Positions 1 to 64,000 of a stretch of 64,000 nucleotides of DNA are shown in pieces (within the stretch, counting starts at the first letter, position 1; each line of letters starts with the position of its first letter). The notes under the pieces were generated by a model that had not been told where the DNA came from, ran no database searches, and was given only the letters and a program-made list of their open reading frames with translations. Made by a program: the position numbers and the translations under genes. Source of the stretch: Eledone cirrhosa (lineage: Eukaryota); assembly GCA_964016885.1 (NCBI GenBank), contig OZ024741.1:172546001-172610000 (forward strand). Reading direction: 5' to 3'.

Positions 1-489
1 ATTGCATGGTTTGTCGTACCTTTTATTCTAAGGTTGAATTGCTATTTTTAGAAGATCATATATTTCCAGTAATTTCACTGATTGTTCTTAACAACGATGT
101 AGTTAATCACAAGTCAACCCAATTAAGTCAACCACACATATACACACGATACATATATACTTTTTTTCCGTTCAGTCGGGCTTATCTGCCTCGTTATTAT
201 TAAACTATTATATTTAGTCAAATTTACAGCCAAAGTCTTCTAATTCAATTTTCGAATTCCGCTCGCCGTTTTTCTAAACACATTTGCTTTCTATATTTAT
301 ATATCCCAAACAAGGGAACTTTATTATCTATATTTCTGATTATATATGTATATACATTCCTGGTGATTTCATAGGAATGAAACTGTTCTAGTCTTGTAGG
401 AGTCATTTCTATATAAAATTTTAAAATGCATATACTCTACCAATGTACTGATTAACTTTTCAACTGTCATTACCCCAACACATTTTGGG

Positions 490-525
<36 letters not shown>

Positions 526-809
526 ATGTCCATAGAATCATTTGATAATATATATACACCATTTCCTCTCCCAATTAGCATAATTTACCACACTAAAAAA
601 AAAAATTAGACCAGGCTATAAGATTAAAAGGCACCTATGAAGAAATAGTAGATAAATAAATGACAGCCATCTCTTCGCGACCAACCGCCATAGAATATTT
701 ACACAACATTTCAACAGCACGTAACAGCACGTAGAAATCGATTAAATATACCGTCAACCATACACAATTAGGTATAAAATTAAAGTTAGAAGAAAAAATG
801 CAGAATTAC

Positions 810-889
810 GTTTCTACCCTATGGTTTCGTTCGCTTTCTGAAATATCCTATTAAGGATACAATCTAGAGTTTCGAACTCATCAGGAAAC
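810..889 (-). ncRNA. Type I hammerhead ribozyme (family A)
   Basis: Minus strand reads GTTTC-CTGATGA-GTTCG...CGAAC-GAAA-CC atag GG-TA-GAAAC, giving stems I, II, III and an intact core. Confidence 0.85.
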
Positions 890-976
890 AAACTCATTTG
901 GACAAAGGATTTTCTTAAGTGATATCCGCCAGAAACGAATTCAAAATGGCTAAGAACTGTGACATGGCAGTGGTCA

Positions 977-1050
<74 letters not shown>

Positions 1051-1184
1051 TATATTTATTTATTTATTTAGGTTGGTTGAGGGCGACCGACTAAAGTAGA
1101 AGATGCTAGATGGTCGGTCGTCCTCTTGTCTATGATTTTCAGCCCCATGGATTTTATCTGTTATATTCCTTTGTTATATTTCGA

Positions 1185-1242
1185 ATACCTGATGATATCA
1201 CCGGATTCATACGGAACCCGGTCATTGAAATGATCATAGTAT
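1185..1242 (+). ncRNA. Minimal type I hammerhead ribozyme (family B)
   Basis: ATAC-CTGATGA-tatcACCGGattc...gaacCCGGTcatt-GAAA-TGATCA-TA-GTAT. Stem III is palindromic and the base of stem II is imperfect. Confidence 0.7.
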
Positions 1243-1296
1243 AATAAACCTTTCAAGGATTTAGACAAGTCCAGCCTCCTATTATTTTATTATAAT

Positions 1297-2246
<950 letters not shown>

Positions 2247-2290
2247 TAACAGATTAAAGTTTAAGCAAAGAATCGCTGCTTTCACCCTTA

Positions 2291-5267
2291 ACGAAAATTT
2301 GATGGTGTGTTTGTTAAATATTTTACTATAGATATGTGAGGGAGGGAAGCATTTATTTAAGGCACTAAAAAATAATTTAGGAATATTGTTATTAATAGAG
2401 ATGGAGAAAGGAGCATTATACCAGATTATGTTTTTGTATCTAGGTCTTTTATTAAAATTATTGGAATGGTCATGATTAATTATTCTACTGTAAGTTTTTC
2501 TAGAATTTGTTTCTTTACTATATTTGATTTTATATGGATAGCCGGCTTTAGAAAGTGCGTTATTATAGTAATTGGCGTTAGCATCAAAGATGTTTTTATT
2601 AGAAGATATGTTAGATATTCTTTTTCCAATATTACTAACTATAGCATTCTTGATATTGGTAGGATGGTTAGATTTAAAGTTAACATAATTTAGGTTCTCA
2701 TTGTTTTTATGGTAAGGGTAATATAGGCCAGTGTCAAGATTAAGAGATACATCCAAGAAATTGGCTAGTTTGATACTATTATCAAATTCAATTTTTAGGT
2801 TATGTTGGTTAAAGAGATTACGTATATTGTGCTTTTAATGCGGCAGTTGCAATATAGTTAACCTTAATATTATTAAGAACAATATACGTAATCTCTTTAA
2901 CCAACATAACCTAAAAATTGAATTTGATAATAGTATCAAACTAGCTAATTTCTTGGATGTATCTCTTAATCATGACACTGGCCTATATTACCCTTACCAT
3001 AAAAACAATGAGAACCTAAATTATGTTAACTTTAAATCTAACCATCCTACCAATATCAAGAATGCTATAGTTAGTAATATTGGAAAAAGAATATCTAACA
3101 TATCTTCTAATAAAAACATCTTTGATGCTAACGCCAATTACTATAATAACGCACTTTCTAAAGCCGGCTATCCAGATAAAATCAAATATAGTAAAGAAAC
3201 AAATTCTAGAAAAACTTACAGTAGAATAATTAATCATGACCATTCCAATAATTTTAATAAAAGACCTAGATACAAAAACATAATCTGGTATAATGCTCCT
3301 TTCTCCATCTCTATTAATAACAATATTCCTAAATTATTGTTAGTGCCTTAAATAAATGCTTCCCTCTCTCACATATCTATAGTAAAATATTTAACAAACA
3401 CACCATCAAATTTTCGTATTCTACATCCTCCAATATTTCCAACATCATCTCTAAACACAACAATAAAATACTAAATACTAAATCTCTTCCTTCCAATATT
3501 GAATTTCATAATAACAGTAATAGTACTCCCGACGTCATTGTAAACCCTAGGCTAACTTCTGTAAACCCAAATACAACGTCAAACACAACTTCGCTAAATG
3601 TTCATAATCCAACTCTAAATCAAGAAACTATTATTCCTATTATTCCTATCGCAAACAACTTCTCCAATCCAATTCCTTCTATAGATAACACTAGGTCACT
3701 CATTAATAATCTCTCTAATTGCAACTGCCGCATTAAAAATAAATGTCCTCTCAACAACCATTGTCTCGATAAAAACTTAATTTATGAATGTAAAATTATA
3801 ACTAGCACCAATTCCTTCACCTATTTTGGCTCCACTTTCACCTCTTTTAAAGCTCGTCTCTATAATCATCATTCATCTTTCAAATACAAACTTAAAAGAA
3901 CCAACACTGCTCTCTCAGAACTCATATGGTCCTTAAAAGACAAAAACATTAAATATACCATCTTTTGGAAGAAGGTTTCTTCTGCATCCTCATACTTGAA
4001 CAGCTCTCTATCTAAAATCTGTAATCTCTGCCTAAATGAAAAATTTACCATTATCTCTAACCTAGATTCTATAATAAATAGACGTACAGATTTGTTTTCT
4101 ATCTGCCTGCATAAATTCCATAGGACTTTTCACAAAGTATACAGTTCATATTCAATTCTTTATCAATTTAGAATCTTTTCTCAAAGGCACATATACATAC
4201 ACCTCTTTAAAATATACCCATCTAATTTAAAGGGCATTATACACTCTATAATACTTGTTTACTCATTACCCTCATTCTATCTTCACCCTGTAAAATCCTT
4301 CATAACATATACATTCGTTTTCTTGACGTTAGAATATTCATCCGCAATCATTATTATTTTTTCTCTCTATCATAAATCTTTTTAATCTCAATTTCATCCT
4401 TAATTTATTATTTTTTTCTCCCCATCAACGAACTCATTCTTAATACATATTAACTCTTTATTCGCATATATTATCAATTCCTTCAATATACAAACTTTAA
4501 CTTCACATTATTTTTCTCAAATCCTTCTACACACAAACCTTAATAATTTTTCTCTTCGTTAATTTTGAAATTGCCACAATACTTATCAACATACCCTTTT
4601 TTGACGTTAGAATATTCATCCACAATTATTATTTTTTCTCTCTATCTTCATACATAAATTCCCTTCGTTAATTTTCAAATTCCTTTAATTTATACATTAC
4701 CTTCCAACGGTTCTCAACCTCTCTATATAAAACAATATATCTTTTTCTCAGTTATAAAAACTATCTCTTTCTCTCTATCACCCATCTCTCCCTCTCCACC
4801 TTCACTCTCATCTCCTCCCCTTTTTTCATCCTTTCCACCACCCCCTCCCTAAATAAAATATCTTTTCCTCGCACATATCCTCCCTTCGTTAATTTTCAAA
4901 AATTGTTTTAATTTATACATTATCTTCCAACGGTTTTCAACCTCTCTATGTAAAACAATATATCTCCTCTCAGTTATAAAAACTATCTCTTTCTCTCTAT
5001 CACCCATCTCTCCCTCTCATCTCCTCCCCTTTTTCATCCTTCCCCCCCCCCTCTCTAAATAAAATATTTTTTTCAATATCACACATCAATCTAAAACCAC
5101 TTTTCATATGTTGATTTAAAACTGCACTATCCACAAGTGTTTTTTAGCCTTCATATCATGTTCTCCTGTTTTATCTGATGAAAACACAAATATTATTGCA
5201 TGATGATGTTTGTTTTTGAAATGCGCATAATAAAATACATGGAACTCCTTTAACCATCTTTTGATCT

Positions 5268-5275
<8 letters not shown>
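2291..5275 (+). mobile_element. 5'-truncated Hydra-like Penelope element with an inverted internal segment (2291-2830)
   Basis: 2848-5275 aligns with the RT C-terminus, GIY-YIG and pLTR of the copy at 18587-22328. 2291-2830 is the reverse complement of about 2877-3417. Frameshift near 3340. Confidence 0.9.
5169..5235 (+). ncRNA. Minimal hammerhead in the Hydra-like pLTR (family D)
   Basis: TTTTAT-CTGATGA-stem II-GAAA-TGCGCA-TA-ATAAAA; palindromic stem III typical of PLE minimal HHRs. Confidence 0.85.
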
Positions 5276-5327
<52 letters not shown>

Positions 5328-5516
5328 ACTAGAAATTGATTAACATATAAATAAAATGCTCGGACCTACTCCTTAGAATCTTAGAGCTTATTTTACGGGT
5401 GATATCGCGCATGTCTTTCTGGCATGACACCCATAATTTTGAATTAGATTAAATTCGTTTGATTTATCTTAATTTTGTATATATATATATATATATATAT
5501 AAATATATATATATAT

Positions 5517-5988
5517 AAACGGAAAAAATGAAACGAAATTTCATTTCCCACTCTTAGTACGGCTGTTACTTAAATATAAGTATGTACACGTACATACATA
5601 TATGTATACAGACGTACAGTAGTATGTATATATATATACATACATGCACACATATATATATATGTACGTATGGATTCACCGAACATTTATTATAATGTTC
5701 GATGTGTTTGTAAACAAACATCCCGTATTAAGTCGTAGTGTCTAGCAACCATCGTTGCTCGTTTGTTCAACACTGTCAAAGGAACGGTGTACTAGTTTCA
5801 AGCTTATTAGCTATCGTCAGCAACGTATACCATCCTGCCAGATTGTTGAACGTATATACTTACCTTATGCATATTAACAGCTGCGAAGCCTAATTTGCAT
5901 ATCGAGTGGGTTAATCGGCCGGGTGCACCTAAAACGACAAACGGAAAAAATGAAAAAACTGTACGTCTGTATACATATATGTATGTAC

Positions 5989-5995
<7 letters not shown>
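5517..5995 (-). mobile_element. Retrozyme-like non-coding repeat family E (about 1.05 units plus a short inverted piece at 5959-5995)
   Basis: Homologous to 32270-32802 and 36357-37063. HHR at 5785-5825 (minus). TA-flanked. Confidence 0.8.
5785..5825 (-). ncRNA. Minimal hammerhead (family E)
   Basis: Minus strand CGTTG-CTGACGA-TAGCT aata AGCTT-GAAA-CTAG-TA-CACCG. Confidence 0.8.
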
Positions 5996-6061
<66 letters not shown>

Positions 6062-6084
6062 ATATATACACACACATATGCTCT

Positions 6085-6312
6085 TTTACTCTTTTACATG
6101 TACCAGCCATCTGGCTGAAGCCATGCTGAGGCACAGCCCTTGTTGCTACACATTCTATCTCCAGCCTGTGTTGGCTGGCCATTGGTGTAAGAGGCAGATC
6201 GTTGCTGCTGCCTTTATGTTACATTCGTACCTTGCTGTGAGGCTCATCTGGGATCTTGGATAGCAGGGTGTCAAGATGTTTCTTGAAACCGTCCAGGTTT
6301 ACACCAGATATA
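6085..6312 (-). mobile_element. CR1/Zenon-like LINE 3' fragment
   Basis: Minus translation ISGVNLDGFKKHLDTLLSKIPDEP resembles the FK..LD.FL..IPDEP C-terminus of CR1-Zenon ORF2. Confidence 0.6.
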
Positions 6313-6316
6313 CATT

Positions 6317-6347
<31 letters not shown>

Positions 6348-6374
6348 GTACATACATATATATATATATATAGA

Positions 6375-6661
6375 CTAAAAGTCTAAAGTCTGTCTTAAGA
6401 CAGAAGGTTCATTTGGCTGCTGCTTATCCCGGTTTCATGGCGTAAAGCGACTGAGAGTACAAGACTATCCCCTGGATAGGACGCCAGTCCATCGCAGGGT
6501 TAAACCCCCAGCTATTGCTGGTACACATTTTCACCTGAGTATACTGGAGCAACGTGAAATGAATTGTTTTGCTCAAGAACACAACACGCAGCCCAGGGAT
6601 CGAAACCACGACATTATGATCGTAAGTCCAACACTCTTACCACTAGGCCACGAGCCTCCAC
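6375..6661 (-). mobile_element. tRNA-derived CORE-type SINE (family 2)
   Basis: Minus strand has A box TGGCCTAGTGG, B-box-like GTTTCGATCCC and CORE-like GTGTTCTTGAGCAAAAC...TTTCAC. Homologous to 9476-9748. Confidence 0.8.
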
Positions 6662-7195
<534 letters not shown>

Positions 7196-7221
7196 AGAGA
7201 AACCCACAGATACATGCGGAA

Positions 7222-7821
7222 ACATACATATACATGAATATATCCACATATAACCTTAAGTTAGTGGTACCAACCTCAACCGATGTTGCTCTATGAATAA
7301 CCGGGATAAACTAATCCGAATGGATCAGATTGATTCAGTATCAGAGCTATATAATACATTACGAAGAGAGAAGAAACATTAGATATAATTAATAATAAGA
7401 TATATCATACCCAAACTGCTTCTTTAGTCCTCGACTACGTAGTTTCGTGGCATATTATGCAAAAACACTACATCATAGAGATATAGAATTTCTGTGAGGG
7501 TTTTGAAACTCTTAATGAGGTATCCTCTTGATAAGTCGGCAGACCTCACAAAAATTCTATATCTCTGTGATGTAGTGTTTTTGCATAATATGCCACGAAA
7601 CTACGTAGTCGGGGACAAAAGAAGCAGTTTGGGTATGATACATCTAATTATTAATTATATCTAATGTTTCTTCTCTCTTCGTAATGTATTATATAGCTCT
7701 GATACTGAATCAATCTAATCCATTCGGATTAGTTTATCCCAGTTATTCATAGAGCAACATCGGTTGAGGTTGGTACCAATAACTCAAGGTTATATGTGGA
7801 TATATTCATGTATATGTATGT
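7222..7821. repeat. Fold-back inverted repeat (about 278-bp arms) containing a decayed hammerhead (family F)
   Basis: 7222-7499 is the reverse complement of 7544-7821. At 7523-7615: TCCTC-TTGATAA-GTcGGCA...TGCCAC-GAAA-CTACGTAG-TC-GGGGA. Confidence 0.85.
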
Positions 7822-8561
7822 GAAGGAAAGATAAAGTGTAGGGGGGTTAGAATTTGGAAATATTTAATTTATAATATTAATGTGAAGACTCCAGATTTCA
7901 GGATTATTTGCTATTTATTTATATTATTTATATAAATTCGATAAGTGTGTTATCATTTCTAAACTTCTGAATTGTGAGAATAACATTATAAAGGATTTAG
8001 CTGGCGCATAAAGAATGAAATATTATACTGTTGATTAATTACCTAAATCTTCACATTAATATTATGAATTAAATAATTCCAAATTCTAACCGTTTAACTT
8101 TCGAAAAAAAACCCTACACTTTATCTTTTCTTCCTTATAAATCTTTTTCCAGTGGCTGTCACAGGCTGTAATGATTCATGAGACGTTTCCCTAGCAATTT
8201 AAAATTTTAGAACACTTTAAGTATGCAGCGTTTTTTCTTACTCACACATTCTCTAATGAATTCATTACGTTTTCGCACTCTCACACAAATATTATATAGG
8301 CAAAATGTTCTATAGGGTAATCACTACCTTGATTAAATCTTAACTATTTAACATCTCAGGTATGTCATGTATCATTATATTTTGTCTGATGAGGACGTAC
8401 TGTTGTATATCCGAAATATGTATAATAAAATGTAATTGAATAAAAGAATATCTATTTTATTAATACTTATATTAATAACTCCTGAAAATTATTTTCGTTG
8501 AGTGCTTCCAATCTACTGTAAAAATCATTCTTTGACATAATCATTGAATATTGTTTAACAA

Positions 8562-8565
<4 letters not shown>
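7822..8565 (+). mobile_element. PLE-type 3' fragment with a short 5' inversion and a hammerhead
   Basis: 7822-7888 is inverted relative to 8048-8133. HHR at 8374-8436. Ends in (TA)n. Confidence 0.6.
8374..8436 (+). ncRNA. Minimal hammerhead (family G)
   Basis: ATTATATTTTGT-CTGATGA-GGA...TCC-GAAA-TATGTA-TA-ATAAAATGTAAT; 12-bp stem I with G-U pairs. Confidence 0.8.
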
Positions 8566-8644
<79 letters not shown>

Positions 8645-8797
8645 TATATACACATATATATATATACACATATATATACAGTATATATACACACGTATAT
8701 ACAGTATATATACACACCTATATATATATATATATATATATACATATATACACATATATATACATATATATATATATATACACATATATATATACAC

Positions 8798-8828
<31 letters not shown>

Positions 8829-8839
8829 CATACATACAT

Positions 8840-9405
8840 GGTGGCTGCCAACTCGTTTTCGAGTACGGCCACTACTTTATATCCATGTAGGAGAAACCCT
8901 ACCGATGCGCTGAACGAGTGTGACTTTTTAGTCCAGCCAGCGACTTGAAAACTCTGGTACAAACACTACACTTGTGACAATTATTGACACATAGTGCTGG
9001 GCCCATGGTACCATGTGACGACAAGTGCAGAGAGATCTCCAGATATAAAGCAAAGCCTGTGCCGTGAAGCTTTTATAGTGAGCAAAGGCACTGCACAAAG
9101 CCAGTCCCACTCTCTTAACGAAGATGATATTTACCAAAAAGATGAACAAGTCAACATCATTGGATACCATCAGAGTTGCAGGTGTTATATCAGAGTTTTC
9201 ATTCTCCTAGAATTCTCCCTTCACAAAGGCTAAGGAGTCATCTCTCCCAGTAATTTTTGATGGCCATTGACTCTTAAGAGCTCCTTTGCCCTTTGACAGG
9301 ATGTATCCCAGTACAACCTGTCTCATGGTCGGGTCGTTGGCGACTAAACTGGCAACCCCACCAAGGTTTCTTGGTGAGGAGGGTGACTTTGGACATCCTG
9401 CAGGA
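8840..9405 (-). mobile_element. Non-autonomous RTE-derived element with 5' inversion (9301-9405 on +)
   Basis: Homologous to 17076-17696, but the 5' part is flipped at 9300/9301. Flanked by (CATA)n. Confidence 0.75.
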
Positions 9406-9475
9406 CATACATACATACATACATACATACATACATACATACATACATACATACATACATACATACATACATACG

Positions 9476-9748
9476 TGGAGGCACGTGACCTAGTGTTGGA
9501 CGATCATAATGTCGTGGGTTCGATTCCTGAGTTGCTTGTTGTATTCTTGAGCAAAACACTTCATTTCACTTTGCTCCAGTATACTCAGGTGAAATGAGTA
9601 CCAGCAATAGCTGAGGGGGTTAACCCTGATTTAACCTGGCGTCCTGTCCATGGGGGTGGATTCTTGTACTCTCAGTCGTTTCAAGCCGCGAAACTGGGAT
9701 AAGCACCCGCCAAATGAGCCTTCTGGCTTAAGACGGACTTTAAACTTT
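9476..9748 (+). mobile_element. tRNA-derived CORE-type SINE (family 2)
   Basis: GTGACCTAGTG (A box), GGTTCGATTCC (B box), then GTATTCTTGAGCAAAACACTTCATTTCAC. Confidence 0.8.
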
Positions 9749-9995
9749 ATATATATATATACACACAGACACACATATATATATATATATACACATATAG
9801 GAACAAGTATGACCTCGACGGCAGAGCTCAAGCCGTTTCGACGGCTATTTCTGGACTTGTTCCTATTACCCACTCTACTGCCCTAAGTATTGAGTACCTT
9901 GGTTCGTTATGGTCCATCTGGTTCCTTACCACAATTACTTCGTTATACACATATATATATATATATACACACATATATATGTATATGAATCTGTG

Positions 9996-10030
<35 letters not shown>

Positions 10031-10197
10031 ATATGTTGGTGTGTGTGTGTGTGTGCGTGTATAATAATAAAAAGAACGATTTGTTTTGCGTATTGAGTAG
10101 TGACTCGCGTTTCGCTATTGATCAGATCGAACCTTGAGCTGATCAATAGCGAAACACGCGTTACTACTCAATAAACATAATGAAGACATATCAAATC

Positions 10198-10390
10198 ATG
10201 GCAGTATCGGTAGAGAGTCGGACGCCATGCTTTGACGCAAAGAGTTACGGCCCTTTACATTCTGTGTTCAAATCCAGCAGAGGTTAACTTTGCCTTTTAT
10301 CCTTACGGGGTCGATAAAATAAAGTACCAGTAATGTAATGGGTATTTGCTGGCCTTGTGCCAAAAGTAGAAACAATTATTATTATTATTA
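10198..10390 (+). mobile_element. tRNA-derived SINE (family 1)
   Basis: TGGCAGTATCGG A box, GTTCAAATCC B box, GCC.TTT.ATCCTTACGGGGTCGATAAAATAAAGTACCAGT body, (ATT)n tail. Many copies in the window. Confidence 0.85.
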
Positions 10391-10506
10391 TTACACTCTG
10401 CTTAGTTCTTCACCTTTATACTTACTGGAAATTACGCATTGAGTGCTCACACTGGTGAACCTACAGTAACTGGACGTTACATTCCCTATATATATATATA
10501 TATATA

Positions 10507-10872
10507 TACGATATTAACAAATGGAAACTATATTTATAAAACCATATTTATTTCATTATGCATATTTCAAGGACACCAAGTTAAATTATGGTGTGCTTTG
10601 ATCAGATAAAATATAATATAAAGCAGTTTTATAATTAAATATTGACATACCCTTAACGAATGCAACCATTATTGTTGGAAGCTCCCGGATGAAAGCACAC
10701 CATAATTTAACTTGGTGTCCTTGAAATATGTATAATGAAATAAATATAGTTTTATAAATATAGTTTCCATTTGTTAATATCGTATTTTTACTCCAATTAT
10801 TTGTTGAGTGCTTTATATCAGTTATAAAAATATCTGCTTGTTGTATCCCAACAATTTAAATAGAACTTTTAC
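10507..10872. mobile_element. Inverted pLTR-like pair with two mutated hammerheads (family H)
   Basis: 10507-10599 is inverted relative to 10693-10784. Cores are CTGATCA (minus) and CGGATGA (plus), with stem II AAGCACACCA/TGGTGTCCTT, then GAAA-TATG(C/T)A-TA. Related to 30814-32161. Confidence 0.7.
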
Positions 10873-10977
10873 ATATATATATATATATATACAGTTATAT
10901 ACATACATACATATATGTACATATTTGTATATGCATATATATATATATATATGTATATATATATTTATATATATATT

Positions 10978-11060
<83 letters not shown>

Positions 11061-11299
11061 AGATACGTATGCTGCAGTAATGCTGGTCCAGACCTTTCAC
11101 GAAAGTACAAAACAACAACAAAATCAAAGACACAGCCAAAAGTGAAACCACAATCCTATGCAACAGTGCAACCGCACCTTCAGTCAGAAACTGGTCTCTA
11201 AACAAAACAAAAAACTATTTTTGCCATGATGAACCTAGCAAAAAAGATACAAAAAAAAACGTCTAGCTATCACACTACACCATCCTATGATATTACCTC

Positions 11300-13900
11300 A
11301 GTGCACTAACTCCCTCTATTGCTGTCACTAACATGCAAACACAAAACAAGCTCGTTGAAACATTAAAAACCAACCACTGCTCTAACCTCCACATGTACAA
11401 TGTGTCAACCTTTCCATCAATACATAAAAATGGAAGGTCCAATTCATTGAGGATTGGGTTGGTAACCATCCACACCGCATCCTTTTCTCCGTCCTTACCA
11501 TCTCGACAACTCCCGGAACGTGTCGGCAGAAGGAAGGGTGACACTGCCATTTTCCTACGTGATTTCTTTACGGCAGATGGAAATACCTCATTCTCAAATA
11601 GCTACTGTGTATCAGTGACCGTGCACGACAAAGCCCATACTTCCCTTTAAAGAGTGCCCCAACAGCATTAACTATTTTACACAATAGTGCCATTCCGCTA
11701 ACATATTTATGATGCTGAAAAATTGCAGAACTATTCTCCATCCCCATCTATAATCTTCCTCTTGTAGTATTGATGGCTCAGAACTTCTGAGTGTTTCCAT
11801 CGAGTTCGATCTGCCAATATGCATTAGTTAAGTCAGTCATAGCGAAGAATCTTGCACAACTAAGTTTGCTGAAGATTGTTTCCATTTGTGGCAAAGGATA
11901 GGGTTCAGTGCATATCTTTTCATTCAAAGAAACTTTGTAGTCAGGACTTATACGAATTCGTCAATTTTTCTATCTAACCCAGACGACTGGAGAAGTATTG
12001 ACTACGCCACCAGGAGGGCATTTCTTGAATTTACACCTCTGGCTACCAATGCATCCAGCTCCTTTACAACATCTTCCTAGAGCGTAATAGGCACGCTTCG
12101 GGGGACACAGAATTTACGAGGTGTGTCAGAAAAGTTCCAGGACAGATGTCACAAAAGATTTATTTCAAACCCAAACTTCACACTAAGACTTTTCTCTATC
12201 AAAGTGTTTTTGAGTGGTGCAAGAGGTTTAAAGAAGGACGCGAGGACGTGGAATATGACCCCAGGAGCGGAAGGCCCTCAACAACCAGGACTGAGGTCAA
12301 CGTTGAGCGCGTCAGGCAGATGGTGCGTAATGATCGTCGGCTGACTGTACGACTGATGGCAAATGAGCTGGGCATGAATCGGGACAGCATCTGGAAGATT
12401 CTCACTGAAGATTTGGATATGCGGAAAGTCTGCGCAAAGAAGGTGCCAAAACTGCTGAACGATGACCAGAAGGGTCGACGCATGCAAGTGTGCCAGGACA
12501 TCCTCGAGCGTCTTGAAACCGAACCGAACTAGGGACAGTCATCACCGGTGATGAGTCATGGATCTTCGAGTACGACCCGGAGGGGACCCGTTTTGAAGAC
12601 GTGGACGACATCAAAAAGGCCGTGACGACGGAATTGTGGAGGATCCTGAAAGAATCCTTCCAGGAGTGCATGCAAGCGTGGCAGAAAAGGATGGAAAAGT
12701 GCATTAGACTCCAGGGGGTTACTTCCAAGGAGAAAACTCTTAGTGTGAAGGAGAAAACTCTTGGGTTTGAAATAAATCTTTTGTGACATCAGTCCTGGAA
12801 CTTTTCTGACTCACCTCGTATCAGAGGCATTAAGTATTAATTTAACAGAAGCTTTAAAGTACCAGTAATGCACTGGGTAATTGCTGGCCTTGTGCCTAAA
12901 GTAGAAACAAGTATTAATTTAACAGAAGCTTGCACTACCTGATTGTTGGAAGAAGTGATTCAACGCTGCAAGCTGTTTAAACATTCATTAAATCGTGACC
13001 TAGGAAACCATATTTTCAGCAGCATTTAATTACTTTGAAAGTATGAAGAAATTGTTGACCTCCTCACTTAACAGTAAGACAAGCATCACCAACGCATTTC
13101 ATGTAATATTCATCATATGATTCGTACGAAGTGCTGTTTTGTTATAGTCACGCCTATGTCATTTGACACTTTAGAAGAGATAATGCTGCATGGTGCACCC
13201 GTATCCTGCATCACGTAAACAATGTCAATGTAACCATTTAGGGAGACAGGTTCAAATATTGGTTTTTCAGCTATGTGACCGATAAGAATCATGATTCCAT
13301 CTTGACGAATTACCTTGTGAAGGTTCCTGGTACATAGTCGCGTTGGAATAAGCAATAACCTCCTTTTTTAATTGCTACTACAAAATTCGGATATTTGCGA
13401 AGAACGCTGTAGAAATGATTCACTAACTTCATTGGCTTGAAGAACGTTTTCTCTTTCTTCACTGCTTCTTAGACCGACAACTAACTGAGACATTATGAGA
13501 TTTCCAGTCATTGTCCTTTTAGACGTTTTCAGGCTCTCAAAATCGCAGTATTCACTGGCATGTCGATGTTTCGAAAGAAATTATGAAACTGATTCACTGG
13601 GCTGTTGGCTAGTGGAGAAAATGTTGTTCTTTCTGCCAATATCAGTTTCTTTGAATGAGTAACATTTTTGAGATTAGCGTAAGTCATCTTCGTGAAATTG
13701 TTGGGAATGTTAATATATCGGACAATCTTTAATGCTTGTATTCCGACCAAAGAAATGAATTTCATAGCCATAGGACTTTTGCCACCATCTTGTATCTTAT
13801 CCTCTACTTCGTCCACGTAAGCCTTTCCTTCAAAGGCCATGAAGCAGGTTATGACGTCTTCGATCGACTGTAAGAAATTGTCCTTGCCCTTTCCATTGTC
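11300..13900 (-). mobile_element. Decayed Ty3/Gypsy LTR retrotransposon (gag, protease and RT remnants)
   Basis: Minus translations: gag-like FISLVGIQALKIV...KKLILAERTTF (about 13600-13770); protease MQDTGAPCSII (about 13180-13215); RT ETIFSKLSCARFFAMTDLTNAYWQIELD...AINTTRG (about 11760-11885). Boundaries approximate. Confidence 0.75.
12117..12818 (+). mobile_element. Internally deleted mariner transposon
   Basis: About 56-bp TIRs (CGAGGTG.GTCAGAAAAGTTCCAGGAC...) and TA TSD. Transposase remnants W.KRFKEGRE...PRSGRPST, VCAK.VPKLL, and ITGDESWIFEYDPE joined directly to GTRFEDVDDIK. Confidence 0.95.
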
Positions 13901-14563
13901 CTGTCTTGTTTATTTCCTTATGTGCGTAAGTAATTGAATAAGGAACAGTAATTTACAATCTTGTTTCCGTATGGTTACAAGATAAATTAAAAGAGAGAGA
14001 CTAACTGTCATAGACAACTGTGATTTTAGCAGACAGATTCAAGAAGTTGTGTAAATAACATGGACTTTTGCCAGTGTTATGATGCAGTTACACGTGTAAA
14101 AAGTATCACTAGCAGATTCTTCCGAAAATGCTTTAACCTTATGACACACTTTACAGAAATTCGGATGTACAGAGATGTTGCAAATCTCCGGTTTCATATA
14201 CGGTCGTTTATAGAAGAGATGAAGATAGCAAAAGCCTTCTGCTACATGATGCAATTGGATTTCTGGTGGTCAGCATTGTCCGTGTGATTCCACTAATAAG
14301 GTTAACCAAAAGAAAATGGAGTGTAAGAAAAGTTGTTGACATTGGAGAGACCACTCTGAACGGGTTGCACTGGGACGGACACGAAATAGATTTCCCACTT
14401 GATTAATAATATAAATGAATAATATAAATGTAACAAGAGCTAATAAATAGAATCAAACTTTAGATCTCATGACGGCGTCACTGCTTTGATGGACAGCGTC
14501 TTGCCTATCAGACATACTCTTAGGATTAAATTAAACAAAAAACACATAAATAGAAACACAGGC

Positions 14564-14641
<78 letters not shown>

Positions 14642-14915
14642 TTTCGCGTGCGCTCCGCAGTCATATGTCTCCTTAGCGAACAAGCATGACAAAATATGTG
14701 TCAAAACGGAAATTTTGGTAACCAATCTGACGTGCTTCCAAGATTCCTGTCTACTCAATCTCAACTACAAAAGTTTAGATCGACCTCCGGTTATAGTAAA
14801 AGACGCTTACCAAGTCTGTCAGACAATGGAATCGAGTTCTCATGATTTTGAAGCAAACCTCTCAACCACTTAGCCTTGCTTGCATTCATAAATATCTCGT
14901 CTGTCTGTGTGACAG

Positions 14916-15111
14916 CAGACCTGCCAACCTCTAAAAACCCAAACGGGGAGTGCCATAGAAGGATGTGTCCCAAAACGTGGAGAAATAAGGCAAAATGGGG
15001 AGATTTTTACATAATGAAAGCCATACCCATTTTCACAAGAGAAGACATCTCTCACGCACCCCAAAAGCTATTGCAAATCTCCCGGTCTAAAGAGGAAAGT
15101 TGACAGGTCTG
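14916..15111. mobile_element. MITE with CAGACCTG(C/T)CAAC TIRs
   Basis: TIRs CAGACCTGCCAAC / GTTGACAGGTCTG. Second copy at 52327-52520 and a fragment near 63730. Confidence 0.8.
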
Positions 15112-15124
15112 TAATAGAGGCATC

Positions 15125-16099
15125 ATTGCATGGTTTGTCGTACCTTTTATTCTAAGGTTGAATTGCTATTTTTAGAAGATCATATATTTCCAGTAATTTC
15201 ACTGATTGTTCTTAACAACGATGTAGTTAATCACAAGTCAACCCAATTAAGTCAACCACACATATACACACGATACATATATACTTTTTTTCCGTTCAGT
15301 CGGGCTTATCTGCCTCGTTATTATTAAACTATTATATTTAGTCAAATTTACAGCCAAAGTCTTCTAATTCAATTTTCGAATTCCGCTCGCCGTTTTTCTA
15401 AACACATTTGCTTTCTATATTTATATATCCCAAACAAGGGAACTTTATTATCTATATTTCTGATTATATATGTATATACATTCCTGGTGATTTCATAGGA
15501 ATGAAACTGTTCTAGTCTTGTAGGAGTCATTTCTATATAAAATTTTAAAATGCATATACTCTACCAATGTACTGATTAACTTTTCAACTGTCATTACCCC
15601 AACACATTTTGGGAAATTATATATATATATATATATAAAGTATGTCCATAGAATCATTTGATAATATATATACACCATTTCCTCTCCCAATTAGCATAAT
15701 TAACCACACTAAAAAAAAAATTAGACCAGGCTATAAGATTAAAAGGCACCTATGAAGAAATAGTAGATAAATAAATGACAGCCATCTCTTCGCGACCAAC
15801 CGCCATAGAATATTTACACAACATTTCAACAGCACGTAACAGCACGTAGAAATCGATTAAATATACCGTCAACCATACACAATTAGGTATAAAATTAAAG
15901 TTAGAAGAAAAAATGCAGAATTACCTTTCTACCCTATGGTTTCGTTCGCTTTCTGAAATATCCTATTAAGGATACAATCTAGAGTTTCGAACTCATCAGG
16001 AAACAAACTCATTTGGACAAAGGATTTTCTTAAGTGATATCCGCCAGAAACGAATTCAAAATGGCTAAGAACTGTGACGTGGCAGTGGTCAATATAATA

Positions 16100-16145
<46 letters not shown>

Positions 16146-17037
16146 TTTATTTATTTATTTATTTATTTAGGTTGGTTGAGGGCGACCGACTAAAGTAGAA
16201 GATGCTAGATGGTCGGTTGTCCTCTTGTCTATGATTTTCAGCCCCATGGATTTTATCTGTTATATTCCTTTGTTATATTTCGAATACCTGATGATATCAC
16301 CGGATTCATACGGAACCCGGTCATTGAAATGATCATAGTATAATAAACCTTTCAAGGATTTACACAAGTCCAGCCTCCTATTATTTTATTATAATTATAT
16401 ATATATATAGGCCCGCAAGGACTATCCATTTATTTTTGAGACTCGAAACCGTTCGGTAAAGGTAACCATAGCAGGTACAGTGAATCTTTTAAAATTTATT
16501 TTAAAACTTTTTCTTATTTGCTAAACCTTGATTATATATGTTCTGGCTTGTTAATTTATTAACCTGCCATAGAACCACATTGGCATACGGTTGGATAATA
16601 CATGTGTCCCTATATGTATTTTGCATGTAGGGACATATACTTTATTATTATTAATCTCCCCCTGGTCGAGATAACATTTGGTCGTTTTGACTGCTGTTAT
16701 TTATAGCGGTAGTAGATTGACCTCTCCGCCTCTGCCTTCTATCTTTACACACGGCACTGGACAGAATTGCTTCCACATCATTCATTCTCATCTCGGGGAC
16801 AATTTTGAATAGCACCAGTTCGTAATTCGAACTCGGAAATTTTATATTCTCCGAGTGAAAAGAACCTTCTGACGAGTGAAAAGAACCTTCTGACGAGAGT
16901 TTTTCTTTTCAGTGGAGGCCCGCAAGGACTATCCATTTATTTTTAAGACTCGAAACCGTTCGGTAAAGGTAACCAAAGCAGGTACAGTGAGTTTTTCAAC
17001 ATTTCTTTTAAAACTTTTTCTTATTTGCTAAAACTTG

Positions 17038-17041
<4 letters not shown>
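15125..17041 (+). repeat. Segmental duplication, copy 2 of 1-1998 (includes HHRs at 15925-16004 minus, 16284-16341 plus, 16885-16970 plus)
   Basis: Direct alignment to the window start. Confidence 0.95.
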
Positions 17042-17075
<34 letters not shown>

Positions 17076-17076
<1 letters not shown>

Positions 17077-17693
17077 CACCAAGTGGTGTCAGGTCACCAC
17101 TTGATGCTACTGGTAACATGTATCCCAGTACAACCTGTCTCATGGTCGGGTCGTTGGCGACTAAACTGGCAACCCCACCAAGGTTTCTTGGTGAGGAGGG
17201 TGACTTTGGACATCCTGCAGGACTAAAAACAAAACCTGTCGAAGGGCAAAGGAGCTCTTAAGAGTCAATGGCCATCCAAAATCACTGGGAGAGATGACCC
17301 CTTAGCCTTTGTCAAGGCAGAATTCTAAGAGAAGGAAAACTCTGATATAACACCTGCAACCCTGATGGTATCCAATGATGTTGACTTGTTCTTCTTTTTG
17401 GTAAATATCATCTTGGTTAAGAGAGTGGGACTGGCTTTGTGCAGTGCCTTTGCTCACTATAAAAGCTTCACAGCACAGGCATTGCTTTATATCTGGAGAT
17501 CTCTCTGCACTTATCGTCACATGGTACCATGGGCCCAGCACTATGTGTCAATAATTGTCACAAGTGTAGTGTTTGTACCAGAGTTTTCAAGTCGCTGGCT
17601 GGACTAAAAAGTCACAGTCGTTCAGCGCATCGGTAGGGGTTCTCCTACATGGATATAAAGTAGTGGCCGTACTCGAAAACGAGTTGGCAGCCA

Positions 17694-17696
<3 letters not shown>
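17076..17696 (+). mobile_element. Non-autonomous RTE-derived element (most complete copy)
   Basis: Structured 5' part. The 3' part encodes the C2H2 remnant [23 protein letters not shown] (17565-17636), like the RTE C-terminus at 55400-55724. Ends in hairpin CTCGAAAACGAG-TTGGCAGCCACC followed by (AT)n. Confidence 0.75.
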
Positions 17697-17762
<66 letters not shown>

Positions 17763-18313
17763 GGAGGTGAGTTTTATTGTAGTACAATAAAGCAATGCAG
17801 ATATCGGATAAGAAGCACTCTACAGTTTGTGGGACTGGAGTATGCATAATATAAGATCAAAAGATGGTTAAAGGAGTTCAATATATTTTATTATGCGCAT
17901 TTCAAAAACAAACATCATCAAACAATAATATTTGTGTTTTCATCAGATAAAACAGGAGAACATGATATGAAGGCTTTTCACCCCCACCCCTCCCTAAATA
18001 TAATATATTTTTTCCTCGCACATATCCTCCCTTCGTTAATTTTCAAAAATTTTTAATTTATACAGTATCTTCCAACGGCTTTCAACCCCTCTATATAAAA
18101 TATATCTCCTCTCTGTTATAAAAACTATCTCTTTCTCTCTATCACCCATCTCTCCCTCTCATCTCCTTCCCTTTTCATCCTTTTCTCTCCCCCCCTCTCT
18201 AAATAAAATATTTTTCCCAATATCACACATCAATCTAAAACCACTTTTCATATGTTGATTTAAAACTGCACTATCAACAAGTGTTTTTTTAGCCTTCATA
18301 TCATGTTCTCCTG

Positions 18314-18380
18314 TTTTATCTGATGAAAACACAAATATTATTGTTTGATGATGTTTGTTTTTGAAATGCGCATAATAAAA
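18314..18380 (+). ncRNA. Minimal hammerhead (family D), 5' pLTR
   Basis: TTTTAT-CTGATGA...GAAA-TGCGCA-TA-ATAAAA. Confidence 0.85.
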
Positions 18381-18586
18381 TATATTGAACTCCTTTAACC
18401 ATCTTTTGATCTTATATTATGCATACTCCAGTCCCACAAACTGTAGAGTGCTTCTTATCCGATATCTGCATTGCTTTATTGTACTACAATAAAACTCACC
18501 TCCTACATTTACTTGCTCCTTAACGGTTGAGCGCTTACTCTCATATTGGATACCTTTTGATGGTCCTTCACCTCTTCTTCTACAAC

Positions 18587-20989
18587 ATGGATTATTACAA
18601 CATAACCAATTCTACTAAAGACATTCCTATACCTGGTAAATCTGAATTCACCAAACTTCTTATTGAAAAAACTGACTCCTTCGTAAGAAGACTTAGATGG
18701 ACAGCCTATTTCTATGACCAGCGCCTAAAAGGGATCTTTCATACCAAAGAACACAACTTCCTCGATCATCTTTTTAATTCCAGACGAAATCCTCCTTCCA
18801 ACAAAAATCTAGCACAATTCGAGGAAGAATTAACTAAAATTATAAAAAATCTTAAATTCAAGAGATACCCTTACAAAGGACAAGAGCACCTTGTAAATCT
18901 CAAGAACACAATCTCTAACCTAAATTCCTCAAAAAATGTTTTAGTCCACTCTGACAAAACCAATAACCTATATGGTATTTCCAAGGATAATTATAACAAC
19001 CTTATCCTAAAGGAACTTAGGAAAAAGTATCGTAAAACCAACCATGAAAATTTAGAATGCATAAACCTTGAAGCCTATGAGATTATGTCAAAACTTGGCA
19101 TTGAAAAAAAGACCGAACCATTCCTCCCAAGAACTCCGAGGATAAATCTCAAGGATCACAAAAACAATTTTCGCACTGAACTACCTGTTAGATTAATCGC
19201 CCCCTCTAAATCTGATCTGGGGGTTGTTAGTAAAGCCATCTTGGATAGGATTATCCCACAGGTTAGTTCTAATTGCTCTTCTTTAAACCTAAATTTATGG
19301 TTTGGTACTTCTGAAGTGATTGGCTGGTTCAACAAATTGGATAATAAAAACAAACTAAAATTTATTCAATTCGATATTGCCAGCTACTATTCCTCCATTT
19401 CGCCTTCACTTCTCAATAATGCTCTATCTTTCGCACTTAAATATTCTGACATCACCACAGATGAACTTCACATCATCCTCACCGCACGTAAAACCATCCT
19501 AGAGTTCAACAACGAATATTGGACCAGAGCCGATACCTCTAACAACTTCGACATCACAATGGGAGCATCCGATTCATCCCAATTGACTGATTTAATTGGT
19601 ATCTTCATTTTGAACTCTTTGAGTCGGAAAATTCCTCAACTTCGCGGTGGAATTTATCGTGACGATGGACTCTTTACTATCCTAAATTGCAATATAGTTA
19701 AACTTAATATTATTAAGAACAATATACGTAATCTCTTTAACCAACATAACCTAAAAATTGAATTTGATAATAGTACCAAACTAGCTAATTTCTTGGATGT
19801 ATCTCTTAATCTTGACACTGGCCTATATTACCCTTACCATAAAAACAATGAGAATCTTAATTATGTTAACTTTAAATCTAACCATCCTACCAATATCAAG
19901 AATGCTATAGTTAATAATATTGGAAATAGAATATCTAACATATCTTCTAATAAAAACATCTTTGATGCTAACGCCAATTACTATAATAACGCACTTTCTA
20001 AAGCTGGCTATCCAGATAAAATCAAATATAATAAAGAAACAAATTCTAGGAAAACTTACAGTAGAATATTTAATCATAACCATTCCAATAATTTTAATAA
20101 AAGACCTAGATACAAAAACATAATCTGGTATAATGCTCCTTTCTCCATCTCTATTAATAACAATATTCCTAAATTATTTTTTAGTGCCTTAAATAAATGT
20201 TTCCCTCCCTCACATATCTATAGTAAAATATTTAACAAACACACCATTAAATTTTCGTATTCTACATCCTCCAATATTTCCAACATCATTTCTAAACACA
20301 ACAACAAAATATTAAATACTAAATCTCTTCCTTCCAATATTGAATCTCATAATAACAATAATAGTACTCCTGACGTCATTGTAAACCCTAGGCTAACTTC
20401 TGTAAACCCAATTGCAACGTAAAACACAACTTCGCTAAATGTTCATAATCCAACTCTAAATCAAGAAACTATTATTCCTATTATTCCTATCGCAAACAAC
20501 TTCTCCAATCCAATTCCTTCTATAGATAACACTAGATCACTCATTAATAATCTCTCTAATTGCAACTGCCGCATTAAAAATAAATGTCCTCTCAACAACC
20601 ATTGCCTCGATAAAAACTTAATTTATGAATGTAAAATTATAACTAGCACCAACTCCTTCACCTATTTTGGCTCCACTTCCACCTCTTTTAAAGCTCGTCT
20701 CTATAATCATCATTCATCTTTCAAATACAAACTTAAAAGAACTAACACTGCTCTCTCAGAACTCATATGGTCCTTAAAAGACAAAAACATTAAATATAAC
20801 ATCTTTTGGAAAAAGATTTCTTCTGCATCCTCGTACTTGAACAGTTCTCTATCTAAAATCTGTAATCTCTGCCTAAATGAAAAATTTACCATTATCTCTA
20901 ACCTAGAATCCATAATAAATAGACGCTCGGATTTGTTTTCCATCTGCCTCCATAAATTCCATAGAACTTTTCACAAAGTATACAGTTAA
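18587..20989 (+). pseudogene. PLE RT + GIY-YIG endonuclease ORF (about 800 aa) interrupted by a single in-frame TAA at 20420-20422
   Basis: RT motifs QFDIASYYSSI, FDITMGASDSSQLTDLIG, IYRDDG, NFLDV. The same frame continues after the stop with CNCRIKNKCPLNNHC, LIYECKI..TYFGST, RLYNHHSSF, CNLCLNEK. The paralog near 3579 has TCA at this codon. Confidence 0.9.
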
Positions 20990-22222
20990 TATTCAATTCT
21001 TTATCAATTTAGAATCTTTTCTCAAAGGCACATATACATACACCTCTTTAAAATATACCCATCTACCTTACTTTAAAGGGCATTATACACTCTATAGTAC
21101 TCGTTTATTCATTTACCTCATCCTATCTTCTCGTAAAACAATAACATTTGTTTTTGACATTTTGAATATTCATCCGCAATCATTATTATTTTTTTCCCTC
21201 TATCATAAATCTTTTTAATCTCAATTTCATCCTTAATTTATTATTATATATTTTTTTAATATATACTCATATATTCTTTAAAATATACCCATCTACCTTA
21301 CTTTAAAGGGCATTATACACTCTATAATACCCGTTTACTCATCACCCTCATTATATCTCTTCGTAAAACAATAACATTTGTTTTTGACATTTTGAGTATT
21401 CATCCGCAATCATTATTATTTTTTCTCTCTATCATAAATCTTTTTAATCTCAATTTCATCCTTAATTTATTATTATTTTTTTCTCCCCATCAACGAACTC
21501 ATTATTAATACATATGAATTCAATATAAAAACTTTAACTTCACATTATTTTTCTCAAATCCTATACATAAACATTTTCTCTTTACTAATTTTAAGATTCC
21601 TACATTTCTCCTTTTGAATATTCACCCACAATTATTATTTTTTTTTCTCTCTATCTCCATACATAATCTCCCTTCGTTATTTTTTTTCTCTCTATCTCCA
21701 TACATAATTTCCCTTCGTTAATTTTCAAATTCCTTTAATTTATACATTATCTTCCAACGGTTCCCAACCTCTCTATATTAAAACATTATATCTTTTTCTC
21801 AGTTATAAAAACTATCTCTTTCTCTCTATCACCCATCTCTCCCTTTCCACCTTCACTCTCATCTCCTCCCCTTTTTTTCATCCTTTCCACCCCCACCCCT
21901 CCCTAAATATAATATATTTTTTCCTCGCACATATCCTCCCTTCGTTAATTTTCAAAAATTTTTAATTTATACAGTATCTTCCAACGGCTTTCAACCCCTC
22001 TATATAAAATATATCTCCTCTCTGTTATAAAAACTATCTCTTTCTCTCTATCACCCATCTCTCCCTCTCATCTCCTTCCCTTTTCATCCTTTTCTCTCCC
22101 CCCCTCTCTAAATAAAATATTTTTCCCAATATCACACATCAATCTAAAACCACTTTTCATATGTTGATTTAAAACTGCACTATCAACAAGTGTTTTTTTA
22201 GCCTTCATATCATGTTCTCCTG

Positions 22223-22289
22223 TTTTATCTGATGAAAACACAAATATTATTGTTTGATGATGTTTGTTTTTGAAATGCGCATAATAAAA
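22223..22289 (+). ncRNA. Minimal hammerhead (family D), 3' pLTR
   Basis: Identical to 18314-18380. Confidence 0.85.
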
Positions 22290-22321
22290 TATATTGAACT
22301 CCTTTAACCATCTTTTGATCT

Positions 22322-22364
<43 letters not shown>

Positions 22365-23869
22365 GTAGAGAGGGTATGTTGTTTTATTAAATTGTAACAA
22401 TTTTGTTTCTTTTGGTCAAGAAAATGTCGGAGAGAAGGTAGTAATTGAGTTACTTGTTTCCTTATATAGATAGGAAACTGACACTAGTATGAGTGATTGA
22501 AAAACAGGTTTATGTAATAAAATGACTCTCAAAGAAGTGGAACGGAGAAATTCGAAGGGCAAGAGAATTATTTACGTTAGAAAATGAGACCAGAAAGAAA
22601 TAGGTTTCAGTCGTTACTTATCCATTCATCATAAAGGGAGCAGAGGTGTTAACATTGGAAGATTATAAAACAAATACATAGCCTACACTATTTATTTATC
22701 ACAAATATTAAGGGGAAAGGCATCAATAAATATTGATTTCTAATGTTAGTACTCGGGGAGATAAAAGGCACAGTTAACCTCCACGTGATTTGAACTCATC
22801 TATCACATAATATTAATAATAAATAAATGAATGAATGTGTTGTAGTCACGAATACCCTTATCTATATCATAAACCATTTTACTAGCTGGTGATGACTAAA
22901 ATACGCTAAGATTACTTTATGGTCTACTAAACATCGAGGTGGTTGATAAACCTGAATGAGTTCAGTTGGGGGAGAATGAAGAGAAGAGGAGACTAAAGTA
23001 GTAGCGATTAACAGAAATTGAGGAGAAAAGATATTCTGTGGGTTAGGTAAATACCCATTCGTGCATATACACAAATATCTACATTCATGCAGATACATAC
23101 ATACATAATTGAAACATCTATCTAAATGTGTAGTTAAAAACGTGAAAATCTATATACAAACATTCATAAAGTCTTTGTAAGCAACGTTTACTGCTTATCG
23201 GAACTAGCAAGTAGCTTACAAATCTCTTCTCAAGCTCATCCGATTAATCCACCTTTCGACCCCCTGCCTGATATCCTTATATTGCCTTGTCTTTCGGAAT
23301 CCTGTAAAGAAATACTTCTTCCCAAGAACGGCAACTCTCTGGAAGTATTTCACCTTCTGCTTACAGTTGCCTTACAAATACCAGTCTACACATATATGTT
23401 TAAAATGTTACCATCAAGGCAATCAATTTTACCAGTCTGTTAGAGAGATCAAATCAGCAAATATAAGTCCTACATATGACGAATAGGCACATTCACTAGA
23501 AAAGCGGATAAAATATCTTGTATTTGTTCCAGCTTGCTATGCTCTGAATACAAATCACGTCGAAGTCAACTTTGCTTTCTATCATTTGGGGTCAAATCTC
23601 CTGCCTCTACCTTTCTCTCTTTTTTTCTTTATCTTGTCTGTGTAATCCTATGTATCTATATTCATGTCATACTATTTTTTTTCATTTCACACACAGTCGT
23701 GGAGTTGTCACTATTTTATTCCTGTTTCTATCTTTTTAATCGAACATGTGAGACACGTTCTTCATTGTCGTTACTAGGTCCACTAATAGAATAGTGATTT
23801 TCGTGTTGTTTGAAATTGCTGAGCTCCGGTGCATCAGATATTTGGAAACCTTGGTTTTAATGTAATCCA

Positions 23870-24110
23870 AATGGAGGATTTGTACTTACTGTTACTAGTT
23901 TCCAGCCAGAGTTGTCTCTAAGTCAGTGGGTGGGATTTTGGTTGGGTAGTCTATGGTTATCTTAATACTCTTATGGATGAAAATGTATATTTTTGGAGTG
24001 TTCTCCATGGTGAGCACCTCAAATGTGTGAGTGTTATCTTGTGGGAGAGCCCTCATAACTATATTGATGTCATCAATGTAGCGGGAGTACACAATCAGGG
24101 TTATGAATTT
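23870..24110 (-). mobile_element. Old Nematis-like PLE RT fragment
   Basis: YSRYIDDINIV...IHKSIKITIDYP aligns with YSRYVDDINIV...IHQSITVTIDYP of ORF 44786. Confidence 0.75.
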
Positions 24111-24256
24111 CTCTGCTAAGCGTTCTTTAAATCTCCTGTCCCACTATACCATAAAGAGATGATCACGCTGTGAGCGATGCCGACTCCGATCGCTGCCCTT
24201 TGAAAGGCACGTAGCTTAGTGGTTAGAGTATTCGGCTTGTGATCGTAAGGTCGTTG

Positions 24257-24312
<56 letters not shown>

Positions 24313-24432
24313 CACACGCGCGCGCGCGCGCGTGAAATGCAGTAAATAACTATATAAGTGACCCTTGCAACAACACACAAAATATATGAGAGGTGATGTG
24401 ATATGATAAAAAAAAAATTGCAAATGCTCACA

Positions 24433-24468
24433 GAATGATGATAATGATGATGACTATGATGTTCATGT

Positions 24469-24507
<39 letters not shown>

Positions 24508-24900
24508 GGAGGAGGAGGAGGAGGAGGGGGAGGAGGAGGAGGAGGATGGCGGTGGTGGTAGTGGTGTTAGTGGAAGTGGTTGTGGTAGCGACAGTGGCGG
24601 CGGCGGCGGCAGCGGTTGTAATGGTGATGATAATGTTCCTGGTTATGATGATAATGATGATGATGATGATGAGGATAATGATGATCATGATGATCGTAGT
24701 GATGATACTGATGATGGTGAGCATGATGTTGGTGTGGATTAGCAGAGTTACATTGGTTGTATTGGTGGTGATATTAAATCTTCATCTTCCTTGTTGTATA
24801 AGTGATATGGCGACTATGGTTTTGCTGATGTTAGGCGTTGCCTGCAGGATGTAAACAAGGTGAGAGTTATTTTTGTTGTAAATGTTGTTGTTATTGCTGT
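24433..24900. repeat. Compound trinucleotide low-complexity tract (GAT/GGA/GGT/GGC/GTT)
   Basis: Direct inspection. Confidence 0.9.
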
Positions 24901-26174
24901 TGCCGTGCTAATCCCGTTCGGAAACCGCCTGCTGGTAAAGATATATATAATTCTAAACAAACACAATAGAATCTATTTTAAGGGACCGCATGTAGCCTAA
25001 ACGTATAGCCAGAGAGATAAACAAACAAGTATCTCTGCTGATGTTTTTCCGACTATCTGGTTAGCATATTGTTTAAAAAAAAGAGCATTGAAAATGGCGG
25101 GGAAGAATCAGGGGTTCGAGATGCTGTTTGAAGGATAGTGATCTGATAGGTAAGTTGGCTGGCAGGCAGGCATGTAGGTAATTAGGCATAACAGGTGTTA
25201 CGTTGCACGTGATAATGTAAACATGTTCCTGCTTCCTGTATACATATACATATACTGTATACATATACTGTATACATATACTGTATACATATACTGTATA
25301 CATATACTGCATTAATAAATTGCTCCGAAGAATCCAAACCTCGGTTTGGAGGAAACAGCTGTAAGCACAATAATGTTTTGAACAGTTCTTTGATTCTTAT
25401 ATCTCATATAACTGCTCTGTAAATCATCTGATGTTTTTACATTGAGCTACTTAACTTACTGGTAATAAGGTAGTAATACATTACTGCCTACCACTATTTA
25501 GGGTGTGTGTAAAATACTTACAACTGCTTAAGGTTTTGTGTTTACATAACCATAAATAGTATAACTAATACTACATATACATATATATATTTACGCGGAA
25601 ATAAATGGAAAAAAAAAATTTGCAGTATTCCTTCCGGCTCTCTACGGTCTGGGTTCAAATCTAGCCACGCTCAAATTTGCTTTTCATCATTTCGCGGTAG
25701 ATGAATAAAATATTAATCAATTCTGCTTCATTCGCTCTCATACATCTTTTTTTCTTTTTCCCTTTGAAAGTAATTGGTTTCATTCAGATGAAGAGATTGG
25801 TGGGCTCCACCAGCGAGGTGTCGTACAAAACGTCAGCCTTGCCTGTGAAAAGCAGGTCAGTCCCTCAAAACTCTTGTCAAGCTTAAATCTCGATCTAATC
25901 TAATCTAATCTGGCCGAGTTTACTCTCGCAAATAGGAAGAACCAGGGCCGCCCCTATGAGCATTGGATTTGGTGTACTTCAAATTTGTTTCGGTTGCTGA
26001 ATACAATCAGGGTTCGCTGCTTCTCCTGGTGGTCAATAGTTCTCTTCTAACTCGAGCGGGAGTCAATTTGCATTGATCATCTGCAAAGCAGCATTGTTCT
26101 CAGAACCACTACACCAGTTTTTCAATGCGTGCAACTGGAACTACTGCCACCCATTGATTTGGAAGGATCGCAAC

Positions 26175-26295
26175 TCATTTGTACAGCTGAGGAAACTGGA
26201 GCAACGTGAAATAAAGTGTCTTGCTCAAGGACACAACACATCACGCGGTCCGAGAGTCGAACTCACAACCTAACCACTAAGTCATGCGCCTTCAC
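26175..26295 (-). mobile_element. SINE family 2 fragment
   Basis: CTGGAGCAACGTGAAATAAAGTGTCTTGCTCAAGGACACAAC...CGAACTC matches 6545-6605. Confidence 0.7.
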
Positions 26296-26394
26296 GAACA
26301 AAATGTAATAATCGGTGAAAATAAAGACAATTGGGAATTTACTGGAGCTAATGTGAAGCGGGTCTTTCACTTCAGACATCAATAAAAACAATAA

Positions 26395-26585
26395 TAATTG
26401 TTTCTACGTTTGGCACAAGGCCAGCAATTACTCAGTGCATTGCTGGTACTTTATTTTATCGACCCCGTAAGGATGACAGGCAAAGTTAACCTCGGCGGGA
26501 TTTGAACTCAGAATGGCAAGGGCCGTAACTCTATGCGTCAAAGCATGGCGTCCGACCCTCTACCGATACTGCGAATCCACCACCA
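26395..26585 (-). mobile_element. SINE family 1
   Basis: Reverse complement of the 10198-10390 family. Confidence 0.85.
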
Positions 26586-26619
26586 TCAATAAAAACAATA
26601 ATAATAATTACTATATTGG

Positions 26620-27600
26620 TTACAAGGGCCGGCCTATAGGGGTCAATACAAAAATGGGAACCGTAGCGGTTTACAAAAGCATCGAGTAAAAGAAGAGATA
26701 GAATAAAAAATTATAACAATAAAACTCCTCAATAAAGGGATTACCACTCAGGGTATCTCTGGAACGTCATTAATCCTTAACCACCCTACACCCCAAAAGC
26801 ATACTATGAGGGTGCCTATCTCCTCTCAAAACTAGCCAGCCAACATGTGCACGGTCAGAATAGACCCATTCATACCGGTCACCTTCGCTACATTCACCCA
26901 CCTTTATACAAATGTACTGAGTGGCAGCACTTCCCTCTTCACCTTCATCATCCTTTCCAGGAGGAACTTGAAAACATTAATGGGAGATTGGTCGAAGTGG
27001 AAAATGTCTGTCTTCAGTCCTTTCAGCCGCGTCCATCACACATCTTTCGCCAGACAGAGAAAAACTGTCTGCTCTTCCTGGCCAAAAGAAGGCGGCGGGG
27101 CGATCTTCACGATTGACTCGGTCGATAGCCGGATCCGTCCTACACGTGATAACAGCTGTTTGACAAAATTTCACACGTCAGTAATGCACGGACACTAGAC
27201 GTGTGTGTGCAGAGCGGTTTCCTTGTTCAGTTGCGTCATAGACATGTCCGTCTGACCACACTTCCGTGCCTGTAGAGTTTATTTCGAACCGGCAGTGCTA
27301 GAGCTTTCTGGAAGTTGTCCATAGTCTCTGGCTCGTAGACGGGACCGACCGAAGACGGCTGCTTTGAGGACATCATCCAGGTATCGATAATCAAAAGCTC
27401 TAGATTGATCTACATTGATCAGAGCCCCACCGAAGCCAGGTTTACTTACTACCCTCTCTATGATGAATTGCTTGGAATAGAGGTTATCGTATATGAACCT
27501 GATAGAGATTGCGCACTTCTGCGCCTCACTTGATGACTAGCGCCAATCTGGTTGATAGCACCTTCACCAAAATCTTAAAACCTGCGTTTAGCTGAGTCAT
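26620..27600 (-). mobile_element. Decayed, internally deleted Tx1/L1-clade LINE
   Basis: Minus translation LNAGFKILVKVLSTRLA and GGALINVDQSRAFDYRYL (L1/Tx1 RT). The 3' part is homologous to 47524-48100. Confidence 0.75.
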
Positions 27601-29301
27601 AGCCACAATTTCAGAACAATTGTAACTGACTTTGAAAATATTTTTTCTTATTAAAGAATGTGTAAGTAATGTGCTTTTATTAAGAACATTTGCGTATAGA
27701 ATGAAAGAAGCATGCGAATATATTAGACAATACTTTTAAACTAAAGATGGAATCGAAACAAAAAGTCTTTTTAATTTTTAATTTTCTGGCTTTATTTAAT
27801 GTTATGATGCCAGATGTATGATATATTCTATTTTATATGAATCTACTATCATTTCACACATAATTTTAATGGCGATAATGATTATAATAAATATCGGTTG
27901 AAGGAAATCTCCAGTCAACTTCAGTGAGATTCGAATTCAGAACTTAATTACATGCAATTAAATACTATTATACCTAAACAGATGTAATTCTAAAAATAAC
28001 CCCCATCCTACATAATCCCATTACTTTCACGTACTGACACATTCATTGATAACCATGAATGTTCGCTTGCCTTTGTTTAGAAAGGTTTACAATAGTTCCA
28101 TTAGTTGGAATGGCAAATATTTCCAGCATAAACACAAGGTCTCTAACTGTGGAAGAAGGTATTTAATCAACACCGGAACGTGGCTTGTACATATTTTAAT
28201 GGCCTTCATCGGATTAAACACAATGTTCTCTCTCTTAGAAGAATAAGAAGGCAAATTTCCAAGCATTTTCGTTTTTTCATCCTCCACTTTTTCTTTTCAA
28301 TTAAAATCTTTTTTTTTTTTTAATATGTTAATAGTTATCTGTTATAATGATTTAAGATAGAAAAATATATGAAGTGATTGTTTGGATAACTTAATTGATT
28401 CAACGTTGGATAGCAGATAATTCGATTTCGGATATATTTGAACCCAGAACATAAAATGTTTCAACTAAATACTGTTCAGTGTAAACATATATCCCCAAAT
28501 AATCCTCACAGCTATAGACAAACACTATAACCTCCTCATCATCCATGTTCTCACACATATCTACGTACAACAGAGAATGTCCAATTACTAAAAGTTTCAC
28601 TTATTATCTAAAAGAAATTTAGAAAATGTCAAATAAAATATAAAAATATTAAGTGTTAATTTGACATAAAATTTTCTCAGTGCAGTTCGAATGTAATTTA
28701 GAAATAATTAATTAACATGTTGTTGTATTGATTTTTTGTCAAAATCAATTTAGAATAAGTCTAATTTAAAATTTTCATTCTTATTTATTTATTTATTTTA
28801 TTTTATTTTATTTTATTTTATTTATATTATTCTTTCTTTTTTTTTGTAAAATTAGATTTACATTACGAAATTATATTTGGGAAAGTAGATGAATAAGCAT
28901 TCTTAATGAAAAAATATATCTTTTTTTATTGTTTTTATTGTTTCTTCATTTATGTACTAATGAAAGAAAGAAAAAAGGCACAAAAAGCGTTTGACAATAA
29001 ATGAATAAATAGATAGATAAATATATATTATGATCAATTGATAACTATGAAAAAAAATAAATTTACATTACGAAAAATAATTAGATACAATTAATGGCTA
29101 TAATGATTGGTACATGAAGGAAATAGTTCAATTTCACAGCTGTTGATGGATTGTTGCTGATAAGTATACATTATCTTGGCGTGTGAATGTATGTGAAATG
29201 GGTGTTTATGCGTTGCATTGCGTGCGTATGTATGTGAAATGGGTGTTTATGCGTTGCATTGCGTGCGTATGTATGTGCAAATAGATGTATACATACATAC
29301 G

Positions 29302-29347
<46 letters not shown>

Positions 29348-29494
29348 TATATACATATATATATACATATATATATACATATATATATACATATATATAT
29401 ATACATATATATATGTATATATATATACATATATATATATATACATATATATATACATATACATATATATATATATACATATATATATATATTC

Positions 29495-29581
<87 letters not shown>

Positions 29582-29604
29582 CATATATATATATATATAT
29601 ATAT

Positions 29605-29966
29605 GGTGGCTGCCAACTCGTTTTCGAGTACGGCCAATACTTTATATCCATGTAGGAGAACCCCTACCGATGCGCTGAACGAGTGTGACTTTTTAGTCCA
29701 GCCAGAGACTTGAAAACTCTGGTACAAACACTACACTTGTGACAATTATTGACACATAGTGCTGGGCCCATGGTACCATGTGACGACAAGTGCAGAGAGA
29801 TCTCCAGATATAAAGCAATGCCTGTGCCGTGAAGCTTTTATAGTGAGCAAAGGCACTGAACAAAGCCAGTCCCACTCTCTTAACCAAGATGATATTTACC
29901 AAAAAGAAGAACAAGTCAACATCATTGGATACCATCAGGGTTGCAGGTGTTATATCAGAGTTTTCC

Positions 29967-29968
<2 letters not shown>
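29605..29968 (-). mobile_element. RTE-derived non-autonomous element, 5'-truncated
   Basis: Matches the 3' part of 17076-17696. Confidence 0.8.
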
Positions 29969-29997
<29 letters not shown>

Positions 29998-30059
29998 CAT
30001 ACATACATACATACATACATACATACAAGTGTGTTTGTGCGTGCGTGTGCATATGTATG

Positions 30060-30093
<34 letters not shown>

Positions 30094-30109
30094 TATATGT
30101 ATGTATATA

Positions 30110-30494
30110 TAGATGACCCCTTAGCCTTTGTCAAGGCAGAATTCTAGGAGAAGGAAAACTCTGATATAACACCTGCAACCCTGATCGTATCCAATGATGT
30201 TGACTTGTTCTTCTTTTTGGTAAATATCATCTTGATTAAGAGAGTGGGACTGGCTTTGTGCAGTGCATTTGCTCACTATAAAAGCTTCACGGCACAAGCA
30301 TTGCTTTATGTCTGGAGATCTCTCTGCACTTGTCGTCACATGGTACCATGGGCCCAGCACTGTGTGTCAATAATTGTCACAGGTGTAGTGTTTGTACCAG
30401 AGTTTTCAAGTCGCTGGCTGAACTCCCATCGGTAGGGGTTCTCCTACATGGATATAAAGTAGTGGCCGTACTCGAAAACGAGTTGGCAGCCACC
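30110..30494 (+). mobile_element. RTE-derived non-autonomous element, 5'-truncated, head-to-head with 29605-29968
   Basis: Matches about 17292-17696 with a small deletion. (ATGT)n tail. Confidence 0.8.
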
Positions 30495-30774
30495 ATGTAT
30501 GTATGAATATTATTGGTTACTTATAAGTGTTATTTTTATTGTTGATGTTTAACCTGATGTTAGGCCTCTTCGATCAAATAATTCTATGATCAAAGAACTT
30601 CATGCAGAAAATCATCGTATCCTTTTTCCCAGGGCATAGTGTACACCAACTACATTACCCAATCAGATGAATTTTATTGCTAGTTCTAACACGTCAACTG
30701 ACGATGTAATCGCTCCCACATTAAGTCATGCATATAAGTATACATTCTATATCTCAATGGAGGTTAAGTACTGC

Positions 30775-30813
<39 letters not shown>

Positions 30814-30816
<3 letters not shown>

Positions 30817-31232
30817 GATATTAAATAAATGGAAACTATATTTATAAAACCATATTTATTTCATTATATATATTTCAGGGATATCATATTAACAATATGT
30901 TATGCCTTCTTCAGACAAAATACAATATAGACAGTTTTATAGATAAATAGATTTGACATACCGTTCAACATCGACTTGTATTTGAAAAAGTTGATTTGGC
31001 AGTGAAAAATTGTAAACAGAAAGAAAGAAAGAAAGAAGGAAAGAAAGAAAGAAAACGAAGAAAAGGAAGAAATGCATGCAACAAAATAGAGAGATGGAAA
31101 GATAGATAAAGAGAAGAACTTCATGTAAAGAAACAGAGAGAGATATAGAGAGAGAGGAAATAGATAGAGATAGATATATATAGAGAAAAGTAGGTAGTTG
31201 AACATCCGTTGAATGACGTATCAATGATACAT

Positions 31233-31267
<35 letters not shown>

Positions 31268-32159
31268 GCTCTAGTATTAATGTAAGGGAGATATATGTGG
31301 TTAGGAGAGAAACCAGCCGTTATATAGAGAGAAAAAATGAAAAGTAACCAGACATAGGCGAGGCAGAATTTAAAAACCCTATGTTTCAATGTAGAAATAT
31401 TAGTTCGTATAAAAACCAGGCACTATAATGTAAATACTGATATTTACATTCATGAATACTGATATTTACATTATAGTGCCTGGTTTTTATACGAACTAAT
31501 ATTTCTACATTGAAACATAGGGTTTTTAAATTCTGCCTCGCCTATGTCTGGTTACTTTTCATTTTTTCTCTCTATATAACGGCTGGTTTCTCTCCTAACC
31601 ACATATATCTCCCTTACATTAATACTAGAGCTAAATAAATAAATAAATAAATAAATAAATGTATCATTGATACGTCATTCAACGGATGTTCAACTACCTA
31701 CTTTTCTCTATATATATCTATCTCTATCTATTTCCTCTCTATATATCTCTCTCTGTTTCTTTACATGAAGTTCTTCTCTTTATCTATCTTTCCATCACTC
31801 TATTTTGTTGCATGCATTTCTTCCTTTTCTTCGTTTTCTTTCTTTCTTTCCTTCTTTCTTTCTTTCTTTCTGTTTACAATTTTTCACTGCCAAATCAACT
31901 TTTTCAAATACAAGTCGATGTTGAACGGTATGTCAAATCTATTTATCTATAAAACTGTCTATATTGTATTTTGTCTGAAGAAGGCATAACATATTGTTAA
32001 TATGATATCCCTGAAATATATATAATGAAATAAATATGGTTTTATAAATATAGTTTCCATTTATTTAATATCGTAAATATACTCCAAATACTTGTTGAGT
32101 GCTTTTATATCAGTTATAAATATTTACTAGTTGTAACCCAACAATTTAAATATAACTTT

Positions 32160-32161
<2 letters not shown>
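30814..32161. mobile_element. Near-perfect palindrome (about 620-bp arms) of a PLE-type 3' end with hammerheads at 30857-30922 (minus) and 31967-32032 (plus)
   Basis: 30814-31436 is the reverse complement of 31463-32075. HHR TATTTTGT-CTGAAGA-AGG...CCT-GAAA-TATATA-TA-ATGAAATA. TA on both sides. Confidence 0.85.
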
Positions 32162-32196
<35 letters not shown>

Positions 32197-32269
32197 CGTA
32201 CATATATATATATATATATATACATACGTACATATATATATATGTGTGAATGTATGTATATATATATAT

Positions 32270-32798
32270 ACATACTACTGTACGTCTGTATACATATATG
32301 TATGTACGTGTACATACTTATATTTAAGTAACAGCCGTACTAAGAGTGGGAAGTGAAATTTCGTTTCATTTTTTCCGTTTATCGTTTTCGGTGCACCCGG
32401 CCGATTAACCCACTCGATATGCAAATTGGGCTACTCAGCCGTTAATATGTATAAGGTAAGTATATACGTTCAACAATCTGGCAGGAAGGTATACGTTGCT
32501 GACGATAGCTAATAAGCTTGAAACTAGTACAGCGTTCCTTTGTCAGTGTTGAACAAACGAGCAACGATGGCTGCTAGACACTACGGCTTAATACGGGATG
32601 TTTGTTTACAAACACACCGAGCATTATAATAAATGTTCGGTGAATCCATACGTACATATATATATGTGTGCATGTATGTATATATATATATACATACTAA
32701 TGTACGTCTGTATACATACATGTATGTACGTGTACATACTTATATTTAAGTAACAGCCGTACTAAGAGTGGGAAATGAAATTTCGTTTCATTTTTTCC

Positions 32799-32802
<4 letters not shown>
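32270..32802 (+). mobile_element. Retrozyme-like family E, about 1.25 tandem units (period 422 nt)
   Basis: 32341 repeats at 32763. HHR at 32494-32534 and octamer at 32419-32426. Ends TTTTCCGTTT followed by (AT)n. Confidence 0.85.
32468..32554 (+). ncRNA. Type I hammerhead with extended stem I (family E)
   Basis: GTTCAACA..CTGGCAGGAAGG..CGTTG-CTGACGA-TAGCT aata AGCTT-GAAA-CTAG-TA-CAGCG..CCTTTGTCAG-TGTTGAAC. Predicted cleavage after A32529. Confidence 0.88.
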
Positions 32803-32865
<63 letters not shown>

Positions 32866-32929
32866 AGTATTTAAGTAAGTGCCATACTAACAGTGAGAAA
32901 TGAAATTTCGTTTTCATTTTATTTCAACT

Positions 32930-32963
<34 letters not shown>

Positions 32964-32971
32964 TATATATA

Positions 32972-35529
<2,558 letters not shown>

Positions 35530-35763
35530 TACACATATACATATATACATACATATACATATAGATATATACATATATATATACATATACATATACATAT
35601 ATATATATATACATATATATATGTATATATATATATATATGTATATGTATGTATATATATACATATATTTATATATATATTGTTATACTTATGGAGGGTC
35701 ATATTGTTGTAATAATATTGCCAGAAATAATAACAGAACACATATATATATATACGAATATAT

Positions 35764-36168
35764 ATGTAGGAGGTGAGTTTTATTGTAGTACAATAAAGCA
35801 ATGCAGATATCGGATAAGAAGCACTCTACAGTTTGTAGGACTGGAGTATACATAATATATAAGATCAAAAGATGGTTAAAAGAGTTCCATGTATTTTATT
35901 ATGCGCATTTCAAAAACAAATATCATCATGCAATAACATTTGTGTTTTCATCAGATAAAATAGGAAGACATGATATGAAGGTTAAAAACACTTGTGGATA
36001 GTGCAGTTTTAAATCAACATATGTTGATTTAAAACTGCACTATCCACAAGTGTCTTCCTATTTTATCTGATGAAAACACAAATGTTATTGCATGATGATA
36101 TTTGTTTTTGAAATGCGCATAATAAAATACATGGAACTCTTTTAACCATCTTTTGATCTTATATATTA
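35764..36168. mobile_element. Solo inverted pair of Hydra-like pLTRs with HHRs at 35894-35960 (minus) and 36061-36127 (plus)
   Basis: Matches 17758-17975 and 5140-5275; fold-back centred near 36020. Confidence 0.85.
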
Positions 36169-36169
36169 C

Positions 36170-36339
<170 letters not shown>

Positions 36340-36356
36340 TCGTATATATATATATA

Positions 36357-37063
36357 TAAGTATGTATGTATGTATACGTACATACATATATGTATACAGA
36401 CGTACAGTAGTATGTATATAAATACATACATGCACACATATATATATGTACGTATCGTTTTACCGAACATTTATTATAATGCTCGGTTTGTTTGTTTGTA
36501 AACAAACAAACAACCCGAATTACGCCGTACAGCGTTTAGGCAACCACGTCACCTTTTTTTTTAACACTGACACAGGAACGATGTACTAGTTTCAAGCTTA
36601 TTAACTATCGTCAGCATCGTATACCTTCCTGCCAGATGGTTGAACGCCTGAAAGTATATCCTTTCCTTATGCATATTAACGGCTGAGCAGCCTAATTTGC
36701 ATATCGAGTGAATTCAGTCGGCCGGGCACACCGAAAACGATAAATGGAATAGAATGAAACGAAATTTCATTTCTCACTCTTAGTACGGCACTTACTTAAA
36801 TGTAAGTATGTATGTATGTATACGTACATACATATATGTATAAAGACGTACAGTAGTATGTATATATATACATACATGCACACATATATATATGCACGTA
36901 TCGGTTTACCGAACATTTATTATAATGCTCGGATGTTTGTTTGTAAACAAACAAACAGCCCGAATTACGCCGTACAGCGTTTAGGCAACCACGTCACCTT
37001 TTTTTTAAAGTAAGTGCCGTTCTAAGAGTGATAAATAAAATTTCGTTTCATTCTATTCCATTT
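36357..37063 (-). mobile_element. Retrozyme-like family E variant, about 1.45 units (period 446 nt) plus an inverted terminal piece at 37008-37063
   Basis: 36399 repeats at 36845. HHR at 36579-36619 has stem I CGATG/CATCG. Octamer at 36695-36702. Confidence 0.85.
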
Positions 37064-37102
37064 ATATATATATATATTTATATAAATACGAATATATATA
37101 TA

Positions 37103-37362
37103 TAAACGAAAGGACTTTGTTAGACTATAAATATGTGTTTGTGTCTATATCTGTAATTTTGACCGTGGGTCAGTCAATGATAACATTGAGGACCGAATAA
37201 ATTATATTAACCGATATAAAAGACACAGAAGCGAAAACCAACCAAACAGTGAGTGTGTTCTGTTATTAATTCTGGCAATATATATATACACAAATATGAC
37301 CCTCCCCAAGTATAACAATATTTGTTTCGACACACGATTTCATATCAAAAACCTCGCAAAAC
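37103..37362 (+). mobile_element. Nematis-like PLE 3' terminal fragment
   Basis: Matches 46979-47246. Confidence 0.85.
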
Positions 37363-37370
37363 TATATATA

Positions 37371-37402
<32 letters not shown>

Positions 37403-37945
37403 CATACATATACATATATATATATACATATATAATATATATACATACATATAAATATACATATATGCGGTTCGCACCCACATCCCTGCTGACCATTATC
37501 ACAACAACGAACCTTTTTACTACTACTACACACACACATATTTGTTTTAAAAAGACTTATTTTTCAGTGACTTCTCAATCAGCCGACACAAACCTACATT
37601 TGGCGCAAAATCAATTTTTAACATTCACATGACTTCTACCGACCAATCAAAATTGTTTTGACCACAAGAATTTTTGCAACACGAATTGGCGCAAAACTTA
37701 TTTTAATACCGCTGGAGCCACTTTTTAACATAAAAACAGGTAGAATTTCCAAAACTAATCAGATTAGAGCAAACATCACGGACGCTCTATCTCAAAATTA
37801 TTTTTGAAAAGCATTAGAAATGCGCAACCGGTAAAACTTAAAACCAAAAACTGAATACTAACCAATACTATTACTAATTCTCACTTATTCCTAATTAAAC
37901 TATTTTTCACTGTGAACAATTTGTCAGCATTTTCTTTTCCGTTTA

Positions 37946-37982
<37 letters not shown>

Positions 37983-37987
<5 letters not shown>

Positions 37988-39489
37988 CACTATAGACGAG
38001 AGAGCCCAAATTCTCCACTCACACTATGCTAAACCCATGGCCTTCAAATACCTGATACTCAAAAACTCACCAATGTCCAGTAGTGCTAAGTTTAATATTC
38101 TGATCGCAGACTTGGTACGAATGATGAAGAACGTGTCCTGCATATGCGACCCAACAGAAATGGAAAGACACATCCAACACTTCATCAACCGCATGCAGTT
38201 CTCTGGCTACAACCAAAGAGTCAGAATCAGAGTATACGAAGGAGCCACGGAGAAGTATAAGACACTCATAGAACTGGACATGAAAGGAATTTGCCCATTA
38301 TACAGGAGCAAATCCTGGAATAGCTTAGATAGGACTAGACATAAGATAGGTAAAGCCACCTCATGGTACGACAACCAGAGATACTAGAGTGTCATGTTTG
38401 TGGACGCTACCTCTGGAGGGAAATTAGCTAATCAATGTAGAAAGGCCCTGGGAAAGACCCACTTAAAGATTAAGGTGGTAGAAAAGCCAGGAACCACCAT
38501 AAAATCCCTGATCAGCAAAACCTACCCTTTTAAGAAAACCCACTGTATTAATAGGAAATGTATCATATGTAGAGTAAACCCCCGGATAAACTGTAAAACT
38601 AGAAACGTAGTCTATAGCATAAGATGTACAGAGGGTACTTGCAGAAACATGACAGCAACGTACATAGGCGAGACAGCTAGTAGCATAGGTGAATGGATAG
38701 ACCAACACTGGGGGGAACTAAAAGGACGAAAAAACGGGTCAGTACTATACGAACATGCCAGGCAACAACACAACGGTAACATAAACAGCATAGAAGTTAG
38801 AATAATATCTAAACATAGAAATGACCCAGCAGATAGGCAAATCAGAGAGGCTAGTGAAATAGAACTTAGAAGGCCAAAGCTAAATAGAAAAAATGAATGG
38901 AATAACATCAACACCCAAACAAACAGCACTGACCTAAGAGAAGTATAAATAAATAAATAAATAAATAAATAAATACATACACAAGGACAATAACAACAAA
39001 CACATATAAACACACACTAGTAAACTAAGATAGAATATATTTACCAATACACCCAAACAAGAACACACATCAAACAAAACACTATACACACACGCAAACG
39101 CATGCGCAGAGAAAACAAAAAAATAAACAAATAAATAAATAAATAAACAGACTAAATAAAGATGGCGTAAGCATACAATGCAACGGGAGGAAACATAATA
39201 GCACCACTGACGATGTTGCAGATGTGCAACGAAAGAACCTTGATAGATTATATATATGTGTGTTTGTATCTATATTGTATCTGTATTTTTGACCGTTGGT
39301 CAGTCAATGGCAACATTGAGGACCAAATAAATTAGATTAACCGATATAAAAGACACAGAAGCGAAAACCAACCAAACAGTGAGTGTGTTCTGTTATTAAT
39401 TCTGGCAATACTATTACACAAATATGACCCTCCCCAAGTATAACAATATTTGTTTCGACAAACGATTTCATATCAAAAACCTCACAAAA

Positions 39490-39492
<3 letters not shown>
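37983..39492 (+). mobile_element. 5'-truncated Nematis-like PLE (RT thumb, TAG, GIY-YIG, 3' UTR)
   Basis: ORFs 38037..38387 and 38394..38948 are in the same frame, separated by TAG. Motifs VVYSIRC...YIGET, RQIREASEI, LNRKNEWN. TA-flanked. Confidence 0.9.
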
Positions 39493-39575
<83 letters not shown>

Positions 39576-40470
39576 TATATATATACATATATCTATGTGT
39601 AAGAGAGAGAGAGAATATGTATGTGCGTTTGTGTGTGTGTGTGTGCGTGTGTGTGTGTCTGTCTGTGTGCCTGTGAAGTGTGTATGAGTGTGTATATTTA
39701 TATGATATATACCGAATAGTATTACTCGGATCACACTTTCGTTAAGTCATTCCTACGATCGATCGAGCGAACCAGACTGCAATTTGTACTTACTAGAGAC
39801 GGTGTAAGCTCTATAAATCATCGGTTGTAATTTGTCAATTAGCAGTGTGTGGTTTTCTGAAATTCCCGAACGTGTTAGCAATTGCAATTTATTTCGATCT
39901 TAGCGGAACGTGACAGGTTGTAGAAAATTTCTTTGTAAGTCAGCTGTTATAGAAACTCGCTCGTTTCTTAAATGTATATACCTTAACCTAGCCATTAGAT
40001 TCTTGTGGTATCCTCTTTGCCGTCCAATTTCTAAATATTTTTTAGAGTATTGTAATCTCTTCCATGCAGCGATCATGGAATGAGCTGGTTTGCTAGTTCA
40101 GGTCAATCTTGAAAAAAAAAATGCTTTGTCCATTTAGATTTTTATTCTTTTTTGTATTTCTATGGACAATTGTTCTTTGGTTGTAAAGCAATGTAACATG
40201 GCAATTGCATATCGGATCCTACCCTGATTTTGAATACAATGATTCAATTCATATGGACTAGCCTATTCATACTTCAGCATTTCCGGTATAACCTTCAGCA
40301 TTTCCGACAACACACTCTTGATGAATGCAAGAGAAAAACTGCACCTTGCACAGCTAACACCACCTATAGATATTCGATTACTTTCCAAATTGATATATAC
40401 GGTCGACCACGTTTCGGGATATTGTAATCGCTATTTATCTCCTATAAACTAGATATATAAGACACTACAC

Positions 40471-40761
40471 CAGTCATGGCCACCCTGCGGCCCGCGAAGC
40501 TTTCTGAATGGCTCGCCTAAGTCACCTAAATGAAATCTCTCTGATTTTTTACACCAACTTTTCAGTCGTAATTTATCTTTCTATCATTTTTACGATCGAG
40601 GAAAACAACATGTACAAATTCTAAAGAAACAAATCAAAACAACCTGAGTTGCCACCCTTTTTTTATAATGTGGACACGAATGTAAATTAACGCTTGCTGC
40701 CCGTCTGATGATTAGCCATAACTCATGCGGCCCGCTTCTCGATAAAGGTTGCCCATGCCTG
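40471..40761. mobile_element. hAT (Charlie-like) MITE
   Basis: Imperfect TIRs CAGTCATGGCCACCCT / AGGTTGCCCATGCCTG, subterminal TGCGGCCCGC motifs, degenerate 8-bp TSD CACTACAC/CGCCACAC. Confidence 0.7.
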
Positions 40762-41147
40762 CGCCACACACTCCCAACATCAACTGTATTGTAACTTACA
40801 TTCGAGCATAAATTTTATTGAGCATTGTGAATATTTTAATTGTGTTTCTTTCAGCTATCCTCCTCTAATGGTAGAGTTTCTGGCTGATGGTTTGAACAAC
40901 TGGTTGAAGATGACCGAATTATACTCAAGTCTTATATTTTTACCAACTTCGAATGTTTTCTATTTTTTTCAATATGAACTTTCGTTGGAGAGATGTGCAA
41001 TTATTTGTGTGTTTGCATGTGATAAGAATCGGTACGTAATAAATAGTCTTTCATAAATCAACTAACCACCTTTTTTTTCTTTTCGTTTTCCAAATACATT
41101 ATGGTAACGAGAGAGAGATGGGAGAGGAGGGCGTCATGGCAGACAAT

Positions 41148-41218
<71 letters not shown>

Positions 41219-42259
41219 CACAGAGAGAGAGAGAGAGAGAGAGAGAAACGTGACAGAATGAAAGAGCAGAATGCACGTGAGAGAGAGAGAGAGATTTATA
41301 TAGGCAGAGTTATACTACAGATAGAAAGGAAAAGAAACAGAAGGAGATACATTGGTTTTATATCAGACTGTTTCTCGTAACTTAATGAATGGAGAAGACG
41401 ATATATATGACCAATGTGTTAAAAACTCAGGATGTTATTCTATTTGTCTATTACTGATGCTTTATCAATATGTTATTATGAACATTTCCTTTTGATGCCA
41501 GTTATACATTTTAACAAATTTAAGGATAATACTGAGAAAGAAAATAAGGGAAAAGTGGTGGTCTATTGTTGTAAGTGACGCGTAATGACCTCATTAAATA
41601 TAAAAATATTAATGTCTTTATCAATAAATATCTTGCTGTCTCCACCCCACAAAAAAAAAACAGATGGTACGATTTCTGTATAGATATTTTTAATGGCAAA
41701 CTATCAATGCTAAAATACTGAATTTTGAAACAGACACAAGCCTATAACTTTTTTGTTGGAGACATATAATCAATTATAGTGATCCTAGTATTTGACATCT
41801 ACTTGAATTAATCGATTCTCGAAAGAATGGGTGTCAAATTAGACCCTGACAGCTTTTGAACGCTGAGCGTAACATTTTACCCAACGTTTTAACGATTTTG
41901 CCAGTCCCCCTCCATGTTAGTAAATACGATAAAACTGATTTTCAAGTTTGGCACAAGGCCACGATTGTAGAAGGATAGGATAGTCGATTGCAGTAATTCC
42001 AGTGTAGTATTTTATTCTATCCACCACGAAAAGATGAAAAGTATTTTGGCGGCGATATGATTTCAAATTTGAGCATAAATATGTCTTGTCTGCTGAGCGC
42101 AGCCCCAGTACCACCGCCTCATAGGCCTAGAGCCCATCCCTCTCCCTCTCCCCATTCGCATGTGACCCTTCCTTTCCCGTTTTCATAATCACAAAAGACA
42201 CTTGAATTGTTTACACTAACTCTTCTTGTGGATTATATGTGAGGTTCCTAGCAATTATG

Positions 42260-42850
42260 TCCCTTTACGATCTGAGTTCAAATCCCGCCGAGGTTAACTT
42301 TGCCTTTCATCCTTACGGGGTCGATAAAATAAAGTACCAGTAATGCACTGGGTAATTGCTGGCCTTGTGCCTAAAGTCGAAACAATTATATGTGTTTATA
42401 GAGGCGGTGGATTGGCAGTATCGGTAGAGCGTCAGGCACCATGATTTGCAGCATAAAGTTACGTTCTGAATTCAAATCCAGCCGAGGTTATCTTTGCCTT
42501 TCATCCTTACGGGGTCGATAAAATAAAACATCAATAACATACTGAGGTCGATTTAATCGACTTTCCTCTCCCCAAAAATTACTGGCCTTGCACCTATTGC
42601 AGAAAACATTACATGTGTTTATAGGGCGTGAGATTGGCAGTATCGGTAGAGTGTCGGACACTATGTTTCGCGGCGTAGAGTTACGGTTCTTTACGATCTG
42701 AGTTCAAATCCCACCAAGGTTAGCTTTGCTTTTCTTTTCATCCTTACTGGGTTAATAAATAAAGCGCCAGTTATGCACTGGAGTCGATTAGATCAACTTT
42801 TCTCCTCCCCAAAAATTGCTGGCATTTTGTCTATAGTAGAAATCATTATA
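42260..42850 (+). mobile_element. Three tandem SINE family 1 units
   Basis: B-box TTCAAATCC motifs near 42277, 42471 and 42702, each followed by the family body. Confidence 0.85.
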
Positions 42851-43665
42851 TGTGTTTGTATTTCTGTTTATATTTTCATTCTGCAAGAAATGTGAACAAT
42901 TTGTAATATTATTAATAAATCGTTAAAAGCTATAATAAATATTTGGGACTAAATACTTCAGACAACGGTCTAAGGGTTCCATTAATCTACAACTCTCAAC
43001 AATAGTTATTATTGTTTCACACAAATTCAGAAATTTTGGAAGAGTATTTCATTAATTAAACTGACCCCAGTATTTGACTGCTATTTTATTTTATCGAATA
43101 CTGTAACGATAAACAGCAATAGTGACCTCGGCTGAATTTGAAATCGGAACGTAACTAAATACCAAAAGGCAATTTGTTCGGGTTTCTAACGATTTTGCTA
43201 AATCACCGCCCTCTAATACTAACAAAATCATATTGGTTTGTTAAATAATCTCAAGGCTAAAATTACGTGGAGGAAATCAGCAAATTATATAGGATTCGAG
43301 ATTTATTTTTTGTCGGTCTAGTACGATTTGAACAAAGAATATAAAATACATTACTGAAATAAATAAATCGAAACATTTTGTCTGACTCATTATTGATTTT
43401 ACAAATGCTCATCGCTCTAACAATCCCCCAAAATAGCCTGATGACGCTTTAATTATCAATATATATATGTATGTATATATTTATATATATAGTAATAATT
43501 GGTTCTACTTTTGGCACAAGGCCAGCAATTATCGCAATACATTACTGGTACTTTATTTTATCGACTCCGTAAGGATGAAAGGTAAAGTTAATCTCGGCGC
43601 TCTACATGGCTGAATACAATAAATGTAATCTGAGTTTTTCGAATATTAATAATATATATATATAT

Positions 43666-46600
43666 ATTGTTATACTTGGGGAGGGTCATATTTGTGTAAT
43701 ATTGCCAGAATTAATAACAGAACACACTCACTGTTTGGTTGGTCTTCGCTTTTCGCTTCTGTGTCTTTTATATCGGTAATCTACTTTATTCGGTCCTCAA
43801 TGTTGCCATTGACTGACCAACGGTCAAAAATACAGATACAATATAGACACAAACACATATATATAGTTTATCAAAGTTCTTTCGTTGCACATCTGCAACA
43901 ATGTCAGTGGTGCTATTGTTTCCTCCCGTTACATTGTATGTCTACGCCATCTTTATTTAGTCTGTTTATATATTTATTTATTTATTTGTTTGTTTGTTTT
44001 ATTTTGTCTTCTTTGCGCATGCGTTTGCGTGTGTGTATAGTGTTTTGTTTGATGTGTGTTCGTGATTGGGTCACTGTGTATCGGTTAATGTATTCTATCT
44101 TTACTAGTGTGTGTTTATATGTGTTTGTTGTCATTGTGCTTGTGTATGTATTTATTTATTTATTTATCTATTTATTTATTTATACTTCTCTTAGGTCAGT
44201 GTTGTTTGTTTGGCTGTTGTTGTTATTCCATTCATTCTTTCTGTTTAATCTTGGCCTTCTAAGTTCTATTTCGCTGGCCTCTCTGATTTGCCTATCTGCT
44301 GGGTCATTTCTATGTTTAGATATTATTCTAATTTCTATGTTGTCTATGTTACCGTCGTGTTGTTGTCTGGCATGTTCTTATAGTACTGACCCGTTTTTTC
44401 GTCCTTTTAGTTCCCCCCAATGTTGGTCTATCCTTTCACCTATGCTACGAGCCGTCTCGCCTATGTATGTTGTAGTCATGTTTCTGCAAGTACCCTCTGT
44501 ACATCTTATGCTATAGACTACGTTTCTAGTTTTACAGTTTATCCGGGGGTTTACCTTACATATGATACATTTCCTATTAGTACAGTGGGTTTTCTTAAAA
44601 GGATAGGTTTTGCTGATCAGGGATTTTATGGTGGTTCCTCGCTTTTCTACCACCTTAATCTTTAAGTGGGTCTTTCTCAGGGCCTTTCTACACTGGTTAG
44701 CTAATTTCCCTCCAGGGGTATCGTCCACAAACATGACACTCTGGTATCTCTGGTTGTCGTACCATGAGGTGGCTTTCCCTATCTTATGTCTTATGACCAC
44801 AAGACAGTCGACGACCCGACAACAGGACCACCAACAAGACCCGTATGCGGAGCTAATATAGCTAGCAACTACAGGATCTCCTACTTCCTCTCAATGGTTA
44901 TACGCCCCATAATCAAGATGTCCCCAGATGTATGTGACAGTACAGAGGACCTCCTCAGCAGAATCAGTGAGTGCAACAAAAACAGGAACCTATCCAACTG
45001 CATAATAGGCAGCATGGATGTGGTATCACTGTACCCATCCATTAACATTGATTTTGCTGTGGAAAAATGTGTGGATATGATCATTGAGAGTGAGGTGGAG
45101 TTCAGCGACGTCGACACAGACGAACTGGGCCTCCTATTTAGACTTACCTACGACACTGACTACCTAGATAGCTATGACCTTAGACGTTTCTGCCCTAGTA
45201 GAACCATAAGAGGTGGACCCCCCACCATAACCTCAATGGCAAAAAAGACTCCCATGGGAAGGTGGATTAGGTGGACCAAAGCTATACGGACCCCCCAAAA
45301 CAATGATCAGGTAAGAAAAATGGTCGCACATGCAATAGGGGCTAGTATCAAAACTACCCTAAAGGGCCACATATTCAAGTTCAACGAAAAGATCTACACC
45401 CAAAATGAGGGAGCAGCCATTGTTGTCAGCATAGCTGGTGATGGTGCCAACCTTTTTATGGTATGGTGGGAAAGGAGACTTAAAGATCTGCTTAATGAGA
45501 GCTCCATAGACCTCATCATGTACTCTCGTTACGTAGACGATATCAATATAGTTATAAGAACATCCCCACTAGCGAGCACTAACAAGTTTGATTTAGAATG
45601 TAGCACAATGGAAAGCATCCAGCAGATAGCTAATTCCATACACCAGAGTATAACTGTAACTATCGACTACCCTTCCAAACACCCTAACAATAGACTACCT
45701 GTATTAGACACGGAACTCTGGATTAACACTGTAGACGAGAGAGCCCAAATTCTCCACTCACACTATGCTAAACCCATGGCCTCCAAATACCTGATACTCA
45801 AAAACTCAGCAATGTCCAGTAGTGCTAAGTTTAATATTCTGATCGCAGATTTGGTACGAGTGATGAAGAATGTGTCCCGCATGTGCGACCCAACAGAAAT
45901 GGAAAGACACATCCAACACTTCATCAACCGCATACAGTTCTCTGGCTACAACCAAAGAGACAGAGTCAGAGTATACGAAGGAGCCATGGAGAAGTATAAG
46001 ACCCTCATAGAACTGGACATGAAAGGAATTTGCCCATTATACAGGAGCAAATCATGGAATAGCTTAGATAGGACTAGACATAAGATAGGTAAAGCCACCT
46101 CATGGTACGACAACCAGAGATACTAGAGTGTCATGTTTGTGGACGCTACCCCTGGAGGGAAATTAGCTAACCAGTGTAGAAAGGCCCTGAGAAAGACCCA
46201 CTTAAAGATTAAGGTGGTAGAAAAGCGAGGAACCACCATAAAATCCCTGATCAGCAAAACCTATCCTTTTAAGAAAACCCACTGTACTAATAGGAAATGT
46301 ATCATATGTAAGGTAAACCCCCGGATAAACTGTAAAACTAGAAACGTAGTCTATAGCAGCATAAGATGTACAGAGGGTACTTGCAGAAACATGACTACAA
46401 CATACATAGGCGAGACGGCTCGTAGCATAGGTGAAAGGATAGACCAACACTGGGGGGAACTAAAAGGACGAAAAAACGGGTACGAACATGCCAGACAACA
46501 ACACGACGGTAACATAGACAACATAGAAATTAGAATAATATCTAAACATAGAAATGACACAACAGATATGCAAATCAGAGAGGCCAGTGAAATAGAACTT

Positions 46601-47246
46601 AGAAGGCCAAGACTAAACAGAAAGAATGAATGGAATAACAACAACACCCAAACAAACAACACTGACCTAAGAGAAGTATAAATAAATAAATAGATAAATA
46701 AATAAATAAATACATACACAAGCACAATGACAACAAACACATATAAACACACACTAGTAAAGATAGAATATATTAACCGATTCACAGTGACCCAATCACG
46801 AACACACATCAAACAAAACACTATACACACACGCAAACGTATGCGCAAAGAAGACAAAATAAAATAAACAAACAAACAAATAAATAAATAAATATATAAA
46901 CAGACTAAATAAAGATGGCGTAGACATACAATGTAACGGGAGGAAACAATAGCACCACTGACGATGTTACAGATGTGCAACGAAAGAACTTTGATAAACT
47001 ATATATATGTGTTTGTGTCTATATTGTATCTGTATTATTTTTGACCGTTGGTCAGTCAATGGCAACATTGAGGACCGAATAAATTAGATTACCGATATAA
47101 AAGACACAGAAGCGAAAAGCGAAAACCAACCAAACAGTGAGTGTGGTCTGTTATTAATTCTGGCAATATTACACAAATATGACCCTCCCCAAGTATAACA
47201 ATATTTGTTTCGACACACGATTTCATATAAAAAACCTTGCAAAACT
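43666..47246 (+). mobile_element. Nematis-like Penelope element, 5'-truncated, with a 1.1-kb inverted 3' copy (43666-44791)
   Basis: 43666-44791 is the reverse complement of 46076-47202. TA tracts at both ends. Confidence 0.92.
44792..46681 (+). pseudogene. PLE RT + GIY-YIG ORF, 5'-truncated, with in-frame TAG at 46124-46126
   Basis: RT motifs IGSMDVVSLYPSI, YTQNEGAAI, YSRYVDD, PVLDTELW. EN motifs CIICK..NCKTRNVVY...YIGETARSIGERIDQH. Confidence 0.9.
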
Positions 47247-47258
47247 ATATATATATAT

Positions 47259-48104
47259 GTTTCTTTTATTTGCCACTAGGGCATCAAAAGTGAGACAAGT
47301 ACAAAGGGGGGGAGTTTACAGAAAAAGGCGTCCTCAATAAGGAGGAGGCAATAACAAAATATAAAAATAAAATAAGATATAACAAAAAATAAAATTTTTA
47401 ACAAAATCCTCAATAGAGAGGAGGCGCCTTGGGGGGTCGCACACACCCCCGAAAAAAGTGTGCAACCCTTCTCCTCAGGAGCACAGAGAAGGGGGTGCTC
47501 CCTTGATCTTTCATCTTCCTCACCTATAGTCTGATGTAGAGTGAAGGCCCATTCACACGGGCCATTCTCGCCACTTTCACCCATCTTTCATAGAAACGGC
47601 TGGGGTGCAGCACCTCTCTCTCCATCCTGATCCTTCTTCCGAAATGATATCGGAAGAAACGGACCAGTTGTTGGCCAGAGAGAAAGGTGCCTGACCTCAG
47701 TCCTTTCAGACGCGTCCACCATACAACCTCTTTCGCCATGGCTATTACGCACAGAAACACCGCCTCTGCTTCATCTTTGAAGGGGGGAGGCGGCTTGATC
47801 ATTACAATAGACTCGGTGGTCAACCGGATCGGTCCCACCCTTGACAGCAGTTGTTCGACATAGCCCCACAGATCGGCTACGCCCGAGCAGTGTACCAATG
47901 CGTGTGCAACGGTTTCCTCGTCGCACACGCATCTGGGACAGATCTTTTTGGCGGGGTCCCTACCCGGGCGCCCGTGTCTGTAGAGCCTTTCTCGAACGGG
48001 TAAAGCCCCTCGGTAGCACTGCCAGGCCAGGGACTTCTGGAAGTTGTCCATAGGTCCCGGGCTGAATGTCCTACCGAACAGGCTGGCCAGTTCGTCCTCC
48101 TCCA
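47259..48104 (-). mobile_element. Tx1/L1-clade LINE 3' fragment with about 21-bp TSD
   Basis: ORF 47524..48105 has CPRC..DEETVAHALVHC (CCHC finger). AATAAA lies near the 3' end. TSD TGCAAAACTATATATATATAT at 47238-47258 and from 48105. Confidence 0.85.
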
Positions 48105-48109
48105 TGCAA

Positions 48110-48186
<77 letters not shown>

Positions 48187-50429
48187 CACATATATATATA
48201 CACTCCCTAAAGCCACATTCCAATGATAGAATTTTTCCTACAAAACTCCTGCTGCTTCTACAGAACTTACTTCTAACTTACAATCCCCTATCCCCATTTG
48301 AACTATTGAACCCTCAATTAATACAATACACACACAGGATGTTTTTCAAAACACAACTTTCTTCTGTGAAGAAAAATAAGTACTACTACCTTCTCTTACC
48401 ACCCAACTTTTGAGCAAGAAGGATAGAAGAAAATTTACTCCAAACATTTGATTTTAATTTTAAATCCTTAGTTTTTAACTCCTATTAATTCTATTTAATT
48501 TTTATTTCAACACTCAACGTTTGACAAGATGGATTTTAATAATACATAGAAACCGGTAATTCTTCATATACTTTATATACATTATAAAACTTTAAAAAAA
48601 AAAAGATGTTTAAAGCGTTAACAATGGGTGATGTTGGGTTAAATATATTCCAAAATGCAAAAAAGATACGGAACAATATTCGTCGAATTTGTAAAGTGAG
48701 ATTTGAACAATGATGGAATTTAATCACTTTCGTGTGGATTTAAAAAGCCATTACAAAAGAAAATGACTTGTGGAGAGCTTATATGTCTCAAAAAAGAGGT
48801 TTGGGTGATCTCAGCTGGAATGTCTTTAGTCAATTGTTTTGGGTTTTCGGGGTTTTTTTCTGTCAAGGCTGAACTTAGTCAGACGCATATCTGGAATGAA
48901 GCGAAGACGGTAGCATTAAGGAGAGCAAATTTTCTTCAAGCCTTTCATACCTGTTAATTAACGACTCGAGCGCTCAAAATACCGTTATCACTAGGTACTG
49001 AGAACTATGCTATGACACTAGTTAAGATGGTTAACCAATACCAACAATATCTGTGGACGCTAAATAATAAATTTCTAAAATGAGAAAACCACAGAATCAG
49101 TTATCTTTAAAATAAGATCGTATAATGTTGATGTCTTCCAATTCTTTGAACTGTGAGGAAATAATCAAATTCTGGACGCTAATATCATAAACACAGTTCT
49201 TATTTAGCATCCGTAGACAAATCAATAACAATTTTTTCAAGTGCAAGAAAATATTGATCTGATAATTAACGGTATAAATAGCATAAATGGTAGGAAAATA
49301 GTTAAACAATTATCGAAGATTTTTGCAGACTATATTATCATGATTTTTCACTTAAGAGACGTAATAAAAATTGATATATCCAAATGGCTTCTCATCTTGA
49401 GATAGAAGTCGTAACACAACGTATGTTTTAATGTTTTTCTTTTATTTTGTGATTAATATACTGCTCATTATATTATTCTTCAAATATACCCAACAAAACT
49501 AAAAGAGGAGAGGAAGTCTCAACATCGACCGACGCAAAATGGAATCTGATCTAATCTACAAAATTTACAAATTTGAACCATAAAAGCCTACTTATTGTGC
49601 ATTACTATGTATAGTAATTTATTATTGTAGATCTTCACCAAAGAGGTTTCATAAAACCGTGTTTGTCAAAAATAAGATTTTTCCTTCACCCGATAGCAAT
49701 TTCAAATTTCAGTGCAGTCAAACGAATTCTAATTTTCAGGATGTAGAGTTGGAGCTCTTCGAGTGTATTAGTTAGATTGAAGAATTGGCTCAGTATTTAC
49801 TTACCCTCAATTGAAGTAGACTAATCTGGTGTCAGTAAAAATGCTGTGTAAAACATAATAGGTTACTCATACCATTCTTAGTTAACTTATTTCTCTCAAG
49901 CATCTCAAGCTTATTGTAATTAGGGAAACACCTGACTGCCAATGTTGCTAGTGATTAAACCCAGGTTGTCAACCGATCAAACAGACATATATTCAAAGGC
50001 AATCAGCTGCGATCATCACGTTCTTTTACCATACATAACATGTATTTTCATATAGATGCCCATATTTGATTCACTTTCACATTTAATTTTATATCTACCC
50101 GAAGGGTTTTAAAGCCCCCTGGTGTTTCGTCACATACCTTGCGTTCCGTGTTCAATTAGGTATTGATTTTGTCTTTGAAGTGTCGATAAAATAGATCCTA
50201 TACTATAAATTTAAAAATAAGGACCCTGAGCTCATGTGAGAATTAGTTAAAAGGCTGAAAGATGCATATGAATGGCATGGTAAAATTCTTGAATAAATTC
50301 CTTTCGCGTATTTAGATATATTCTTTTTCTTTATTTTTTTCATGAACTGTGTTCAATTTATAGTAATGTAGTTTTTATTTTCAACCGAACTAGGTAGACA
50401 GAATATTTACCAGGCATATATGTATTTTA

Positions 50430-51055
50430 CTTGTCTTTACCTGAGATATTCTAACCTCATGCCCGCAATATCGAAGTTGTGATCTCTCAATTCGAGGAAG
50501 TAGCGTTTCTACCTGAAGCGACTCTCTGATCTCCGAGCTACGCACTCTATCGAATAACGTTAGTCGAAAGACCCTTCGGGGGAGTCCCATTTCGGCCACT
50601 TGTATTCGCGATCGTATTTTTCTAACTTCTCCACCTGCTTCAGTTGAACTTCATTTATACGTAGAGTGCACTGCGCAGGCTTCTTTGAGAGGAATACTCC
50701 GGCATTCATATAGAGACATCAGGGCAACAAGAAGCTGACCATCGATCTCATACTCCAACACAACCTTCCACAGAAGGTCCCGAGGAACACAGTCATATGC
50801 CTTTTCGAGGTCTACAAAGCAAGAATGCACCTCTTGTCAGTACTCGCACGATTTCTCAAAGACCTACCACAATGTGAATATTTGGTCGGCTGTCCTGCGT
50901 CAGGGACGAAAACCACACTGTTCATCAGCTAGCTTGAACTCGACATCTCTTTGCCAGACAATTGGCATAGACTTTACTGGGGACGCTTAACAAGGAGTTC
51001 CCTCTATAATTAAAATAATCTCTCTTGTCTCCTTTTTTAAAAATTGGGAATATCA
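50430..51055 (-). mobile_element. RTE-clade (Expander/Rex3-like) LINE relic
   Basis: Minus translations EQCGFRP..TADQIFTL, VDLEKAYDCVPRDLLWKV, DRVRSSEIRESLQVETLLPRIERSQLR. Confidence 0.85.
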
Positions 51056-52326
51056 CGGTGGGATGTTCACTGTTGGAATACCTTTAGTTATGAATTATGA
51101 TGAATTCTCCTGAGAATAACGTTAAGGGAACTCATGTCTATAAAATGTTCAGCTATATACACGTCAATTTCATTAGAAGACTGTTTAGTTGATCGAACCA
51201 CTCATCCTCGAAACCAACGACGATCCATTCTATTTTTCCATATAAAAATACAATGAATGGTCAAATTCTAAATCGAAAGAATTAGAGACTTAATTACCTT
51301 TCAAATTAGATCTTACATTGTAGATGTGCTCTAGTTTTTGATGTTAAAATATAATCGAATATTGCAGAATAATATCATAAATATTGTTCTTATAAGTATC
51401 AACAGAAAAATCGATAACAAATTATATTTTAACTGCTAAGAATAGCAATCTGGTACTTAATAGTATAAATAACATAAATGGATGGAATAGAGGCGAACAG
51501 CTAATTATCGAAGATTTTAGTACTTAATACAATAAAAAGTGTTCACTTCAGAGAGGTGATACGATGTATACATGGGGTGATATTGTACTAAATGAAGTAA
51601 GACTACATATTTACGTCAATGGCTGTTTCCAAAATAGTAATTAAGTCTCGGAGATAAAGTAGTGTAAACGCAATAAATGTTCCCCGCCTTTCTTGGGAAT
51701 ATGGTTGCTATTTAGTAGGTCAGGCATCGGTGTAGAGCCTCTCCCTTTTGCTAGTATTATATAGCTGCAGGTTCTGATTGCGCTACAGAAGAAAGGTGGA
51801 ATGTGGTGTTGGTCGGAATACAGCAATATCTTTCCACTTTCTATATTATAATTATTGGCGTATATCTCGAACACAGACTGGGTGAAAATGAGCTTATCGA
51901 TACTACTTCAACTGGAGAGTATTTGACCCCTGAGGGAAATAGATTGTTATTAGGATGAGATAACAAGAAAGTCTGTACACAATAGTTTCATCTGCTAAAT
52001 CTAACAATTTAATCACTTTCCAACATCACCTTACTATTTTCAAAATTAAATCTTTGGCATTTTATTCTTTACTGAAGACATTTAAACCCTGTGCAGTAAA
52101 ACGCCACAACACTCTTAATGATACTTTAAATGTGAGGAGCAGAGGATCGAACAAAATGACGTAGTATTCCGGCTTTTTTGCATTCTTGAGACTAAGTTCT
52201 GTGGCGCAATAGGCAACGCACGGGAAGTTATCTGAGGTGATGTTTTCTGATTTAGGCACAAGGCCAGACAATTGAGGGAGGGGAAATTCAACTAAATAGA
52301 CCCTAGTATATAGTACTGTATTTTAT

Positions 52327-52520
52327 CAGACCTGCCAACCTCTACAAACCCGAACGGGGAGTACCATGAAAAAGTCCCCTAAAACGGGGAGAAACGAGGC
52401 AAAATTGGGAGATCTTCTATAATGTTAGCTATACTTATTTTTACAAAAGAAGACCTCTCACAACCACCCCCAAAGAGGGTGGGAGATCTCCTCGTCGGAC
52501 GGGGATAGTTGACAGGTCTG
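52327..52520. mobile_element. MITE (same family as 14916-15111) inserted in a family 1 SINE, 6-bp TSD TTTTAT
   Basis: TTTTAT-CAGACCTGCCAAC...GTTGACAGGTCTG-TTTTAT, with SINE sequence on both sides (about 52250-52600). Confidence 0.85.
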
Positions 52521-53488
52521 TTTTATTGATTGCGTAAAAATGAAAGGCAAAGTTGACCTACGCGGGATTTGAACTCAGAACAAGCAGGAAAACATACTGC
52601 AAAACATTGTGTCTAGCTCAGTAACTATTATCTCATCCAACACGCTCTGGAATATTCACATTTAATGGCAACATTCAAATCAATTTTGAATAAGATGAAG
52701 AAATTAAAGACACGATGTCAACATCTTACCAAGTATATAATTCAATAATTCCCAATAAAAATCAGCGAAAAAATTACTTTTTCTTGATTCGATTTTTGCT
52801 ATTCTTAGTCAGTCATACGCAAGAGTGCTTTCAGAAATTAAAGGAGCTAACAGCTTTGTTAGCAAGTCTTATCTAAAAAATGTATATTTGGACTTAGTTC
52901 GTAACTATCTGAACAACAACTAACAGATCAGGGAGCCGTTGTTCTGTGTCACGTGAGTATGTGGCAATAGTAGTTCCCTGACATTTTACTGTAAGTAATA
53001 AAGGAATAAATTGAGACCTATCCAATGAAACTGTTGTTGATACTATCTGCCGGTCGTACTCCTGATAAGAGCGTCGCCACTTCGATCTCAAAATGCACGA
53101 AGCGGGAATGAATACAGAAAATCATCCCATCTGATGATTAAAAAATCCCACTAATCCAGCATCCTTGGAGTAGTATTCTATTTACCGGCCTTGAAAATAT
53201 GGAAAGAAATGGTGATCTTGGACGGATTACAACTCAGAACACAACGAGGCATTTAATTTGAGCTCCAGCGACTCTGCTAAGTTGTAGTCTAATTACATAC
53301 ATACATACATGATGATGGCTGCCCCCTCGTTATCGAGTATGGCCATTGCACGAGACAAACATATATATATATTTATATATATATATATAGAGATTTTGAG
53401 TATATGTTGGTTGTATACCAACACCTCAGTATGCAGGTTGGAGCACTCGACGAAGTGCGCAGGTTGGTTTGGTTACTCCGGAGTCATG

Positions 53489-55232
<1,744 letters not shown>

Positions 55233-55404
55233 CATGTATATATATACATATATATACACATACATACATATATATTAATAACAATAATAATAATAATAAT
55301 AGAACAACAATAATAATAACGACAACAACAACAATAATAATATACATATACATATATACACACACACGCACATACATAAACATATCTATACACACACACA
55401 CACG

Positions 55405-56022
55405 ATAGCAACTAACAGCGCTGCGATCGATCGAATGTGGCTTTTTAGCCCAGTCAATAATCTAAAATGTCTTGCACAGAGTCGGCATCCAAAACATTCA
55501 CTGGGAATAGCTGGCTGTGGTTGGAGTTCATGTACTTTTGCATGTCGCTTGAGCCCTCCTGCTGATTTACATTCTCTACCACATGCTTGGCAAGCATGAT
55601 GAGTAGCATCTCCAACAGCAGCCTGGTAGTCAACCACTGGTCTTACTTTATGCCTGCGAAGATGACTTTCGAGTCCAGCTTTGCTTAGGCAGAGTCTCGC
55701 ACAGACGCTGCATGTCAGCACCATAAGAGGACCCTCGCATCTGGAAGTGCAACAGCAATGCCCTTCCTCACATCCCGCTTTACTTTCTCGTATGCGATTC
55801 GAGATGCCTCAAAGGCAACTTTTCCCTCATCTACAGTCTTTCTCCATTTATTACTATCAGCAGCAATATTTTCCCATGTATCAACAGAGATGTTAGCGTC
55901 TTTCAAAGAGGCTTTCAAGGAATCCTTATACCTCTTTTTTGGTTTATGTGGCAGTCGTTTTCCTTTAACTAACTCTCCATGAAAGAGTTGTTTTGGTATT
56001 CTAGAATCCTTCATGCTGGCAA
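55405..56022 (-). mobile_element. RTE/BovB-like LINE C-terminal fragment with three C2H2 fingers
   Basis: MKDSRIPKQLFHGEL..GKR...PKKRYKDSLK...WENIAAD...WR, then CSVC..H..H, CQAC..H..H and CRLC..H. Confidence 0.85.
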
Positions 56023-56086
56023 TACATACATACATACATACATACATACATACATACATACATACATACATACATACATACATACA

Positions 56087-59000
56087 TAGAAACATCGCGA
56101 ACAGTCGCATATTTTGGCGTGGGAGACTATTTATTAAATTTAAGATGAATACTATCTCCGACAGTAATGCCACAACTACAGTCATGTTGAATAACTGGTT
56201 ATTCTTCTAACTATATCTTCTGAAGACACCTTTTATTCGAATTTGTAGAGATTTCCGACTAAATACATAATTCGTTTTACAGGGATTTTTAATAATGATT
56301 TATTTAATTGTTATAAAATGGCAAAAATCAATCCCTCTATTGGCTATATGAACAGAATGAAGCTACACTGGGACGAAATAGACCCAGAGCTAAATTATTT
56401 GACAGTGAAACAATTACGCCAACAAGCAACGTTTATTGAACGTAAAAATAAGATAAATATTATTAATTGTAAGTCTCCCACAAAAAAACATGCGATCAAC
56501 AACACGTGCTACAGGTCGCCATGATACTAGACTTCCTATCAGCCAGGTCGAACAGTGCCTTGAAACAACTATGCCTGTAAGAAACTTGACACCACGTGTA
56601 CCATTAAAGTCTACCTCGAATGCTGGGGAAAACACTATCGATAATAATAATAATCTAAGAAATTTGACACCACGTGTACCATCCGAGTCTACCTCGACTG
56701 TTGTGGAAAATACTATCGATAATGATAATCAAAAGTATAAACAATTGAAATTTTCCCTCAACGAAATCTTCCAGAGAGAAATTAATTCATGTATAAAAAT
56801 CTCTCTTGCTGAACGTATTAAAACGACAATGTTTAATAAAAAACAAATAATGAAATACTACGTGTTATTGACGAAATAGGGGATGAATATTTACGACGGA
56901 TAAAAAGCCCAACATTTTGGCAAATCAACGCCTGTTTATATGACCTAGCAACGACAGTGTCACAGTGGTGATAGCAGAGATATTAACAAGAATAGAACAC
57001 CACCAAAAATACCATCATATATAACTAAAATAGAATAAAAGATTGCTGATCTACGAAAAACCATAGGACATGTGACAATGCTCCTTACATGCAAACAAAC
57101 AAAAAAATCCTCACTCCTCACCAACAAAGAGTGAAAAATGAAATAGAGACGATGTTTGGTAACAGTAGAACCAGAACTCTCCAATATAAGCTGATTACCC
57201 TCAAACAAGAATTGAGAGCTGTTAGCGAAAAACGCCGATACCTGAAGAAGGTAGATGAGAGAAAAGTGCTTAATAAAAGATTCAGACGAAACCAAACATC
57301 AGTCTATAGAGATATGAAGGGCAAAATAATAAGTGTCACTGAGGCGCCATCCCAGAAAGACATAGATTCCTTTTGGAGCAAAATATGGGGTGAAAAGAAG
57401 AATTTCAACCAAGATGCAGTGTGGCTAAGAGAAATCCGAAAGAACTATTGCTCCTACACTACAACAAAAACATACGAAATAAGTGAGGGTACCCTTGAGA
57501 CTGTGATAGGAAAACTCCAAGATAAGAAAACACCAGGAAGAGACATGATTGTCGGCTACTGGTACAAAAAACTGAAATTCTATAAGAGGTATCTTACTGA
57601 CTCTACCAACAAGTTCTTAAGGGAGATACACTTATACCAGAATGGTTGACATTAGCACAAACATTACTGGTCCTCAAGAACAAAGACACCCACTTGGCAA
57701 AAAACTACCGACCCATTGAATGCCAGAACCTGATGTATAAGATGTATACAGCCTGCCTGAACCTATTCCTCCAAGATCACTGTGAAAATAATAACATCAT
57801 CACAGATGAACAAGCAGCTGGAAAGAAAGGGGTTTGGGGATGTGCTGAACAACTCCTAATCAACAAAACTGCGATGTCGGAGGTGTGACAACTTAGGAGG
57901 AATATGACTACAGTCTGGCTGGACTACAGGAAAGCTTTCGATTCTGTTCCCCACTCTTGGATGATAGACGCCCTCCAACTTGCTAAAGTCCCAGACATTG
58001 TTGTCAGAGCCATAGAGAGGCTGTCTTCTTCTTGGTCTACTATCCTAAGGTTAAAGACAGAGAGGGAGGACTCTATTTTCACTGATATAGTATTGCAGGG
58101 GTATATTTCAGGGGGACAGTCTCTCTGTGATATTATTCATCTTGTCATTAAACCCCTTGTCCTTTCTGCTCAAGAAATGTGAGGGATACATCATTGGCTC
58201 ACAGGAGGACAGAAATACGAACCTAACCCATAATTTCTTTGTGGACGATCTGAAACTCTATGCCAAGAACATGGATGGGATGAAGAAAAAGCTTGACCTG
58301 GTTACAATGTTCTCAAAGGATATAGGAATGGAGTTTGGCCAAGATAAATGCTCATACATAACTGTAAAGCGGGGAAAAACAACCCAATATAGCAACATTG
58401 TCATCAATAGCCTAACTGTTTCACCGATATCTGATGAGGACTGTTACAGATACCTGGGGATAGATGAGAACATATCCTATAATGGTATCTGTAATAAAGA
58501 ACGCGTAACCAGGGAATACTACACCCGATTAAGAAAGATCTGGTCATCGGAACTCTCTGCGCAAAACAAAACAGTGGCTCACAATGTGTTTGCTGTGCCT
58601 GTCCTAACACCAACGTTTGGAATACTCAATTGGACGATAGATGAAATCCGAGCAGTTGATGTTGGAACTCGAAAAATACTAAACAACACCAGAAACTTCC
58701 ACATCAAAAGTGACATAGACCGCCTTTACTTGAAACGTAAACAGGGAGACAGAGGCCTAACATCAGTCCAGACAACATTTGAATGTCGCATCATATCTCT
58801 CCGACAACATCTACGAACTTCGAAGCGTAGGAGCCCGTTTCTCGAGCAAGTCTATCTGCATGAAACAGATAAGATCATGAGAGTTGGGAAGGAACTCTTC
58901 GAGAGATATTCCCTGTGCGATAATCAAAAACTCACACCCAGGGAAGTCGCTCAGCAATATCGCAGTGAATCCATGGATGAAAAACTGCATGCTTATCAGC

Positions 59001-59862
59001 AAAAAAATCATGCATGGATATGTTGCCAGGAAGCTCCAGAGTGAGAGCAATATAGATAAGGGAAGTAGTCTATCTTGGACCAACAACCGGTATATTGGCT
59101 CCCACTTTAAAGGATACGCTTTTGCAATCCAAGAACAGGAGATTAACACAAAATACCTGATTCATAAAAGAGATAGGGATGCAGGCAGAACACCTAGATG
59201 TAATAACAAGTGCAGACTCTGCAGAACTAACATCGAGGATATCAGCCATGTCATCAGCAGCTGTCCAAAGATGTCATCGCGGTACTATATATCTATGAGG
59301 CATCATGTAGTGGCCAAAACACTGTATAATTCAGTTCGTAAAAACCCCAGCAGATGCCCAGCAGATGCCAATATAATATTAAAGATTAGTGAAAAGGAGA
59401 ATATTTATGCAAAACTGATGAGAAATCTGCAGATACTCCACCCTGATTACACCTTCAGATTTATGCCTGTGATTATTGGGGCACTGGGGTATGTTAGTAA
59501 CTGCCTCAATACAAATCTTGAGAAGCTAGGCTTCACAGGAACAGAAAGAACACAACTAGTTAGGAAATTACAAGTACAATCCATTAATGGAACAGTAAAA
59601 ATATGTAAAACATTCCAAAGATTTTGCATCTAATAACTGCATATACACATGTACAGATGCAAAGCATATACACATGCACACATACAACTCAAAACATACA
59701 CATCCACACATACAATAACATCCATATCTACACATGCATGCATAAATACATATCTACCTAGTTGATGTTGTGTAAATTCCAATGAGAGAGTCTGGTGTCT
59801 ATGTTAGAAACCGACTCTCCCTCTATTGGTAAAACTTTGTGAAATTATAAAACCAGAAGAAT
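56087..59862 (+). mobile_element. Near-full-length, frameshifted R4/Dong LINE between (ATAC)n tracts
   Basis: KNYRPIECQNLMYK, WLDYRKAFDSVPHSW, GIFQGDSLS, HNFFVDDLKLY, YRYLGIDE, CRLC..IEDISHVISSC, RHHVVAK. Part of the RLE domain is deleted near 59345. Confidence 0.9.
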
Positions 59863-59875
59863 ATACATACATACA

Positions 59876-61360
59876 GTACGAAGAAAAACTTTGACTTGCT
59901 AACTAACTACCTTCTCGAAAGATATAGGAATGGATAAATGTTCATAAATGAATGTGAATCAAGGAAAAACTACAAGCCAATCTAGCAACATCTCTATAAA
60001 TGGCCTGTTAGTTTCAACGGTATCTGACGAGGACTGCTACTGATAATTAATCATAGATGTAAATATATCTTATAATGGAATTTGTAACAACGAACAAGTA
60101 GCCAGGGAATATGACATCCGAATAAGAAACATATGGTCTTCTGAACTCTCTGTGAACAAGAAATCAGTTGATGCTGACACCAGCATTCGACTACTTGACT
60201 GTACGTTAGACGAGATCCGAAATATTGTTGTTAAAACCGGAAAAGTTCTAACCGGACCAGAAATGTTGACATTAACAGTAACATTGAAACAGTTACTTGA
60301 AACGTAAACAGGGAAGCAGTGGCTTAACAACAGTCCAAACAACATTTGAGTGTGGTATCATACCCGTGCGATAACCTCTACGAACCAACAAGTGAAGAAG
60401 CAAATCTATGGAACAGGTCTGTCTACATGAGGCAGATAACATCATGAGAGTTGGGAGGTAGCTCCTTGAGAAATACTCCCTGCGTGATAACCCGAACCTC
60501 ACACCAAGGGAAATTCCGCAGCAATACCACAATGACTCCATAGATGAAAAGTTGCATGCTTATCAGCAAAAGATCCTGGATGGTTTTGTTGCCAGAAAGC
60601 TTCAAAGTGTGAATAACTTAGATAAGCAAAATAGTCTGTCTTGGACTAACAACTTGTACATTGGCTTTCACTTTGAAAGATATGATTTTCCAATCGCCCC
60701 CGCCCCCCACACCAAAACAAGAAAGGAACAAGAAATAACAACGAAATAACAACAAACACTTAGATGGAATCTGTCGAGAGGATAGCCACGAAAATATACA
60801 AATAAAAAGTTATAGTAATGTAGAAGACATATGCATACATAATATGAACGAATTCTGGTGGAATGTTCCAGACAAAACCCCAATTACAGACCAGGCACAG
60901 TGATATGGGACAGAATAAAGAAGCTATGTACAGTTGTGGAAATCAGCTGCCTAGCAGATATCAATATAATGCTAAAGTTTAGTGAAAGGAAGAATATTTA
61001 TGCTAAACTAAAGAGGAATCTGCAGATACTCGCCTTTAAATTTGCGATTATTGGGGCTAGGGCTCTAGGATATGTTACTAACTGTCTCAAATCACAGAAT
61101 CAGAAAGAAAACGGCTAATTAGGAAGTTGCAAATACAGATTATTAATGGAACTGTAACAATATGTAAAACATGAAACAATTGCATATACACATTTATAGA
61201 TACAGAAACATATGCACGACTACACATATAATTGAAAACATACACACACATAGACACACACACACATAAATTAGCACATACAGACTTACATATGTATTTA
61301 CTTAGATGATATCTAAATTTCAATGAAAGGGTCTTGTTTGTATTTTAGAAACCGGCTCTC

Positions 61361-61419
<59 letters not shown>

Positions 61420-61448
61420 TTCTCTACTGGTGAAAATTTATAAAATAA
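59876..61448 (+). mobile_element. Older, 5'-truncated R4/Dong copy
   Basis: Parallels 58280-59850. Retains RPGTVIWDRIKKLCTVVEISC (RLE). Its last bases appear to resume at about 61872-61887, after a SINE dimer. Confidence 0.8.
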
Positions 61449-62276
61449 TTGTTTCTACTTTTGGCACAAGGCCAGCAGTTAATCAGTGCATTACTGGTAC
61501 TTTATTTTATCGACCCGGTGAGGATGAAAGGCAAAGTTAACCTCGGCGGGATTTGAACTCAGATCATAAAGGGAGGTAACTCTATGTTTCAAAGCATGGC
61601 GTCCGACCCTCTACCGATACTGTCAATCCACCGCCTTTATAAAATAAGGGTTTCTTATATAGGCACAAGGCCAGCAATTTTGGGGGGAGGGAAAAGTTGA
61701 TGAAATTTACCCCAGTGTGTGACTGGTACTTTATTTTATTGACGCCGTAAGGATGAAAAGCAAAGTTAACCTCGGCGGGATTTGAACTCAGATGATAAAG
61801 AGCCGTAACTCTATGCGACAAAGCATGGCGTCCGACCCTCTACTGATACTGCCAATCCACCGCCTTTATAAAATAATAAAACCAGGACATACATATTTAC
61901 TTACATACATATCAGTAGAGGGTCGGACGCCATGCTTTGTCGCATAGAGTTACGGCTCTTTATCATCTGAGTTCAAATCCCGCCGAGGTTAACTTTGCTT
62001 TTCATCCTTACGGCGTCAATAAAATAAAGTACCAGTCACAGACTGGGGTCAATTTCATCAACTTTTCCCTCCCCCCCCCAAATTGCTGGCCTTGTGCCTA
62101 TATAAGAAACCATTATTTTATAAAGGCGGTGGATTGACAGTATCGGTAGAGGGTCGGTCGCCATGCTTTGAAACATAGAGTTATCTCCCTTTATGATCTG
62201 AGTTCAAATCCCGCCGAGGTTAACTTTGCCTTTCATCCTCACGGGGTCGATAAAATAAAGTACCAGTAATGCACTG

Positions 62277-62280
<4 letters not shown>
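61449..62280. mobile_element. SINE family 1 dimer (minus, 61449-61866) and its inverted duplicate (plus, 61910-62280)
   Basis: 61480-61849 is the reverse complement of 61910-62280, which ends at (TA)n. Confidence 0.88.
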
Positions 62281-62329
<49 letters not shown>

Positions 62330-62802
62330 ACTAGTAACCTTTTCTCATAGAAAACAAAAACTGATATAAAACTGAAGCACGAAATGGAGATTTATGAGAT
62401 ACTCAAAGGCTCCTTAAACGAATTTTATTTCGGTTGATATAAAATCGTTCGTTTCAGTATATGCGTCTGTTTCGATCGATTTACAATATAACTTAATATG
62501 ACCAATTGCTTCGTCTTTCAACAATAATGGACGTTCGTGCATTCCTCCAGTTTACTGGGATGGTTTAACACTGAAAAAAGATTTAGACATTAAAGAGGAA
62601 TGTAAAGGTCTGAGGTGGCACAATATTATCTTATTTAAATATTGTATGTCGAAATTTTCTGGCAGTTTTATTCCCTCCCAAAAGGTTTCGTATCAACGAC
62701 CTATTTACAAATGTAAAATTTTCCTCACCCTATTTATAAGTTGATTAAGATAAATTAAAACGTACTCTGTTGAGTCCATATGCGTCTTACTGACCATATA
62801 TT

Positions 62803-62901
<99 letters not shown>

Positions 62902-64000
62902 GATTGCGAATCCAATTTTCTAACCACTCAGCCACACGTCTTCACCACACATATAAAATTTGTGATTTCGATACCCAGACCGGGCAATGCGTTATATCCT
63001 TGAGCAAGACACTTTATTTCATGTTTCCGACCGATAGATAGTATTAGCAATTGGAAAGACTAATGGAAACATTGTTTCCTCGGTCCGATTTGTGTGTGTG
63101 TTCTAGTCCTGTAGAAGTCATTTCTATATAAAATAAAAAATGCCTATATACATATATATATATTGGGGGAGGGAGGGGATACCTGTAGCTTTCTTGTCGG
63201 CTCTCTCACCGTAAAAAAAAAATTACCACTGTGCATATGGGAGAGTAAGAATACTCTGAATAATTTATTTCAAATCTATACTGTGATTCAGATGATGTGC
63301 TTCTATGTATTAGCTATTTCGGTTATTTAAATACAGACAATCAGTAAACATGTTTATTCACGGAACATGTCATACTGCATGGAATAGTGGTGGATTCTGA
63401 ACTACGGCAAATTCATTTTGATGAACTTAAGAGATTTTCCTAAACAACAAAATAGCCCTTTAATTTAATAGATGACTGGATTAAGACAAAAATGTGGATA
63501 TATCTAAATTTAGAACTTATATACAAAAGTGTGAGGAAATATTCCGCATGTCAAACCTTATGATTCAAGTGTACTTAATATATCTGCCACATTTAAGACA
63601 AACTTGACAAGTCTGTTTCAAAACACAAAATGAAATATCTAATGAAAGAATCCTCAACTATCAGAAAATAATTTCAATGTTTTTGTTGTTATAACATGTA
63701 AAGACAGCAGTTGAAGAAACCGCAACAGCAGACCTGTCAAATCTCCCTGTCCGACGGAGACATCTCCCACCCAATTGTAACGTTGGTGATGATGGCTAAC
63801 GATCGTTAGGTTACGGAAACAGATGCTAGGTGGGTATATATCAATGTGTGTGACGAACAGATGCGGGCGCGCGCACACACACACACACACATTGTAAATC
63901 TCTTCACTTAATTGCGAAACAGTTCTACCAAAAGCTGTCTGGATGTTGATAGTTATCATAATTCGGTTTGTAATTTATCCTTTTAATTGAGTCAAGCAAG

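Follow-up and report, generated by a model that had tools for sequence, protein, structure and literature searches.

Which enzyme copies a tandem repeat of 422 nt without an ORF, and from which form of its RNA? This question is raised by a small locus in the middle of the window, as we call the whole 64-kb stretch of Eledone cirrhosa DNA analyzed here. We propose, with a probability of about 0.62, that the dispersed non-coding hammerhead unit is a non-autonomous non-LTR retrozyme copied by a PLE protein, probably from circular RNA. That the unit is a PLE-mobilised retrozyme is in our opinion very likely, and as the main template we lean towards a circle. A link between PLEs and retrozymes has already been proposed in print (Cervera and de la Pena, 2020, PMC7229834; Li, Clavereau and Pollet, 2026, bioRxiv 10.64898/2026.07.22.740005), and the class itself is already known, so that the gain is mechanistic and not categorical: we regard the unit as a non-LTR retrozyme family that is new and in which the footprint of PLE mobilisation is unusually clear. 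The enzyme and the circular template of animal retrozymes have previously been argued from co-occurrence and pLTR similarity, and here thousands of copies record the integration by two start sites, a strict pairing of long and short ends and a (TA)n target. The PLE tail rule, for which we found only qualitative accounts, is now quantified, and a structured 422-nt RNA without ORF is available as a substrate on which predictions at the level of single bases can be compared with PLE activity in vitro, for circle versus linear RNA.

The repeat unit and its hammerhead

The earlier note on this DNA had reported three loci (5517, 32270 and 36357) with periods of 422 and 446 nt, and sequence inspection together with BLAST within the window recovered all of them (Table 1), with periods of 422–424 nt at 32220/32644, 446 nt at 36351/36797 and additionally 422 nt at 5515/5937. 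The focal locus is real, but 32270 is not its start, as the copy actually extends from about 32220 to 32804. Its left target tract follows a hammerhead-bearing PLE-type pLTR (core at 31975) on the 3′ side. The third locus, with the period of 446 nt, has about 82% identity to the focal copy. In agreement with the first description no ORF is present; the longest ATG ORF comprises 51–53 aa in circles of subfamily E1 and 110 aa in one TA-expanded unit of subfamily E2.

Table 1. Positions of the retrozyme copies, their parts and neighboring features within the window.
Feature	Position	Strand	Source
Focal retrozyme copy, subfamily E1, about 1.4 units, 5′-truncated, L-ended, single hammerhead	32220..32804	+	
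Type I hammerhead, extended stem I	32468..32554	+	
Short (S) 3′-end site; loop of a predicted 6-bp hairpin	32730..32748	+	
56–59-nt "tail" between S and L, with predicted hairpin	32746..32804	+	
Left (TA)n-rich target tract	32162..32219	.	
(TA)n tract adjoining the L end	32805..32862	.	
Separate tail-only fragment, E2-like, stops near the L site in (TA)n	32863..32927	+	
Second locus, L-ended arm, about 1.05 units, single hammerhead with stem I mismatch	5515..5957	-	
Second locus, short inverted arm, stops a few bases before S in (TA)n	5959..5997	+	
Third locus, subfamily E2, S-ended arm, single hammerhead	36357..37009	-	
Third locus, short inverted arm, L-ended in (TA)n	37005..37065	+	
Candidate helper, Hydra-type PLE ORF (RWT, DKT, YRDD, CxCX5C; one in-frame stop), outside the element	18524..20989	+	
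Candidate helper, Neptune-type PLE ORF (YVDD, CX4CxxC linker; one in-frame stop), outside the element	44768..46681	+	
Other hammerheads	884, 1189, 5175, 8386, 15999, 16288, 18320, 22229		
Other hammerheads	30914, 31975, 35954, 36067, 39207, 46958, 53590, 55015		
Broken non-LTR RT (RVT_1)	57050-59633		Pfam
zf-RVT fragment	47524-48111		Pfam
HTH_32 transposase-like fragment	12029-12532		Pfam

The hammerhead of the focal copy runs in the order stem I CGTTG, CUGACGA (32499–32505), stem II, GAAA (32520–32523), stem III, cut and CAGCG, with cleavage predicted after A32529; the opposite strand of the unit is without a hammerhead. The core, the palindromic stem III CTAG and the two additional helices that extend stem I were confirmed. 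Stem II has a 6-nt loop and a U-U at its base, stem III comprises 2 bp within the palindrome ACTAGT, and with this short stem III and the U-U the predicted ribozyme looks weak. The coordinated change claimed for stem I is evident among 95 CTAG hammerheads, in which CGTTG/CAGCG occurs 42 times and CGATG/CATCG 28 times, but the copy at 5515 is mismatched (CACCG). As each copy in the window carries one hammerhead, none is able to release a monomer by its own double cleavage, and most copies with one hammerhead per strand, including all three in the window, are likely dead ends.

To describe the conservation of this structure, 30 pairs of the hammerhead were scored on 19 copies of the subfamilies E1, E2 and E3 and of the sister family F. 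In total 89.8% of the cells are paired, compared with 33–48% in slid controls, two-sided changes occur at 13 of the 30 pairs (3/6 in proximal stem I and 3/4 in stem II, E1–E3 together with F), and the covariation score was matched by none of 500 shuffles. Since the covarying cells represent some four lineages that are related to each other, and not independent events, we read these values as conservation of the structure and not as a probability. For 15 whole monomers, RNAalifold gave two-sided changes at 21 of 81 predicted pairs, among them a predicted long-range helix that joins the tail region to the +55 region; within E alone, the tail region is 98.6% paired with two-sided change at just one of 25 pairs. 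The fold of the unit has a z-score of −5.9 and the circular folds range from −5.1 to −10.8. One branched layout is common to the predicted circles of E1, E2 and F, and the hammerhead is formed in five of six predicted circular folds.

The genome-wide copy count that had been suggested as a check revealed 9,559 matches of the exact 34-nt core in the 3.0-Gb assembly, far above chance and with no match of the reversed control. In a sample of 40 loci chosen by another motif, this exact pattern covers just 22 of 53 hammerhead regions (the catalytic core is kept in 46), which brings the total to about 20,000 copies or more. The older subfamily E3 (80–85% identity) has 1,692 relaxed-pattern matches, a few of which are due to chance. 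The sister family F, with a 466–470-nt unit, 9,747 core matches and 65–74% identity to E in parts, has the same CTAG stem III and forms long, very young arrays with intact short and long ends (L111–L140 and L189–L193, for example C1:5.738–5.753 Mb and 30.831–30.841 Mb). Taken over all, the units have 410–470 nt and a GC content of 35–38% and occur as dispersed monomers to multimers. At least two same-strand hammerheads were found in 11 and one per strand in 69 of 80 insertions.

Fixed 3′ ends, inverted arms and (TA)n targets

These 80 insertions correspond to the clusters that the first 100 exact-core matches form on chromosome C1, and in general our sampling was largely confined to the initial 65 Mb of a single chromosome. 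Of their 115 3′ ends, 97 fall within two intervals that make up 8.5% of the unit, compared with 2 of 45 5′ ends, with phases that were determined by BLAST in TA-rich sequence and are blurred by a few bases. In detail, 45 ends belong to the short site S (+208 to +224 from the cut, 36 of them within +216–220), 52 to the long site L (+259 to +277, 39 within +274–276) and 18 lie elsewhere; both sites are about 56 nt apart. The different phase at the ends, which had been noted before, is therefore a property of the 5′ ends, whereas the 3′ ends are held at two fixed sites. The 3′ ends of family F are located at sites homologous to S and L of E. In the focal copy, the S site at +216 to +219 from the predicted cleavage is read through, with a second occurrence at 32308–32326, and the L end meets (TA)n at 32804, the L site at 32382 being read through. 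Loose S and L ends also recur in four unlabelled contig runs with DNA-like data (S ends at 32323/32326), and pieces of the unit are present in two further organisms, coded B and C. No RNA run in the index contained the sequence, which has no bearing on whether it is expressed.

A single orientation was found for 45 of the 80 insertions, 35 are inverted tail-out and none is head-out, although a few inverted calls are based on short pieces and some single-orientation loci conceal short inverted arms. The inverted insertions comprise 23 L+S pairs, one L+L pair, no S+S pair and 11 cases with one unclassed end, which is an L+S excess with P = 1.5e-6 against 50:50. A second sample picked by end motifs (107 arms at 79 loci, with one insertion possibly counted from both sides) contained 42 arms with a complementary partner, none with a partner of the same type, 33 with a partner with an unclassed end and 32 without detected partner. 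L+S pairs are also present at two of the three window loci. Short inverted pieces had been reported for all of them and were found at 5515 and 36357, where they are 5′-truncated second arms and not terminal inverted repeats, but no such piece was seen at the focal locus. Genome-wide, the L motif leads into TA 5,475 times and is read through 5,836 times, and the corresponding numbers for the S motif are 4,188 and 13,571. A TA-rich flank is present at 75 of 97 S/L ends versus 14 of 45 5′ ends, and the arms meet at the inner junctions with a median overlap of 0, small overlaps or inserts also occurring.

PLE insertions are known to consist of partial tandems plus an inverted 5′-truncated copy, in which often just one of the two ends carries a tail, and a (TA)n target bias has been described for Hydra, Neptune and Naiad (Craig et al., 2021, PMC8557442). 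With a purified PLE protein the tail turned out to be delimited by a pair of internal RT start sites, and in the same assay both target strands were cut and extended and a dimer was predicted (Frangieh et al., 2024, PMC11167929). The retrozyme has two 3′ ends with a tail, variable 5′ truncation, partial tandems, an inverted arm and (TA)n, which is the PLE footprint without the ORF, and this match makes copying by a PLE protein a strong inference. The PLE RT that the earlier note had named as the presumed mover is thus backed by the two fixed 3′ ends, the long-plus-short inverted pairs and the (TA)n targets.

The RNA template and rival explanations

With regard to the template, we analyzed L-ended arms irrespective of a hammerhead, namely all 45 that were listed along C1 up to 43.3 Mb. 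In total 28 arms exceed 315 nt and 20 exceed 422 nt or one unit; 4 stop at 255–315 nt, the expected stop of a cleaved linear monomer, and 13 are shorter than that, one of these being a measuring failure. As the arms cross the cleavage site without pile-up and 20 of 45 are longer than one unit, the template was a circle or an uncleaved multimer, and the cleaved linear monomer is out as main template. The prevalence of one hammerhead per strand, in combination with one F insertion in which intact S and L ends enclose 12+6 identical units, favours the circle without proving it.

The proposed course would begin with transcription of multi-unit loci. The hammerheads are predicted to cut after the equivalents of A32529, probably as dimers via the ACTAGT palindrome, and the monomer would be ligated to a branched circle. 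According to the footprint, a PLE endonuclease/RT, probably as a dimer, would nick both (TA)n strands, and reverse transcription would begin inside the RNA, at S on one strand and at L on the other. The subsequent steps are visible in the DNA: both arms cross the cleavage site, often run beyond one unit, stop at random and are joined 5′ to 5′, which leaves either a lone arm or an inverted insertion with the tails outward, of which one end is long and the other short. Some arrays acquired higher-order duplications afterwards.

Such higher-order repeats are dimers at L180 and L055, a hexamer at L196 and a tetramer at C1:51.77–51.80 Mb. Circular dimers or multimers as their templates were rejected, as the variants differ between the arms (6–13 in L180, 8–18 in L188). 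No higher-order variant is common to different loci, and among the arms L178 is an exception with 2 differences between them. These mismatched and locus-specific variants indicate later duplications or assembly effects; the higher-order arrays are satellites that arose from old insertions, or assembly effects. Divergence between the higher-order blocks is near zero in L180, L055, L196, L181–L184 and L185.

A circle would be unnecessary if PLE-driven insertion started from the uncleaved linear multimer of a few multi-unit arrays, with a hammerhead that is inherited, protein-assisted or used for transcript trimming only. We consider this unlikely, although arms across the cleavage site fit it equally well, long arrays are present as possible sources, and stems II and III are weak. 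It is also in line with in vitro data, as the hammerhead was dispensable for the one PLE studied and unprocessed RNA was the main template, with an anole Poseidon protein that prefers unprocessed RNA and hammerhead mutants that insert normally (PMC11167929). A point against our preferred reading is that eight of nine Xenopus retrozyme dimers stayed uncleaved in vitro (Li et al., 2026). Against the linear multimer, the core and the monomer-closing stem I have been kept by compensatory change across families that are 65–74% alike, the great majority of insertions has one hammerhead per strand even though many arms exceed one unit, and no shared 5′ flanks hinting at read-through transduction were seen.

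The copies might also be solo or tandem pLTR remnants of an unsampled coding PLE family, an alternative already named at the outset, but no such case came up at the loci that were studied. The sequence upstream of the hammerhead is again the retrozyme unit and not an endonuclease ORF, no non-TA flank recurs at the 80 loci, nearby PLE ORF matches are unrelated neighbors or nested targets, and relaxed core searches gave retrozyme subfamilies or chance matches only. We therefore judge this reading very improbable, although ends, inversions and target are exactly PLE-like, the sample covers part of the genome, and in Xenopus 24 of 57 retrozyme families are similar to the pLTR regions of Repbase TEs, almost all of which are PLEs (Li et al., 2026). 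An ancient pLTR origin of the unit is likely. Spread at the DNA level as a satellite or minisatellite, by unequal crossover or extrachromosomal DNA circles and with an incidental hammerhead, has hardly any chance: the dimer, tetramer and hexamer repeats do reflect post-insertion duplication in long arrays, but the loci are mostly 1–2 units long and dispersed, the RNA structure is kept by covariation, and target-primed reverse transcription is indicated by the L+S rule and by 3′ ends that are fixed while the 5′ ends are random, so that this spread is largely refuted by end polarity. We thus maintain the retrozyme copied by a PLE protein, probably from a circle, as the preferred explanation.

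Candidate helpers and comparison with known systems

Both candidate helpers in the window were typed by the motifs of PMC8557442. The Hydra-type PLE has hammerhead pLTRs at 18320 and 22229 and the Neptune-type PLE a hammerhead-like pLTR at 46958, and the pLTRs of both end in (TA)n at two positions. As near-complete PLEs with inverted arms they span 17755–22329 and 43664–47258, respectively. Pfam detected no domain in the four PLE ORF pieces, and the Atlas returned unnamed eukaryotic clusters only. The distances from CUGA to the ends are about +247 and +306 in E, +245 and +288 to +305 in Neptune B1 and about +92–102 and +176–198 in the Hydra families. Using a PLE library masked for retrozyme sequence, a survey of 121 free 5′ ends in 193 loci for hybrids gave 13 rows of free 5′ ends that adjoin library pieces. 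Two of them are clean hybrids in tail-out arrangement with (TA)n at their borders, and none involves Neptune. In L108 a retrozyme S arm is combined with a Hydra-type L tail (97.6% identity), and in L164 a retrozyme L arm is combined with a pLTR that stops near its own S site and is tied to a Hydra ORF by adjacency in L031 alone. Both could instead come from a deletion beside an older PLE, and L277 contains a PLE join of this kind in the opposite orientation.

The clues to the helper conflict, as the end spacing resembles Neptune and the hybrids hint at Hydra. A Hydra-type helper is a realistic possibility, a Neptune-type helper is conceivable, and another PLE appears quite improbable. It is tempting to speculate, though we think it rather unlikely, that a dimeric Hydra-clade PLE protein rolls the retrozyme circle, primes two RNAs asymmetrically at S and L and can co-load retrozyme and PLE RNA, leaving hybrids like L108 and L164. 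If true, the enzyme behind an animal retrozyme would be identified, its integration step would have a first genomic record, and the rule that PLEs have a tail at one end would be explained. No pLTR homologous to E or F was found among the window PLEs and the sampled pLTRs, with Naiad and Poseidon families outside this sample. With three relaxed core patterns, 37 hammerhead-bearing segments and 17 Neptune 3′ regions we looked for a homologous partner without a convincing result, the best retrozyme–pLTR comparison having a z-score of about 3.5 among many comparisons, and none of the sampled loci has an RT-endonuclease ORF attached to the repeat at a constant position. A Hydra-type ORF at L053:1309-4210 contains a nested retrozyme, whose insertion site is non-TA and has a short duplication of about 9–12 nt, and this composite is partly repeated in inverted form.

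The match with non-LTR retrozymes made in the earlier note held for each sequence-level feature open to testing, as we found a type I hammerhead, a palindromic short stem III and a tandem, non-coding and dispersed unit with a GC content below 45%; a self-paired circle with accessible hammerhead is predicted. The class was defined by Cervera and de la Pena (2020), with circles in coral, mussel and axolotl and PLEs as candidate helper. Metazoan non-LTR retrozymes, including newt satellite 2 and SM-alpha, resemble E in the type I hammerhead, short non-coding tandems, GC content below 45%, thousands of copies and a self-paired predicted circle (PMC7229834), and axolotl HHR_Amex2 in addition in the U-U at the base of stem II and the 2-bp stem III. 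Their units of about 170–400 nt are slightly shorter than the 410–470 nt found here, and circle and cleavage of E are predicted. Fixed ends, tails and inverted arms as seen here are unmentioned in the main text of PMC7229834. The Xenopus retrozymes share with E non-autonomous units with PLE partners, dispersed monomers and rarer multimers. Li et al. (2026) base the connection on PLE co-occurrence and pLTR homology, discuss local tandem amplification and call the mechanism open, in contrast to the direct integration footprint, with no pLTR homologue found, in our case; mollusc and tail analyses are absent from their main text. In giant squid, 235 Rfam hammerhead-1 loci were listed as uncharacterised (PMC6962438), and other papers considered are PMC7761336, PMC4209133 and PMC2220036.

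Among PLEs, Poseidon PAc (PMC11167929) and Hydra/Neptune (PMC8557442) have, like E, a hammerhead upstream of two internal 3′ ends. Endonuclease-positive PLEs also share the tail at one end, the inverted 5′-truncated arm, partial tandems and AT-rich or (TA)n targets, but they differ by a tail of 30–40 nt and a minimal hammerhead, whereas the retrozyme has no ORF, a tail of 56–72 nt and a canonical hammerhead in which stem I is long. Plant LTR retrozymes and hammerhead viroids are likewise small non-coding hammerhead RNAs for which a circle is proposed. The type III hammerheads, LTRs, PBS/PPT and 4-bp target duplications of plant LTR retrozymes were not seen here. In the literature outside Dfam, Repbase and subscription papers we found no publication on this family or on fixed retrozyme ends. 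Rfam assigned no family at gathering score in the window and no hammerhead at E up to 5, and its matches below threshold are TA-rich microRNA look-alikes only.

The promoter of newt satellite 2 contains an octamer as a characteristic detail. This octamer, ATGCAAAT, is absent upstream of the host U1/U2 genes and sits within a predicted stem of the unit. A snRNA-type promoter as in newt satellite 2 was rejected, as the octamer failed; the other elements were compared by eye. The host U1/U2 promoters (L197–L220) have, judged by eye, TCAGT near −57 and a pyrimidine-rich TCCCTT near −250 to −265 in common. A T5+ run in five of six units argues against Pol III read-through.

At least seven further type I hammerhead families are present in the 64-kb window, most of them with palindromic stem III and most ending in (TA)n at two distances; Rfam finds none of them. 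A third, unrelated tandem hammerhead family with a period of 310 nt was observed at L059:50-2100 and L086:1600-2000. It has a stem III CGCG, a U-U at the base of stem II and an inverted array that ends in (TA)n, and its stem II is like that of another hammerhead family (L037, L049, L085, L100). Furthermore, L069 carries two hammerheads with stem III CTAATTAG at 1166 and 1708, 542 nt apart, which are possibly a further retrozyme or a short PLE derivative.
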